Source of the DNA: Mobula hypostoma
Taxonomy: Eukaryota
Assembly (NCBI RefSeq): GCF_963921235.1
Contig: NC_086097.1
Location: 10,602,001-10,666,000 of the forward strand
Direction: 5' to 3'
Length of the DNA stretch: 64,000 nt
Positions within the stretch are counted from its first letter, which is position 1, and each line of letters starts with the position of its first letter. The translations under genes and the position numbers were made by a program. The notes beneath the pieces were generated by a model. It was not told the origin of the DNA. It made no database searches and worked only from the letters and a program-made list of their open reading frames with translations. Shown piece by piece: positions 1 through 64,000 of this stretch.

Positions 1-1276
1 TAAACAATCTCGAATCATGAATGTTGAGAAAATACGTAATGTTGTGTCATAATACACCGTGAGGGAAAGATTTATTATTCATTAGGAGAACATTGAGCTG
101 TAAATGACTTTCCAATTAGTTTTCATTCAATGATCAGTACCTTATCAGGTGAATATTTTGTACTGTCACGGTCCGTTACATAGCTCTCACACAATGTTAA
201 ATATTAATGTCTAGTGGTCAAAAGCAAAATCACTTATTTTGCTAAATGTGCATTAAGAAACACTATAGAAAATAATTATCTTATAATGTTAATATAGACT
301 CCTAACATTAACAATTCCATGCAAATTTTCTGGGTTGGTATTGGAACAGTGAATGTTAGAAGTTTGCATATATAGTGGGGAAGATTTTTGTACTGGTGTA
401 ATTAATGGCATTTGCTCAGTAGTGTCAGAGACATGGAATATGAGAACACAGCTGTGACTACATCTGCTGTGGCTGCTGTTTATGAGTGGGCTGTTTTATG
501 CACAAGATGAATGATAATCAGCATGCAGGTTGACAGCTATGTTGGAAGGGAGTATCTGGTGCATTGTAATGCACAACATATCTGCTGGGCTCTTTTTCAA
601 ATAGTATAAACTTTCGCTTGATAAAATGTTTACCCTTTCCAACTCCCAAAGAGTATAAACATAAAGAATGGTGCCTTGCAGATCTGTTCAAATGTGTACA
701 ATATGCATTCTTCCTAACCATGAGGGAGCTCTACTCAATAACAGTGGTACGGTCCACTACCTTAATGAGGCCTTTGCAATTGTATTGTCTGATTGGTTGA
801 GGTCCAGTTGTCTTAACTCATTAATCCCAACATATGCACTCAGCATTCTTTAAGCACATTTGTGTGCTTTAAATTGATTTCTGTTTTGTGATAGACCGTT
901 GAAAGCACTCTGAGGACTCATTTAAGTCAACCTCAGCATTCATCTCCAGTCCCAATATTGTGTTGAGGTGTCTACCTCTGGGGCTCTTTTGCTTTATGTA
1001 AAGACAGCACTTTGAATGTTTCAAACCATTGGGGAAGAAGACAGGCTTTAATTTATTTATGATATTAAAAGAAGTTTCAGATTTAGGGTGGTAGTTCTGA
1101 ACACAGAGGAACATCCATTACTACATTTGTCAGTTGTCACATTTCATTTGCAGTGAAGTTTGTGATGCTAAAGTAAGAAAGAAGAAGAAAACAAATTGGA
1201 AAAAAAAAGCTAATGCAAAAGGTGAAAAAAGTGAAATGAAATAAAGCTAGAAAATACCAGGAAATGCATAATCAGG

Positions 1277-1735
1277 ACAATAAGACCATAAGACATAGGA
1301 ACAGAATTAGGCCATTCAGTCCATTGAGTCTACTCCAGCATTCCATCATGGGTGATTTATTAACCTCTCAACCCCATTATCCTGCCTTCTGTCCATAACC
1401 TTTGATGCCCTTACTAATCAAGAACTTGTCAGCCTCCACTCTAATTATACCTAATGGCTTGGGTACTACAGCCATCTGATTCACTACCCTCTAGCTAAGA
1501 AATTCCTCCTCATCTCTGTTCTAAATGGATATTCCTCCATACTGAGGTTGCGCCTCTAATCCAAGACTCCCCTACTATAGGAAACATCCTCTCCACATTC
1601 ACTCTGTGTAGGCCTTTCGATATTCAATAGTTTTCAATAAAATTCTCCTTCATTCTTCTAAGCTCAAGCGAGTACAGGTCCAGAACCATCAAATGCTCCT
1701 CATACATTAAACCTTTCTGTCCCGGAAACATATGA
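1277..1735 (-). mobile_element. CR1-type LINE 3' fragment (degenerate)
   Basis: Reverse complement of the CR1 ORF2 C-terminus/3'UTR seen elsewhere in the window; tail repeat ATAAGACC at the left end. Confidence 0.75.
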
Positions 1736-1751
1736 AGCATGTTTGATGGTT

Positions 1752-2170
1752 CAGGGCCTGTATTCATTGGAATTCAGAAGAATGAGGGGTGATCTAATTG
1801 AAACCTGTTGAATGGTGAAAAGCCTTGATAGAGAGGATGTGGAGAGGATGTTTCCTGTGGTAGGAGAGTCTAAGATTAGAGGACACAGCCTCAGAATAGA
1901 GGGTTGTTCTTTTAGAATGGAGACGAGGAGGAATTTCTTTAGCCAAAGAGTGGTGAATCTGTGGAATTCATTGCCACAGACACCTGTGGAGGCCAAGTCA
2001 TTAGGTGTATTCAAGGCAGAAGCTAATATATTCTTGATTTGGGGAATATCAGGGAGAAGGCAGAAGATTGGAGCTAAGAGGAATAATGAACCAGCCATGA
2101 TAAAACGGCAGAGCAGGCTTGATGGACCAAATGGCCTAATTCTGCTCCTATATTTTATAGTCTTATGGTC
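1752..2170 (+). mobile_element. CR1-type LINE 3' fragment
   Basis: Translates GLYSLEFRRMRGDLIE...RGHSLRI...RNFFSQRVVNLWNSLP, the CR1 ORF2 C-terminal motif, followed by 3'UTR. Confidence 0.85.
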
Positions 2171-2827
2171 TAAAGTTTGGTTGCTGAAATTAGTTGCTAA
2201 TATGTTGCTATATATCCTAAGTCCAGAACATGCAATAACATTCACATCCACAATTTTTAATCTAATCTATGAATTCAACAACTTCATTACCACCATAATG
2301 AATTCATCCCTGGAATGAACAATGAAGTTGACTTGATATACTGAGAGAAATAAAAAAAAACTTTTCTGCAACCAAATTTGGACAGAACAATTATAAATAA
2401 TTCACTTTTAAATTCCACTTTCACAGATAAAGTGGCAGGGCAGATGCAATTTTTAAAATGTTGATGATTATAAAACTTTTGAGAAATAATTCCAAAATTT
2501 TCAACCTAAAATATCATTCAAATGATTGTTTCTGCTAGAATTCAACATTCAAATAAAATCAATCTTGCTTTGTCTTTTTTAAATGTTATTCTTAAGTGTT
2601 GAAGTTTGGCTTAATTAACGATTAAATAATGACAACTTTACATCAATATCACAGTAAACAGAATTAACGTTGACAATAATATTAGCATTTTAGGATTATA
2701 TTTTCACCCCATTAACAAATGCTATAATGAAACTTTGGAAAATGTAAAGCCCTCACAATTAAATAAACTAACAGAATTTAAAGCTGTGATTGCATTGGAA
2801 AGGTAGCAGAGAAGATTTTTAAGTAAG

Positions 2828-3012
2828 TTCATTAGCTATGTTTAAAAGGAAGTTAGATATGGCCCTTGTGGATACAGGGGTCAGGGGGTATGGAGGGAAG
2901 GCTGGGTTCTGAGTTGGATGATCAGCCATGATCATAATAAATGGCGGTGCAGGCTCGAAGGGCCGAATGGCCTACTCCTGCACCTATTTTCTATGTTTCT
3001 ATGTTTCTATGT
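2828..3012 (+). mobile_element. CR1-type LINE 3'UTR with (TTTCTATG)n tail
   Basis: Closely matches the 3' end of the 44335-45998 copy. Confidence 0.85.
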
Positions 3013-3390
3013 TGTCTAGATCAGAGCACATCAGTCATGTGGATAGGTAAGGTTCATTTTCCCTGCTGGAGAAGGCAGAATGGTGACTTTATCAAATTAT
3101 GAGAGGGATAAGTAGGGTAAATATTTTTCTCCCCATGGTGATTGCATCTAAGAAAAGAGGGCATAAATTTAAGGTGGGAAGTCAGAGTTTACAGGGCATC
3201 TGAAGGGAACCTTTTTCGCACAGAGTGTGGTTGAAATCTGCAATGCTCTGCAGGAAGAAATGGTGAAGGCAGATACTCTCACAATCTTTAAGAAGCATGT
3301 AGCTGCAGAAAACTACAGATCTAACATTAGTAAACTCTACTAATATAGATTGATATTCACTTGCACCAGTTTAAGAAGGTGCTGCTGAAT

Positions 3391-4812
3391 AGAACCATAG
3401 AACCATAGAACACTACGGCACAGAAACAAGCCTTTTGGCCCTTCTTGGCTGTGCCAAACCATTTTTCTGCCTAGTTCCACTGACCTGCACCTGGACCATA
3501 TCCTTCCATACACCTCTCATCCATGTACCTGTCCAAGTTTTTTTTAAATGTTAAAAGTGAGCCCGCATTTACCACTTCATCTGGCAGCTCATTCTACACT
3601 CCCACCACTCTCTGTGTGAAGAAGCCCCCCCCAATGTTCCCTTTAAACTTTTCCCCCCTCACCCTTAACCAATGTCCTCTGGTTTTTTTCTCCCCTTGCC
3701 TCAGTGGAAAAAGCCTACTTGCAATCACTCTATCTAAACCCATCATAATTTTATATACTTCTATCAAATCTCCCCTCATTCTTCTACACTCCTGGGAATA
3801 AAGTCCTAACCTATTCAACCTTCCTCTATAACTCAGTTTCTCAAGTCCTGGCAACATCCTTGTAAACCTTCTCTGCACTCTTTCAACCTTATTAATATCC
3901 TTCCTGTAATTTGGTGACCAAAACTGCAGACAATACTCCAAATTCGGCCTCACCAATGCCTTATACCATAATATTCCAACTCTTATACTCAATACTTTGA
4001 TTTATAAAGGTCAATGTACCGAAAGCTCTCTTTACAACCCTATCTACCTGTGACGCCACTTTTAGGGAATTTTGTATCTGTATTCCCAGATCCCTCTGTT
4101 CTACTGCACTCCTCGGTGCCCTACCATTTACCTTGTATGTTCTACCTTGGTTTGTCCTTCCAAAGTGCAATACCTCACACTTGTCTGTATTAAACTCCAT
4201 CTGCCATTTTTCAGCCCATTTTTCCAGCTGGTCCAAATCCCTCTGCAAGCTTTGAAAACCTTCCTCACTGTCCACTACACCTCCAATCTTTGTATCATCA
4301 GCAAATTTGCTGATCCAACTTACCACATTATCATCCAGATCATTGATATAGGTGACAAATAACAATGAACAGAGCACTGATCTCTGTGGCACACCACCAG
4401 TCACAGGCCTCCACTCAGAGAAGCAATCTTCCACTACCACTCTCTGGCTTCTTCCATTGAGCCAATGTCCAATCCAATTTACTACCTCTCCATGTATACC
4501 TAGCGACTGAATCTTCCTAACTAACCTCCCATGCAGGACCTTGTCGAAGGCCTTACTGAAGTCCATGTAGACAACATCTACTACCTTCCCTTCATCCTCT
4601 TTCCTGGTAACCTCCTCGAAAAACCCTAATAGATTTGTTAAGCATGACCTACCACACGGAAAGCCATGTTAACTCTCCCTAATAAGTCCCTGTCTATCCA
4701 AATACTTGCAGATCCTATCTCTTGGTACTCCTTCCAATAATTTACCTACTACTGACGTCAAATTTACCGGCCTATAATTTCCTGGATTTCTTTTAGAGCC
4801 TTTTTTAAACAA
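3391..4812 (-). mobile_element. 5'-truncated CR1-type LINE (RT fragment, frameshifted)
   Basis: ORFs 3961-4566 (DFSKAFDKV...GVPQ...KFADDTK) and 3594-3992 (LVRPNLEYC.QFWSP); tail (ATAGAACC)n at 3391. Confidence 0.92.
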
Positions 4813-4914
4813 TCTCAATGATTTGCAGCTGGTGGCCAATGAAACAAAGAAAACAACTAAATACTTGGTTAATCACTCTTTTCCTGGCAAACGATCGTCA
4901 AAAACAATAGCACG

Positions 4915-6850
4915 TACATACAAACGTCATTCCTACAGGAGTTATCATTTCTTCAGTATAAGTTCTTAGTTGGATATCTACGGGCTTCAGTTCAGTATCT
5001 TTGAAATGTCACACAAACTCATTTTGTAGAATGACTGAAATAGATGAGCCAGTGTCCAATTCCACATTAAATATTTTGCCGTTTAGACGTGAATGGCAAA
5101 TTGCTTGTCTATTGTTAGCTTTCACATTGTAAGTCTTCAGGCTACCTAGACTGCGTGACTCTCTTCACACATGTGGATTAGTACTCTTTTTGAAACTTGA
5201 ACCTGAATTTGATCTTCCTTTTCTTCCTTGTGCAGCCAATTTATTTTTGTCTGCCCAACGCACTTTTTTATATGTGCTCTACTTTGTTGCCTTTGAATTG
5301 AATTGAACTGAATTGACTTTATTACTTATATCCTTCATATACATAAGGAGTAAAAGTCTTTGTGTTACATCTCCATCTAAATATGCAATGTGGAATTTAT
5401 ATTAATTTATAATAAATGGTATGTACAATGGGATGGTCAATATAACATAGAAATACAGTTGTGTCAGCAGGCTGATGGCCTGGAGGAAGATACTGTCCCA
5501 GAGCCTGTTGGTCCTGGCTTTTATGCTGCGGTACCATTTCCTGGATGGTAGCAGCTGGAACAGTTTGTGGTTGGGGTGACTCGGGTCCCCAATGATCCTT
5601 CAGGACCTTTTCACACACCTGTCTTTGTAAATGTCCTGAATAGTGGGAAGTTCACATCTACAGATTCCCTGGGCTGTCCGCGCCACAGTCTGTAGAGCCC
5701 TACGATTGAGGGAAGTACAGTTCCCATACCAGGCAGTAATGCAGCCAGTCAGGATGCTCTCAATTGTGTCCTTCTAGAAAGTTCTTAGGATTTGGGGGCC
5801 CATACCAAACGTCTTCAACTGTCTGAGGTGAAAGAGGCACTTTGTGCTTTTTTCACCACACAATCAGTATATATCTCGTGAGAACTTTGGTGACGTTTAT
5901 GCCGAGGAATTTAAAACTGTTCACCCCTTCAACCCCCGATCCATTTATGTCATTAGGGGCTAGCCTGTCTTCATTCCTCCTGTAGTCCACAACTAGCTCT
6001 TTTATTTTTGCAAGTTTCCTGCATTGGTCTGGTGTATAAAGGGCCCTGACACAATGGTAACACAATTTGTTTGGCCAGACCAGTTTCTGTATAGACATTG
6101 CAATTTTGTTCATGTTCACCTTCATCCCTGGATGTAACAACAGTTGTGTCTCTCTATTCTGTTTCCATTGATACAGCTACTTCAACTGTTCTTTGATTGT
6201 GAGTTGTACTTTAGTGAGGAGCTTTTTTTGAATGCTTTCTTGGCAGATTCTGCAAATAAAGAATCTCTCATTGCAACATTAAGCCCATCTTTGAACTGAC
6301 AATGCTCAGACAACTTCTTCAATTCACCAATGTATACAGAAATTGACTCCTCTTCCTTTTGATTCCACCTATGAAACCTAATCAGCAATGGTTTTGGTTA
6401 TAGAGATCCTGTATTACTTTCATGACCTCAACAAAGCTCATTTCGGCTGGTTTGGTTGGAGCAGTTAAATTTCTAAGCAAACTATATATCTAGTTCGCTC
6501 AGCAAAACTGGCATTCACTTCTCATTGGCTATTTCATTTACTCCAAAATAGTGCTGAATTAGCTCAGTATACATGAGCCATTTGTCCACTGAGCAATCAA
6601 ATGCATCTATCTTTCTGATGTTGCCAGCAATTTCCACTTAAAAAAAATATGATTATTATCCCCTATTACTTGTTGCTTATGAACCCATGATTTTGTCTGT
6701 TTCCTGCCTTTTGAACTTGACTGGGTCTTCCATTCTGGAGAAGATGTGTTCCAATTTTTTTTTAACTCTAAGGTCTTGACTTCGTATTTTCCTTTTCTTA
6801 CCTGTGCAGTCCATTTGTTTTTGTCTGCCCAACACACTCTTTGTATGTAC
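4915..6850 (-). mobile_element. Degenerate Gypsy (Mag-like) gag-protease remnant, interrupted by Rex1-type insertions
   Basis: Gag: RFHRWNQKEEESISVYIGELKKLSEHCQFKDGLNVAMRD (6182-6388). Protease VELDTGSS near 5045-5065 and ELKPVDIQLRTYT near 4955-4995. Confidence 0.75.
5295..6010 (-). mobile_element. Rex1/Babar-type LINE 3' fragment
   Basis: KELVVDYRR...VNSFKFLGINVT motif; (AATTG)n-type tail near 5295-5315. Confidence 0.8.
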
Positions 6851-6854
6851 CCAT

Positions 6855-7285
6855 AATATGACGCTAGGCACAGAATGTCTGTACATAAGGTGACTCTGAT
6901 CGGAGTTGATAAAGTACTGGTGGTTAAAGTACTGGTTGTAGAGGCGTGGGTCAGTGGATAATGGTATTGATCTGCCTTACTGCTGGGGAAACTAACTGGT
7001 TTTGAGTCCGGTGGTCCTGATGTGGATGCTACATAATCCCCTCCTGATACGAGTGGGATAAAGAGTCCATGAGCAGGGTGGGTGGGCTCCTTCATAATGT
7101 TACTGGCCCTTTTCTGGTACCTTTCTGTATGTATGTCCTTGGTGGTGGGTAGGCATGTGCTGGTTATGTGTTGGCCAGTTTTGACTACCCGTTGTAGAGC
7201 CTTCCTGTCTATCGCAGTACAGTTTCCATACCATGCAGTGATGAAGCACTTTGGGATGCTCCCTACCGCTCATCTGTAGAATAAC
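6855..7285 (-). mobile_element. Rex1/Babar-type LINE 3' fragment
   Basis: IMKEPTHPAHGLFIPL.SG motif of the Rex1 RT C-terminus. Confidence 0.75.
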
Positions 7286-7714
7286 ATAATTATTGAGATG
7301 CATAGTCCAGCTTACCACAGTGCATTACGTAAATACAGAACTTAGCAAAAATTTTAAGCATACACGTATACGTAGCTGGGTGCCTGAGACTTTTGCACAG
7401 TACGGTATTTGTCACTTGTAAATCTGGTGGGGGCAAGGAATGTTGGGACTGGTGAGGGTGGAGTGTCACAGGAAGAGTGTGGGACAGATAGCAAAGAAGA
7501 AATATGAGGGGCAGAGGATTCCACGTGTCAGTACCTCCATTTGAACTCTTGTCTTTTTGTGTGTTTCCCCCAGCCGTCATTCTGTGTTTTTGTCTTGTCA
7601 TGTGCTCTTGTTTGTTTTCATGCCCCACTTGCTCGTGCTCCTGTCCCTGTCCCTGCCCCTGCTCTATTTCAGCCCTTGTATCACTGATACAAGGACTGAT
7701 ACAGCCCTTGTATC

Positions 7715-8285
7715 GTAGCCTCCAACCTGATGGCATGAACATTGACTTCTCAAACTTCCGCTAATGCCCCACCTCCCCCTCGTACCCCATCAGTTATTTA
7801 TTTATATACACACATTCTTTTTCTCTCTCTCCTTTTTCTCCCTCTGTCCCTCTCACTATACTCCTTGCCCTTCCTCTGGGTTTTCCCCCCTCCCCCTTTT
7901 CTTTCTCCCTAGGCCTCTTGTCCCATGATCCTCTCATATCCCTTTTGCCAATCAACTGTCCAGCTCTTGGCTCCATCCCTCCCCCTCCTGTCTTCTCCTA
8001 TCATTTTGGATCTCCCCCTCCCCCTCCCCCTCCCCCTCCCCCTCCCCCTCCCCCTCCCCCTCCCCCTCCCCCTCCCCCTCCCCCTCCCCCTCCCCCTCCC
8101 CCTCCCCCTCCCCCTCCCCCTCCCCCATTCAAATCTCTTACTAGCTCTTCTTTCAGTTAGTCCTGACGAAGGGTCTCGGCCCGAAATGTTGACTGTACCT
8201 CTTCCTAGAGATGTTGCGTTCACCAGCAATTTTTATGTGTGTTGCTTGAATTTCCAGCATCTGCAGATTTCCTCGTGTTTGCGTT
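7715..8285 (+). mobile_element. Penelope-like element 3' end (pLTR)
   Basis: Last codons SLQPDGMNIDFSNFR* of the GIY-YIG ORF, a pyrimidine-rich UTR and a degenerate hammerhead at 8159-8194. Confidence 0.85.
8013..8126. repeat. (TCCCCC)19 expanded microsatellite within the PLE
   Basis: Perfect hexamer array; other PLE copies have about 2-3 units here. Confidence 0.95.
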
Positions 8286-8859
8286 AATCGGCCCCTCACC
8301 TGTTCCTCATTTTTTCCTGTATTGCTGCCACCTGTGTCTCATTGTGCTCCACCTATCACCTGCTTCTCTGTTCATTGCTCAGTGTATTTTAGTCCTGTAT
8401 TTTTACCTGTGTTTTGCCAGATTGTGCCAGTGAGTTTTTCCAGCATTCATATCTAAACTCTGTTTTTCTGAATACCAACCCTGCCTGTTTGCTGACCCTG
8501 ATTTCGCCGGTTTGTCAGGATTGTTCTGGTTTTTGACTCTGATTTTTGGATTTCTCTGGATTTTTTGATCCCCACCTGACTTTTGATGCTGACTTTGTTG
8601 CCCCTCTGGACTTGTTACTCAATAAATATTACAGTGTGCACAGTACTTGGTCTGCGATTGGGTCCCTGATCCAGTGCCCTGACAGCATGGGTGCAGGCAC
8701 ACCCAACCCTGAACACCAGGCAAGGTCATTTGATTCCAAATGATTGGTTTGTTGCTTCCTGTTCCCTTTCTTTCTCCCAAACCTGCTTCCACTCTCATTG
8801 CTTCCTTCCCATTCTCAGTCCACAACAGAGACCCATGTCAGGATCAGGTTCATCATCAC

Positions 8860-9312
8860 TCACACGGGAGTTTGGTGGGTAATACCATTCCAGCTGACCG
8901 GAAGTGCACTGAGAGCAGTAAGCTTAGAGGAGTTAGGTGCTTACTGTTCTGGCTAACAACGGATGGTGTAATCTGGGGTATATTACGATCGAGGAACGTG
9001 TTTGCAGACCGGATATTGAACTTCTTACTGTTGGACTTTGGCCACATTCCATCGTGATACAACACTTGGCAACACGGGAGGTCGTTCCTGCCTGTGGCCA
9101 TCGAACGTGCAGCTCCTCCCGTGGAGGGTCAGACACCCTGAGCCAATAGACTGGTCCTGGACTTATTTTCCATCTGGCATAGTTTGCATTTTGTTGTTTG
9201 ATGGTTGGGGTTTTTTGTATTGCTATATTTACGCTCTATTCTTGGTTGGTGCGGCTGTAACGAAACCAAATTTCCCTTGGGATTAATAAAGTATATCTAT
9301 CTATCTATCTAT
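8860..9312 (+). mobile_element. Internally deleted Rex1/Babar element (AP-endonuclease fragment joined to 3' tail)
   Basis: ADRKCTESSKLRG...VLANNGWCN...VCRPDIELLTVGL resembles Rex1 APE; ends GGATTAATAAAG(TATC)n. Confidence 0.65.
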
Positions 9313-12067
9313 ATGCAACAATGTTTTTTTTGCAGCATGACAGTGTAATACATAAAATTATTCAAGTACAAAAGTCTTAGGTACTATATTATATATTTAT
9401 ATATATATATAAGACTTTTGCACAGTACTGTACAAGGGAAACCAACAAGAGAATGCAGAATAAAGTTAGAGAGAAATGCAGCAGTGCAAGTAGACAGTAA
9501 GGTGCAAGGCCATAACAAAGTCGATTGTGAGGTCAAGGGTTCACCTTATTGCACTCTTGGTATTCAATCGTCTTCTTACCGTGGAACAGCACACTGATTG
9601 AAGTTATCCTTTTTTTGGTTTAAGCAGTTCCACAGATCAGACAGCATGTTGGAATCTGAGAGTGGGCTCAGCTGGTAGGAGACTCAGCTCAATCAAAAGA
9701 GTTGTGACAAAATTATATGATACAGTGAATGCTGGGTGTATAGAGTAAAAGAACATAAAATGCTTGAATTGCTTAGCAGATCAGAGAAAGAAACTGAGTG
9801 AATGCTTCAGGTCAGTGACCTGTCATGGAATGCTTAGAAAGGCATGGGTTCAAGTCCTGCACCGGAGACACAAACATAGATATCAAGGCTGATTCTTCAG
9901 AGTCCAAATAAATTCAGAAAGCTATGCAGACCTGTTTTCCAAAAGAAAAAGAGCCCACAGTGACTGAACTTGTTGATTTAGTATAATTGAGTTTTCAGGT
10001 CTGCAACTAATTCTGGCAAGACTTGATCATCATATTACCAATAAATGACAACCCCACTCTGAGAGTGTTGTTGGAAACCACTTTTTTAAAAAAATAATAA
10101 TCTTTATAACCTTTGTGCTTTTTAATAAACTCATATATTTTTCACAGTATGTAGTTGTTTGTCCCTGCTAATTGGCAGGAAGCAGTATAGCAGTTAAACT
10201 AATGGTTTGTCACCTTTTTCATTTTTCATTGGCTTAGCATTAGCACGTGAAGTAATTGTTTTAATTATGTAGTCTATTAACTAGTTTACATCTATCTAAG
10301 GAATTTTCCTTATCTTAGCTATAAATGTGATGGATTTTTCAGATGCACCATCTTTTTGTCTTTGCACGTTTATTTACCTCAGCATCGTTTCTCAGCTCTT
10401 TATTTAGTTTTCTTAGTATTTGTATTTTTGTTTGTACTTTGAATTAAACAATCATTACAATTAAGGCTGTTCATCATTCCTGATTTCCAGAAGAACCCTA
10501 AGGATCAGAAACTAAACAGAGATCCAACAATATACATTACTGTTGGATATATTGATTCTAACTACAGCAGTGTGAGATTACACAAGCCTTTTAAAGTGGT
10601 GATATAGAATCTTTAAAATTCAAAACAAAAGGCAGACCATTTACACAATGGCACCCATGCCAGTAGTAGCTCATGAGCTGAAAGTAACAACTGGAATCCT
10701 ACTTTTACTGAGCTGTCACCCGGTGTTAATTGAGGGAAACTTCTCGTACAAAACAAATCTTTTCCTTTGAATTTGTGCCCATTCCACGTTTGACTCGAGT
10801 TGGAAACATTGCATTCTCTGATAGAACCTACAGCTTGAAAATCACTCAGGAATAGAAGAGATTCCAACCTTAGTCACAATGATAACATAGCTATAAATAG
10901 AAATGCCAATGCTGCTTCAATCAATTTAGAAAATATATCCTACCATTAAAATAATCTGTTGAATTCAATAAGCAATTTATTCTGGATTGGGTTTTTTTGA
11001 GTAGAATTTTGCTAATCAGAAATTTAAATTAGGCATACTCACTTCTGGAATTACAACCTTTGACTTAGTTTTTTCAAAAGAAGCTTAAGTGCGTCATCAT
11101 AATTTTCACAGATTTATAATAATAATAACTTATTTATAGAGCACTTTTCATACAGACAATGTAGTTCAATGTTCTTTACTGTGGGATAAAGTGCAATCAT
11201 GAAAATAAAAGACAAAATGATGATGGTTAAAAACAAGATTAAATAAATAGATATTGAGCTGGCAATTAGAAATGTCAGCTGAGTCTGCATCCCTTATAGT
11301 TTTGGGTATGGATTTCCACAGTTTAGGAGTGCAGTTCAAAAAGCTGACCTGACAATTATCTTCTGATGGATATTGTTTAATTTTAAGAGACGAGTGGAAG
11401 AAGACCTGAGAGCTTGGAAATGATTATAAAACGAAAGCAATTCTGTAATGTACTCCAGTCCTGGACCATTAAGTGCTTTGAAGACAAGCAAGATAAGTTT
11501 AAAATCAATTCTAAAAGATACTGGAAGCCATTGCAGAAGAGTTAGGATGGAGTAATAAGCTTCCTCATCCTGGCTTTAGTTAAATCTAGCAGCTGTGTTC
11601 TGAATGAGCTGGATTGATTACTTTAGAATGCCATTAAGAAAATGCATTGCACTTTACTATCACTTCTGAAGTTCCTCAGCAGTGTTAAACATAGATCTGG
11701 CAATAGCCAATAAATTAGGATGCAAGGTCAAAATAACAATATGCAGTAAAGCTCCCATAATCTGGCATTTTGGGTAACTTGGTGGTGTTGAACTAACATA
11801 TTTTCCTGTTATTTTTCAAGTAGCTGTCCAAATTAATGATTTTGTCTTGTTTCCTCTTACAGCTTTGCTCATTGACTCATGTACTTCTCACATGAATCCT
11901 CAATTGTTCAGGTACACCAAGAACTTAATATCTGGTCATGGTTCCAAATACTACCAATAGGGGAGATATTCAATGGAATGGTATTTAGTAGAGTAAAACA
12001 TGCAACCCTAACCTACAGTATATAATGCACTTAGTAGTACAGATTAAAGATAAATTACTTGTCATTA

Positions 12068-12360
12068 TGGGCACCATGGTAGCGCCACAATTAGCCAACA
12101 CTATTACAGCTCGGGGATTCTAAAGTTCGGAGTTCAATATTGGCACTGTCTGTAAGGAGTTTGTATGTCATCCCCGTGAAACACACGGGTATCCTCTGGT
12201 TGCTCCAGTTTTTAACCACGGTCCAAAGATGAACTAATTAGAAAGTAATTGGTCATTGTAAATTGACCTGTGATTAAGCTAGTGTTAAATAGGTGGCTTG
12301 CTGGGTATTGTGGTTTACTGGGCTGAAAAGACTTGAGCTGCATTGCTTCTCTAAATAAAT
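12068..12360 (+). mobile_element. tRNA-derived V-SINE (HE1-like), degenerate
   Basis: V-domain GGAGTTTGTATGT..CCCCGTG...TGCTCCAGTTT...GTCCAAAGA...AATTGGTCATTGTAAATTG; related copies near 32660-32925 and 58248-58470 (+), 35420-35640 and 37600-37910 (-). Confidence 0.7.
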
Positions 12361-13057
12361 ATAAAAATAATAAATAAATTATTAATGTCCCTCAAATTCC
12401 AACCTATGTCCTGGTCGAGAGAGGTGGAAACAGATATGGCTTACCAACAGGGCTCTGGTGAAGCTGTATAGGCCAATCCCATGTGCATTGGATACAATGG
12501 TTTGCAGGAACATTGATGAACTCCAAATTGGAGGTCTTCAATAGGCTATGCTCTACTGGGAGATAAGGGCCACAAAGAAGATGAAAGAAAGAAATTATTA
12601 ATATTCACTCACTTAATTAAGCACTCTCAGCTCTTTCTAATCTTATTTCTTCTGAATCTGATAAGGTCGCTCATGGTAGGTTGATTCAGAAGATAAAGGT
12701 GCATGGGATGCAGGGTGAATTGCGAGTTGCATTCAGAACTGGCTTGTTGATAGAAGACAAAGTGTAGGGATGGAAGGCTGTTATTCTGGCTGGAAGTCCA
12801 TGTCCTGTAGTGTTCCACAAGGATTAGTGCTGAGACTTTTGTTATTTATGACCTATATCAATGATTTAGGTCAAAATGTACTGTAGATGGATGGATGGGC
12901 AGGTCTGCAGATGACACAAGATTGGTGAACTTATAGACAGTGTAAAGGGGTATCAAACAATATGGCAGGATATAGACCAGTTTTCAGCCGAGAAATGGCA
13001 GATGGAATTTAATCCAGGGAAGTGTGAGTTGTTGCACTTTCATCATCATCATTATAT

Positions 13058-13648
13058 GACCATAAGACCATAAGAGAAAGGAGCAGAAGTAGGCCACTTG
13101 GCCAATTGAGTCTGCTCCGCCATTTTATCATGAGCTGATCCATTTTCTCCTATTTAGTCCCACTCCCCTGCCTTCTCACCATAACCTTTGATGCCCTGGC
13201 TACTCAGATACCTATCAATCTCTGCCTTAATGACCCAATGACTTGGCCCCCACTGCTGCCTGTGGCAACAAGTTCCATAGATTCACAATCCTCTGACTAA
13301 AAAAATTTCTTCGCATTTCTGCCCTTCAATCCTTAAGTCATGCTCTCTCGTACTAGACTCCCCCATCATGGGAAACAACTTTGCCACATCCACTCTGTCC
13401 ATGCCTTTTAACATTCGAAATGTTTCTATGAGGTCTCCCCTCATTCTTCTAAACTCCAAAGAATACAGTCCAAGAGCGGACAAACGTTCCTCATATGTTA
13501 ACCCTCTCATTCCCGGAATCATTCTAGTGAATCTTCTCTGTACCCTCTCCAACGTCAGCACATCCTTTCTTAAATAAGGAGACCAAAACTGCCCACAGTA
13601 CTCCAAGTGAGGTCTCACCAGTGCCTTATAGAGCCTCAACATCACATG
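13058..13648 (-). mobile_element. CR1-type LINE 3' fragment (nested)
   Basis: ORF 13283-13645 LYKALVRPHLEYCGQFWSPYLRKD...RMRGDLIETF; tail (ACCATAAG)n. Confidence 0.9.
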
Positions 13649-13849
13649 CTGTGATGTGTCATATGATGTAGGCGATCATGGTGTCATGACCATGATTCTT
13701 CTTGGGCCATCAATGACTTCCCGTCTCCATCGTCCTCTGTTCTGAGTCAGTTTCTTGCCTTCAGTTCCCTGCTTTACTACCTGCCTTTCATTTTCTCTCC
13801 TCCCTCAATCCTTCTCCCCCTGTCCTTCTTGAAGTTTATTTATTTGTTA

Positions 13850-14176
13850 CATGTCATTTTGTATGACATAGGCAATCTCATGGCCATGATTGATCTTGGC
13901 AAATTTTTCTCCAGAAGTGGTTTGCCATTGCCTTCATCTGGGCAGTGGCTTTACAAGACGGGTGACCCCAGCCATTATTAATACTCTTCAGAGATTGTCT
14001 GCCTGGCATCAGTGGTCGCATAGCCAGGACTTGCAACATGCATTAGCTGCTCATATGACCCTGATCAGGGGACTAGCAGGTGCTACATCTTGCCCAAGGG
14101 TGACCTGTGGGCTATCAGATGAAGGGAGCACCTTACACCTCCTATGGTAGAGATATATCTCCACCCTACCACCCAG
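13850..14176 (-). mobile_element. RTE-related non-autonomous element
   Basis: Reverse complement of 37190-37560; contains the GAAGGCAATGGCAAACCACTTC motif typical of RTE/BovB-like ends. Confidence 0.6.
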
Positions 14177-16754
14177 GTTGCACTTTAGGAGGAGAATAAA
14201 AGGAGAAAGTATACAGTGAATGGAAGCAGCTGCACAACGTTGAGGAGCAGAAGTATCTTAGGTCAAGGTCCATAGATCCCTCAAAGTTGCCATGAAAGTG
14301 CTAGCGTGGTTAAGAAGACATATGGTATTCTGGCCTTCAGTAGTTGCGAGATTGATTTCAAAAGCCACAAGGTTAAGTTGCAGCTCTATAAAACTCTGGT
14401 TGGACCACAGTCAGAGATTTAAGTCCATTTTTAGTTGCCTCATTATAGGAAGGATGTGAAAGCTTTAGAGAGAGTGCAGAGGAGATTTGCCAGGATGTTG
14501 CTGAATTGGAGAGCATGTCTTATGAGGGAAGGTTGAGCAAGCTATGGCTTCTCTCTTTGGAGCAAAGGAGACTGAGAGGTGATTTGATAGAGGTGTATAA
14601 GATGATAAAAGGCATAGATAGAGAGCACAGGCAGTGCCACCTTCAAGGGTTGCAATGACTAATATGAGAGGACAAATCTTTAAGGTGATTGGAGGGGTGT
14701 ATAGATGGATTGACAGATAGAAACTTCACTGATCCTAAAGGAAATTGCAGTGTCACAATAGCATTACAAGTGCACAGATATACAAATATTAGAAGGGAAA
14801 TAAGAAGGAATTTAAAAAATAATTTACCTCAAACAGTCTAACAGGAGGGGGTCATCACTTCCCCGGCTGTAGATTGACTCATTAATGAGCCTAATGGCCG
14901 AGGGTAAGTATGACCTCATACAGCGCTCTTTGGAGCAAAGCAGTTGTCTCAGTCTATTACTGTTCAACCTCTATTCAACCAAGGTAGCATGCAGAGGGTG
15001 AGAAACATTGTCCAGAATTTTCTGTAGGGTGGTTAATAAGTCATGTAGTATGCTGGTCTTCGTGATAGGTGCATAGAAAGGGCCCAAAGGATCACTGGGA
15101 CCCGAGTCTCCGCAAACACAAACTGTTCCAACTGCTACCATCCTGGAAATAGTACCACAGCATTAAAGTCAGGACCAATAGTCTCCGGGACAGCTTCTTC
15201 CACCAAGCCATCAGACTGATTAATTCAGGCTGACAAAATTGTATTTCTAATCTATATTAACTGTTCTGTTGTACATACTATTTATTACAATTACTATAAA
15301 TTGCACATTGCACATTCAGACAGAGACATAACATAAAGATTTTTACTCCTTGTGTATGTGAAAGATGTAAGAAATAAAACCAATTCAATTCAATTCTTCA
15401 GAAGTAGGTTTTTTACACAGAGAGTGACAAGCGCATGGGACGCACTGTTGTGGGTGGTGGTAGACGTAGATACATAGACGTAGGGACATTTAAGAGACTC
15501 TGAGATAGGTATATGGATGAAAGAAAAATGGAGGAGTTTATGGGAGGGAATGGTTAGATTGATCTTGAAGTAGGTTAAAAGGTCGGCACAACTTTATGGC
15601 CTATACTGCGAGGTACTGTTCTATATCTGTCAATTCAGAAAGTATGTTATTTATAAAGCAGAGGTGCAAACTACAGTAATATCAACCAGTAAAAGCAGTG
15701 ATTTTATCTGAAAAACACAACATAACAAATAGTTCTACTGAAATTATTTGCATAAAATTCAGTCACACCTTATTATCACTAAACTTGATTACCTGGGGAG
15801 TTACCCATTCAGTCTGCCTGTGTCGTGGTGCTTTTAACACATAAAGCCCTTTACAGTGTATTCCAAGCTCTGCTAGTGTATTACTGTTTTCACATAGTAT
15901 AACAATGAAGAATTTAATTTCTAATTTGTTCAGGTAGCTAATTGTTGTCGAAGTACTTACTAATGATTATCACTGGTGTCCAATGATCAGATGTCCTCAG
16001 CATTCCTGTTAATTCCAGTTGCAATGTTTTAAAATATTCAGTGTTAATGACTCATTGATAAATGTCTATTGACACAAACAGACAATTGCCTCGAGGACCT
16101 TTCAATGAGATAGCCCAAACACAGAATTTCTACTCTTTCTGCATTTGCAATGAGAAAATAGAACATTCATCTGTATTAATAAATAAATATGGAGATTTTT
16201 TGTGATAAAGGTCTATTATTATTTCCAATTTATTTAGTAGGGCATCCATTAATTAACACCGGTGAATTGGTTGATTAATAGTAGTTTGACAGGAGTACAT
16301 TAACTAAACTGAAGCAATTGTGGCCCCATACAAGCTAGGAATGCAAATTTTATAATTGCACTGCAATGGTAACTGTTTTACAGAACAATTTATTTAACTA
16401 TGTCAGTGCCAGTGAGTGGCTTTGCACACCACAATGTCCTCTGACAGTAGGTATACATGACAAGACACCAGAAAACACAAACAGTTTCCATAATGTCAGC
16501 AGCCATCTCTTGGCAAAGGCAGATATCAAAGATAAAATTTATAATTCACTTTAATACGTCAGAACAGTCTTTGGTTGATTGAGAAAAAGAGTAACTGAAG
16601 TTCCAATTAAATTGGGAATTGCAGGACAGCGGGTCTTGAAGGGCTGGAAGGAGTTACTATACGTTGTATGTCAATAAATAACTAACTAATAAGCATTGGG
16701 AACAAAATATATAATCTACTCAGTATCTATAATCCCTGTTTTCCTCGTTGCATA

Positions 16755-17365
<611 letters not shown>

Positions 17366-17369
17366 TATA

Positions 17370-17465
17370 ACCCCATCTAGCACCAACAGTCATTAGCCGG
17401 TCAAAGTCACTTAGATCACATTTCATCCCCATTCTAGTGCTTAACCTGAACAACAATTGACCATG
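17370..17465 (-). mobile_element. Tc1-like transposon fragment
   Basis: MGMKCDLSDFDRLMTVGARW matches the transposase N-terminus at 56430. Confidence 0.65.
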
Positions 17466-17466
17466 A

Positions 17467-18001
17467 GATGAAGCCACACTCAGGTTGGAGGAACAACACC
17501 TTATATTCCGTCAGGATAGACTCCAACCTGATGGCATGAACATTGACTTCTCTAACTTCCGCTAATGCCCCACCTCCCCCTCGAACCCCATCTGTTACTT
17601 ATTTTTATACACACATTCTTTCTCTCACTCTCCTTTTTCTCCCTCTGTCCCTCTGACTATACCCCTTGCCCATCCTCTGGGTTTCCCCCCCTCCCCCTTT
17701 TCCTTCTCCTTGGGCCTCTTGTCCCATGATCCTCTCATATCCCTTTTGCCAATCACCTGTCCAGCTCTTGGCTCCATTCCTCCCCCTCCTGTCTTCTCCT
17801 ATCATTTTGGATCTCCCCCTCCCCCTCCCACTTTCAAATCTCTTACTAGCTCTTCCTTCAGTTAGTCCTGACGAAGGGTCTCGGCCTGAAACGTCAACTG
17901 TACCTCTTCCTAGAGATGCTGCCTGGCCTGCTGCCTTCACCAGCAACTTTGATGCGTGTTGCTTGAATTTCCAGCATCTGCAGAATTCCTGTTGTTTGAG
18001 T
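17467..18001 (+). mobile_element. Penelope-like element 3' end (pLTR)
   Basis: DEATLRLEEQHLIFR..RLQPDGMNIDFSNFR* followed by UTR with a hammerhead core at 17864-17899. Confidence 0.88.
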
Positions 18002-18819
18002 CTGATGGTCCTGGTTTGGATGCTATGTAACCTCCTCCCTGAAAGGGGTGGGACAAACCATCCCTGATGATGTTACTGGCCCTTTTCTGGTACCTTTCTT
18101 GATAGTGGGCAGGCTGGAGTCAGAGATGCATTGGGCAGTCTTGATTTCCCATTCAGAACCTTCCTGTCAGCTGCAGAGCAGCGTTGCCACCAAGCAGTGA
18201 TGCTGCTCCCTATTGCACATCTGCAGAAGGACATAAGTAATGCTACATGAGTCTGTAATGTATAGCAAGCAGATAAAAAATATGAACATGGAGTAGGTCA
18301 GGGAGTGAAGAGCTTCTGCCATTATAAAGTCTCTTCTGGAGAAAAGGTAAGGAAGTTCAAATATGTATTTGAACATTTGACTGTGGATTTGAAATAGTCT
18401 CCGCCATCAGTTGAAGTTTGAAACTTTTAACTGTTAATAATTCTGAACTTTTTCAGAAGGAGAGCTTTCTCTTATTAATTTACAATAAGTGTTAGGATTC
18501 TTGTTTTCATGATAGCTCTGTATGAATGTTGAGTGGGATTTGGTGACTCTGTCAACTTTAATAGTTATCTCAGATTGCCATCAAAAGCTGCAACTGTGTT
18601 ATTACCTCTCAAATCTTGTCAGAGGAATTGCTTAAGAATATTTTATTTTATGTGGCCCTACTCTTGCAGGAAAGTGCTGATTTTCAAATCAGTGACAACT
18701 GAACCTGACAGCCATCAGTTTGCAAAGTGAAGTAAGCGTTTTTTCATTTATGTAACTTTTAAAACGTGTTTGACATGTCAGCCAGGAACTTGCATTTGTT
18801 ATAGTCATAGAAGCTAATG

Positions 18820-20675
18820 TAGAATCATAAAGTTATAGAACACTGCAGCACAGAAACAGGCTCTTTGGCCCATTTAGTCCGTGCAGAACTATTCATTTTC
18901 CTTGTCCCATCGATCTGCAGACAGACCATAGGTCTCTGTACCACTCCCATCCATGTATCTATCCAAATTTCTCTTAAATTTTGAAATCAAACCCACATCC
19001 ACCACTCATTTCACAATCTCAACACCCTCCGATTGAAGAAATTCTGTTAGAAATCTGTTAGAATTCTTTGAGGAAATAACAAGCAGGATAAACAAAGGCG
19101 AATTGGTGAATGTTATCATCTTCAATTTTCAGAAGACCTTTGACACGGTGCCTCACATGAGTTTGCTTAATAAGATAAGAGCCCATGGTATTACAGGAAA
19201 GATGCGAGCATTGGTAAAGCAGTGGCTGATTGGCTGCCGGTGACTAATGGTGTTCCACAGGGATCTGTATTTGGACTGATTCTTTTTATGCTTCATGTCA
19301 ATGATTGAAATGACAGAATTGATGCCTTTGTGGCCAGGTTTGCAAATGACACAAAGATAGGTGGAGGACAGGTAGTGCGGAGGAAGCAGGGAGGCTGCAG
19401 AAAGACTTAAACAGATTAGGACAGTGACAAAGAAGTGGCAAATGGAATACAGTGTCAGGAGTGTACAGTCATGCACTCTGATAGAAAGAATAAAAGCATT
19501 GAACATTTCCTAAATGGGGAGATAATTCAAAAGTCTGAGGTTGAAGAGACTTGAGAATCCTCATGCAGATTTCCTTTAAGGTTAATTTGCAGGTTGAGGC
19601 AGTTAAGAGGAAGTTAAATGCAATGTTTCATTTCAAGAGAACTAGAGTATAAATCAGGAATGTAATGCTGAGGCTTTATAAGACACTGGTGAGGATGCAC
19701 TTGGACTATGGTGAAGAGTTTTTTATTTAAGAAAGAATATGCTGACATTGGAGAGCATTCAGAGAAGGCTCATGAGAATGATTCCAGTATGAAATGCTTA
19801 TCATGTGGGGTGCTTGATGGCTCTGAGCCTGTATTCGCTAGAACTTAGAAGAATTAAAGAAGATTTCAAAGAAACCTGTTGAATATTAAAAGGCATAGAT
19901 AGAGTGATGTGGAGAGGATATTTCCTATGGCCGGGATTCTAGGAATAGAGGCTCAGAAAGGAGGGAGATCCATTTAGAATGGAGATGAGGATGAATTTCT
20001 TTAGCCAGAGGGTGTTGAATCTGTGAAATTCATTGCCACAGGCAACTGTGGAGGTCAGCTCATTGGACGTCTTTAAGGCAGAGTTTGATAGGTTCTTGAT
20101 TAGTCAAGGCATGAAAGGTTATGGGGAGAAAATAGGAGAATGGGGTTTAGAGGGAAATGGATCAGCCATCATGAAATAGCAGAGCATAGTCGATGGGCCG
20201 AATAGCCAAATTCTGCTCCTACTTCTTATGGAATTTTCCCCTCATGTTCTCTTTAAATATTTCATCTTTTGCACTTAACCCATGACCTCTAGTTCTAGCC
20301 TCACCCAACCTCAGTGGAAAAAGCCTACATGCATTTACACTGCCTATAACCCTCAATTTTTTATACCTGTGTCAACTCCCCCTCTTTCTCCTGTGTTCTG
20401 GGGAATAAAATCCAAACCCATTCAATGTTTCCCTATAATTCAGCTGCTCAAGTCCTGGCAATATCCTTGTAAATTTTCCCTGCACTCTTTCGATCTTATT
20501 GAACAAAATTGCACACCATACTCCAAAATATGCCTCACCAACATCTCATACAACTTTAAAAATAACATCACAACATCTGTACTCAATATGTTGATTTTTG
20601 AAGGCCAATGTGCCAAAAGCTTTCTCTGTGACCCTATCCACCTGTGGCGTGACTTTCAAGGAATTATAGATCTGT
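18820..20675 (-). mobile_element. CR1-type LINE 3' fragment split by an opposite-strand CR1
   Basis: 3'UTR at 18820-19045 continues at 20235-20675 in the same orientation. Confidence 0.7.
19050..20232 (+). mobile_element. Degenerate CR1-type LINE (RT to 3'UTR), nested
   Basis: FQKTFDTVPHMSLLNKIRAHGI...RFANDTK... with stops and frameshifts. Confidence 0.8.
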
Positions 20676-22284
20676 ATTAGACCATAAAATATAGGAACAG
20701 AGTTCTGACATTTGGCCAATCGAGTCTGCTCTGCCATTTCATCATGGCTGATCAATTTTCATTCAGCCCAATCTCCTGCCTTTTCCCCAGACCCCTTCAT
20801 GCCCTGATCAATCAAGAAACTATCAACCTCTGTATTCAACATATGTAAGCACTTGGTCTCCACAGCCACATGTTGCAGTGAATTCCACAGATTCACTGCT
20901 GTTTGGCTACTTTGCTCTCCTATTATATTCCTTCTTCTCCAGCCCTTTACCTCTTCCACCTACCCCCCTTTACCTCTTCCACCTACCCCCCTTTGCAACT
21001 TCTCACTCCATCCCACCTTTCCCCTCACTGCTCTCACATATTACCTGCCAGCTTCGTTTTATAATGAATGAGTTTGTTGACACCTATAGCATTAGACTTT
21101 TCCTGGCTTTGTTAGTTATGCTTGAATTTTAACAAAAATATCCAACTGGAGCATATGATTTTGGAAACTCATTTGCAAAGAGCAGGAAATGAAGTACAAT
21201 ATCTACATTTGAACAAAAATGTTGTTGCAAGATCTGAGAGTGTAATCTCTCACAGAGACATTTGCCCGCCTCAGTGGGTATGAAGATTTCTGAGACCATA
21301 TTTTGATGAACAGGCAAGATTTATTGCTTATTTACTTATTATTATTATTATTTCTTTCTTTTTGTATTTGGACAGCTTGTCATCATTTGCACACTGGTCG
21401 AACACCCAGTTGGGGCAGTCTTTCATTGATTTTATTATGGATTTATTGAGTAAGCCTGCAAGAAAAGAAATCTCAGGTTTGTATCTGGTGACATATATGT
21501 ACTTCGTTAACAAATTTACTTTGAACTTTGAACTTTGAACTTTGAAGAAAGAGGTGTAAAAATTTAAAGGAGATCTGAGTGTAAAGTTTTTTTGTGTAAC
21601 AGTTGGTATTTATATAGGACAATCTGCTAGAAGAAATGGTTGACGCAGCTCCAGTTCCAGCACTTAAAAGGCATTTGAACCAGTACTTGTATCATAATAG
21701 AATAGAAGGATTCAAGCCTGATTTGGGAAACGGGAGCACCTGGAAGTAACCCACACGATCACTCCTTACAGACAGCGGTAGGATCTGAACCCAGGTCACT
21801 GGAGCTTCAATAACATTACAGTAACCACTACACTATGATGATGCTCCTATGGTACCATGCTGCCCCAGATATATCTGTCAACACCTTCAAACTCACAACC
21901 TCTATCAACAAGAAAGACAGGCTCATGGAAACACCACCATTCTCCTGGTTCTGCTCCAAGTCAGACACCATCCTGACTTGGAAATATGTCGACATTCCTT
22001 AAAAATTGCTTGTTTTAAATCATGGAACCTCTCACCCAACATTTTGGAAGGACCAGCACTAGAAGGAGTGGAATTATTCAACCACTTTTTCAAGTATTAG
22101 TAGGGACAGGCAATAAATTCTGGCTTGTCAGTGATACCCAGAATAAGAACATGAAAAACATGTGTACATCTTTTCTACATGTGTAGGACACATAAAACTA
22201 CAGGATGAACAATATTATCCAATCCCAACTCCCACCATTTACATGGTATTGGTGGTAAGAACGAAGGGGGACAAAGGTGAGAAC

Positions 22285-22383
22285 GTCCTGACGAAGGATC
22301 TCGGCCTGAAACGTCGACTGTATCTCTTCCTTGAGATGCTGCCTGGCCTGCTGCGTTCACCAGCAACTTTGATGTGTGTTGTT
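22285..22383 (+). mobile_element. Short PLE 3' fragment with intact hammerhead core
   Basis: GTC CTGACGA AGGATCTCGGCCT GAAA CGTC GAC followed by the PLE terminal sequence. Confidence 0.8.
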
Positions 22384-24169
22384 CCCACCATTTGCATTAG
22401 TCTGAATCAATCACCATTCATTCATACCAGCCAAAAGACCTAACGTAGAATTGAATAGAATGAGGGAGGAGCTCATTGAAACCTGCCAAATACAAAAATC
22501 CTATAGCATAGATTTTGACTGGATGCTTCCAATAGTGGGAGAGTCCAGAATCATAGGGCACAACATCAGAATAGAGGGACAATTCTTTAGAACAGAGATG
22601 AAGAAAAAAATTAATTTCTTTAAGTAGAGGGTGGTAAATCTGCGAGATTCATCACCACAGACAGCTGTGGAGGTCAAGTCATTGCATATATCTAAAACAG
22701 AGGTTGATAGGTTCCTGGTTAGTCAGGCTGCAAAAGTTATAGAGAAGGCAGGAGAATAAGGTTGAGAGGGAAAATAAGTTAGCCATGATTGAATGGTGGA
22801 GTAACCTCAATGGACCAAATGCCCTAATTCTGATTCTATGTCTTATAGTCTTAAAACCAGACTTCTGCCTTAGCAATGAATCTAATATGTATAATTTCCT
22901 GACACTTGACAACAGTTTTTCTGAAAAGAATAGAATAGAACTTCATTGCCATTGCTCAAGACAACGAAATTGCGGTGCTACTCAACTCCATGCAAAACAG
23001 GTATACATTGCATGTGGTATGGCTTAATTTTCAAAAATTCCCATGTTTACATGCAACAAATGACTTCAATAGTGCATAACACTCAAGGACCATTAGCAAG
23101 CTGGGAAGTAGCATTATTCAGCTGCACAATAGCCTTTGAGAAAAAGCTGTTTTTCAATCTTATTATCCTTGACTACGATGTTTCTGTCTCTCCTACCAGA
23201 TGGCAGAAGATAGTACAGAAAATGTCCGGGATGGGATGGGTCTTTAATGATGTTATGAGCATGCAGTAGGCATCGAGAGCTGTAATTGTCTCCAATTCCA
23301 GTAGTTGAGTCCCAGTGATGTGCTGAGTTGTCCTATTCACCTGATGGAGTGCTTTGTAATCTGTCTTGCTGTAGCTGGAGTATCACACTGTCATTCCATA
23401 TGTCAGTATGCTCTCAATAAAAGTTGGCCAGCAATTTTTGGTGCAAGTTAGCTCTCCTTAAGCACTTCAGGTAGTATAGTTACTGTTATGCCATCCCTAA
23501 GCCTTCTCAAATCATATCCTCCCATATTAAGTATTCTGCATTACAGGACCAAGTGCTAAGATCTGCCATCCCTGAACTGAGTTTGAATCCATATCATCAT
23601 TTTAAATTTCAATTTGAGGCTTGAATCAATAATCTTTTGATCCAAATATAAAATGCTATTGCACTCAAATTTCATTCTAATATAAAAATTAATGCTTAAT
23701 ATCAAAAATAAAAAGACTCCCATTAACTTTTATGGTGTCTGACATTTTTTATTTGCAAGAAAGAAGGCATTAATTCTAATGGGAAATATTAGTATGTTTA
23801 TCAAAAATTAACTAGGCACAATCTATGAAAATGTGACAGAATAGAGCCTGATTAAATACACATTATACTGTAATTGCTTTTAAGCTCAAAGGTAGTAGTG
23901 GACTGTTTAATCATTACAGATTGACATTTCCACTGTTTTGTTAAAATATGTTAATTCTGTTGCACTGGACAGCAATGTTTTTTCAAAAGGGTTGCTTGCT
24001 CCGAATTTTTTTTTTGTTTATGATAGACAGCTGGAAGCTGAACATAAATATAATTTCAGGTGACTTGTATCATATCGGAATTTGAAAAAACAAGAAAATA
24101 CCTTTTATTGAATATAATGTGTTTAATTGCATAATGGTGCTGATGTCTTGCAATAGTTCAACTAAGGTA

Positions 24170-24690
24170 AAAATGTTTTGTTGATGATTTTCATTTGTAC
24201 TCAGTGTCTGAGGTTTCTCACTTAAGTGTCTAACAATAATAAGCCAGATTTGATGAATTCCAGTTGTCCTGATACTATTTTTCCGTGACCAAAATGTCTA
24301 GGTGAAACCTTTCACCATGTTCATCACTGACAGTGCCAAAATTTGGGAATGCAGAAAATGAATCTTTAGTGACATGTTGCACTTCATGGTTTTGTAGCTT
24401 GAAGCATCTCGTCAACCAGCTGCATGTTTTTTGGTGCTCAATAATTGCCAAGAAAATTTTTTTTGAATAGCCTGTCACTGATGGCCTATTTGATTTTTGG
24501 AACAACAAAAATGTTTTCCTTAATCTTGTCATCTGACTTGAATTAGGAATTGAAATAACAAATATAGGCAATTTCAAAAACATGGTGCATGATAGAAAAA
24601 TTTCATGGTGATTTTCATGATCAGAAACTCAAATTCCATAAGATACAACCAAAAATATTCAGGAAGCAAATTCATTGCTGTCCAATGTTG
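24170..24690 (-). mobile_element. DNA transposon remnant, probably Chapaev3-type transposase C-terminus
   Basis: Across frames reads MKCNMSLKIHFLH...NFGTVSDEHGERFHLDI..TEK*YQDNWNSS; family assignment is from memory. Confidence 0.55.
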
Positions 24691-24759
24691 TTAGTATGTT
24701 GGACCAAATATTGCAAATTTAATCAAAAAGCTCCAAAACGTGGGCCTCTAATAAACGTG

Positions 24760-25460
24760 GGAACAACCTTGCACTCAGCATCAGTAAAACCAAAGAATTG
24801 ATTGTGGAGACCAGAAAAGGTAAGACGAGGAAACACATGACAATCCTCACTGAGGGATCAGAAGTGAAAAGGATGAGTAATTTCAAGTTCCGAGGTGTCA
24901 ACACTTCTGAGGATCTTTCCGAGGCCCAACATATCAGTGAAGGCATTTCAGCAGCTATATTTCATTAGGAGCTGAGGAGATTTGGTATGTATGTCACCAG
25001 AAACATTTGCAAATTTGTACATCTCTGTCTCGTTTGGGAAGGGGGCAATGCACAGGATTGAAAAGAGCTGCAGACAGTTGTAAACTCAGTCAACTCCATC
25101 ATGGGCACCTGCCTCCCCAGCATCCAGGATATATTCAAGGAGCGATGCCTCAGAAAAGCTGCATCCATCATTAAGGACCCCATTACCCAGAACATGCCCT
25201 CTTCTCCTTGCAGCCATCAGGGAAGAGGTACAGTAGCCTGAAGGCCAGACTTTCAATTATTTCAGGAATAGCTTCTTCTCATCTGCCATCAGATTTCTGA
25301 ATGGACATTGTACCCATGAACACTATTTCACTACTTTTTTCACTTTTTATACTAAATATTTAATTAAACTTTTAAAAATATATATCTTCTTACTGTAATT
25401 CAGTTTTTATTATTATGTATTGCAATGTACTGCTGCCACATAACAAATTTCACGACATTT
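24760..25460 (+). mobile_element. Rex1/Babar-type LINE 3' fragment
   Basis: KTKELIVE...FKFRGVN...LPSIQDIFKERCLRKAASIIKDP...PSGKRY motifs. Confidence 0.8.
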
Positions 25461-26138
25461 CTTTTAGATTATGAGAACACTCAGTCCTCTTTTATTGTCA
25501 TTTAGAAATGTATGCATGCATTAAGAAATGATACAATGTTCCTCCAGAGTGATATCACAGAAAACAGGACAAACCAAAGACTAACACTGACAGAACCACA
25601 GAATTATAACATATAGTTACAGCAGTGCAAAACAATACTATAATTTGATATAGAACAGACCATGGGCACGGTAAAAAAAAATTCTCAAGTCCCGATCGAC
25701 TCCCAAGTCCCCGAAAGCAGGCGGCAAAAGGGAGAAACTCCCTGCCATAAACCTCCAAGGCACCGACAACTGCTGATGCCTTGAAAGCAGCCGACCACAG
25801 CCGACACTGAGTCCATCCGTCCGAAAACTTCGAGCCTCCGATCAGCCCCTCCGATACAGCCTCCTGAGCGCCATCCTCTGCTGAGCACCTTTGATCTAGC
25901 CCCGAAGCAAGCAAAGCCGAGGATTCAGGTCCTTCTGCTGCGGAGATTCCGGTTACCATACAGTAGCGGCAGCAGCGAAGCGGGCATTTCAGAAGTTTCT
26001 CCAGATGTTCCTCCATACTCTCACGTCTGTCTCCATCAAATCAGAATTGTGCACGGTCCCCTACTTGACAGATTACAGATATCATTCACCGGAGAGGCCA
26101 CGTGCGCTGTGTCGCGCCGCCATCTTCTCCTCCTCCTC
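25460..26138 (-). mobile_element. Non-autonomous retroelement with CpG-rich 5' end
   Basis: Begins GGAGAAGATGGCGGCG, ends in an AATAAAA-containing tail, and interrupts the tail of the preceding Rex1 copy. Confidence 0.5.
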
Positions 26139-27657
26139 CATATGCCAGTGATATTAAACCTAATTTTGATTCTGAATTTTAACTGTTTTAAAATTGTCAA
26201 TGAACTTGTCTCAGACACTCTTTCCTTATACATTTTATACTCTCTGAGCTTTAACTTGACTTTGAATCTGAGATCGACAAACAGTAATGCTTGTTGAAAA
26301 CAATTTGAACTCGCCCATTGATAGATCCAAACTTTGAGTCATGAAGACCTTTTGGATTATTAACATTTAAATCTGTTTTTTTTTCCAGCCAGATAATGCT
26401 TGACAAATTTTCTCAGAATTATCATTGGTTTATCGAAGAAAGCATGCTAAATAATTCATTGTTTCCTCCTGTATTTATTTCAAATTATTCATAAATTCAT
26501 TGTTGTTTTGAGCTTTGACATTTATGGCTGTAATGTATTCTTAATACTGACCGTGCTCTGTGAGTAGATAATTATCAATTTCCATGTTACAAGTGACAGC
26601 CTGAGGTATTAATTAACATTTTCATTGTGTTTACTTTAATAATACATCCTAAATCATCTTTGCTCAAAAACTACCCTTTAATTAAAAATATTGATTTCCA
26701 ACCAATTCACAATCTTCCTTACATATCGTAGATCATGGTATTTAATGCACTTACATTGTTAAATATTTGACATTGAATGAATGTGTGAATAACTGAGAAT
26801 GTTTATTTAACTGAGTGTCAGATGTATAAAATAATAGATTTATTCTTTAGCACATTATTTAAAATTTTGTGTGTGTTGCTCTGGATTTCCACCATCAGTA
26901 GATTTTTCTTGTGCCTCTGATAACAGTAACCCACATTCCAAACATGTACAGTTAGGGTTGCTGAAATGTGGGAATGCTAAATCGGAGCTGGAATTGTGGA
27001 GATACTTGCAGGCTTGATTTGGTTTGATTGGGTTTGATGTAAAATGTTGAATATCACTGTATGTGACAAGTAAAGATAACCTTCCTTTATCTTTATCTTT
27101 ATGATAAACAAAGTATTTGCAAGATTCTTGTCTGAGTGACAGTGAAGGAATACATTCACCAAAGAATTTCAAGAGGATTTTGCTCCTGTGAAATTGCTTC
27201 CTTTGTCTTCTTACTGGCCTGCCGGTTCTGTTTGATGCATTGCTTTAGATCCTACAGATGATTCATTGCTGGAAGTAAACCTAACGACGTTCTGAGAGCA
27301 TGTGCACCCTCCCCCGAACACTCAAGCATACCCCAAAGATTACTTGTTCACCTGGTATTAAAAAAAACCACAGGCTCTCTTGCTCCCTAATAAAGGAAAG
27401 AGAGGTGCCCCCATTTCACAGCGAGAGGGGAGACATAACAAAACAACTCACTGATTTATGTGTTAAAAGTCTGTTGCATTGCTTTTTCTGAGCTCTGTGC
27501 CCAAAGCATTTGGGTCTCTGGGCACACAGCCGGCAGCCAGCTTGCTGCTTACGATCTTCCGTCTCTCACGACACATCTGGCAGCGGCACCGACCTCAAAT
27601 CTGCCTGCCTCCAGAGCCACGAAAATCCAGCCCTGAAGGCACACTAGTCTTTGAGGC

Positions 27658-27941
27658 CAGTGGTCCCCAACCTCCGGGCCGCGGACCGATACCAGACCGT
27701 GAAGAATGCAGCGGTACAGCAGTAGCTGGGACGCACCCGGCATATCTTTAAGAAAAAAACCGAAATAAACAAGCTAAGTAATTAGGTGCTGACATTTACG
27801 TGCTGTGCGACACCTAATTAATTAGCTTGTTTATTTCAGCTTTTTTCTTAAAGATGTGCTGGGTGCGTCCCAGCTACCGCTGCACCCCTGCATGCTTCAC
27901 GGTCCGGTATCGGTCCGCGGCCCGGAGGTTGGGGACCACTG
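27658..27941. mobile_element. hAT/Charlie-type MITE (long-TIR foldback)
   Basis: Termini CAGTGGTCCCCAACC...GGTTGGGGACCACTG; ~130-bp inverted arms; imperfect 8-bp TSD TTTGAGGC/TTCTAGGC. Confidence 0.85.
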
Positions 27942-27979
27942 TTCTAGGCCACGTCCTTGGCATATCGAAAAGTGGCTGG

Positions 27980-28785
27980 TCCCAATTTAATGGAGAGAAG
28001 TGCAAGGAGTTGCATATTGGCTAGACCAACCAGGGTGGGTCTTATACAATGAACAGCAGGGCACAGAGGAGTACAGTAAACAAAGGGGTCTGGGAATACA
28101 GGTCCATAATTCATTGAAAGTGGTGGCATAGGTAGATAGGGTCATAAAGAAAGTTTTTTGCACATTGGCCTCCATAAATCAATGTATTGAGTACAGGAGA
28201 AGGAATGTTATGCTGAAGTTGTATAAGACATTGGTGAGGCCTAATTTGGAGTATTGTGTGCAGTTTTGGTCATCTACCTACAGCAAAGATGTAAATAATG
28301 TTGAAAGAGTACAGAGAAAGTTTACTCAGATGTTGCCACGACTGGAGGATCTGAGTTATAAGAGAAGGTTGAATAGGTTAGGACTTTATTCCTTGAAACA
28401 TAGAAGATTAAGGAGAGATGTGATAGAGATGTTCAAAGTTATGAGGGGTATAGATAGGGTAAATGCAAGCAGGCTTTTTCCACTGAGGTTGTGTGGGACT
28501 GCAAGTATAGGTCATAGGTTAAAGGTGAAAGGTGAAAAGTTTAAGGGGAACATGAGGGGAAATTTCCTCACTCAGAGGGTTGTGAGTGTGGAATGAGCTG
28601 CCATTACAAGTGGTGCATGTGAACTCAATTTGAACATTTAAGAGAAGTTTGAATAGGTAATGGATGGTAGGGGCATAGAGGGCTGTGGTCCCAGTGCAGG
28701 TCGAAGAGAGTAGGTGGTTCATCATGGACTAGATGGGCCTTGGGGCCTATTTCTATGCTGTACTTCTCCGTATCTCTGACTCTAT
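27980..28785 (+). mobile_element. CR1-type LINE 3' fragment
   Basis: ORF 28165-28596 LYKTLVRPNLEYCVQFWS...RGNFLTQRVV. Confidence 0.9.
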
Positions 28786-29799
28786 GAGTCCTTTCAATAT
28801 TTTTTCATGGTTCCAGTCAGGCTACTGATGTCGCTGTGTTCAGCAATTGTGGAATCATCAAAGGCCGGTATGAGAAGACTAATCATTTCCTTGTTAGTTT
28901 TCAAGTTTAAGTTCAAGCTTATTATCATCTGTTTGTACATATATACAACCAAATGAAACAACCTTCCTCCAGCCCCTGGTTCACCTACAATACATACATC
29001 ACCCACAATACAACAAAACAAAATATTACCACAGACAAGTTGATCGACAATGTTTTTACGATCATAGAAAAGGAAATTAAGATGGAAAATTGCACTGTTG
29101 ACTGGAGTCAAAGACGTCACTGTGACTGTCTTTTGATATCAGTTGGTGTGTATCAGACATATATCTGATGCCAATGTTACTGGCCACTTGTCTTAGTTCT
29201 TTATAACATAAATGGAGTCCACTCAGTCCATCTTATGGTGGCTTTCAGAGATACTCCATCAATCCATCCTCCTGTCTATTCCTTTGCAACGTATTCTCTC
29301 TCAAGTTCCATCAACAATAGAGAATTTAACCTACTAACCTGGACCTCTTTGGATGTGGGAAGAAAAAGATATCGCAAATGGAGTGTGGAAACTCCATGCA
29401 AAGAGCAGATGTAAAATCACGATCGCTGGAGCTGTGAATGAGTGGTTCTACCTTCCACATCACTGTGCTAGTCACACTTAATGGTGCAGATCCAAATGCT
29501 GTGCAGGTACAATTGGTATTCTGCATTATTTTCTGAGTCATTGATACGGCTGACCACTCACATCATCAGCAAACAGCCATCACTGAACTTACAGTGAAAT
29601 AAAGATCAGAGGTGAGCCAGCTGAAATATATGGACCAGGGACAATAATTCTTCATTTGTCTAAGGCAGCCCATTCAGCAGGTGCCAGTACATTCATTTTA
29701 GCCAGGGATTACTTCAGATACTTTGCTTGGCTCTTACTGGCCTCATTTCATGACATTATGTTTCCAATTTGAGCTGAAGGCTGCCTTAATGCAGAAAGA

Positions 29800-30300
29800 A
29801 GTAGCCACCAGCCCGATGGCATGAATATCAATTTCACTTCCTATAATTTCTCCCCACTCTCCCTTTTCTCTTTTACCATTCCCCATTCTAGCTCCCCTCT
29901 TAACATTTCTCTTCTCACAACCTGCCTGTAATCAGGCAACGCCTCCCCCCCGCCTTCCTTCCATGGTCCATTCCTCTCTCCTATCAGATTCCTTCTTCTC
30001 CAGCCCTCTACCTATTCCATCTATCACCTACCAGCATCTTGCATCTTCCCCCCACCCCCATTCCGTCATCTGGTTTCATCTATTACCTGACAGATTGTGC
30101 TCCTTTCCTCTCCCCCACCCCCGCCTCCACCTTCCTGTTCTGGCTTCTTCCTCCTTCCTTTCCAGTCATGATGAAGGGCCTCAGTTCAACACATCGACTG
30201 CTTATTCATTTCCATTGGTGCTGCCTGACCTGCTGAATCCCTCCAGTATTTTGTGTGTGTTGCTCTGGATTTCCAGCATCTGCAGAATCTCTCATGTTTA
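29800..30300 (+). mobile_element. Older PLE subfamily 3' end
   Basis: QPDGMNINF end of ORF, pyrimidine-rich UTR, degenerate hammerhead near 30165-30200, end TGTGTGTTGCTCTGGATTTCCAGCATCTGCAG. Confidence 0.65.
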
Positions 30301-31209
30301 GGAGGTACAGGAGCCTGAAGACATACACTCAGTGTTTAGGAGCAACGTTCAGATTTCTTAATGGACGAAATGTCCAAAATTAGTACTCTTCCATGAGTAG
30401 CAAAGAAACAGCCTGCAAGCTGCCGTTCCTTGAGTGGCTCCAGTCGACAGTCTATTTTGGAAATAAGACCAATTAACCTGGAGGCGCCCTGCATGAATTC
30501 TAGTGTTATTACCCACTACTTGTCATCAGCCTCAGGAATGAAATGTCAGAAGCTCACTGATAAGCCCGTTTAAAAAAAAAAAATTTTAGCACTTGAACAG
30601 AAGTCATGTATTTTCAGATTGTATTTTCATCTGATTTAATTTGCTTTTTAACATCCTACTTTGCGTTACACTAATGGCTCGGTTTGAGTCGATTCATCAG
30701 CTCTGCACTGGTATGGTTTTGAGGATTGTGCGAGTTGGCAGGGCTAAGTTAGGCTGCCTGTTCACATCACACTCAACCAGGGAAGAGTTCAGTTCATATA
30801 TCCGTCAACACATACATGGAGCTGTCTGGGTGCCAGTGAAATTTCAATTGATAATAGGACGATAATCACCTTGTCAGCTCACGGTGAGCATTGACGCTTC
30901 CAGGGAATAGCAGCAGATTGCCTTTAAAAAGTCAATTCTAAAAGTTAAAAGGAAGATTGCATCCAAGTTCCATTTATGTCTAAGTGGCACAGGCACTGTC
31001 GGAATAATGGATATTTGCGCTATCGGAGGAGATATTTGCCGTTGTGCCTATTCCAGCAAGTAAAAAAGCAATCAAGTTTAACACAGACGAAGTAAGAGTA
31101 AGGGTAGGCCTCTTGCACCCTTGCCCTCTAAGCTGTGCAGCAACTGAAACGCTTCCCTGCACATCATCTTTGTTGCCTGACAGTTGGAACAAGGGTAGAC
31201 AACAAATGA

Positions 31210-32075
31210 CATCATAAGATAAAGGAGCAGAATTAGGCCATTTGGTTCATCGACTCTACTCTACCATTTTCTCATGACGGAAAATGTTCATTTTCCATCT
31301 TTGCCCTAAGCTCTTCCCTCGTATTCCTTCCTATCCTGACCAATCAAGAATCTATCTACCTCTGCTTTAAATAGACCCAATGAATTGACCTCCACGGCCA
31401 CTCTTTGGCTAAAGAAATTCCTGCTTCTCTCCATTCTAAGAGGATTCTCCTCTACTCTGAGGGCTGTGTCCCCTAGACTTAGACTCCCCCATCATAGGGA
31501 ACACCTCTTCACATGTACTCTGTTGAGTTCTTTCAACATTCAATAGGTTTCAAATTAAGCTCCTTCAAATTCACCTGCATAAGAACTCCCAATCATTTTG
31601 CAACTCAGATCTTTGAATTTTCTCTCCATTTAGAAAGTAGTTTGCCCTTTCATTTCTTTAACCAAAGTGCATGACCATACAATCTCTAACAGTATATTCC
31701 ATCTGTCACCTCCTTACCCATTCTTCCAATCTATCCAAGTCTTCCTGTAGCCTCTCTGCTTCCTCAAAACTACCTGCCCCTCCACCTATCTTCATATCAT
31801 CCAAAAGCTCAACACTGTAGACATTAATTCTGTCATCCAAGTCACTGACAAATTATGTAAAAAGAGTTTGTCCTAACACAGACTTCTGTAGAACACTGTA
31901 GCCACTGGCAGCCAACCAGATTTGGCTCCCTTTTTTCCCCACTGTTCTTCTCCTGCCTCCTGGATAAAGTCAATGCTTTATCCATGCATGTATCTTTCCT
32001 TAATACCATGGGTTCTTAACTTGTTAAGCAGCCTCCTGTGTGGTACCTTGTCAAAGGCCTTGACACAGCATGAGA
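31210..32075 (-). mobile_element. Degenerate, internally deleted CR1-type LINE
   Basis: KAFDKVPHRRLLNKLRTHGI at the right end, CR1 3'UTR at the left end. Confidence 0.75.
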
Positions 32076-33496
32076 TTGAATTGAACTGAACGTTCCAGGA
32101 CTGTTTCGATGACTTTTTGGTTTGATGTTTGTATTCTGTGTTATCTTGCTTGTTTTTGCCATCTGAGTGACCTGTTCTCTTCTTTTGCGAGTTGAGGGTT
32201 TCATGATCTTGTTTTTGAATGGGTTCCATGGTTTTCTGTTTTGTGGTTTTCTGTGGGAAAATGAATCTCAGAGTTGCATACTGCATACATACTTCAACAG
32301 TAAATATACTTTGAATTGAAGAAATTTACATGAAAGATTTCTTTGTTGTACTGTATTTCATTATACCCTTCAATTAACAAATAAAATGAAAACTATGTGA
32401 CTTTTCAATTTTCATTCTAAGTATTCATAGTCTGCATATTACCAAATAAAAAAATATTTAAAGTGCCATGCTGTTTTCAGGTGTGTAAAAATTTCCTGTT
32501 CAGAACAATGGTAGTCTGTGCAGCTGTAAAATGAAATTAGAGGAAACATTGGCCGCTGGACTCCTCTTGCCTTCTCCACTTTTTACAAGATCATGAATAA
32601 TCTGATTGCTATCTCCTCTCCATATTCCCATTAATGTTCAATCACATCTTTATAGTGAGGCACCATGCTGGTTAGTGTTTTGTAATTACAGTTTAGGGCA
32701 TTCATTCAATCCTGATGCCCTCTGTAAGGAGTTTGTTTGTTCTTCCCGTGATCACACAGGTTTCTTCTGGGTGCTCCAGTCTCCTCACACAATCCAAAAA
32801 GATACTAGTTCGAAGGTTAATTAGTCATTGTAAATTGCCCTGTGATTACAGTAAGGTGAAATCAATGCCGCTGGTATGGCTTGGAGGGCCAAAAGGGCCT
32901 ATTCCATGCTGTATCTCTAAATAAATACCAATTTATTTACCTCTGCCTTAAAAAATATTCAAAGATACTGCTTCCATTGCCTTTTTATGGGAGAGTGGTT
33001 CATGGTTCCCAAAGCAAAAAATGAATTTTATCTTTTCATTGTCTAAAATGGGTGGCTGCTTATTTTTAAACAGTGACTCGTGGTTCTAGATTCTTTCGTT
33101 GCAGGAAATATCTTCTATACTTTAACACTGACAAGATCCCTTGCAATGCTATTTGTTTCATCACCCCATCACACTATCCTTTACTCCAGCCTCATCCGTC
33201 CAAACTTTCTCCACTACAAGGCCCACCCTGCTCATAGACTACTTGTCCTACTTCCATCAGGGAGGAGGCTACGTAGCATCCATACCAGCACTCCCAGACT
33301 CAAAAACAGTTACTTTCCCAAAGGAGTAAGGCTGATCAACACGTCCACCCACTAACACACCCTCAACCACCGCTACTTTATCATTTCCTGTTAGAATCAC
33401 CTCATACACAAACACTCCTGCACCTCGTGCCATTTGATGGACATTCAATCAATCTATGTATATAAGCTATCTAACGTATTTATATATATTTTTTGC

Positions 33497-33797
33497 GCAT
33501 GGCCAAGTGGTTAAGGCATCAGTCTGGTGATCTGCAGGTCGCTAGTTCAAGCCTCAGCTGAGGCAGTGTGTTGTGTCCTTGAGCAAGGCACTTAACCACA
33601 CATTGCTTTGCGACGACACCGGTGCCAAGCTGTATCGGCCCTAATGCCCTTCCCTTGGACAACATCGGTGGCATGGAAAGGGGAGACTTGCAGCATGGGC
33701 AACTGCCAGTCTTCCATACAACCTTGCCCAGGCCTGCGCCCCGGAAACCTTCCAAGGTGCAAATCCATGGTCTCATGAGACTAACAGATGCCTATAA
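33497..33797 (+). mobile_element. tRNA-derived SINE with CORE-like segment
   Basis: A box TGGCCAAGTGG, B-box-like AGTTCAAGCC, then GTGTCCTTGAGCAAGGCACTTAACC. Confidence 0.7.
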
Positions 33798-33901
33798 TGT
33801 ATTTATATTATTGTGTTTTTGTGCTGCATTGGATCCAGAGTGACAATTATGTTGTTCTGCTTTACACTTACGTACTGAAAATTACATCAAACAGCATTAA
33901 G

Positions 33902-34130
33902 AAACACACACAAAATGTTGGAGGAACTCAGAAGGTTATGCAGCATCTATGGAAAAGAATAAACAGTCGACATTCTAGGCTGAGACCCTTCTTCAGAACT
34001 TTCAGGGCAGTTCTCGGCCTGAAATATCGACTATTTATTCTTTTCCATAGATGCTGTCCGACCTGCTGAGGTTCCCCAGCATTTTGTGTGTGTTGCTCTG
34101 GATTTCCAGCATTTGATTTGCTCGTGTTTA
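33902..34130. mobile_element. Inverted pair of old PLE 3' ends
   Basis: 33902-33998 (minus) and 34011-34130 (plus) are reverse complements with 3' ends facing outward. Confidence 0.7.
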
Positions 34131-34454
34131 TGATTAAGTCTCGAATTCTTCAATTCTTGAATCTGTCAATTCCTGACATTAATTTCGTAAAACTCTCTGA
34201 ACTGCTTCAAATATACAAATCTCCTGCCTTAAATAGGTAGACCAACACAATATGGAGTACTCCTTTGTGGTCTCACCAATGCTGTTTATAATTGCAATAA
34301 CTCATAAGTCAACTCTCCAACAATAAAAATATTCTAATCGCTTTGTTAATCAGATCCATTGCCTGTATTTCAGCCTTGTAAACATCATTCACATGGACAT
34401 TCAGAGCCTTCCACATCTTGGAGCTCTGCCAACAATTGGTCCATATTCTTATAC

Positions 34455-34990
34455 AACCATATAACCATATAACAATTACAGCACAGAAACAGGCCATCTC
34501 GGCCCTTCTAGTCCCTGCCGAACTCATAATCTCACCTAGTCCCACCGACCTGCACTCAGCCCAGAACCCTCCATTCCTTTCCTGTCCATATATCTATCCA
34601 ATCTAACTTTAGATGACAACATCGAACCTGCCTCAACCACTTCTGCTGGAAGCTCGTTCCACACAGCTACCACTCTCTGAGTAAAGAATTCCCCCTCATG
34701 TTACCCCTAAACTTTTGCCCTTTAGCTCTCAACTCATGTCCTCTTGTTTGAATCTCTCCCACTGTCAATGGAAAAAACCTATCCACGTCAACTCTGTCAA
34801 TCCCCCTCATAATTTTAAATACCTCTATCAAGTCCCCCCTCAACCTTCTACATTCCAAAGAATGAAGACCCAACTTGTTCAACCTTTCTCTGTAACTTAG
34901 ATGAAACCCAGGCAACATTCTAGTAAATCTCCTCTGTACTCAATTTTATTGACATCTTTCCTATAATTCGGTGATCAAAACTGTACACAA
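34455..34990 (-). mobile_element. CR1-type LINE 3' fragment
   Basis: ORF 34667-34918 LSYRERLNKLGLHSLECRRLRGDLIEVFK; tail (AACCATAT)n. Confidence 0.88.
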
Positions 34991-35994
34991 TTCTTCTAGG
35001 TTAGTTTGTTTCAAAAGATATCCATAGAGACTTTAAATCTAATCATCTGCTTCTACCTCCACTATTCTTTCAGGGAGTTAAGTTCTCAATTCCCATCTAA
35101 CTTTTCTGAAAGAAGTTGCCATCAATGACCCTCTAATCTTTCCACACGTTACTGCAGATCTGTGAATCTTTATTAATGAGATTAACTCTTTCAGAAGTTC
35201 TTGCACAAAGTGCTAACTGCTGAATTAATATTGCTTCTCCTTTTTGCTGCTTTGGTGAAGCTATTTCACAACTATACTGGATGAGAAGTGTAATTATATA
35301 TAAAACATAATTAAATCAGTGGAGTTTGTTTTATTACTGGTCATTATTTATTTCTTTAGGGATACAGCATGGAATTGGCCCTTCCAACCCTTCGAGCACA
35401 TCACCTAGCAATTCTTGACAACCCTGATTATCCCAAACCTAATCAGGGGACAATTTACAATGACCATTTAACCTACCCGGTATGTCTTTGGACTGTAGAA
35501 AGAAAACGGATCGTCTGGGAAAAACCTATGTATTCCATGGGAGGACACACAGAAACTCCTTCCAGAGGATGTCAAGATTGAACTCCAAACTCCAATGCCC
35601 CAAGATGTAATTGCGTTGTTCTAATTGCTACACTGTTGCATATTATGCAGCAAAATAAAAATCTCTGTCTTAAAAAAATTGCCAGATAAAAATTGCAGGG
35701 CATAATGGACAGGGTATATAGTCATTGTTAAATTTGAGCTGCTGGAGAAACTTAGCAGGTCATCATTTGTAGAAGGAAATGGACAGTCGATATTTCATAG
35801 GTCAAGACCTCCTAGCTCTCATATTTCTTTAATATGGCTCTTGCTCTTGTAAGATGACCAGGTTTTTCTTCAAAACTCAACAAAAACAGCCAAAGAGGAT
35901 TAGGATGGGGATACTTCTTTAACTGAAGATAAAATACAGAATTATTTTATGGACTTTACAACATCATTCTATTATTGACAGAAAGTTATATTGC

Positions 35995-36585
35995 ACCAGG
36001 GATAGGAGGAGGCCCTCTGATGGTCGGGCTCAACCATCGATATTGCACCCAAGCTGTCCGTGTGATAAGCAGTAGGGGGCAGTACGATATGGAGAGCACA
36101 TTGTTGCACACGCAGCAAGCTCCTCCTCTCCACGCATCTGATAAATCCGAAGCAAAGGCAGAGACCGATACAGTTCGGAAGCAGCGGTGTTGCAGGAATT
36201 GCCTGTCAGTGTAGAACTGAGTTAAGGACTTCAGCTCTGGCATTTTCCTCAGGGTTTACTCCTGAAGTTTTCCCCATGAGTGGGTATAGCTGCGAGGCAG
36301 CAGAGATTTGAGATCAGAGTTTTTCTTCTCCTAGATATCCTGCCAACCAAGGCTGATGAGCCCCATCTGCCCGAAGCGGCTATCTTAAGGCACCAGTAAC
36401 CTGCCTTTTCCCCTTCTGTCAGTAGAAATGGTTCCATCAGTCTTAGTAACTAAGCCACACATGAAGGCCAGGAGACTGGACTTGGTTGTCAGAGGTTATT
36501 TGATGTGCACACCTTTTGGAGCATTTAATAGGTAGTGGGGGCTTGCCCCCATTACCAACCCCAGTTATAACAGTCTTAAGGAAGC
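35995..36585 (-). mobile_element. RTE-related non-autonomous element (second copy at 50455-51050)
   Basis: Two collinear ~590-bp copies; CTAGGAGAAGAAAAACTCTGATCTCAAA motif resembles RTE 5'UTRs. Confidence 0.55.
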
Positions 36586-37189
36586 ATCAGATATAGGCAA
36601 CTTAATGTATTTCTGAAGAAGTAATCAAAACAATCAGCTGTTACCCAGATTTTTGTTAACTATTTACTTTTTAAATTAATGTATGCTTAATAGTAACAAG
36701 ACATACACACCCTTGATAACATGAATCATGGGCCTTCTGTATAGCTTCAATTTGACCTTTCACCATCCATAACTTTGGAATGTCTACATAATGTTTGAGA
36801 GTTCCATCACACAACTCACGTGCATGAGAAATGTCTCCTAATACCTATTCCAATTTCACACATTTTTAAAAAACTGAGAATATATAGAGAAATCATCAGT
36901 AATTATTTCCTCATTTCAGCTGGAAAATCTGAATTTTAATTAGCATGTACCTAGCCAAATGGAAAGCATAATTTAGATTTTAGGCCTGTAATCTCCATAT
37001 TCTAAAAATTATTTTTATGATTATCTCCATGAATATGCATTGTTGAGCAGATGAGAAATGAGCGTGTTAGTTATCATTAGGTTTTAACCTATAAGTGAGT
37101 GACATTTGTAATATGATTTATCTTTTTCATTACTTTAATTAGATAGCAAACTATTTATCTTTACCATTTACATGAAAAGAGTGATAGGA

Positions 37190-37560
37190 AAGAGATACTT
37201 CTCTACCAAAGGAGGTATAAGGCACTCCTTCCCTCTACTAGCCTGTAGCTCACCCTTGGGCAAGGTTTAGCACCTGTTTAGCCTCCAATCAGGGTCACGT
37301 GAAACCATGGGAGCTGCTGGTGGATGGTTGTACGAGCAGCCGGTGGATATCACAAGTCCTGGTTATGGGACCACTGACACCAGGCAGACAATCTCTGAAG
37401 AATAATGATAATAGCTGGGGTCACCCTTCTTGTAAAGACACTGCCCAGAGGAAGGCAATGGCAAACCACTTCTGGAGAAAAATTTGCCAAGAACAATCAT
37501 GGTTACAGAAAGACCATGATTGCCCACGTCATACGACACAGCACACAAAGATGATGATCT
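37190..37560 (+). mobile_element. RTE-related non-autonomous element
   Basis: GAAGGCAATGGCAAACCACTTC motif and (GAT)n tail; inverse copy at 13850-14176. Confidence 0.6.
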
Positions 37561-38889
37561 ACATGTAAGCAATGATCTGCTGTTTATTTTATTTAGGGAT
37601 ACAGGCCCTTCCGGCCCTATGTGCTGCATCAACCCATCAATTCAACCCTAGCCTAATTTATTTCGAAATACCACATGGAACAGGCCCGACTGGCCCAACA
37701 AGCCGCATAGCCCAGCCGAATCGAAGGAAAATTAACAATGACTAATGAATCTACACACTGGTGCATCTTCGGACGGTGGAAGGAAACCCACATGCTCCAG
37801 GAAGGAACATACAACTTCTCGCAGGTGGCAACACACAGAGACGGCGTTGGAATTGAACTCTGAGTTCCAATGTCCCAAGATGTAATAACATTGCGCTAAC
37901 CACTATGCTGGCAAGGTTGATAAAAAGCAATAGGTCTGGGACATCCACACATTGATTGACAAATGCAGAAGCCCAAAAATCAATCAGCAAACCTTGGTAA
38001 CATACGTTTCAATTTTCTGCGGTGTTGGCTTCTACCCTTGGCCCCTAACATTCCCCATGTCCTGAGCCTGTATTGACTCCTAAGGTTCTCCCACATTCAG
38101 TCAGAGGGAGGGGAGATGCAATCAACCTAGTCCAGATGAAGTGTCATGAACCAAAATATCAGTTGTCTATTTTCCTTCACAGATACAGCCTACCCTCTGA
38201 GTTCCACTAGCAGCTCTTTTTTTTTGTTAAAGTTTCCAGCACTTGAAAACTAATATCTTGTGATTGGTAATTACTAACTCAGTCAGGATGCGCTCAAGAA
38301 AATATTTCATCCGTGAGCAACATCAGGTTTAGTGAGTCCTAAATACCATCCAGTACCATCCAGAGAGGCCAGAAAGTATATTAACATCCCTCACATCTTC
38401 CTATGTCAGTCTGTCATCTTGTTCCATATGTGCACCACCCTCTGTGTGGAAATCTTGTCTCCCATGTCCTCTTTAAATCTTTCTTCCATCACCCTAAACT
38501 TCTTCTCTCTAGTTTCATTCCCCACTGCCTTCGGCAAAAACACTGCGACCATTAGCCTTATCTATGTTGCTCGGCCTCCTAAGCTCGAGGCTAAACAGCC
38601 TAGTCTCTCCTTAGAGCTCAAGCCCTCCAGTCCCAACAATATCCTTGTGAATCTTTCCTGCACCTGTCTAACTTAATTGTATATTTCTATAGTACTCCGA
38701 CTAGATCTGTGCACAATACATCAAATGCGGCCTCACCAATATCTTGGACAACTATAATTTGATGTAACACAAACAAAATTCAGGAGGTGCTCATCAGCTT
38801 AGGCAGAATCTACGGAAAGGAATAAACAGTCAATGTTTTGGGCTGAGACCCTTCATCAGAGCTAGATGTTCCAAAACCTAGCGGCCTTA

Positions 38890-39610
38890 TTTCTGGGTGG
38901 TAATGAGACAGCCTACAGAGGAGAGGTTGATACCCTGACACTGTGGTGTCAGAATAACAACCTCTCTCTCAATGTCCAAGAAACAAAGGAGCTGATCGTG
39001 GATTACAGGAGGAACAGAGACAGGCTGGACCCGAACTACGTCAATGGGTCTGCAGTTGAGAAGGTGAGTAGTATTAAGTTCCTTGGTATACACATCACTG
39101 ATGATCTCACCTGAACTGCACACACAAGCTTTGTGTCGAGAAAAGCACAATGGTGTCTCTTCCACCTCAGGCAACTGAAGAAGTTCTGCATGGGCCCCCA
39201 GATCCTCAAAACCTTCAACAGGGGCACCATTGAGAACATCCTGACTGGCTGTATCACCACCAGGAACTGCACCAACCTTGATCGCTAGGCACTGCAGAGA
39301 GTGGTACGGACAGCCCAGCACATCTGTGGATGTGAACTTCCCTCCATTGAGGATATTTATAGCAACAAATGCAGAAAGAAGGCTTGGAAGATCATTGGGG
39401 ACACCATTTACACCAACCATATATCATTTCAGCTTCCTCTGTCTGTCAAACGGTATCGCAGCATTAAAGCCAGGACTAACAGGCTATGGGGCAGCTTCTT
39501 TCTACAAGTCATTAGACTTTTAAATTCATGTCTGTACATTGCAATTGGAGTCACAATGCAAAGATTTTTACTCCCTCACATTGTGGGATGGATGTAAGAT
39601 TTACATAAAT
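38890..39610 (+). mobile_element. Rex1/Babar-type LINE RT 3' fragment
   Basis: NETAYRGEVDTLTLWCQNNNLSLNVQETKELIVDYRR...KFLGIHITDDLT. Confidence 0.85.
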
Positions 39611-42600
39611 TTTATAAACCAAGTACAGCATATGCCTTTTTCACTGCCCTCTTTAACTCTGATACCATTTGAAGGAGACATTGAGCTAGCTGTATTACAT
39701 AAGATGGGATGAAAGGCTTAACACATGAGGAGCACTTGGCGTTTGTAGGCCGGTACTCAATGCAGTTCAGAAGAATGGGAGGGGGGGAATTTCATTGACC
39801 CCAAATGGATACTGAAAGGCCTGGATAAAATGGATGTGGAAAGGATGCTTCCATTAGGAGGAGAGTGTAGGGCCTGAAAGCACAGCCTCAGAACAAAAGC
39901 ATGTCTGGATCTCAGTCACTGAGGTTGCGGGGGACTACAACCAGAGATCATGGGTTAAGGGTGAAAGGTGAGAAGTTTAAGGGGAAAATGAGGGTTGTGA
40001 GAGTGTGGAATGAGCTGCCAGCGCAAGTGGTACACGCAAGCTCAATTTCAAAATTTAAGAGGTTTGAATAGGTACATGGATAGTATGGGTACAGAGGGCT
40101 ATGGTCCTGGTGCAGATCGATGGGAGTAGTCAATTTAAATGGTTTCAGCATGGACTAGATAGCCTGCAGGGCCTGTTTCTGTGCTGTTCTTCTCTATGAC
40201 TATTTCCATGCATTCTTCAGAGAATGGGCTACCTTGACAAACTTCTCAAACATTGGATAGTTACCATCAATACGATCATTACAAGATCCTCCAAATACTC
40301 TGGAAGCACATGAATGAAAACAGTTTCTTCACCCTGACTGACATTCCCCACACTGAGACCACCGTTACGGTCTGCCAGCTATTGGCGGACCACATTATTT
40401 ACAAGGATTTAAACACCTGAGTTCTGGGGAAAGTGTGAACAGGTTCGGACTTTATTCCCTAGAGCACAGGAGAATGAGGGGAGATTTGATGGAGGTAGAC
40501 AAAATTATGAAGGGTATAAATAGGTTAAATGCAAGCAGTCTTTTTCCACCTAGGTTGGATGAGACTACAATTAGAACTCATGGGTTTAAGGGTGAAAAGT
40601 GAGATGAACATGAGGGGGAACTTCTTCACTCAGAGGATGGTGAGAATGTGGAATGAGCTGCCAGTGAAAGTGGTGATGCAGGGTCGATTTCAACATTTAA
40701 GAGAAAATTGGATAGGTATATGGATGGATGGGAGGGGTATGGAGGGTTGTGGTCTGGGTGCAGGTCGATGAGACTAGACAGATTAATAGTTTGGCATGGA
40801 CTAGATGGGCTGAAGGGCTTGATTCTGTGCTGTAGTGTTCTATGACACTATTTGCATGCCTGATTCCTAAAACTGACACTCTGTCCCAAGTTGTACCATG
40901 GGAAAACATCATCAGCCAAATGTAAGAAAAGACTAGACAGTTTACTTGAAGCCTCCTCAAAGGAACACAACATCCCCTCTATCCTGGAATGAGCATTCGG
41001 AATATGAGTGAGAACTTTAAGTTTATTGATTAAGCACATACAGAAGCAGTGTAAGAGACTGTAGCTCCCATATTGCTCTCACTTGCCACCCACAGAATTC
41101 GGATGAAAGCAGGTCATCCCTGGCCCTAAGGCACTGCCAAGACAGATAACACTGTTAAATGCAGTGCTGGGAGATCAGCTGAAGTTAGGAATGAATGAGT
41201 GCCTGTCCCTGAACCAGATCTCACCAAAAAGATCTGACTAATCTTTGTTCAATCAAATTCTTTTGCAAAAGAATTATAAAAGTTCAAAGCAATAATGATA
41301 TTCCTATGGATCAATTTGTAAACTTCTCATGCTTCAATGATTTTTCTTTTCAACCGAATGTTTCTCCCAACTATTTTTTTATATTGTTTGCTAACCTTTT
41401 AAGACATCAATTAGTAAAACTAATTAATGAATCCCAAAAATGACCATATGTTTTACTGCATAAATACGATGAACTACAATTGCTAAAATTATCCTGTGAC
41501 ATTTATTCTATGGCATTTTGTGTTATTGCCATACAGAAAATTTTCCCTAACAAGATCTTGTACCCAATTAGAGCCTGTTCGAATGACAGTCAGACAACAA
41601 TTTAAATGCAATAGTTTTGGAAAACCATATGAATCAAATGATGTTTTGAGCCAAATGCCACTTTTTGTAAAGCCCAATTAAAATTTCAACTAATTACTGG
41701 AGCTATTAAATTCTTCCATTTTGACAGATTTTAGCATCTCTTTTAATTAAGTCTCTGGAGGTTTCGTTTGGTATATCATGGCCGGCAGTCTGCCAATGAT
41801 AGAAATATTTCATCGGTGAAGATTAAATTAATCCCTTCTGTTGGAACCTGCACTGCAAGATCTGAATGCGGCAGTAATTTGTCTGCCTTAAGTTTGAACA
41901 ATTTCTTTAGCAGGGAATCATTGAAACTTGCAGTCTGAAATTAGGTCATTCAACCTTCCAGATTCAGTTGTGATTTCAGCACATTTAAGTCACTCATTTA
42001 CTTTGTATAGAAAAACTCGATAGTTCTTCTGTAAACCATCCATCAATAATATTGCCTCAGTTTTTCTTTCTTCACCTGCACAGCATGAACTGCTATGCAC
42101 ATCCTACAGTTCTGAGTTCCGAAACAGTTATGTTTTTTTTTGTTCTTGCTCGTTCTATAAAATCGCCCATTAACCTCTCATGCAGATAGCTTCATCACAT
42201 CATATCCCCATGGCAACCCTGACTCACCTCACCAGAAGTATTTCCTTTGTTCTTCTATCCCTCTCCCAACCTCTCTGTAACTTAAAACTACAGTATATTG
42301 ACATTTTTTGTTCTTGTGTTTTTTTTCAAAAGTACTAAAGTACATCCAGACAGTTTTTAAATGTTTTCAGAGTTTCTGCCTTTACCACTCTTTAAGGCAG
42401 TAAAAGATCAAAAGCTTTCATCATAAATATTTCACCAATGTTCTGATCATTATTCTAACCTGGAACCAATGATTAAGTCCCTTACTCATTGATTTTCTGA
42501 AGGAGAAAATAACTGTCATATTTATTCTAGGTCTTTCATAGTGTTGTAAACCTCAATGAGAGTCATTGAATCATGCAGACTGAAAGTCAGCATGGACACA

Positions 42601-43548
42601 GGTCCCTCAGCTCAATGACTCTATGTTGCCTACAGTGCCCACGCAGTATTCACTCTTTCCAGCATTGGGCCCCTATCTCTCTAAGCTCCGCCTCTCCATG
42701 TATTTATTCAGGTGTTTCTTAAATGATACTATAGTACCCACCTCCAACCCGAAGACAATTTTAGCCACTGGACAAGATTGCAAAGGTCAGGATGTGGGAA
42801 CCTGAGGCAACTCAGCTCGTTGCTCTGCGATGCTTATTAGACTCTGTGCTGAAATGAGTCTGTGGAACGCTATTTGCTTGCTTCTATTGTTTCCACGTTT
42901 TTTTTCCCTCTGCACATTGGGTTTTTAATGATCTTTTATAATGGGTTCTTTTGCGGTTCTTTGTTTTGTGGCTGCCTGTAAAGTTGTATAATGTATGCAT
43001 ACTTTGATCATAAATATACTTTGAGTGTTGAATTAATTCCTCTGACACCTTGTCCTCTATACTAACACCCATCCACATGAAAATGTTGCCCCTCAGGTCC
43101 CCTTTAAATCTTTCCTTTCTCTACATGCTGTCCACTTTCTGCTTTCAATCTCCACTCCAACTTTGAATCCAACTGATTCTTCCTAACTTCCGTGGCACTT
43201 AACCTTCCAAACCAGCCCACTCTGTGGGACTAGTCAAAACCCTTGCTAAATTCCCCCTGCAGCTCAAGACAGTGGCAGCTCTACTGGTCTTGGATCTACT
43301 CTATCTGCCAGATCCATCTCATACCATCTCTTTGCCTCCTTATTTCCCTCTTAATCTTAATCTTTTTTTCCTCATAAACTTAATCTCTTAACCTTTTTCG
43401 TAGTCTGCAAGGGATTCACTCATCCGAACCTTAAAACCCAGTATATACGTAAACAACAGGAATTCTGCAGATGCTGGAAATTCAAGCAACGCACATCAAA
43501 GTTGCTGGTGAATGCAGCAGGCCAGGCAGCATCTCTAGGAAGAGGTAC

Positions 43549-43584
43549 AATCGACGTTTCAGGCCAAGACCCTTCGTCAGGACT
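43549..43584 (-). ncRNA. Minimal type-I hammerhead ribozyme in PLE
   Basis: Minus strand AGTC CTGACGA AGG GTCTTGG CCT GAAA CGTC GATT. Confidence 0.75.
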
Positions 43585-43818
43585 AACTGAAGGAAGAGCT
43601 AGTAAGAGATTTGAAAGTGGGAGGGGGAGGGGGAGATCCAAAACGATAGGAGAAGACAGGAGGGGGAGGGATGGAGCCAAGAGCTGGACAGGTGATTGGC
43701 AAAGGGGATATGAGAGGATCATGGGACAGGAGGTTCGGGGAGAAAGACAAGGGGGGGGGAACCCAGAGGATGGGCAAGGGGTATAGTCAGAGGGACAGAG
43801 GGAGAAAAAGGAGAGTGA

Positions 43819-44064
43819 GAGACCCGACGCAGACTGGGAGACCGCTTTGCTGAACATCTACGCTCTGTCCGCCAGAGAAAGCAGGATCTCCCAGTGGCCA
43901 CACATTTTAATTCCACATCCCATTCCCATTCTGATATGTCTCTCCACGGCCTCCTCTACTGTAAAGATGAAGCCACACTCAGGTTGGAGGAACAGCACCT
44001 TATATTCCGTCTGGGTAGCCTCCAACCTGATGGCATGAACATCGACTTCTCTAACTTCCACTAA
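43819..44064 (+). pseudogene. PLE GIY-YIG endonuclease C-terminal fragment (5'-truncated)
   Basis: ETRRRLGDRFAEHLRSVRQRKQDLPVATHFNSTSHSHSDMSLHGLLYCKDEATLRLEEQHLIFRLGSLQPDGMNIDFSNFH*; frame open. Confidence 0.85.
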
Positions 44065-44334
44065 TGCCCCACCTCCCCCTCGTATCCCATCCGTTATTTA
44101 TTTTTATACACACATTCTTTCTCTCACTCTCCTTTTTCTCCCTCTGTCCCTCTGACTATACCCCTTGCCCATCCTCTTGGTTTCCCCCCCTCCCCTTTTT
44201 CCTTCTCCCTGGGCCTCCTGTCCCATGATCCTCTCATATCCCTTTTGCCAATCACCTGTCCAGCTCTTGACTCCATCCCTCCCCCTCCTGTCTTCTCCTA
44301 TCATTTTGGATCTCCCCCTCCCCCTCCCACTTTC

Positions 44335-45998
44335 AATGAGATAGAAGAACTGAGCGAAATACATGTTAGTAGGGAAGTGGTGTTAGGTAAATTGAAGGGA
44401 TTAAAGGCAGATAAATCCCCAGGGCCAGATGGTCTGCATCCTAGAGTGCTTAAGAAAGTAGCCCAAGAAATAGTGGATGCATTAGTGATAATTTTTCAAA
44501 ACTCATTAGATTCTGGACTAGTTCCTGAGGATTGGAGGGTGGCTAATGTAACCCCACTTTTTAAAAAAGGAGGGAGAGAGAAACCGGGGAATTATAGACC
44601 GGTTAGCCTGACATCGGTGGTGGGGAAACTGCTGGAGTCAGTTATCAAAGATGTGATAACAGCACATTTGGAAAGCGGTGAAATCATTGGACAAAGTCAG
44701 CATGGATTTGTGAAAGGAAAATCATGTCTGACGAATCTCATAGAATTTTTTGAGGATGTAACTAGTAGAGTGGATAGGGGAGAACCAGTGGATGTGGTAT
44801 ATTTGGATTTTCAAAAGGCTTTTGACAGGGTCCCACACAGGAGATTAGTGTGCAAACTTAAAGCACACGGTATTGAGGGTAAGGTATTGATGTGGATAGA
44901 GAAGTGGTTAGCAGACAGGAAGCAAAGAGTGGGAATAAACGGGACCTTTTCAGAATGGCAGGCAGTGACTAGTGGGGTACCGCAAGGCTCAGCGCTGGAA
45001 CCCCAGTTGTTTACAATATATATTAATGACTTGGATGAGGGAATTAAATGCAGCATCTCCAAGTTTGCGGATGACACGAAGCTGGGCGGCAGTGTTAGCT
45101 GTGAGGAGGATGCTAAGAGGATGCAGGGTGACTTGGATAGGTTGGGTGAGTGGGCAAATTCATGGCAGATGCAATTTAATGTGGATAAATGTGAAGTTAT
45201 CCACTTTGGTGGCAAAAATAGGAAAACAGATTATTATCTGAATGGTGGCCGATTAGGATAAGGGGAGATGCAACGAGACCTGGGTGTCATTATACACCAG
45301 TCATTGAAAGTGGGCATGCAGGTACAGCAGGCGGTGAAAAAGGCGAATGGTATGCTGGCATTTATAGCAAGAGGATTTGAGTACAGGAGCAGGGAGGTAC
45401 TACTGCAGTTGTACAAGGCCTTGGTGAGACCACACCTGGAGTATTGTGTGCAGTTTTGGTCCCCTAATCTGAGGAAAGACATCTTTGCCATAGAGGGAGT
45501 AGAAAGAAGGTTCACCAGATTGATTCCTGGGATGGCAGGACTTTCATATGAAGAAAGACTGGATGAACTAGGCTTGTACTCATTGGAATTTAGAAGATTG
45601 AGGGGGGATCTGATTGAAACGTATAAAATCCTAAAGGGATTGGACAGGCTAGATGCAGGAAGATTGTTCCCGATGTTGGGAAGTCCAGAACGAGGGGTCA
45701 CAGTTTGAGGATAAGGGGGAAGCCTCTTAGGACTGAGATTAGGAAAAACTTCTTCACACGGAGAGTGGTGAATCTATGGAATTCTCTGCCACAGGAAACA
45801 GTTGAGGCCAGTTCATTGGCTATATTTAAGAGGGAGTTAGATGTGTCCCTTGTGGCTAAAGGGATCAGGGGGTATGGAGGGAAGGCTGGTGCAGGGTTCT
45901 GAGTTGGATGATCAGCCATGATCGTAATAAATGGCGGTGCAGGCTTGAAGGGCCGAATGGCCTACTCCTGCACCTATTTTCTATGTTTCTATGTTTCT
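44335..45998 (+). mobile_element. Young 5'-truncated CR1-type LINE with complete RT domain
   Basis: KSPGPDG...NYRPVSL...QHGF...LDFQKAFD...GVPQGS...KFADDTK; one in-frame TAA at 45259-45261; (TTTCTATG)n tail. Confidence 0.95.
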
Positions 45999-46026
45999 AA
46001 ATCTCTTACTAACTCTTCTTTCAGTT

Positions 46027-46062
46027 AGTCCTGACGAAGGGTCTCGGCCTGAAACGTCGACA
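46027..46062 (+). ncRNA. Minimal type-I hammerhead ribozyme in PLE
   Basis: AGTC CTGACGA AGG GTCTCGG CCT GAAA CGTC GACA. Confidence 0.75.
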
Positions 46063-47500
46063 GTACCTCTTCCTAGAAATGCTGCCTGGCCTGCTGCGTT
46101 CACCAGCAACTTTGATGTGTGGTCCAGTGTATACGTCCTTCTTTTTATCGACCGGAGCTTTCATAAGCAAAGGTTATCTAAATTTGTCAGGCTTACCTTT
46201 CAAAAGGTTCAAAGGTTCTAAGGTTCATTTATGATCAAAGTATGCAACTCTGAAATTCTTCTTCTCCAGATAGTCACAAAACCAAGAAAGAAAAGAACGG
46301 CAGCACGATCATCAACCTCCAATTCCCTCCACAAAAAAAACAAAAATGGAACAGGCACATCAATACCCAAATCTCCTTTCCTCACACACAAAAAAAGAGA
46401 AAAAGTGACAAAAAACACAGAATATAAAAAATCATAAGACTGGAAAAAAGTCTATAGCTCAAGCCCATATCCAAATCACCGATAACGTGAGTAACATTCT
46501 CCAGGAACTGCGGCAGGCCTTTCTCTCTCTGGCAACGAGTGATCTTCGAGTGATAAATGGCAGCCTCCTTCCTCTGTAGCAGAGCGATCCTCCAGTGACA
46601 AAAAGGCAGGCAGAGCGTGCTCAAATTCCAAATTCACCTCAATGTTTCTATCCCCTCCCCCCTTTGCTTTAATTGGCGAACAATGGCGGCTTTAATCATC
46701 AAAATGGAGTCGAACATCAGCTCCCAGCCTTCTCACTGCAAGGTTCCTTATACTGCCTCTGCTTTCCAGAATCATCTCGGAGTTAAGATGGCGCTAAGGC
46801 GGCATTGATGCTGCCTGACTCAGAATCAGAATCAGAATCAGGTTTATTATCACCGGCATGTGACGTGAAATGTGTTAACTTAGTAGCAGTAGTTCCAGGC
46901 AATACATAATCTAGCAGAGAGAGAGAAAAAATAACAATAATAAATAAAATAAAACGTATTAATAAATAAACAAGTAAATCAATTAAGTTTATTGAATAGA
47001 TTATTATCTGATGACACAACAATTGTAGGCCGTATCTCGGGTAATGATGAGTTTGAGTACAGAGAGGAAATTAAGAACCTGGTGGCATGTTGCGAAGACA
47101 ATAACCTATCCTTCAACATCAGCAAGACGAAGGAATTGGTTGTTGACTTCAGAAGGAGTAGCAGACCGCACGACCCAATTTACATCGGTGGTACGCAAGT
47201 GGAACAGGTCAAAAGCTTTAAGTTCCTCGGGGTCAATATCACAAATGATCTGACTTGGTCCAACCGAACAGAGTTCACGGCCAAGAAGGCCCACCAGCGC
47301 CTCTACTTCCTGAGAAAACTAAAGAAATTTGGTCTGTCCCCTAAAACCCTCACTAATTATTATAGATGCACCGTAGAAAGCATTCTTCTCAGGTGCATCA
47401 CAACCTGGTATGGAAGTTGTCCTGTCCAAGACCGAAAGAAGCTTCAGAAGGTCATGAACACGGTGCAGCACATCACACAAACCAATCTTCTGTCCTTGGA

Positions 47501-48344
47501 ACACACATCAAAGTTGCTGGTGAACGCAGCAGGCCAAGCAGCATCTATAGGAAGAGGTGCAGTCGATGTTTCAGGCCAAGACCCTTCGTCAGGACTAACT
47601 GAAGGAAGAGTGAGTAAGGGATTTGAAAGCTGGAGGGGGAGGGGGAGATGCAAAATGATAGGAGAAGACAGGAGGGGGAGGGATAGAGCCGAGAGCTGGA
47701 CAGGTGATAGGCAAAAGGGGATACGAGAGGATCATGGGACAGGAGGTCCGGGAAGAAAGACGGGGGGGGGGTGACCCAGAGGATGGGCAAGAGGTATATT
47801 CAGAGGGACAGAGGGAGAAAAAGGAGAGTGAGAGAAAGAATGTGTGCATAAAAATGAGTAACAGCTGGGGTACGAGGGGGAGGTGGGGCCTAGCGGAAGT
47901 TAGAGAAGTCCGCTAGGCCCCACCTCCCCCGCGTACCCCAGCTGTTACTCATTTTTATGCACACATTCTTTCTCTCACTCTCCTTTTTCTCCCTCTGTCC
48001 CTCTGAATATACCTCTTGCCCATCCTCTGGGTCACCCCCCCCCCCGTCTTTCTTCCCGGACCTCCTGTCCCATGATCCTCTCGTATCCCCTTTTGCCTAT
48101 CACCTGTCCAGCTCTCGGCTCTATCCCTCCCCCTCCTGTCTTCTCCTATCATTTTGCATCTCCCCCTCCCCCTCCAGCTTTCAAATCCCTTACTCACTCT
48201 TCCTTCAGTTAGTCCTGACGAAGGGTCTCGGCCTGAAACGTCGACTGCACCTCTTCCTATAGATGCTGCTTGGCCTGCTGCGTTCACCAGCAACTTTGAT
48301 GTGTGTTGCTTGAATTTCCAGCATCTGCAGAATTCCTGTTGTTT
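47501..48344. mobile_element. Palindromic PLE insertion (arms ~47500-47897 and 47909-48307, 11-nt spacer)
   Basis: Near-perfect inverted repeat; TSD TTCTGTCCTTGGA at 47488-47500 and 48343-48355. Confidence 0.92.
48211..48246 (+). ncRNA. Minimal type-I hammerhead ribozyme in PLE (best copy)
   Basis: Stem I AGTC/GACT, core CTGACGA, stem II AGG/CCT, GAAA, palindromic ACGT stem III, GTC triplet (predicted cleavage after 48242). Confidence 0.8.
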
Positions 48345-48799
48345 CTGTCCTTGGACTCACTTTACACCGCACACTGTCGGAGCAGTGCTGCCAGGATAAT
48401 CAAGGACACGACCTACCCAGCCAACACACTTTTCGTCCCTCTTCCCTCCGGGAGAAGGCCCAGGAACTTGAAGACCCGTACGGCCAGATTTGGGAACAGC
48501 TTCTCTCCAACTGTGATAAGACTGCTGAACGGATCTTGACCCGAATCTGGGCCATACCCTCCAAATATCCAGACCTGCCTCTCGGTTTTTTTGCACTACC
48601 TTACTTTCCTTTTTTCTATTTTCTATTTATGATTTATAATTTAAATTTTTAGTATTTACTAATTTTTACTAATTTTAATATTTTTAATATTTAATATTTG
48701 TAATCCAGGGAGCGGATAGCGCAGAATCAAATATCGCTGTGATGATTGTACTTTCTAGTTTCAATTGTTTGGTGACAATGAAGTATAAAGTATATTAAA

Positions 48800-49425
48800 A
48801 ATGTGCAAAAACAGAAATACTATATATTAAAAAAGTGAGGTAGTGTCCAAAGCTTCAAAGTCCATTCAGAAACCAGATGGCGGAGGGGAAGAAGCTGTTC
48901 CTGAGTCGCTGAGTGTGTGCCTTCAGGCTTCTGTATCTCCTACCTGATGGTAACAGTGAGAAAAGGGCATGCCCTGGCTGCTGGAGGTCTTTAATAATGG
49001 AAGCTGCCTTTCTGAGACACCGCTCCCTGAAGATGTCCTGGGTACTCTGTAGGCTAGTGCCCAAGGTGGAGCTGACTAGATTTACAACCTCCTACAGCTT
49101 CTTTCGGTCCTGTGCAGTAGCCTCTCCATACCAGACAGTGATGCAGCCTGTCAGAATGCTCTCCACGGTACAACTATAGAAGTTTTTGAGAGTATTTGCT
49201 GACATGCCAAATCACTTCAAGCTCCTAATAAAGTATAGCCGCTGTCTTGCCTTCTTTATAACTACATCGATATGTTGGGACCAGGTTAGATCCTCAGAGA
49301 TCTTGACACCCAGGAGCTTAAAGCTGCTCCCTCTCTCTACTTCTGATCCTTCTATGAGAATCGGTATGTGTTCCTTTGTCTTACCTTTCCTGAAGTCCAC
49401 AATCAGCTCTTTCGTTTTAATGATG
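48800..49425 (-). mobile_element. Rex1/Babar-type LINE fragment whose tail lies at 46820-46985
   Basis: DFRKGK...SFKLLGVKISEDLTWSQHID...KKARQRLYF; RCLRKAASIIKD...PSGRRYRSL. Confidence 0.85.
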
Positions 49426-51886
49426 TTGCATGCATCTTTGGAAACAGCTCTATTTCAATCTTTAATATCTTTATCTTTCCCTTTCATGGTTCTTTTGAAG
49501 ACCCTGACCTGGAATTACACGCAGACTTTGGTTCTTTGCGGGAATAGGACCCGTTCTTGGGGTTTCAGGACCAGCCGTTGTTCAGCACGCCAAGAGATCA
49601 GCCTGAGATGCAGCCTAGTGTTTGGAGGCCTAAGATCTCGGGGCTCTGGAGATAGGCGGATTGAGGGTCGATGTCATGGCAGGAGACTTGTGTGTGGTCA
49701 GGGAGGCCGGAAAATCTTTTGCTGTGGGCCCGAAGACCTGAGATCTTCGCAATCTTTGGGCACAGAGCTCGTAAAAAGCTACAAAATGGACTTTTTAACA
49801 TCATAAACCAGCGGGTTGTTATTTTGTCTCCCACTCGCTGTGAAAATGGGGACACCTCCCTCTCCTTTTTAGGGAGAGAGAGAGAACCTGTAGGTTGCTG
49901 AATGCCAGATGAAATGCGATAGTCTTTGGGGTAACTGCAAGATCTGTGTCTTTGATATTGCTTAGCTCACACTTGTGCTCCGTGGTGGGTGTGCTTTTTT
50001 GGTCAGTGGGGGGAGGGGGTATTGTTGCTCGATGCTGCTTATGCATGGGAGGGGGGAGCCAGGGGAGGGGGAGGGCTTTCGGGTTCTCACGTTTAACTAT
50101 CGTTCATTCTTTGGGGCACTTCTCCATTTTCGTGGATGTTTTGCGAAGAGAAAGCATTTCAGGATGTATATTGTATACATTTCTCTGACATTAAATTGAA
50201 CCTTTGAGTCTGCAGAACACTGAAACACCCAAACAATCACCAAACTGCAAATCACAGTATCCAACAGTTCCAGAATCACATTCAAAATGAAAAACGAACG
50301 TAAAAAGACATAAAAGAAGTGAAATATATGGTTTCATGATCTACCCAGAAGATGTCGACCAAAGGAACATTGTACGAAGTTACCATCTTGACCAGAAAGC
50401 GAAAGACAACACCTATCAGAAACATGCTATCCCTAGACATCTGGAGAGATCTGAGGCCTCTGTTGGTCAGGGTCAACCATGGATATTGCATCCTAACTGT
50501 CTATGTGATACACAAGGCAGGGCAGTATGATATGGAGAGGAAGTCCATGTTGCCTATAATGCAAGCTCCCCCTCTCCAAGCATCTGATAAACCCAAAGGA
50601 ACAGTAGAGACCGATACAGTTTGGCACCCGTAGTGCCGTAGGAGTTGCCAGTCTGCATGAACTCAACATAGGACTGCCTTAGGGATGGACCCCAACTCTG
50701 GATTTTTCCCTTGGGGTTTATTCCCAAAGGCTTTCCGAAAAGGGGGCATAGCTGCAAGGGAGCAGAGGTTTGAGATCAGAGTTTTCTTTCTCCTAGATGA
50801 GCAACCAAACACAGCTGATGAGCCCTATCTGCGTAAAGCAAATAGTTTTAAGGTGCCAGTAACCTGCCTTTGCCCATTCTCTTGTCAATAGAAATGTTTC
50901 CGCTGGGATTAGCAAATAGCCACACTTGAAAGCCAGGTGCTGGACTCGGTTGTCACAGGCTATTTGAGATGCATGCCATTGGGAGTATTCAATAACTAGT
51001 GGAAGCTTATCCCCGTTACCACCCCTTGGCTGTAACAACCTTAAGGAACCATCTAGAGAGATACAGCATGGAAAAAGCAGGACTTTTGGTCCATTGGGTC
51101 CTCACCAAATATTAAATGTCCACTTTCACACCTATCCCACCCTGAGCCATTTTATTCTTCTGCCAAATTCTACCATTCATCTACACACTCTACGATGACC
51201 CTATCAACTGAAATATTTTTAGGAATGGGCGGAATCTCACACAGCCACAAAAAGAATATGAAAACTGTCCACAAGCATTACAAGAGGTCTGCATCTGATT
51301 GTTGGTTGCCATGGTTCTGAGGTAACTTGTCAACTAGCTGCAACATCTCGCCAACCTTAAATCTTCCATCAGCCGTGTTTGTTCCAAAGGCAACAATCCC
51401 AGTCTACCCATTCAAATCTAATTCCACAGTGCTAGCAACAGCCCAAGGAATCTTTTCTGCACCTCTCTCCAATGCGGCCATATTGCTGTGACTGAGTAAT
51501 GTTCAGGATTCAAAAAGAAAAAAATTGCACAAATAGCAAAAGATGAACAAGAAACACAGAATGCAAAAGAGCAAACCACAGAGTCGCTGAATAGTACACA
51601 AATATTCAGTATAGTTCAGTTCAATTTAGCGCTGTGTTGTTTGCTGACGGCAGGCTGCAGCCAGTCCACCCTAGTCAAAATCATACAAAATAGCAATTTT
51701 AAAAAAAAGAGTAATCTGTACTTTCTGAAGGATATCACCTTTGGTTGTGCTGTTCGCTGGTGCTATCTTCTTGAGACTGCATATAACTTTAAACTGGGCC
51801 ATTATCCTCAAGAATCACCCTGAGTGATAATATCTTCTTCACCATTGAGAATGGGGAGAAAGCAGAAGAAATGTGGTTATCATTTC

Positions 51887-52109
51887 TATTGTGTCTGTGG
51901 CCTGGTTACACAACAACGCTGTTAATAAAAACGCTGGAGACGGGAGCTATGTTTCATGGTTCTCTACTGGCAGAAGCCAAACTTGACACACACGTACAGA
52001 TCAAAACATACCTTATAGCACATGCTCAATATGCGCCTAATAGCGCATTCAACGACATGTTACTAAAACATAAAGTAGTCCCTTATTATACTGTAGGCTA
52101 TCCTGTACA
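51887..52109 (-). repeat. 3' LTR (223 bp)
   Basis: Direct repeat of 55877-56093; minus strand starts TGTACA; I count about 25 substitutions and 2 indels between the LTRs. Confidence 0.93.
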
Positions 52110-52130
52110 CTCCTCCCCTTTTATTTTAAT
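52110..52130 (-). other. Polypurine tract
   Basis: Minus strand ATTAAAATAAAAGGGGAGGAG directly before the 3' LTR. Confidence 0.88.
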
Positions 52131-52307
52131 AGTGTATCAACTGTGTTTTTTTACTGGGGCACTATGCTAAACAAAATATGTTTACCCTTAACATACAAAT
52201 GCCTACCATTTGTTTACTTAGTAACTTAATAATATCAAATTATAACAAAGTAACGTAATAATATCAAATTATAAAAAGCTTTTTTTTACTTTTGGTCTAA
52301 GACCCAC

Positions 52308-52375
52308 TTATAACTCAAGTCTCTGGGGGGGGGTGGGGTGGTCTTCTCTACCTCTCCAGGTAACGTCTGTCAATA
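52308..52375 (-). pseudogene. Gypsy pol extreme C-terminus remnant
   Basis: RRYLER*RRPP..QRLEL*, resembling the RRYPxRxRxPPxRLxL end of Mag-like pol. Confidence 0.65.
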
Positions 52376-52476
52376 ATCTTGTTTGTTTTAATACAGATAT
52401 CCATATAAAAGTCATGAAAAGTTGACCTCTGAGCATAGGAGTTAAGAAGATGTGCGCCTCCGACTTGCTAAGAGTT

Positions 52477-52592
52477 CTATGCAGCAGATCGGCTCCACAT
52501 AATGAAGACTCCTCTATGCAGCTGCACTAGATATATACACATCTTTGTGCTGGTGATTCAGCAGGAGTGCTGGGAAGATGCTCAGGAGAAGA
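52477..52592 (-). pseudogene. SUDS3: SUDS3 retrocopy, 3' part (probable 3'UTR continues to ~52390)
   Basis: SSPEHLPSTPAESPAQR then, after a deletion, STKMCIYLVQLHRGVFIMWSRSAA*; human has SSPEHLPATPAESPAQR...[24 protein letters not shown]. Confidence 0.9.
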
Positions 52593-53642
52593 CGAAGAGG
52601 CTGTCACTTTTTGCGGGACACATCATTTTGGGAGTTAAAGAAATACAGGATAAATTGGAGAACAAAGTTGCATCCTATGCTGGTCAACTTGCAAAGAGTT
52701 TGAGCAGTAACTCTGATGTGAGATCCCGCGGGCTCTCTCGGGCTGTGATTCGGGTCTTCAGGGATTGTAAAAATAGTGCAGGATGTCCGTTCTTCGGGTA
52801 GGATCTGAAAGAATGTACAATTTGCTTAGGAGAACTCAACAATCCCATCCTGCTTCCATGTGATCATTTTTACTGTTTAAAATGTATAAAGCGGTGGCTT
52901 GAATCAGGACAGCGGCTCTGCCCACTGTGCCATACTTCTCTAGGTGATGATTATGTACCAGCGGTAACAGAAGAAATAAGTGAAGCTGTAGCAAAATTAG
53001 ACATATTTCACAAAAGGTGTGAAGCATTTTTCATAGCTTCGGTTTCCATGGTCTGCTTCAAAGATGACTTGCCACCAACAAAGAAGTGGTTGGTGATCTG
53101 CTGTTTCTGCTATTTATTCGAAGGGTCTCGGCCCGAAACGTCAACTGTACCTCGTCCTAGAGATGCTGCCTGGCCTGCTGCGTTCACCAGCAACTTTGAT
53201 GTGTGTTGCTTGAATTTCCAGCATCCGCAGAATTCCTGTTGCTTGAGTACTTTACCAGTAATCGTTCACCATTTGATGAAGCGGTTGATTGAAATCCTGT
53301 TGTTCGTCCCATCGTTTTTAAACTGCTGTTAAAGTACAGTTTTGCTGATATTAAGGATCACCTGCAGTGCTATCTGTCTGGCTCAGGAGGGAAAATTCCT
53401 TCAGGTGCACATTCAGCACGTGTGAAAATGCAACAATAGAAACCTTAAAGTTTGTTGCCAGAATTCGCCTCTGTTTGGCTGCTGTTTCCCAACTTCTTTG
53501 TGAAAAAACAAGACACATTGGCTGAGGATTCAAAATATGTACGTGCAAAAGGAACTTTCCTGCAAAGGATTAAGTGTATGATTCTTAACGGAGGAAATGA
53601 TTAGTTTGAGATTTACCTTGTGCGAAAACTGTTCTGATTGAA
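52593..53642 (+). pseudogene. RNF213: RNF213 internal cDNA fragment including the RING finger (52814-52930), antisense to the element
   Basis: LFAGHIILG...NSDVRS...CTICLGELNNPILLPCDHFYCLKCIKRWLESGQRLCPLC...VCFKDDLPP...SPFDEAVD*NPVVR...KLLLKYSF...VARIRLCL...IYLVRKL; contains stops and frameshifts and no visible introns. Confidence 0.88.
53119..53248 (+). mobile_element. Short PLE 3' fragment inserted in the RNF213 segment
   Basis: Matches the PLE terminus (…GAAACGTC…CAGAATTCCTGTTG); hammerhead truncated. Confidence 0.85.
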
Positions 53643-54294
53643 TGGAGACGCTGGTCTTTTCAGAGATTTAAGCTTATTGAGAGTTTGCAGATCTTCCATT
53701 ATCTGTTCATCTGTTAACAAGTAATTTAACTTCACAGGTGCAGGTTTTCTTCTTTTGTCAGTAATTGGAACAGGGTCATTAGGTCTCCTCCTTAGTTTCC
53801 TCGTTGTTATTGACTTTACCTCCATAGAATCTCCTGTGATTTCCATTATTAGCCTCTCATTCTCAATCATCTTTTTCTTTCCTTCTAACTTAATCTTTTT
53901 ATCTTCAAATTCCTTCACTGCTGCTTTCTTCTCTTTAATATAATTCCTTTCCACTTGTTCTGTCTCCAGTTGCAGAAAAAGCTCTGCATTTCGTATTCTT
54001 TCCTTGTATTGTTGATCTAGTTTCTTCATCCCTTTCTGATACTCCTGCAAATACCTTCCTGTAACTGCTGTAGCTTTCTTTTGAGAGATGTCAATTTCTC
54101 CTGGTACATCTGGTCTTTTACTTCCAGGTAGTCTTCATCATCTTGCCTATTGGCAATATCTGTCTCCCTTGCACCTCTGTATCTTCATCCGAGTCTCAGC
54201 CACGGATACTATGTTCATCCTCATCGTCGACGCTGTCTAGCTCCTCCTCGTCATTGTAATAGTCGTCAATGGATGAGAGGAGAGTTGCAGACAT
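53643..54294 (-). pseudogene. SUDS3: SUDS3 retrocopy, 5' part (from ATG at 54294)
   Basis: MSATLLSSIDDYYNDEEELDS...MYQEKL...[51 protein letters not shown]...[13 protein letters not shown]...[11 protein letters not shown]...KRPASP; intronless; TGA at 54196-54198, two 1-nt frameshifts, ~8-codon deletion. Confidence 0.95.
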
Positions 54295-54319
54295 CTTCCA
54301 CACCGAGCTTCCCTCCTTT

Positions 54320-55494
54320 GTTGACACATCTAGTGCCTTGATGGTGTGCCAATCCAACTGGATTTTCCTGAGCCATTCACAATGGTGGTCCTCCATTTTT
54401 CAGGACATAGAGTTTCAGCTGCTGTGTTTTGTCTTTGTAGGTCACTGTCACTTTAATTTTACCTTTGGGATGCACTTTCTGTCCTGTGAAAGTCTTTAGC
54501 CGTAGTTTAGTTCGTTTCAGAGGTATGTGAGAAAACAGTCATTTGTAGTCATGTACAGCTATCACTGTTAAAGCTGAGCCTGTGTCCAACTCCATTTTCA
54601 GTCTCACGCCTGCCACTCGTGGAGTGATCCTTATTACTCTTTGATTATCTGTCTCTTTCATGCTGTGAAGTTGCAGACAAGACAATTCACTTTCATCTCA
54701 GTCATTTTCATCAGAACTGCTTTCTTCCATTTTGTGTGCATTGTTGTATTTTCCTTTCTGGGGTTTCTTGTTTCTCCGTATTTTGTCTGTGCATACTCTG
54801 CCAGTGTGGCCCTGATTGCCGCAATTTCTGCATTCTTTGTCTTTAAACCCACAGTCATCAGGGTCATGTGTTCCCACTATGGTAACATTTCTTTCCTTCA
54901 TTTCTGTTCAGTGACATTTTATTCACAGCATATTCCAGAGATTTTTGTTGTATCTCTGAAGCACCCCGTGCTGCTTTTTCCGTTCATATTGCAATGTTCA
55001 GCGCCTTCGCTAATGTAAGGTCTCTTTCACACACAAGCTTCTTCTGTGTGGTTTCACAGTGCATGCCACACACTAACCTGTCCCTCAATGTGTCCGATAG
55101 ACCAGCTCCAAATTGACAATGTTCTGATCATTTGTGCGATTCAGCACAATATTCAGAAATGCTTTCATTTTTGCTCTGATTCTGTTTGTGAAATTTAAAT
55201 CTTTCAGCAATGACCAGTGGTTTGGGGTTTAAATGCTGTTGGAGAGTGTCTAATATTTGCTTGAACGTTTTGTCAGCTGGCTTTTCAGGGGTTGTTTCTG
55301 TGCAGTAATGTGTTATGGTTCTATGGTTCTGCGTTAACAAGCTCCATAGCAACCCATATGTTTTTGCTCCCGTAATACTGAGTAAGACGCTGGCTTTCTT
55401 TTCATCATTAACACTGTTAGCCTCACAATATAACTCCACTCTCTTAGTCTTCAATGCCACTATCAAATGCTGTAATGATTCTAATCATTGCCAT
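54320..55494 (-). pseudogene. Gypsy gag-protease remnant
   Basis: ATG at 55494; RVELYCEAN...LNPKPLVIAERFKFHK...LRDRLVCG; zinc knuckle CRNCGNQGHTGRVC; protease MELDTGSA near 54575-54595; WLRKIQLDW. A short CR1 tail is inserted near 55294-55333. Confidence 0.9.
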
Positions 55495-55646
55495 CTTTGT
55501 TATGTTAATTTAGCCCAGTTTTCCCCTTGCTTTCTTTTTGACTCACGTGTCCTTTTTGCTAGCGCCACGTGTGGACACCGTCTAGATGCGTGTGTCGCTC
55601 CTTTTTATCTCCCTTCTGGATCAGGCAGACCCTCAGCCCCCGGGGG

Positions 55647-55808
55647 TCAGCGCCGTCTGTGGTCTCACCTGGATGTGCTGCGGCTCCGACTGTGTCTCTT
55701 GGTTTCCCGACGTTCCCAACCCCGGCTGTGCTCCCACTTCCTTTCAGACTCATGGCCTCACTCTGCCTCCTTCTCCCGCTCCTTGGCTCATTCCTTGCGC
55801 TCTTCTTT
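55647..55808 (-). pseudogene. ACIN1: ACIN1 (Acinus) C-terminal coding fragment in the element's 5' leader
   Basis: [50 protein letters not shown]; restoring CpG-decayed Arg codons gives a match to human ...ERAKEREK...EAER...REHSR...[24 protein letters not shown]. Confidence 0.78.
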
Positions 55809-55862
55809 CGAGTGTCGTTATCAATTAAAACACGGCGTTCTGATACAATGTAGGTTCATTAA

Positions 55863-55873
55863 CCTCGTCGCCA
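55863..55873 (-). other. Primer-binding site complementary to the tRNA-Ser(GCU) 3' end
   Basis: Minus strand TGGCGACGAGG, 3 nt after the 5' LTR; vertebrate tRNA-Ser(GCU) ends ...CCUCGUCG-CCA. Confidence 0.85.
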
Positions 55874-55876
55874 ATT

Positions 55877-56093
55877 TGTTGTGTATGTGGCCTGGTTACA
55901 CAACAATGCTGTTAATAAAAACACTGGAGACGGGAGCTAAGTTTCATGGTTCTTTACTGGCAGAAACCGAATTCGACACACACGTAAGATCAATACGTGG
56001 CTAATAGCGCATGCTCAATATGTGCCTAATAGCGTATTCAACGACGAGTTACTAAAACATAGAATATTATTATACTGTAGGCTGCACTGTACA
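55877..56093 (-). repeat. 5' LTR (217 bp)
   Basis: TG...CA termini; direct repeat of 51887-52109. Confidence 0.93.
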
Positions 56094-56280
56094 ATTTCAA
56101 ATAGTTTAGATTTTTTTTGGTCCAATTAAAAAGTAAGTATAAAACCACACGATCATACAAAAATATGATAGAGAAAACAGCTGTTTTTTGTTTGTTAAAT
56201 TGAGGTGAATTTGAGGTAAATCCAAATGGAATAGAAGAGGGAGGAGGGAAATGGAGGCTGGGCTTTGGACTACAGACAAA

Positions 56281-56825
56281 TACACTCAGTGGTCACTTAA
56301 TTAGTTACATCTGTTCACCTGCTCATTAATGCAAATATCTAATCAGTCAATCATGTGGCAGCAACTCAATGCATAAAAGCATGCAAACATGGTCAAAAGA
56401 TTCAGTTGTTGTTCAGACTAAGCCTCAGAATGGGGGAAGAAATATGATCTAAGTGACCTTGATCGTGGAATAATTGTTGGTGCCATATGGTGTGTTTTGA
56501 GTATCTTAGAATCTGCTGATCTCCTGGAATTTTCAAACCCGGCCGTGTCTAGAGTTTACAGAGTATAGTGTGAAAAACAGAAATATAAATTCCAGTGAGT
56601 GGCAGTTCTGTGGGTGAAAATACCTTGTTAATGAGGGACTCCAAAGGAGAATGACAACACTGGTTCAAGCTGACAAGAAGGTGAGATTAACTCAAATAAC
56701 CATGCATTACAACAGTAGTGTGCAGAAGATCATCTCTGAATGTACAATTTGTCAAACCTTGAAGTGAATGAGCCACAGCAGCAGAAGATCGCATCAGGCT
56801 CTTCTCTGTACCCAATGAAGTGTAA
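56281..56825 (+). mobile_element. Tc1-like non-autonomous transposon (N-terminal transposase remnant)
   Basis: Starts TACACTCAGTGG; degenerate DLSDLDRGIIVGA...SILESADLLEF...VSRVYRE...LVQADKK. Confidence 0.8.
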
Positions 56826-58594
56826 ATAGGAATGTATAGGCTGACAGGAGCACACGGCTTAAGTAAGAGGCCCAGATGAGAAAGGCTTGACCATATTTAA
56901 TGACGTATTATTCCATGATTCCTTAGTTTTGTGCGGTCAAAAGTGAAGCAGAAGCCAAAATCATTGGGTATACAACTCAGATACTGGCTTAAGTTTTCTA
57001 ATTACAGTGTCTCTAGTAATCTATATTTCATGAGAAGCAATTGTCAAGCAGACTGAAGAAAAGAAATCACATATGTGTTCCAAGACTCCTTGGAAATAAA
57101 AGGCAACATCCCCACTGAACTCCTGGGAATCACCGGCCCTTGATTGCACAGAATGGAGTGGGAGCTTTCAGTACTGTATTGAAAAACCTGAGCCCACACA
57201 TTGGGAGCACACAAAAGCCCTAGACAGCTGCAGAAGGAATGCATCACCTGATAAATTACCACCTACCTGATCCTTTAAGAACCTCCTCTGCATTTTCCAC
57301 ACTGGTCCTGTTAGTCATCTTACAATCCATGAAACTGGAATGGAAGAAAGTCGTGCTCACTACCAAAGGTCTGCCTAAGAAGAAGAAGGAGAAGATGATG
57401 AATCTGTCCAACAGACTGTTAGCAATAAAACCTTAAGTCAATAAAACCTGCAATGTACATAAATCTATCAAAATTAATAATTAAATTGCAATTTACTTCT
57501 TCACTGTTCATTATCTTTACAATGAAAATGAATCAACATTTAAATTATTTGGAATGAAAATTAATTAATTTTGGGTTTATTTTAATACCACTTGTCGAAA
57601 CATCATTTAGAAAAACTTTCAATATTAATTAAAAGATTACTGCAAAATGACACATTTTAATGAAGACAAATTAATATGCTTTTATTCAATCTGACTGTAT
57701 CCATTTTTAATTCTATATTGTCAAAGTTATTGTGTGTAAATGCTTCCAAATATTATTTTCATTAGTTGCTTTTGTCGAGGAATTATCTAACAGATTCAGT
57801 TATTTTCTGCTCAAACAAATTTGTAAAAGTCTGTTAATCTTTCAGATGCAATTCTTCAAATTCTGAGAACTGGATTTTAAAAAAATTGGAAATCCTTAAA
57901 ACCTCCAGGATTAAAATTATAAACCTCTATACATTCAATCAGGGCATCATAACGGTAGAGACATACAGCAGGAAAACTGGCACTTTGGCCCAACTGGGCC
58001 ATGCCGAACAAGATGCCCCATCAAAGCCTTATCTATTTTCCAGTGTTTTTCCCATAAACTTCTAAGTCTTTCCTATCCATGTACCTGTCCAACTGCCTGT
58101 TAAAAGTTGTTTTTGCACCTTGTTGGATACATGGGTCAAAGATCAAAATGGCTGGAGTCACTTAAAACTTTTGTGCAAGTATGTATATTAGCTGCGTGAA
58201 GAGTCAAACTGGCCAACATTTATAAAAAGCTATTGACCGGAAACACAGGGCAGCATAGTAGCATAGTGGTTAGCACAACACTTTACAATGCAGATGACCA
58301 GTGTTCAATTCCTGCCACTGCCTGTAAGGAGTTTGTATGTTGAAGAATACAAAGAGGAACCGGTTGGTGGGTTAATTGGGTTAATTGGGTTAATTTGTCA
58401 TTGTAAATTCTCCTGTAATTAGGCTGGGATTACATCAGGGATTGCTGGGTGGTGCGGCTTGAAGAGCTGGAAAGATCATGGATGCTGCCTTCTTGAAGAA
58501 ATGCTTTTTGAAGGTGTCATGACGCGGGGGAGGCTAGTGTCCATGATAGAGCTGGCTGAGTTTAGAACTTCCTGCAGCTTTTTCCACTCCTATA

Positions 58595-59152
58595 TAACTG
58601 TAAAGTTATATAGGAGTGGAAGACCTTAGTTAGACCCCACTTGGAGTATTGTGTACAATTCTGCTCACCACTGCAGGAAGGATGTGGATACTATAGAGAG
58701 AGCGCAGAGGAGATTTACAAGGATGTTGCCTGGATTGGAGAGCGTACCTTATGAGAATAGGTTGAGTGAACTTGGCTATTTCTCCTTGGAACAATAGAGG
58801 ATGAGAAGTGACCTGATAGAGGTGTATAAGATGATGAGGCATTGATCGTGTGGGTAGCCAGAGGTTTTTTGCGAGGGTTGAAATGGCTAGCATGAGAGGG
58901 CATAGTTTTAAGATGCTTGGAAGTAGGTTCAAGTGGGATATCAGAGGTAAGATTTTTACATAGTGAGTGGTGGGTGCATGGAATGGTAGAGGTGGATACA
59001 ATAGAGACTCTTAGATACATGGAGGTTCGAAAAATAGAGGGCTATGCGGTAGGGAAATTCAAGGCAGCTTCTAGAGTAGGTTACATGGTTGGCACCACAT
59101 TGTGAGCCAAAGGGCCTGTAATGTGTTGTAGATTTTCTATGTTTCTATGTTT
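58595..59152 (+). mobile_element. CR1-type LINE 3' fragment
   Basis: LVRPHLEYCVQFCSP...RRFTRMLPGL...; (TTTCTATG)n tail. Confidence 0.85.
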
Positions 59153-60795
59153 CCTTTGAGGTGGCAGTACAGTGGTATACAGGAACTGAGTGAACATGCA
59201 GGAATAGTGGTAACACTTCATCCAAAAGCTGGTTAACCTGACAATGGGGGGACTCTTCTAGGAACATGCTGAAGTGTGTGTGTGCGTGTGTGTGTGTGTG
59301 TGTAACTTTTAGTGCTCAAACCTCTGGAATGAGTTTCAAACCAAACCTTCTGATTGAGAAATGTTCCAGATTCAGAAAAAATTAAGGTACTGCAGAAACT
59401 GAGATTTATGTTTTTAACTTTAATTTTATTCTGGTAAGAACATATTTGAATTTCAACAAAGTAAATGTTGGATTAAGTGTTACTGGTTCTGAAGAATCTT
59501 CTCCATCAACAACCAGCCTCATGCAGTATCTTGGTAGTAGGAGTGACATTTTTACTTAACCTTACAACGTATCGCACATTGGATGTTTATTGTTCTTGTT
59601 ACGTGAGGGTTTTCATGGATTCCACTGTGTTGCTTTGTTTTGTGGTTGGCTGCAAGAGGGTGAATCTCAAGGTTGTATATGCTATTGTAGGATTTTGTGA
59701 ATAAAACACGCTTAACAAAAGCCGCAGCCCTTTACTTCCATTAGAAACAAACCAAAAGCAGCCACCTTACACTGATGTAATTATGTCAGACACCGTCTCT
59801 TACAGTGAACACAAGTCAATGGTGGTGGAGATCAGATTTTATTATGAACAATATATGTCATCTGTCACCTATTGCATTATGCTATAGTATATATACTTTG
59901 GTAATAAATGTACTTTGAATTTTGAACAATGTGGGAACAATATTTCTCCTACATTAATTGCATTTCAATATCTTTGTTTTTGATTTGGGAGCAAAGTAAA
60001 ACTCACTACTATTCATGACATTTGAAACAGAATTTAGTTAAACATATTGGAGTGCACAGTTTAAATGGGCTGAAGGGACTGTTTCTGTGTTGTACGTTTC
60101 TATGATTATGACTCTATTTTCTGTTTTACCAATGTGGTCAAATGTTAGGATCAGAGGAACATTGGGGAAAACAGTTTCACCATAAGCCTTGTAGAGGTCT
60201 CAATCTTACTGTCTGATAGGGTGAAGGAGACCTAAATGTAAGGTCATTGACAAGAGGTGATATTTCAGGAAGACGACATCCATCATTAGGAATTAGACTG
60301 TACCACACACGGTTCCCCCTCCCCCCAATATCTGGGTGCTGCCCTGCTCTTGATGTTGTCTGCAGAAGGTACAGAAGCCTCAAGAAACTACACCTTAATG
60401 TTCAACAACTGCTTTTTCTCCACTGCCATCAGGTTCTTGAACTAGCCTGAGAAACCTTAACACTAACTTGGACTCTATTTATTTCTCTCTCTTTCAACTT
60501 GCACTTGTCTTTACAAGGGTAGGTTCAAAGGGGATGTGAGGGGGAAGTTTCTTACTTAGGGGAGTGTTGACTGCCTCAAATGTGCTGTCTTGGTATGGTG
60601 GTAGAAACAAGTATATTTAAGGGTCGTTTACATAGGCACATGGATGTAAGGAAAATGGTTAGAAATGGACATTGTGTAGACAGGAGGGATTAATGTTTGG
60701 CTGTTTTAGAATTACTTTTTAGCTGGTTCAGCACAACATTGTGGATAAGCAGCCTGTTTCTGTGCTGTACTGTTCTGCTCTGTGTTCTATGTTCT

Positions 60796-61681
60796 TGTCA
60801 TGGTACGGTCCGTGAAGTCCACATTCCGGTTCACGGTCCAGTTCATCGATCCTTATTCCAGGTTTTCCTGTTTTCCCTTGTTCCATTAGGTGCCTTAATT
60901 GAGGCACCCGATTCTCATTTTGGGCTGGCACATAAATACTTCTGCAAACCAAGGATTCCCTGCTGGGCTGTTCCCTTCCCCTCCCCATCTGAATCCCTGA
61001 CAGTTTCCTTGGCAATCGCTCTGGCCCTGCGTCCAAGAAAGGGTCTCGGCTCTGTTTGCAAGAAAGCATACCAGCCCTGCGCTCCAAGGAGGGTCCTGGC
61101 TCTGTACCCAATAGCCTAATCAAGCTGAATCCAAGAACTGAGCCTAGTCCCAGAGCCACATCCTGTGCTGGAGTTCCCTCGTCTAGTCCAAGCCACGTCC
61201 AAGTACCTTGTCTAGTCCAAGCCATTTCGAAGTACCTTGTCTGGACCAAGCCTAGTCCAAGAACTTCATCCTGTCCAAGGCAAGGCTTTGTGTTCTCGTC
61301 CTGTCGATGTGCCTTGTCCTGTGCAGGAGTTCCATGTCCAGTCCTGTAGCCACGTCTTGTCCTCGCCTAGATCCGGGGTCCGAGCCTGAGTCAAGATCCA
61401 GGTTCTGGGTCCCTGTCCAGTCTCTGGCTCAGAGTCATAGCCCAGGTTCCAAGTTCCAAGTTCCTTGTCCTGGTCCCACTTTCCTAGTCTTAGTCCTAGC
61501 CCAGGCCCGGCGTCCTTGTCTCGTCCATGGCCTGTGTCTATGTCTCGTCCAGGGCCTGTGTCCATCTCCAGTGTTGTTTTTTCCTGACTCCCCTTGCTTT
61601 CTTGATAAATCTTGTCCTGTTCCTAGTACTTCAGTGTCTGTGTCTTGCATTTGGGTCTGCTCCCAGCGCCCCCTTATGACA
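60796..61681 (+). mobile_element. Gypsy-type solo LTR (886 bp)
   Basis: TGTCA...TGACA termini; 5-bp TSD GTTCT (60791-60795 and 61682-61686); internal degenerate tandem repeats. Confidence 0.85.
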
Positions 61682-61904
61682 GTTCTATGTTCTAATCCAC
61701 CTTGTCTTGGCCTTGCACATTATTTTCTGTCTTAATTGTATTTTCTCTGTAACCATAAATCTTTATTCTGTACAGTATTCTGTTTTGTTTTCCTTTTGTA
61801 CTACCTGAATGGACTGATGTGAGGTAATCTGTTTGAATGAAATGTAAAGCAATTTTTTACAAAGTACCTTGGTATATGTGACAATACTTGGCACATGCAG
61901 TCAG

Positions 61905-63165
61905 CAAGCACGCAGATGACACCAAGATGGGGGGTATAGTGGACAGTAAGGAAGACTATTGAAGCTTGCAGGGGGATCTGGACCAGCCGGAAAAATCGGC
62001 TGAAAAATAGCAGATGGAATCATTTTGGTAAGACCATCCAGGGTGGGTCTTACACAGTGAGCTGTAGGGCACTGAGGAGTTCTGCAGAACAAAGGGGTCT
62101 GGGTATACAGGTCCATGATTTATTGAAAATGGTTTCACAGGTAAATAGGGTCATAAAGAAAGCTTTTGGCACATCAGCCTTCATAAGTCAAAGGACTAAA
62201 TTCAGAAGTTGGGATGTTTTGTTGAAGTTGTTTAAGACATTGAGAAGGCCTAATTTAGAGCAAGCTGTGCAGTTTTGGTCACCCATCTACAGGAAAGATT
62301 GAAATCACGCAGAGAAAGGTTACAGGGATGTTGCCACAACTTGAGGAGCAAAGTTATAGGGAAAGGTTGAATAGGTCATTATTTCCTGGAGCACAGAAGA
62401 TTGAGGAGAGACTTGATAGAAGTATACAAAATTATGGGGGAGGTAGGTAGGGTAAATGCAAGCAGGTTCTTTCCACTGAAGTTGGGTGAGACTAAAACTA
62501 GAGGTCATGGGTTAATGGTGAAATGAGCAATGTTTAAGAAAAGATAAGGGGGATCTTCTTCATTCAGAGGGTGGTGAGAGTGTGGAATGAACGGCCAGTG
62601 GAAGTTTTGGATGTTGGTTTGATTTCAACAGTTAAGAAAAAATTAGATGGGTAAATTGATGGGAGGGGCTGAAGGCTATGGTCCAGGTGCAGGTCGATGG
62701 AACTAGGCAGGATACAGAAACATTCCGAATATTGAAAGGCCTGAACAGATTAGAAATGGCAAAGTTATTTCCCATGGTAGGGGATTCTAGGACAAGAGGG
62801 CATGACTTCAGGATTGAAGGACGTCCTTTTAGAACTGAGATGCAGAGAAATTACTTTAATCAGAGGGTCATAAATCTGTGGAATTTGTTGCCAGGATCGG
62901 CTGTGGAGGCCAAGTCATTGAGTGTATTTAAGACAGAGATAGATAGGTTCTTGATTAGCCAGGACATCAAAGGATATGGGGTAAAGGCAGGGGAGTGGGG
63001 ATGACTAGAAGAATTGGATCAGCCCATGATTGAATGTTGGAGCAGACCCAATGGGCTGAATAGCCTACTTCTGCTCCGATATCTTATGGTCTTATGGATT
63101 AATAGGTCTGTATGGACTAGGTGGGACAAAGGGTCTGTTTCTGTGCTGTAGTGTTCTTAGACTCT
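61905..63165 (+). mobile_element. CR1-type LINE fragment with a second CR1 3' end nested at ~62712-63098
   Basis: ADDTKMGG...LKLFKTLRRPNLEQAVQFWSP; nested ETFRILKGLNRL...QRVINLWN with its own tail. Confidence 0.8.
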
Positions 63166-63689
63166 AATAATAAACCAAGTTGGGGTTTCTTCCTCCCTTT
63201 TCTACTTCTGCTATCCCCCCTCCTACTTTGTGTTCCCCACTTCCTTTTGCTTGTTTCCTCTTTTATCTCCTACTGTAGTGACCTTTCTGCTTTGAGGAAA
63301 ATCTTGCACAAGTGCTGTGGGTGTGAGTCAGGAGCAGGGATTTGAAATTGCAGAGAATGGAAAGCCGTCGATGTTATGCAGTAGTGTTGCCAGCTGTTAT
63401 GTGATCAATTCAAATGTCAAGTTTATTGTCAATACCAAACATACCTATAAATGCCATGAAATGTTGTTTATTGCACTGTACATTACACACATAACAAACA
63501 TAAATTACATAGACTTAAATTAACATAAATTATGCAAAAACTACACAACAGAATAAACAAAAACTGACATATTGGAATTAGGGTGATGAAGAAAGCTTTT
63601 GGCATACAGGTCTTCAGACACTCATTGGCATTTACCTTGTGTCCTCCATAAATTAGCTACTGAGTGTAAGTTCATCGTCTTCTGCTGCT

Positions 63690-63935
63690 GTAGCCCATCC
63701 ACTTCGAGGTTGAATGTGTTGTGCATTCAGAGATGCTCTTCTGCACACCACTGTTGTAATGTGTGGTTATTTGAGTTAATGTCAGCTGGAACCAGTCTGG
63801 CTATTCTCCTCTGACTTCTCTCATTAATAAGGCTTTTTGCCCATAGAACAGGCGTCACTGAAAGTTTTTTTTAATGCTTTTCACACCGTTATCTGTAAAC
63901 TCCAGAGACCATTGTTCATGAAAATTCCAGGAGAA
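63690..63935 (-). mobile_element. Tc1-like transposon fragment
   Basis: Reverse complement of part of the 56281-56825 family. Confidence 0.7.
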
Positions 63936-64000
63936 AATGAAAGAGGAAAGACCCAGGGGGAGGTGATAGGCAAGTGAGAGGAAGTTAAGAGGCCAGAGTG

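What the first reader, a model, noticed from the sequence alone, without database searches (positions are those of the whole stretch)
51887..56093. LTR retrotransposon carrying cDNA pieces of three host genes (ACIN1, SUDS3, RNF213)
Seen, minus-strand order: 5'LTR, PBS, ACIN1 3' end, gag, protease, SUDS3 5' part, antisense RNF213, SUDS3 3' part and UTR, pol C-terminus, PPT, 3'LTR, bounded by an ATTTC TSD. RT, RNase H and most of integrase are replaced by host sequence, but the cis-signals for mobilisation in trans are retained. Established: LTR elements can capture mRNA by RT template switching. Inference: this is a serial gene-capturing non-autonomous element, and three unrelated captures in one vertebrate Gypsy element looks unusual.
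Basis: partly seen in the sequence, partly recalled or inferred. Interest (0 to 1): 0.95.

Follow-up and report, generated by a model that had tools for sequence, protein, structure and literature searches.

The report
Gene-carrying jumping element, hundreds of copies
This is one decayed copy of a retrovirus-like jumping element that lost its own copying enzymes, picked up pieces of three host genes instead, and still spread to several hundred places in this vertebrate genome with help from intact relatives.

Summary
Window 51887-56093 (minus strand) is a 4.2-kb LTR element: 217/223-nt LTRs, a 5-bp target duplication (GAAAT), a PBS-like site, a polypurine tract, gag and protease. RT, RNase H and integrase are replaced by a complete intronless SUDS3 coding sequence fused in frame to protease. 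That sequence is interrupted by 1,040 nt of antisense RNF213 (RING region). The leader holds about 190 nt of the ACIN1 last exon.

It is not a one-off. The SUDS3 cargo gives about 400 first-look candidates in this 3.5-Gb genome and the RNF213 insert about 110-140. The protease/SUDS3 junction matched in 20 of 20 copies examined, and the target duplications differ between loci.

An autonomous Ty3/Gypsy-like relative in the same genome shows exactly what was replaced. It also carries the ACIN1 piece. The order of capture is therefore ACIN1, in the autonomous lineage, then SUDS3, then RNF213.

No cargo has a poly(A) tail. One junction has 5-nt microhomology. The RNF213 insert is flanked by a 10-11-nt duplication.

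I found no sign of selection on SUDS3. The mechanism class is known: LTR-mediated retroposition, maize Bs1 and crocodilian ERV captures. The scale in a vertebrate is notable, and it probably explains a reported excess of SUDS3 "retrocopies".

The parts
56094..56098 (-). 5' copy of the 5-bp target-site duplication (GAAAT on the minus strand)
   Evidence: Direct reading. It matches 51882-51886.
55877..56093 (-). 5' LTR (217 nt, TG...CA)
   Evidence: The family has 1475 first-look candidates in the genome.
55863..55873 (-). PBS-like site TGGCGACGAGG, 3 nt after the LTR
   Evidence: It is conserved in other copies. The tRNA partner was not identified.
55623..55809 (-). ACIN1-derived fragment in the leader, in sense orientation: the last ~160 nt of the CDS including the stop, plus ~30 nt of 3'UTR
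   Evidence: 86% identity over 188 nt to the ACIN1 last exon at G000:C40 about 16.843 Mb, E=1e-58. It is also in the autonomous copy L055, at 87% over 196 nt.
54700..55494 (-). gag remnant with several stops; CCHC knuckles lie near 54890-54780. Boundaries are approximate.
   Evidence: translation. It aligns to the 349-aa gag-PR open frame of L055. The Pfam Retrotrans_gag match is weak only, E=0.009.
54307..54699 (-). Aspartic protease remnant (DTGS at 54586-54575; ...LLGREWL... end). It has an 8-nt private deletion.
53644..54306 (-). SUDS3 cDNA, 5' part: 12 nt of 5'UTR, ATG at 54294-54292, CDS up to ...KRPASP. It is in frame with protease.
   Evidence: PDB SDS3 E=1.9e-28. The same junction is in 20/20 copies. 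Pfam Sds3 E=1.1e-9 on the L054 open stretch.
52604..53643 (+). RNF213 coding fragment (RING finger and flanks, ~340 codons), antisense to the element
   Evidence: PDB RNF213 E about 1e-26 and 6e-4. It maps to residues 1771-2135 of homolog P0004. It is flanked by the duplicated SUDS3 bases 53653-53644 and 52603-52594.
53120..53245 (.). Private insertion of a fragment of a hyper-abundant repeat inside the RNF213 part, in this copy only
   Evidence: Other copies have ~33 nt here. It matches unrelated loci. Word depth is enormous in all runs laid.
52370..52603 (-). SUDS3 cDNA, 3' part: ...SSPEHLP..., a private 165-nt deletion at 52551-52540, stop at 52479-52477, and 3'UTR with ATTAAA at 52392-52387
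52286..52369 (-). End of pol (last ~26 codons and stop), joined to the SUDS3 3'UTR at the microhomology CAGAC (52369-52365)
   Evidence: Alignment with autonomous L055.
52110..52122 (-). Polypurine tract AAAAGGGGAGGAG
   Evidence: It is conserved in other copies.
51887..52109 (-). 3' LTR (223 nt; terminal CA is TA here)
51882..51886 (-). 3' copy of the target-site duplication (GAAAT)

Best explanation
Window 51887-56093 is a dead, decayed copy of a helper-dependent (non-autonomous) Ty3/Gypsy-like LTR retrotransposon family.

What the family keeps and lacks. It keeps what is needed in cis (LTRs, PBS, leader, PPT) plus gag and protease. It lacks RT, RNase H and integrase. A complete spliced SUDS3 mRNA copy, from 12 nt of 5'UTR through the 3'UTR with no poly(A), takes their place, fused in frame to the end of protease.

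Inferred history:
1. A ~190-nt piece of the ACIN1 last exon entered the leader of the autonomous lineage.
2. SUDS3 mRNA replaced most of pol, probably through RT template switches between co-packaged RNAs.
3. In one SUDS3-carrying source element, a 1-kb internal piece of RNF213 coding sequence entered in antisense, with a 10-11-nt duplication of the SUDS3 insertion point.
4. Both forms were copied in trans by the abundant autonomous relatives to a few hundred insertions, in a burst.
5. A second 3' junction type and all four junction/insert combinations point to recombination among family RNAs.

What is shown and what is inferred. Shown: the anatomy, the host origin of each piece, the multi-copy family with different TSDs, the autonomous relative, and the order SUDS3 before RNF213. 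Inferred: RNA-level template switching as the capture mechanism, trans-mobilisation, and the age (tens of millions of years).
For: Identity of the pieces: PDB; Pfam Sds3; ACIN1 gene, 86-87% DNA identity including the stop codon and 3'UTR.

Copy numbers:
- The 2-kb cargo gives 124 matches in the 40 scored candidates, of 2745 candidates.
- A 451-nt SUDS3 query gives 401 candidates, 40/40 scored at 92-94%.
- A 451-nt RNF213 query gives 139 candidates.
- A 26-nt RNF213 pattern gives 107 hits against 0 for the reversed control.

Same junctions: 20/20 for protease/SUDS3; 15/15 RNF213-bearing copies share both RNF213 junctions and the CAGCATCTCC duplication.

Mobility: 7 of 14 two-LTR copies have perfect 5-bp TSDs, all different, and 3 more match 4/5.

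Autonomous relative L055: LTR, leader with ACIN1, gag-PR, RT, RNase H (Pfam RT_RNaseH_2, 1.8e-25), integrase (Integrase_H2C2, 2.3e-16), the same pol end and an LTR. The chimera aligns to it up to the junction and again from the last 26 pol codons. Its RT-IN region has 40/40 scored full-length matches at 88-97%.

Junction features: no poly(A) at any cargo end. There is 5-nt microhomology, CAGAC, at the type-A 3' junction.

Burst: the tree is star-like, with terminal branches of 0.034-0.062 and L039 an outlier at 0.155.

Assembly: contigs bridge both LTR/flank junctions with 0 differences.
Against: - The parental SUDS3 and RNF213 loci were not located. Intron loss is therefore inferred from uninterrupted coding sequence, not shown exon by exon. 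For RNF213 there is one further indirect point: an RNF213-like gene in this genome has 25-53-aa exons just downstream of the captured part.
- Microhomology could be read at only one junction.
- The 10-11-nt duplication around RNF213 looks like a target-site duplication. It would also fit a DNA-level insertion into a genomic source copy.
- Only one autonomous copy was examined for the ACIN1 piece.
- The copy numbers are first-look candidate counts, not a curated census.
- The tRNA partner of the PBS was not identified.
Confidence: 0.85

Rival explanations
1. The host pieces are independent LINE-mediated processed-pseudogene insertions into one resident Gypsy copy, and are not part of a mobile unit.
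For: The RNF213 piece is flanked by a 10-11-nt direct duplication of the recipient, a length typical of LINE-type target duplications. LINE-type RT ORFs are common nearby.
Against: No cargo has a poly(A) tail or a LINE tail. RNF213 is an internal coding fragment without the mRNA 3' end. SUDS3 replaces pol rather than being inserted into it. The whole chimera recurs with the same junctions at loci with different TSDs.
Confidence: 0.04
2. Capture happened at the DNA level. Repair or recombination joined a SUDS3 retrocopy, and later an RNF213 cDNA or gene fragment, into a genomic Gypsy copy. That copy stayed transcribed and then served as the source for trans-mobilised copies.
For: The end product is the same as for RNA-level capture. 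Antisense orientation and a flanking duplication are easy to get from filler-DNA capture at a staggered break. The ACIN1 piece lies within one exon, so nothing says it came from RNA.
Against: The SUDS3 cargo begins 12 nt upstream of the ATG, ends inside the 3'UTR and precisely replaces pol between protease and the last 26 pol codons. This is the pattern described for template-switch chimeras (Tan et al. 2016, abstract and section 6 read). The type-A junction uses 5-nt microhomology and regains 16 nt of pol, which needs exchange with an autonomous template.
Confidence: 0.12
3. The chimera is an assembly artefact, or the copies are segmental duplications rather than transpositions.
For: The region is repeat-rich, and one autonomous copy has a 97% identical partial duplicate nearby.
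Against: Copies lie on many contigs with different flanks and different 5-bp TSDs. Short-read contigs bridge both LTR/flank junctions of this copy with no difference. Runs from two other coded organisms hold contigs at least 93% like the SUDS3 and RNF213 parts.
Confidence: 0.01

Closest known systems
LTR-mediated retroposition (chimeric retrocopies flanked by LTR-element sequence; Tan et al. 2016, Genome Res, PMC5131818; abstract and section 6 read)
   Same: Host mRNA copy lies inside an LTR element. There is no poly(A) and no LINE-type TSD. Microsimilarity occurs at a fusion point. More than one parental gene sits in one chimera; that paper reports a mouse locus with four genes.
   Different: The animal cases in the parts of that paper I read (abstract and section 6) are described as single loci. 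Here the chimera kept its cis signals and was itself amplified to a few hundred copies, with sub-lineages that record the order of captures.
Maize Bs1 LTR retroelement with three transduced host gene segments (as summarised in Genome Biol 2026, PMC13317346; passages read)
   Same: One LTR element has pieces of three unrelated host genes, acquired in separate events.
   Different: Bs1 is a plant element carrying gene fragments only. Here a complete coding sequence (SUDS3) is carried in a vertebrate. One of the three pieces is in the leader of the autonomous lineage and one is antisense and nested in another.
Host mRNA capture by crocodilian endogenous retroviruses (KIT-ligand, nectin3; Chong et al. 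2014, PMC4299795; passages read)
   Same: A vertebrate LTR retroelement carries a full host coding sequence at the expense of one of its own genes, and the capture is present in several insertions.
   Different: Those are ERVs with env or an extra ORF replaced, six insertions are reported for nectin3, and purifying selection on the captured ORF is reported. Here it is a Gypsy-like element, pol is replaced, there are hundreds of copies, and I saw no sign of selection on the cargo.
Replication-defective transducing retroviruses and other helper-dependent LTR elements (textbook knowledge, recalled)
   Same: Loss of pol functions, retention of cis signals, and dependence on an intact relative for copying.
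   Different: The element here is germ-line and intragenomic. The cargo is a corepressor subunit with no evidence of benefit to the element.

Membership tests
LTR retrotransposon | Two direct LTRs with TG...CA ends | tested here: met
   LTRs of 217 and 223 nt, 192/223 identical. Both start TG. The 5' LTR ends CA and the 3' LTR ends TA in this copy; other copies end CA.
LTR retrotransposon | Short target-site duplication that differs between insertions | tested here: met
   GAAAT here. 7 of 14 copies have perfect 5-bp TSDs, all different, and 3 of 14 match 4/5.
LTR retrotransposon | PBS complementary to a tRNA 3' end next to the 5' LTR | tested here: inconclusive
   TGGCGACGAGG lies 3 nt after the LTR and is conserved in copies. 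No tRNA was found to compare it with; the ARAGORN script gave no predictions. A match to a serine tRNA is only recalled.
LTR retrotransposon | Polypurine tract abutting the 3' LTR | tested here: met
   AAAAGGGGAGGAG at 52122-52110, conserved in copies.
Ty3/Gypsy (Metaviridae-like) | pol order PR-RT-RNase H-IN in the autonomous form | tested here: met
   L055 has a DTGS protease, then the RT start, RT_RNaseH_2 (1.8e-25) and Integrase_H2C2 (2.3e-16), in that order.
Ty3/Gypsy (Metaviridae-like) | RT groups with Ty3/Gypsy in a phylogeny | not tested
   No reference RT set was at hand. Linking those two Pfam domains to this superfamily rests on recall.
LTR-mediated retroposition / transduction of host mRNA | Cargo is an intronless copy of a multi-exon host gene | tested here: inconclusive
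   A complete uninterrupted SUDS3 CDS is open for 349-389 aa in two copies, and ~340 uninterrupted RNF213 codons are present. An RNF213-like gene in the genome has 25-53-aa exons nearby. The parental loci themselves were not found.
LTR-mediated retroposition / transduction of host mRNA | No poly(A) or LINE-type hallmarks at the cargo borders | tested here: met
   No A-run at any junction. Exception: a 10-11-nt duplication flanks RNF213.
LTR-mediated retroposition / transduction of host mRNA | Microsimilarity at switch points | tested here: inconclusive
   CAGAC is shared at the type-A 3' junction. The other junctions need the parental sequences.
Non-autonomous (helper-dependent) element | Lacks RT/RNase H/IN but keeps cis signals, and an autonomous relative with like LTR, leader and gag exists | tested here: met
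   The chimera aligns to L055 over el.fa (the element with 100-nt flanks, minus-strand order) positions 103-1887 and 3825-4309 only. The RT-IN region of L055 has 40/40 scored full-length matches at 88-97%.
Non-autonomous (helper-dependent) element | Mobilisation in trans demonstrated | not testable with these tools
   Inferred from many copies with TSDs and the absence of RT/IN.

The most novel reading that the evidence does not exclude
The SUDS3 cargo was not a passive passenger. The in-frame Gag-protease-SDS3 product, a subunit of the Sin3/HDAC corepressor, would have interfered with host silencing of the family and helped it reach hundreds of copies.

A second, more likely novel consequence concerns retrocopy censuses. 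The excess of SUDS3 (and perhaps other) "retrocopies" reported for cartilaginous fishes would then be TE hitch-hiking, not the expression-driven formation and selective retention that the preprint proposes. The probability below is for the first, functional reading.
Probability: 0.06. Interest if true: 0.85.

Novelty: new member of a known kind. Interest (0 to 1): 0.55.

Why it matters
It is a clean, datable natural record of how an LTR element picks up host genes one after another and still spreads. Intermediate forms are preserved, and there is evidence of recombination between sub-lineages.

It also has a practical consequence. A 2026 preprint (10.64898/2026.06.26.734816, passages read) lists SUDS3 among the five top parents of retrocopies in cartilaginous fishes, and reads such lists as expression-driven formation followed by selective filtering. 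Here about 400 SUDS3 copies are cargo of one transposon family. If this genome belongs to that group (I could not check the taxon), such censuses count transposon bursts as independent gene retropositions.

Hundreds of in-frame SDS3 and RING-finger fragments are also raw material for new exons and antisense transcripts.

Tried and rejected
- Parental RNF213. Pfam RZ-finger hits gave three loci. 9.6 kb upstream of one (L063) holds RNF213-like exons but none of the captured part. A 26-nt pattern search listed element copies only, with nothing near the RZ loci among the 100 of 107 rows shown.
- Parental SUDS3. A last-exon/3'UTR query gave 40/40 full-length element matches at 90-94%, with no outlier that could be the gene.
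- The search for homologous proteins with 'longer' found nothing, because only proteins up to 2000 aa were searched.
- The representative library gave only distant RNF213-like proteins at 34-46% identity.
- Translating the ACIN1 frame for a protein search failed on stop codons. I used DNA comparison instead.
- Pfam did not call Sds3 on the window's own 145-aa piece but did on a longer open stretch of L054.
- Selection on SUDS3. Pooled pN/pS among 21 copies (210 pairs, 651 nt) is 0.55 in frame, against 0.56 and 0.71 in the two wrong frames. There is no signal.
- Tree. It is star-like and does not separate the RNF213+ and RNF213- forms or junction types A and B.
- Expression. No RNA holder is listed. 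Contigs of a run guessed to be RNA lie on the LTR, gag, protease and the 3' end, but it may be DNA.
- Empty site. No joint skipping the element is among the 15 of 198 joints shown. A contig of coded organism B covers the 3' flank and 29 nt of the LTR, which is under the tool's 31-nt rule for bridging.
- The ARAGORN script gave no tRNA predictions.
- The search of earlier findings gave nothing that bears on this.
- Prior description. Searches found no paper describing this family. The supplements of the bioRxiv preprint could not be read, and they may list these SUDS3 copies.

Full report
**Anatomy of the window copy**

Read on the minus strand, 56093-51887 is a 4,207-nt LTR element.
- The LTRs are 217 nt (56093-55877) and 223 nt (52109-51887). 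Ungapped segments are 92% and 85% identical; overall identity is 192/223 with gaps.
- GAAAT flanks both ends.
- TGGCGACGAGG lies 3 nt after the 5' LTR, and AAAAGGGGAGGAG abuts the 3' LTR.
- Between them, in order:
  - a leader;
  - a gag remnant with CCHC knuckles;
  - a protease remnant (DTGS);
  - SUDS3 from 12 nt before its ATG (54294-54292);
  - an antisense block;
  - the rest of SUDS3 with its stop (52479-52477) and 3'UTR;
  - the last ~26 codons of pol.
- This copy is dead. It has many stops and three private lesions. An 8-nt deletion lies in protease. A 165-nt deletion in SUDS3 lies where the same 11-nt stretch occurs twice in fuller copies. A ~125-nt fragment of a hyper-abundant repeat lies at 53120-53245.

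**Identity of the three host pieces**

- SUDS3. Window 53618-54053 (-) matches mouse SDS3 at E=1.9e-28. In two other copies the frame stays open for 349 and 389 aa, from the end of protease through the whole SDS3 sequence, and Pfam Sds3 is called at E=1.1e-9.
- RNF213. On the + strand, 52802-53140 matches the RNF213 RING finger and what follows (E about 1e-26). 52541-52798 matches the residues just before it, with homology starting at about 52601. Against distant RNF213-like proteins the insert covers about 365 residues.
- ACIN1. The Pfam RSB motif has a single hit in the genome. Its neighbouring exon reads as the Acinus RSB region. The last coding exon lies 3 kb downstream, and its tail (...[21 protein letters not shown], then the stop) is 86% identical over 188 nt to window 55809-55623 (E=1e-58), running ~30 nt past the stop codon. 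The fragment lies within one exon, so it carries no splice information.

**It is a family**

- Copy numbers:
  - The LTR has 1475 first-look candidates, with 40 of 40 scored at 89-91%, and the leader has 610.
  - The 2-kb cargo gave 124 matching pieces in the 40 scored of 2745 candidates.
  - Equal-length 451-nt queries gave 401 candidates for SUDS3 and 139 for RNF213.
  - A 26-nt RNF213 pattern with up to 2 mismatches hit 107 places, against 0 for the reversed control.
  - These are candidate counts, not a curated census.
- Junctions. I fetched 20 copies: 15 chosen because they matched the whole cargo and 5 because they skipped the RNF213 part. All 20 share the protease/SUDS3 junction. All 15 RNF213-bearing copies share both RNF213 junctions.
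- TSDs. Of the 14 copies (window included) in which both LTR ends could be placed:
  - 7 have perfect 5-bp TSDs, all different (GAAAT, ACCAC, GGAAG, AGACC, CTGAC, TAAAC, AGTGC).
  - 3 match 4 of 5.
  - 4 could not be read because the 5' LTR start is truncated or was not found.
- Tree. A tree of 21 copies plus the autonomous relative is star-like. Terminal branches are 0.034-0.062 (one at 0.155) and internal branches are at most 0.025. This is a burst from near-identical sources.

**The autonomous relative and what was replaced**

- Source of the relative. Among 11 loci found with the leader, 8 run on into SUDS3, 2 are truncated earlier, and 1 diverges exactly at the junction.
- Anatomy of L055. 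Extended, that locus shows LTR, leader, a 349-aa gag-protease open frame, the RT start, a nested LINE-type RT, RNase H, integrase, the same pol end, a PPT and an LTR.
- What was replaced. The chimera aligns to L055 up to the junction and again from the last 26 pol codons. The cargo therefore stands where RT, RNase H and integrase should be.
- Abundance. The RT-integrase part of L055 has 40 of 40 scored full-length matches at 88-97%, so potential helpers are abundant.
- ACIN1. L055 carries the ACIN1 piece too, at 87% over 196 nt. That capture therefore predates the SUDS3 capture and belongs to the autonomous lineage. This rests on one autonomous copy.

**Order and mechanism**

- Order:
  - In SUDS3-only copies the sequence reads ...CCAGCATCTCC(G/A)TCTTCTCC...
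  - In RNF213-bearing copies the insert sits at that point, with CAGCATCTCC present on both sides.
  - SUDS3 therefore came first and RNF213 second, in a single event.
- Poly(A). No junction has an A-run. RNF213 is an internal coding fragment, so a LINE-type retroposition does not fit.
- Antisense orientation. It could arise if plus-strand DNA synthesis switched onto a co-packaged RNF213 mRNA, or if a cDNA was captured at the DNA level. I cannot tell which.
- The 3' junction comes in two forms.
  - Type B keeps ~210 nt more of 3'UTR and joins pol at AGAGAAGACC.
  - Type A, the window's form, joins earlier at the 5-nt overlap CAGAC and contains 16 nt of pol that type B lacks.
  - Type A therefore needs an exchange with an autonomous template.
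  - Type B is common: 39 other full-length matches among the 40 scored, of 338 candidates.
- Combinations. All four combinations of RNF213 +/- and type A/B occur among the copies examined. This fits recombination between co-packaged RNAs. Loss of the insert through its flanking repeats is an alternative.

**Function**

- The SUDS3 ATG is in frame with protease. 16 of 21 copies have a stop-free stretch of at least 110 aa across the junction. The source element could therefore have made a Gag-protease-SDS3 fusion.
- I see no evidence that this mattered. pN/pS among copies is 0.55 in frame, against 0.56 and 0.71 out of frame. The RNF213 insertion, which breaks the SUDS3 frame, did not stop that sub-lineage from reaching more than 100 copies.

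**Support from reads**

- In one coded organism (possibly the assembly's source), contigs span 51615-52044 and 56005-56340 with no difference. They cross both LTR/flank junctions.
- Two further coded organisms hold contigs at least 93% like the SUDS3 and RNF213 parts.
- Six more organisms share 6-20% of the sampled words.
- The family is therefore probably shared by related species.

**Comparison with the literature**

- LTR-mediated retroposition with microsimilarity at fusion points is described for fly, mosquito, zebrafish, chicken and mammals, including chimeras of several genes (Tan et al. 2016; abstract and section 6 read).
- Crocodilian ERVs captured KIT-ligand and nectin3 mRNAs (Chong et al. 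2014; passages read).
- Maize Bs1 holds segments of three host genes (review PMC13317346; passages read).
- The kind is therefore known.
- Six literature searches found no description of a vertebrate Gypsy-type family that carries a complete host coding sequence and amplified to hundreds of copies with preserved intermediate forms.
- A 2026 preprint names SUDS3 among the five top retrocopy parents in cartilaginous fishes without, in the passages I read, linking it to an LTR element. Its supplements could not be opened.

**Verdict**

This is a new, well-resolved member of a known kind. It is of moderate to good interest, mainly for its scale and for what it implies for retrocopy counts.

Noticed in passing
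window 53120-53245: A ~125-nt fragment of a hyper-abundant repeat is inserted in this copy only. Summed word depth here is in the millions in three DNA runs, and the fragment matches unrelated loci at 76-81%.
   Followed up: partly
window 56174-56693: The 5' flank of the element is itself a very high-copy repeat, with word depth of 10^5-10^6 in the DNA runs.
   Followed up: no
L055:3029-5221: A 731-aa open frame with non-LTR (LINE-type) reverse-transcriptase motifs, by eye, is nested inside the RT of the autonomous Gypsy-like copy.
   Followed up: no
window 3961-4665 (-), 44065-45258 (+), 46953-47771 (+): Other retroelement ORFs lie in the window: two RVT_1 matches (4e-19, 1.7e-33) and an ORF with the ALKBH8_N Pfam domain (1.7e-12). 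This coarse ORF scan found no host exon.
   Followed up: partly
L038 (G000:C50:105073800-105079300, minus-oriented): A variant copy in which a ~310-nt piece of the RNF213/SUDS3 region is duplicated directly after the PBS, replacing the leader.
   Followed up: no
SUDS3 cargo, e.g. window about 53880 and L053/L054: The three copies whose translation I read (the window copy, L053, L054) lack 8 residues that mouse SDS3 has after ...FEDKKV/IE. This may be an isoform or a species feature of the parental gene.
   Followed up: no
G000:C67:54931522-54932638: A stretch 97% identical to the RT-integrase region of L055 lies 320 kb away on the same contig. It looks like a segmental duplicate rather than a separate old insertion.
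   Followed up: no
window 52438 to 53042: A family variant joins these two points, skipping 603 nt with AGA between them. It appears in contigs of coded organism B and in a run of organism A guessed to be RNA.
   Followed up: no
G000:C1:10761082-10761107: Another RNF213-bearing copy lies about 105 kb from this one on the same contig, outside the window.
   Followed up: no

Follow-up and report, generated by a model that had tools for sequence, protein, structure and literature searches.

Maize Bs1 and other gene-transducing LTR retrotransposons are defective, mobile elements that carry pieces of several unlinked cellular genes. In acutely transforming, helper-dependent retroviruses the replication genes have been replaced by spliced host cDNA in frame with gag (gag-onc), a capture that proceeds by non-homologous recombination during reverse transcription. 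LINE-mediated processed pseudogenes are likewise intronless mRNA copies flanked by short target duplications, and they reach the 3' end of the mRNA and are truncated mainly at the 5' end. A further described system is LTR-mediated retroposition, in which template switches guided by microsimilarity yield multi-gene chimeras that go through further rounds of retroposition (PMC5131818).

Here we describe, in a window of 64,000 nucleotides from the genome of Mobula hypostoma (contig NC_086097.1; positions below are those of the window), a defective jumping gene that already carried SUDS3, later took up a reversed, spliced piece of RNF213 and then multiplied. We liken it to Bs1, a plant element where ours is an animal one, by description and not by orientation or junctions. 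With the gag-onc retroviruses it has in common the replacement of replication genes by spliced host cDNA, the need for a helper and, on our reading, the route of capture. It differs from them in being an endogenous, germline-amplified element whose RNF213 part is antisense and apparently non-coding, and we saw no sign that its SDS3 fusion is active. The RNF213 insert shares with LINE-mediated pseudogenes the intronless mRNA copy and the short flanking duplication, but it lacks poly(A), is truncated at both ends and so stops short of the mRNA 3' end, and sits inside a mobile element with which it moves. Like the chimeras described in PMC5131818, the element holds intronless partial host mRNA within an LTR retrotransposon that keeps both LTRs, is without poly(A), draws on more than one parental gene and is a non-autonomous product that retrotransposed again; microsimilarity at the fusion points is 8 and 3 nt here and has a median of 6 bp there. 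It departs from those chimeras in that its second passenger is antisense and interrupts the first with a short duplication instead of replacing element sequence, and in copy number, at least 330 here against one to a few. Literature searches on SUDS3 and retrotransposons gave nothing on this element by title or abstract, and those on RNF213 with retrotransposon, retrocopy, shark or cartilaginous gave no paper containing RNF213.

A non-autonomous LTR retrotransposon with a SUDS3 passenger

Positions 56093-51887, read on the minus strand, constitute a non-autonomous LTR retrotransposon, with gag and protease first and then, in frame, a SUDS3 cDNA free of introns. Alignment of the LTRs and their flanks delimited a 5' LTR of 217 nt (55877..56093) and a 3' LTR of 223 nt (51887..52109), which lie in direct orientation, have TG...CA ends and are 85-92% alike. 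A perfect 5-bp target site duplication (TSD), GAAAT, stands on both sides of the element (56094-56098 and 51882-51886), and the family homology stops at the LTR ends in other loci. Reading the minus strand further, we noted a PBS-like stretch, AAT TGGCGACGAGG, directly 3' of the 5' LTR (55863..55876), and a 3' untranslated tail (52110..52332) that includes a polypurine tract, AAAATAAAAGGGGAGGAG, at 52110-52127 and a C-run at 52316-52332, the point where deleted subfamilies rejoin.

The gag remnant (54698..55484, minus strand) was delimited from its ORFs and has a CCHC zinc knuckle (Pfam zf-CCHC, E 0.004, below the cut-off). It is followed on the same strand by a protease remnant (54295..54697; ORFs 54539-54697 and 54196-54399) that opens in the same frame into SUDS3; the remnant had no Pfam match and reads LDTGSALTVI ... 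DWLRKIQLDW, which we take to be an aspartic protease motif. Copy L013 preserves protease and SDS3 as a single ORF of 389 aa. Its gag ORF (219 aa) produced Ty3/gag-like leads only (Atlas 0.90-0.93), with no relatives in PDB at E<=1 and in Pfam only DUF7083, below the cut-off. Neither ORF inspection nor Pfam revealed a reverse transcriptase or integrase between the LTRs: these have been replaced by the sense, in-frame, intronless SUDS3 cDNA.

The 5' part of this cDNA (53654..54294, minus strand) runs from the ATG at 54294 to ...KRP, and the 3' part, SSPEH... with the 3' UTR, occupies 52333..52592 on the same strand. The break at KRPASP|SSPEH reported in the initial annotation is evident, since the minus strand reads ...KRPASP to 53643 and restarts with SSPEH... 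at 52592. The passenger was identified as SDS3 by PDB matches to 4zqa (E 1.3e-28) and 2n2h (E 4.9e-7) and by the Pfam Sds3 match of the better-preserved copy L013 (E 1.1e-9); the window's own SUDS3 ORF gave no Pfam Sds3 match at E<=0.1. The window copy, and this copy alone, has a 153-nt deletion in SUDS3, near 52538-52551, bounded by two GCACAAAGAT repeats.

Spliced origin of the reversed RNF213 fragment

Between the two SUDS3 parts lies about 0.92 kb of RNF213 (insert span 52604-53642), on the plus strand and hence antisense to the minus-strand element, as the initial annotation had it. The C3HC4 RING (52814-52930, plus strand; Pfam zf-C3HC4, E 4e-11) together with the next 55 residues matches RNF213 structures in PDB with E 4e-26, and the 61 residues upstream of the RING give a collinear RNF213 match with E 9e-4. 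All eight RING ligands are kept, again in agreement with the annotation (C5, C8, C20, H22, C25, C28, C40 and C43 of the ORF from 52802). The fragment amounts to about 305 codons in broken frames and lacks the full-length ORF of a functional RNF213 paralog (AAA core, E3 module, RZ finger); RZ-finger matches occur at three places in the genome, none of them in the window. No longer homologs of the RING ORF were found among proteins of up to 2,000 residues, a size that RNF213 itself exceeds.

The parent is one RNF213 gene of this genome (C68:48.81-48.83 Mb), of which eight consecutive exons, a to h, are represented collinearly. By blastn, the proximal part of the insert (52604..53122, plus strand) corresponds to C68:48810686-48817963 and comprises exon a from about its 25th base and exons b, c and d, and the distal part (53246..53642, plus strand) corresponds to C68:48819754-48833701 and comprises exon e, the first 45 nt of f, the last 145 nt of g and the first 126 nt of h. 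Nucleotide identity to the parent is 88-96% per exon and 88.5-93.4% overall in 13 of 13 copies; the other RNF213 paralog shows only 38% protein identity. Seven GT-AG introns (∼0.7-8.7 kb) have been removed precisely at the exon borders. With the spliced junctions and the breakpoints mapped on the parent gene, the mRNA origin that had been proposed from the lack of introns is confirmed: because the seven introns are exactly missing, the insert derives from spliced mRNA, and an unspliced genomic source is excluded. The insert covers an internal part of the message (about residues 3966-4300 of a protein of 5,200 residues) and includes neither end of the mRNA; it stops within exon h or at the border of that exon, ∼11 kb upstream of the gene's RZ-finger exon.

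Within the fragment, and in the window copy only, a 123-nt piece of an abundant interspersed repeat stands at 53123..53245. The proposal of a later insertion here agrees with the absence of the piece from other copies, but the event was not a simple interruption, as ∼36 nt of RNF213 exons d/e were replaced by the 123 nt. The depth of the repeat is 10^3-10^4 times that of its flanks in four sequencing runs, and blastn placed further copies in RNF213 introns. At its loose ends the letters ...CCTGA before CGAAGGG...CCCGAAAC resemble what we take to be a hammerhead core; no Rfam family was found in the window at gathering score, nor a hammerhead at E<=0.1 around two further copies of this repeat, a candidate Penelope-like element (the PLE of the initial annotation). 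Permissive Rfam scans returned only sub-threshold matches to miRNA models, on a palindromic repeat.

Junctions, copies and decay of the interrupted family

Junction motifs were counted across the genome with up to 3 mismatches allowed, and the backwards control gave 0 matches in each case; the matches are spread over many contigs. The uninterrupted SUDS3 junction is present in at least 241 elements, so the family copies with intact SUDS3 whose existence had been left to a search do occur. The right junction was found in 35 copies and the left junction in two forms, a short one in at least 36 copies and a long one in at least 56. The arrangement of RNF213 within SUDS3 is a family trait extending beyond this one locus, and the chimera has retrotransposed to at least 92 places. 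All 7 of the distinct interrupted loci have the two junctions in common, and each of the 6 uninterrupted loci reads KRPASPSSPEH or a point-mutated version of it, L011 having a 2-nt deletion. TSDs are specific to the locus, being perfect in the window (GAAAT) and in L018 (ACCAC) and matching at 4 of 5 positions in L017; since the TSDs differ and the homology ends at the LTRs, the copies represent independent integrations. An assembly artefact was ruled out, since the junctions recur at dozens of loci and also appear in contigs from other sequencing runs. Contigs under two organism codes bridge the right junction. The runs examined are contigs, which carry no strand, and none registered as RNA contains the stretch. 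At ∼330 copies of ∼4 kb, the family makes up ∼0.04% of the 3.5 Gb genome.

The earlier observation that poly(A) is lacking extends to the family, with no A-run at either insert end in any of the 7 interrupted loci. An insert without poly(A), with both mRNA ends missing and in at least 92 dispersed copies, is not an ordinary processed pseudogene confined to this locus. The earlier view that there is no clear TSD has to be revised, as the insert is flanked left and right by CAGCATCTCC(R), a duplication of 10-11 nt, in every one of the 7 different interrupted loci that were compared. This duplication has decayed in the window copy, where the left copy of the SUDS3 target (53643..53653, minus strand; element sense CAGCGTCTCCA) and the right copy (52593..52603, minus strand; element sense CAGCCTCTTCG) are identical at 8 of 11 positions. 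The CAG of the right copy is common to RNF213 exon a, where the gene reads ...CACTGTCAC..., and the left copy is also a secondary deletion junction with TCC/TGGA microhomology. The annotation had suggested that TGGA at 53643-53646 might be shared microhomology; it is indeed shared, the parent gene reading ...GAATGGAATT, but what it marks is this secondary deletion, of 80 nt, and not the capture junction.

The older, long-left junction was read directly in L027 and L029. It reads SUDS3 ...TCTTCTCCTGA|ACAATTTCC and continues to the end of exon h, which is complete, to 48833773, in L030-L032. Because exon i begins with A, the long-left microhomology is 8 nt, and the probability of 8 nt or more by chance is ∼1e-4 under a simple geometric model. 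Microsimilarity was read at the RNF213 junctions only, 8 nt (TCTCCTGA) and 3 nt (CAG); neither an autonomous relative nor the SUDS3 locus of origin came to light. The short-left and long-left forms taken together indicate an original duplication of 22 nt, of which the 10-11 nt would be a remnant. None of the 56 long-left loci has a right-junction match nearby, and of three candidates for carrying both junctions two, L030 and L031, belong to another deleted form and the third, L032, to form C; as no copy with both junctions was found, we infer the 22-nt duplication and the order of events. The family is slip-prone, with five further rearrangements, every one of them at short repeats.

A tree of 16 copies is a star with end branches of ∼0.04, in which none of the 13 inner branches is well supported and interrupted and uninterrupted copies are not separated, so that a single origin is argued from the shared junctions only. 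In form B (L028) traits of two forms occur together, so that either recombination or more than one deletion has to be assumed. Pairs of copies differ by 7.2-7.7% within the insert and by 7.8% in the SUDS3 sequence on its flanks; an intact RING survives in 2 of 7 copies, and 10 of 26 near-full RING matches are free of stops (16 of 26 have them). The insert decays at the rate of its flanks and therefore shows no sign of selection, and by its sequence the RNF213 fragment appears to be neutrally decaying, non-coding cargo.

Routes of capture and the meaning of the passengers

One lineage of the element gained ∼1.1 kb of spliced RNF213 mRNA (exons a-h), reversed, inside SUDS3. In our view the reverse transcriptase probably switched template to RNF213 mRNA while the element itself was being replicated, and the product was then amplified. 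Capture would have occurred inside the particle, during reverse transcription, when the growing plus-strand DNA, its end reading ...TCTCCTGA, paired over 8 nt with sense RNF213 mRNA where exon h meets exon i; the mRNA would have been copied back to exon a, and synthesis would have returned to the element template by the 3-nt CAG match, 22 nt before the point of departure, which would duplicate 22 nt of SUDS3. Equivalently, the minus strand could have switched to a first-strand cDNA of RNF213. The insert may then have been trimmed by further template slips at short repeats: the window form would have lost 80 nt at the left junction, leaving the 10-11-nt duplication, and ∼124 nt in exons f/g, and the window copy alone would have lost the 153 nt of SUDS3 and exchanged 36 nt for the 123 nt of abundant repeat. 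The initial annotation saw co-packaging of sense mRNA as a poor explanation for antisense capture; yet exactly this orientation would result if plus-strand DNA switched to a sense mRNA template. Template switching is known to lead to deletions, insertions and duplications, and recombination in plus-strand synthesis has been proposed (PMC3187697). In the portion of PMC5131818 considered here antisense retrocopies are not mentioned and the word "orientation" does not appear.

The main alternative, though a rather unlikely one, is insertion in the chromosome. A staggered break in a single master SUDS3 element of the genome would have received RNF213 cDNA, either synthesised on the spot by LINE-type target-primed reverse transcription, with the 8-nt match as internal priming site, or taken in by end-joining repair; the element would then have stayed active and amplified. 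Orientation is free in such a model, and the flanking duplication (10-11 nt; 22 nt as reconstructed) with microhomology at both junctions is a classical outcome of staggered nicks combined with microhomology-mediated joining; such a combination would also be expected from target-primed reverse transcription or staggered-break repair, which sequence alone cannot separate from template switching. Against this stand the lack of poly(A), the internal nature of the fragment with both mRNA ends missing, the many other template-slip rearrangements in the same family, and a nick site, ...CCTGA|GCAT, that is not T/A-rich, where LINE endonucleases are expected to prefer T/A-rich sites. The insertion would moreover need as its target an active element, of which a family that fills so small a part of the genome has few. 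This is why we favour template switching: hits on active copies by random chromosomal insertion would be rare, while the product of an in-particle switch would integrate automatically as a mobile copy.

Readings that give the insert a role are much less probable, whichever the route of capture. Element sense transcripts would be antisense to RNF213 over ∼0.9-1.1 kb at ∼91% identity from at least 92 copies, and they might give rise to antisense or small RNAs with a damping effect on RNF213, an E3 ligase of innate immunity, the payload being retained for that function; retrocopy-derived small RNAs that target the parent gene have been described in a moth (preprint 10.1101/2022.04.04.486979). We hold this to be very improbable, as the insert diverges as fast as its flanks, large parts of it have been lost repeatedly, and the RNF213-bearing forms are in the minority (at least 92 versus at least 241). 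It would be similarly far-fetched to see the element as a counter-defence vehicle, in which the ∼1 kb of antisense in sense transcripts of some 90 or more copies would lower RNF213, an interferon-linked E3 ligase, in the germline through small RNA or dsRNA, a Gag-protease-SDS3 fusion would disturb SIN3-HDAC silencing, and both passengers would be kept as helpful to the element. Hardly credible at all is a new, expressed protein-coding RING gene, which the eight zinc ligands and the 176 open codons of the window copy (52802-53329) might suggest: frames are broken upstream and downstream, the ORF enters the unrelated repeat at 53123, the RING is kept in only 2 of 7 sister copies with stops in 16 of 26 near-full matches, and no start context or promoter is evident on the plus strand.

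The locus is a clear but decaying example of host gene fragments shuffled by such elements. It documents in good resolution how a vertebrate LTR retrotransposon captured one host gene inside another: the gene of origin, every splice junction, the two junctions of capture and a succession of later template slips are all still legible. The usual model, in which a co-packaged mRNA is copied in minus-strand synthesis, does not predict an antisense insert with a short duplication; these two features point to a switch in plus-strand synthesis or onto a cDNA template. A preprint (bioRxiv 10.64898/2026.06.26.734816) places SUDS3 in the top five of parent genes for the retrocopies of cartilaginous fishes, a ranking that fits the at least 330 SUDS3 copies found here; as stated there, retrocopy numbers are tied to non-LTR elements and selection, whereas the SUDS3 copies described here travel with an LTR element. 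In this genome a single transposon family carries, as its passengers, hundreds of "SUDS3 retrocopies" and ∼90 "RNF213 RING pseudogenes", which should neither be counted as independent retropositions nor taken as evidence of selection on retrocopies.

A SUDS3 frame divided by RNF213 within an LTR element

The element lies at window positions 56093-51887, and its minus-strand reading frame through SUDS3 runs up to the P codon at 53643-53645 and picks up again with SSPEHLPSTPAESPAQR at 52592, which confirms the split of SUDS3 by RNF213 described in the initial annotation. We regard the SDS3 identity of the interrupted ORF as firm, judging from its matches to known structures (PDB 4zqa, E 1.3e-28; 2n2h, E 4.9e-7) and from a better-preserved sister copy that matches Pfam Sds3 (E 1.1e-9); the window's own SUDS3 ORF gave no Pfam Sds3 match at E<=0.1. 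Direct repeats at 51889-52077 and 55879-56066 belong to LTRs that measure 223 and 217 nt and have TG..CA termini; a perfect 5-bp duplication, GAAAT, lies outside both. The 5' LTR is followed by a primer-binding stretch starting with TGG, and a polypurine tract lies ahead of the 3' LTR. Between them, in minus-strand order, are a gag whose CCHC knuckle scores E 0.004, under the Pfam cut-off, then a protease remnant and, in the same open frame as this remnant, the SUDS3 start codon at 54294. Leads for the gag were Atlas Ty3/gag-like clusters (0.90-0.93) and Pfam DUF7083, the latter under cut-off, and no PDB relative of it was found. Since the LTRs enclose gag, protease and SUDS3 in this order and neither a reverse transcriptase nor an integrase, we conclude that a non-autonomous LTR retrotransposon has here transduced a SUDS3 cDNA in the sense direction. 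The uninterrupted sister copy L013 (3949-5115; C1:200868948-200870114) keeps a single 389-aa frame open from the C-terminal end of the protease through almost the whole of SDS3, so the original element could have made a Gag-protease-SDS3 fusion.

The sequence separating the SUDS3 halves (52604-53642) codes for RNF213 on the plus strand. Its ORF at 52802-53329 has matches among RNF213 structures (E 4e-26; 8s24 residues 4035-4129) and to several Pfam families of RING domains (zf-C3HC4, E 4e-11), and all eight of the RING ligands noted earlier are present in it. The next ORF upstream matches 8s24 residues 3966-4026 (E 1.1e-3; best RNF213 chain 9e-4), and this match begins exactly at the first bases of the insert. 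Neither end of the insert carries an A-run, so the reported lack of poly(A) stands.

RZ-finger matches placed two RNF213 loci on contig C68 of the assembly, and a protein search with the RING ORF returned exon-sized, stop-free matches of 81% identity at C68:48816896-48817099 and 48817816-48817926, compared with only 38% at the other C68 locus. Alignment of the insert to 39 kb of the parent gene by blastn gave eight collinear blocks, exons a (C68:48810686-48810781), b (48814821-48814929), c (48816889-48817074), d (48817819 to ~48817993), e (48819749-48819847), f (48828538-48828652), g (48832674-48832872) and h (48833576-48833773), each bordered in the gene by AG and GT. The seven introns, ~0.7 to 8.7 kb long, are exactly absent from the insert, which bears out the mRNA origin first proposed and rules out an unspliced genomic source. 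Overall identity to the parent gene is 88.5-93.4% (13 copies). The fragment starts ~25 nt into exon a and ends within or at the end of exon h, and is an internal piece of spliced mRNA; in the gene, ~11 kb separate it from the RZ-finger exon downstream.

The other C68 locus (G000:C68:41273344-41296621), a distant RNF213-like one, is 7.5 Mb from the parent gene and has its own RZ-finger match. The strongest RZ-finger match was to an 836-aa open frame (G000:C2:218463656-218463802), possibly a ZNFX1-like gene. About 35 stop-free RING matches of 29-38% identity are clustered on C12 (~0.5-13.3 Mb) and C90, in what looks like a large tandem RING gene family (TRIM-like?) unrelated to RNF213.

Copies of the element and the capture junctions

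Searching the 3.48-Gb assembly at the DNA level gave at least 125 matches, with 40 scored of 3,080 first-look candidates. Junction motifs, counted with <=3 mismatches and with 0 matches for each backwards control, gave as lower bounds at least 241 uninterrupted SUDS3 junctions, the family copies whose search had been suggested, at least 36 short-left junctions (the window form), at least 35 right junctions and at least 56 long-left junctions, so that RNF213-bearing forms are a minority of the family. This recurrence of the short-left and long-left junctions, together with the missing poly(A), disposes of a processed pseudogene unique to this locus. Both junctions are common to all seven distinct interrupted loci compared (the window, L003-L006, L017 and L018, the last two being the same loci as L007 and L002, respectively); L008 has the same block structure and stands outside this comparison, its right anchor being without a match. 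All six uninterrupted copies compared read KRPASPSSPEH or a point-mutated version (with a 2-nt deletion in L011). Homology between copies stops at the LTRs, and the TSDs are locus-specific: ACCAC is perfect in L018, L017 and L012 match at 4/5, and inspection of the L016 flanks gave no clear TSD. The shared junctions, the limits of homology and the differing TSDs indicate that, following one capture event, the copies integrated separately. For 16 copies, the tree built from the 1 kb adjoining the insert was a star (median end branch 0.042) with 0 of 13 inner branches well supported, and did not separate interrupted from uninterrupted forms. The right junction is bridged, with >31 nt on each side, in DNA-run contigs of organism codes B (run X3, record 16) and C (run X9, records 24 and 25), so the chimera is not confined to one assembly. 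One copy, L004 (C50:105074417-105078564), has the right junction twice, 2.8 kb apart (C50:105075363 and 105078201), with the RNF213 region partly repeated, which suggests tandem or nested element copies.

In all interrupted copies compared, CAGCATCTCC(R) stands at both sides of the insert. Drift has left the window's two copies (52593-52603 and 53643-53653) matching at 8/11 positions, which explains why no TSD was initially seen. The right junction reads ...AAAAAGTGA|CAGCATCTCCGTCTTC, and its CAG is common to RNF213 exon a, where the gene has CACTGTCAC. The short-left junction, which reads ...CATCTCC|ATTCAAAC, is secondary. In a second subfamily (L027 and L029 read directly, L030-L032 assigned by alignment, L015 and L016 by motif list) SUDS3 continues to ...GTCTTCTCCTGA, followed by ACAATTTCC..., which is the end of exon h in reverse complement; relative to this subfamily the window form has 80 nt deleted from between two TCC triplets. 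Because the next exon, i, starts with A, the stretch shared at the long-left junction is 8 nt, TCTCCTGA, for which the chance expectation is ~1e-4, versus ~0.05 for 3 nt. The TGGA proposed as shared microhomology belongs to this deletion junction and not to a capture junction; at the capture junctions the microhomology is 8 and 3 nt. Combined, the long-left and window forms imply an ancestor with 22 nt of SUDS3 (CAGCATCTCCGTCTTCTCCTGA) on both insert sides, that is, a 22-nt duplication. No copy with both long-left and right junctions was found, the right junction being near 0 of 56 long-left loci.

Capture mechanism and later rearrangements

Established for the insert are its spliced-mRNA origin, antisense orientation, microhomology at two junctions, flanking duplication and amplification within the element. 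We infer that RNF213 was captured during reverse transcription in the particle. The plus-strand DNA end ...TCTCCTGA would have paired with sense RNF213 mRNA (...TCAGGAGA...) and copied it towards the mRNA 5' end, which would leave RNF213 antisense in the element plus strand; a return to the minus-strand template through the 3-nt match CAG, at a position 22 nt before the one it had left, would produce the flanking duplication. Co-packaged sense mRNA would therefore suffice, contrary to the earlier view that it could hardly yield an antisense capture. The same product would arise if the minus strand had switched onto RNF213 first-strand cDNA, or if a replacement-type capture had later recombined non-homologously with an uninterrupted element packaged alongside it. 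In the main rival account, RNF213 would have entered a master copy in the chromosome through target priming of the LINE type or through break repair. This rival predicts the same junction signature, but the insert has no poly(A) and lacks both ends of the mRNA, its break site is not rich in A/T, and the family makes up only ~0.04% of the genome, yet the product was still mobile. We rank it lower and prefer capture in the particle, by argument rather than by test.

The closest described process is LTR-mediated retroposition, for which the available part of one account (PMC5131818) describes incomplete mRNA copies, devoid of introns, within LTR elements, together with microsimilarity where templates are switched, chimeras of several genes and products able to transpose anew. 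The SUDS3/RNF213 element has these features; it differs from that description in that its second capture is antisense and interrupts rather than replaces, with a duplication, and in copy number.

All later rearrangements lie at short repeats. Sampled long-left copies lack the 5' part of RNF213 and the 3' part of SUDS3, rejoining the element in a C-run (window 52328-52332) from breakpoints in exon c (L027, L029, L032) or exon b (L030, L031); L028 combines an exon-c/C-run deletion (rejoining at 52316) with its own left deletion and the f/g deletion. A pair of CTGG repeats borders the ~124 nt of exons f/g that the window form lacks. The window copy alone has lost 153 nt of SUDS3, here from between two GCACAAAGAT repeats, and has ~36 nt of RNF213 replaced by 123 nt of an extremely abundant repeat. 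This is the pattern of deletions, deletions with insertions, and duplications reported, in the portion of the source available, for template switching by retroviral reverse transcriptase (PMC3187697). At least three independent internal deletions (52316, 52328, 52332) rejoin in the C-run of the 3' tail (52316-52332, and sister copies), which may be a reverse transcriptase pause site.

In each of the four sequencing runs compared, contig depth summed over the repeat piece (53123-53245) is 10^3-10^4 times the depth of its flanks. In other copies of the repeat the preceding letters end ...CCTGA, which with CGAAGGG...CCCGAAAC we take to resemble a hammerhead core; Rfam found no hammerhead in the repeat. 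A near-perfect palindromic hairpin of ~150 nt occurs at window 47823-47983 and in L025 (7426-7578; C68:48837426-48837578) and scores on dozens of miRNA models, all under the gathering score. The RNF213-intron hairpin has inverted copies of the same repeat (~120 nt) on both sides, which suggests that hairpin and repeat are one composite, very abundant repeat.

Decay of the insert and significance

Copies diverge by 7.2-7.7% in the insert, the same as in the SUDS3 sequence flanking it (7.8%). Only 2 of 7 copies retain an intact RING, and 16 of 26 near-full RING matches elsewhere contain stop codons (frameshifts outside this count). We found no signs of function in insert versus flank divergence or in RING integrity across copies, and since the insert decays like its flanks and the RING is mostly broken elsewhere, it is by chance that all eight ligands have survived in the window. 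Judged from orientation, element-sense transcripts would be antisense to RNF213.

Our literature search found no SUDS3- or RNF213-carrying retrotransposon. The nested feature is real and well explained, and serves as a mechanistic record and an annotation caveat. The part available of a 2026 preprint (10.64898/2026.06.26.734816) lists SUDS3 among the top retrocopy parental genes of cartilaginous fishes, with MIPOL1, SDF2L1, SLU7 and ZNF276. If this genome belongs to that group, the element family offers a transposon-passenger explanation for those SUDS3 counts. Retrocopies of the other four genes might likewise be transposon passengers.

Follow-up and report, generated by a model that had tools for sequence, protein, structure and literature searches.

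A SUDS3 cDNA in the pol frame of a non-autonomous Ty3/Gypsy element from rays is probably passenger cargo

We analysed a 64,000-nucleotide stretch of Mobula hypostoma DNA (contig NC_086097.1, positions 10,602,001 to 10,666,000; hereafter, the window) and found on its minus strand a 4.2-kb LTR element (56093–51887) that carries a spliced SUDS3 cDNA downstream of its protease (Table 1). With its LTRs, primer-binding site, polypurine tract, GAAAT duplicated at both flanks and Gypsy-type gag–protease (gag-PR), but without reverse transcriptase (RT), RNase H and the integrase core, this is a non-autonomous Ty3/Gypsy element. Element and cargo together belong to a family of LTR-mediated retrocopies like those described in the available parts of Tan 2016 (PMC5131818), and we put the probability that SUDS3 is passenger cargo of this family at about 0.7.

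Table 1. Features of the SUDS3-bearing element and its flanks, in window coordinates
Feature	Coordinates	Strand	Basis
Target-site duplication GAAAT, upstream copy	56094..56098	-	Identical 5-mer at 51882-51886
5' LTR, 217 nt, TG...CA	55877..56093	-	LTR pair comparison
Primer-binding site TGGCGACGAG	55864..55873	-	10-mer also follows LTR of intact relative L001
Leader piece, third captured host sequence, sense	55623..55797	-	Matches abundant, otherwise unrelated RNA contig
gag (ATG 55494, zinc knuckle), aspartic protease (DTG 54586-54578) and start of PR-RT linker, decayed	54314..55494	-	
5' switch point, ~7 nt common to Gypsy linker and SUDS3 5'UTR	54307..54313	-	Contig departure points
Captured SUDS3 5'UTR, 19 nt, stop-free in pol frame	54295..54313	-	Parent contig match
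SUDS3 cDNA, residues 1-226: coiled coil and Sin3-binding segment	53644..54294	-	Parent protein and RNA contig alignment
Antisense RNF213 cDNA piece with RING finger	52593..53646	+	Human RNF213 3966-4127, E 1e-37
SUDS3 cDNA, resumed	52477..52601	-	Stop TAG 52479-52477
Probable SUDS3 3'UTR, no poly(A)	52369..52476	-	Inferred from position
Last integrase codons (RRYLER, PPQRLEL, stop), 3' switch back into element	52308..52368	-	Matches C-termini of L001 and P0133
Polypurine tract	52110..52122	-	L001 has near-identical tract
3' LTR, 223 nt	51887..52109	-	LTR pair comparison
Target-site duplication GAAAT, downstream copy	51882..51886	-	Pairs with 56094..56098

The two LTRs differed at 25 of 217 aligned sites (K2P 0.127), and the insertion is therefore old. 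The primer-binding site is presumably of the tRNA-Ser type. The gag-PR region, which contains several stops and frameshifts, was 72–79% identical to P0131 and about 50% identical to P0132, P0133 and L001, the last three being intact relatives with gag, PR, RT, RNase H and integrase in a single ORF. The L001 polyprotein matched the element only over residues 29–401 (gag, the protease and the first part of the linker) and over its last ~16 residues, from which it follows that RT, RNase H and integrase were replaced by the cDNA. With P0131 as the query, two loci of 158 candidates were recovered, both distant, and a metagenome search for the pattern of the element family returned 0 stretches. A second Gypsy gag-protease remnant in the window (4907–6619, minus strand) is older and belongs to a different family; it is interrupted by LINE pieces and ends in a LINE, no LTR pair was found near it, and it yields no second junction.

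The original prediction held that a stop-free frame runs from a protease motif into the SUDS3 ATG, and this was borne out: the 81 nt (27 codons) from the W of the WLRK motif (54375) to the ATG (54294) contain no stop, and the frame continues to a TGA at 54198–54196, where the parent has the codon for Arg33. The remaining two phases across the junction were closed after 14 and 35 codons. An open stretch of 27 codons is by itself unremarkable, and the phase match is a 1-in-3 chance event. The ORF 54396–54196, proposed to be in frame with the protease remnant, is so from the W at 54375 onwards, but its first seven residues (MEDHHCE) correspond to out-of-frame protease DNA. The protease core of this copy sits in another frame, the last break lying near 54380, and the window copy itself therefore has no Gag-PR-SDS3 ORF.

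The switch point was located with contigs from four of 24 listed sequencing runs, aligned on 53300–55880; X16 and X17 are RNA runs by guess, no listed run being recorded as RNA, and the rows listed comprised 40 of 268 letter differences, 12 of 22 indels, 15 of 79 joints, 24 of 693 loose ends and 32 of 10,937 pieces. A parent SUDS3 contig (X17) tracked the window up to 54313 and then diverged into its own 5'UTR, and four DNA contigs (X1) tracked the element to 54307 and then diverged into sequence whose manual translation in this frame resembled the PR-RT linker as found in P0131, P0132 and L001. The microhomology of ~7 nt between these points, an approximate length that depends on alignment ends, is as a template switch would predict, and it fixed the reading phase of SUDS3. 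The ~20 nt of 5'UTR predicted before the ATG proved to be 19 nt by the match of the parent RNA contig, and in P0122 (Chiloscyllium) EGGLAGK stands upstream of the same Met. The annotated proteins P0121 (XP_072884955.1, Hemitrygon) and P0001 (Mobula) have the same junction phase, P0121 being the only junction-spanning protein match among those listed. Contig records 3 and 11 also span the junction with one gap each, attributed by us to the break that the window itself has near 54173.

From residue 1 through the stop codon ending at 52477, the SUDS3 segments were 79–95% identical to Mobula SDS3 (P0074), and the best protein matches were from Mobula; Pfam searches of the window fragments gave no Sds3 hit, and the identity of the cargo comes from the protein matches. 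The copy had been described as intronless from start to stop codon. The ATG, the stop and the lack of introns were all found, but the copy is split by the 1.05-kb RNF213 piece and lacks both residues 139–146 and ~54 codons from the C-terminal capped Tudor domain, the latter deleted from the resumed part between short direct repeats. Parent RNA contigs were collinear with 53644–54313 except for the 24-nt loss and single-base gaps, and the window was continuous at all six parental exon boundaries examined (near residues 38, 63, 81, 105, 216 and 224, as deduced from the ray and shark isoform models at NCBI), so that the exon junctions are spliced in the copy, a check that had been proposed with the prediction. 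A DNA duplication of SUDS3 is ruled out, introns being absent. The copy is indeed dead, with a TGA at codon 33 and frameshifts near 54173 and 54051. The loss of residues 139–146 falls in the dimerization coil (4ZQA spans 80–163), and the Sin3-binding segment (2N2H, 195–219) showed few changes among the copies.

All SUDS3-bearing copies appear, from the sequence features that they share, to descend from one founder capture. Residues 139–146 were absent in six of 120 listed SDS3 matches (of 702), all six being Mobula SDS3-like models; the corresponding 24 nt were present throughout the parent RNA contigs (depth 138 of 138 and 210.5 of 210.5) and missing from the DNA (depth 0 of 15,339 and 0 of 38,029). 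The same junction was found in P0121, P0001 and three aligned contig records, and the 24-nt loss is likewise shared. As all copies descend from a single junction, the 1-in-3 odds stand as first given, however many copies share the frame, and we rejected the in-frame copies as independent support. A single SUDS3 position was covered by 55 and 76 distinct contigs in two DNA runs, and the summed depth, relative to the median of eight listed records per run, was ~740–830x for SUDS3, ~1,300x for the protease and 60–80x for RNF213; these ratios are rough, and depth is no copy number. The SUDS3-bearing family is likely to number hundreds of copies and the RNF213-bearing one tens.

Because the intact relatives carry gag-pol as one ORF, the founder very probably encoded a Gag-PR-SDS3 read-through through the 19-nt UTR, as had been envisaged for the ancestral element; the entry of SUDS3 in the pol frame and the phase of P0121 and P0001 agree with this. 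No Gag-PR-SDS3 protein record was among the matches listed (120 of 702; 11; 4; 14), a weak negative. Both founder events, the junction and the 24-nt deletion, kept the frame, which has a chance of 1 in 9. RNAs with long 3'UTRs are subject to decay, and the in-frame stop lies 368 nt before the 3' LTR, resembling the layout of an intact element, versus ~1.3 kb if SUDS3 were out of frame. The frame could thus have been selected for ORF length and not for SDS3 function, any open cargo sufficing for the RNA to escape decay and keep the supply of Gag-PR in cis. We consider this explanation unlikely: the retention of gag-PR with loss of RT-IN and the two frame-preserving events are in its favour, but one junction gives no statistical power, and the RNF213 sub-lineage, with its stop at 53613 at a distance of 1.5 kb from the LTR, has multiplied nevertheless (depth ~60–80x that of a single record).

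In 113 orthologues, 219 of 265 core SDS3 sites were at least 97% invariant. Changes private to one of seven copies fell at invariant sites in 76 of 95 cases, with 83% expected (P=0.50), and the individual values were 24/27 for P0036, 19/23 for P0001 and 19/23 for P0002. The six annotated copies in this set are biased toward open frames, and several annotated copies retain ORFs of 292–321 codons. Private changes are mostly post-insertion and carry little information on the active lineage. The 8-residue loss was present in all seven copies examined, as was P187T, which changes a position that is the same in all 113 orthologues, and S263G occurred in six of six. With two fixed substitutions and one deletion, the founder branch looks short. 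Since P187T, S263G and the coil deletion are common to the copies, wild-type SDS3 function was probably not kept in the element lineage.

For a neutrally evolving copy of an invariant gene, dN/dS should be ~0.5 or above. For the window versus its parent, dN/dS was at least 0.27–0.41 overall, at least 0.17–0.26 in the 5' half (53958–54294; P=0.01–0.08 against 0.5) and at least 0.58–0.83 in the 3' half, the estimates coming from base-difference counts and amino-acid differences, with halves that overlap by 30 nt and a parent contig from a related organism. Over the whole span, 0.1 was rejected (P<=0.0014), 1.0 was rejected at every kappa, and 0.5 was rejected at kappa 1, where transitions carry no extra weight (P=0.04), but not at kappa 2 or 4 (P=0.14 and 0.33). 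The low value of the 5' half may stem from decay at CpG sites together with synonymous substitutions on the parental side, or there may have been early constraint on this half. One X16 contig (RNA by guess) spanned the junction (54099–54359) at a depth of 39.9, with parent contigs at 103.9–138 and two other element contigs at ~3; none of the X17 rows listed spanned it. The X16 contig hints, if weakly, at transcription from some copy. The low 5'-half dN/dS, the frame kept twice, the ORFs of 292–321 codons and the possible junction RNA contig count against the passenger reading.

The low 5'-half dN/dS and the X16 contig bear also on the suggestion that the SDS3 fusion interfered with silencing. 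The pol product is normally cleaved after the protease domain, and the junction lies directly past a complete protease domain. The protease could have freed an SDS3 lacking eight coil residues, with a dominant-negative effect on Sin3L/HDAC assembly that would ease silencing during a burst; the position of the deletion in the dimerization coil, with the Sin3-binding segment little changed, would suit such a product, as would the rank of SUDS3 among the five most retrocopied genes of cartilaginous fishes, which the available text of a preprint (10.64898/2026.06.26.734816) relates to germline availability and selective filtering. However, the 95 private changes carry no signal of constraint, Sds3 is required for chromosome segregation (PMC8800102, in the portion available), and known anti-silencing factors of transposable elements, as covered by the available parts of PMC6719617, are narrow in action. 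We regard this function as quite improbable and the suggestion as unsupported, the cargo having been damaged before it spread, later changes looking unconstrained, some cargo lying outside the fusion and no fusion record being listed.

Other host RNAs were captured besides SUDS3. The RNF213 piece is broken by a short repeat at ~53119–53248, and a 12.6-kb RNA contig was collinear with it over 53378–53646. It was inserted after SUDS3 residue 226, i.e. beyond the Sin3-binding segment, so that a truncated active product stays compatible with it; as this segment is spared, we also rejected the argument that the insertion proves SDS3 to have been dispensable. One end of the piece showed 3 nt of microsimilarity at the switch, and its antisense orientation is not as a simple minus-strand switch predicts. 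At the flanks of the insert (53643–53655 and 52590–52603), ~12 nt of SUDS3 are near-duplicated, near a parental exon boundary. The RNA contig that matches the leader piece diverged on both sides in X16 (depth ~200) and X17 (depth ~1,000); the leader piece itself had a high DNA depth and is common to many genomic copies. Its reading is Arg/Ser/Glu-rich and may correspond to the C-terminus of ACIN1; it had no PDB match at E<=10, and its atlas matches were all under 0.9. P0121 has the same gag start and junction followed by SUDS3 residues 1–56 and then a YBX1 cold-shock domain, a further cargo swap that places the element family in a second ray family. Repeated pickup of host RNA, in frame and out, fits passive capture, and the cargo outside the fusion frame (the leader piece, and antisense RNF213 at ~1/10 of the SUDS3 depth) counts for the passenger reading.

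For one Mobula copy, two isoform models (XP_072100482.1 and XP_072100483.1; P0130 and P0036) excise the RNF213 piece like an intron, leaving an ORF of 311–321 residues, and the window has a GT at ~53615 and an AG at ~52600. The Mobula model P0001 joins the leader, at a CAG/GTGAG-like donor, to the PR-RT linker and skips gag-PR (window ~55672 to ~54334), like a subgenomic spliced RNA. Such models would be expected if the host had later retained one or a few copies as transcribed SDS3-like retrogenes whose spliced RNA is translated from the SUDS3 ATG and not as a fusion; this would be compatible with the passenger reading. Later host use nevertheless seems highly improbable to us: these are gene models only, changes at invariant sites occurred at the chance rate in P0036, P0001 and P0002, and the leader-linker joint was not among the 15 listed of 79 joints in the aligned contigs.

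Under the passenger reading, RT in a Gypsy particle would have jumped from element RNA to co-packaged spliced SUDS3 mRNA and then back, as in the Tan 2016 model. The SUDS3 coding sequence with short UTRs took the place of RT, RNase H and almost the entire integrase; the 5' junction lies at the microhomology in the PR-RT linker, and there the SUDS3 ATG landed in the pol frame by luck, a 1-in-3 outcome of one event passed to all copies. The founder, very probably with a single Gag-PR-SDS3 ORF, kept the LTRs, primer-binding site and polypurine tract and was multiplied, presumably by RT and integrase that intact relatives supplied. As a passenger, SDS3 would have undergone the 8-residue deletion and two substitutions early, followed by copy-by-copy decay, and sub-lineages would have acquired further host RNA (RNF213, YBX1). 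In replication-defective transducing retroviruses, host cDNA likewise replaces pol in frame with gag, and a helper provides the enzymes; the element described here differs from them in having no env, a Gypsy-type gag-PR, germline copies and a cargo activity that is only putative.

The host sequence is flanked by one LTR element (gag-PR upstream; integrase tail, polypurine tract and LTR downstream; 5-nt target-site duplication), parental introns are missing, the 5' switch shows microsimilarity, and secondary retroposition with shared switch points has occurred; there is neither poly(A) nor any L1-type hallmark, the 3' end of the cDNA continuing into the integrase tail. A LINE-type processed pseudogene that landed in a Gypsy remnant was rejected, given the lack of poly(A), element sequence at both ends and a junction common to the copies. 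The LTR-mediated retrocopies in the available parts of PMC5131818 are alike in that spliced host mRNA lies in an LTR element, with microsimilarity at the switch and no poly(A), and also in having several parental genes per locus and secondary non-autonomous retroposition. In contrast to the cases described there, the present family probably has hundreds of copies in two ray families and carries a near-whole coding sequence with its own ATG, which exactly replaces RT-RH-IN and enters in the pol frame; in-frame joining was scored there relative to the parental protein, not to gag-pol. Maize Bs1 (available parts of PMC5131818 and PMC13317346) is also an LTR element with three host-gene pieces, common switch points and a hybrid ORF, but it has 1–5 copies and a translated hybrid gene, whereas the copy in the window is dead and the hybrid protein of its family is putative. 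VANC21 and VANC6, as treated in the available sections of PMC6719617, are alike only in the proposed purpose: VANC proteins are TE-specific and family-restricted, with function shown, whereas SDS3, a general corepressor subunit taken from the host, shows no sign that its function was maintained.

One capture followed by transposition suffices as a cause of the SUDS3 retrocopy rank, and element-borne copies are annotated as SDS3-like genes. The available text of the 2019 review (PMC6719617) gives three examples of TE anti-silencing, all from plants; anti-silencing by SDS3, if true, would be new for animals, with the factor gained by gene theft. Our literature search, thin in subscription journals, found no paper on the Gypsy-SUDS3 family, and the mapping of the junction and the third captured piece in the leader are new here. 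Several independent captures in one genome would make the benefit of in-frame cargo to the spread of a defective element testable. Elsewhere in the window, positions 47500–48307 form a near-perfect inverted repeat with arms of ~400 nt at 99% and a spacer of 11 nt, which may have arisen by fold-back duplication in the recent past or be an artefact of the assembly, and a second, smaller inverted repeat lies at 27658–27941.
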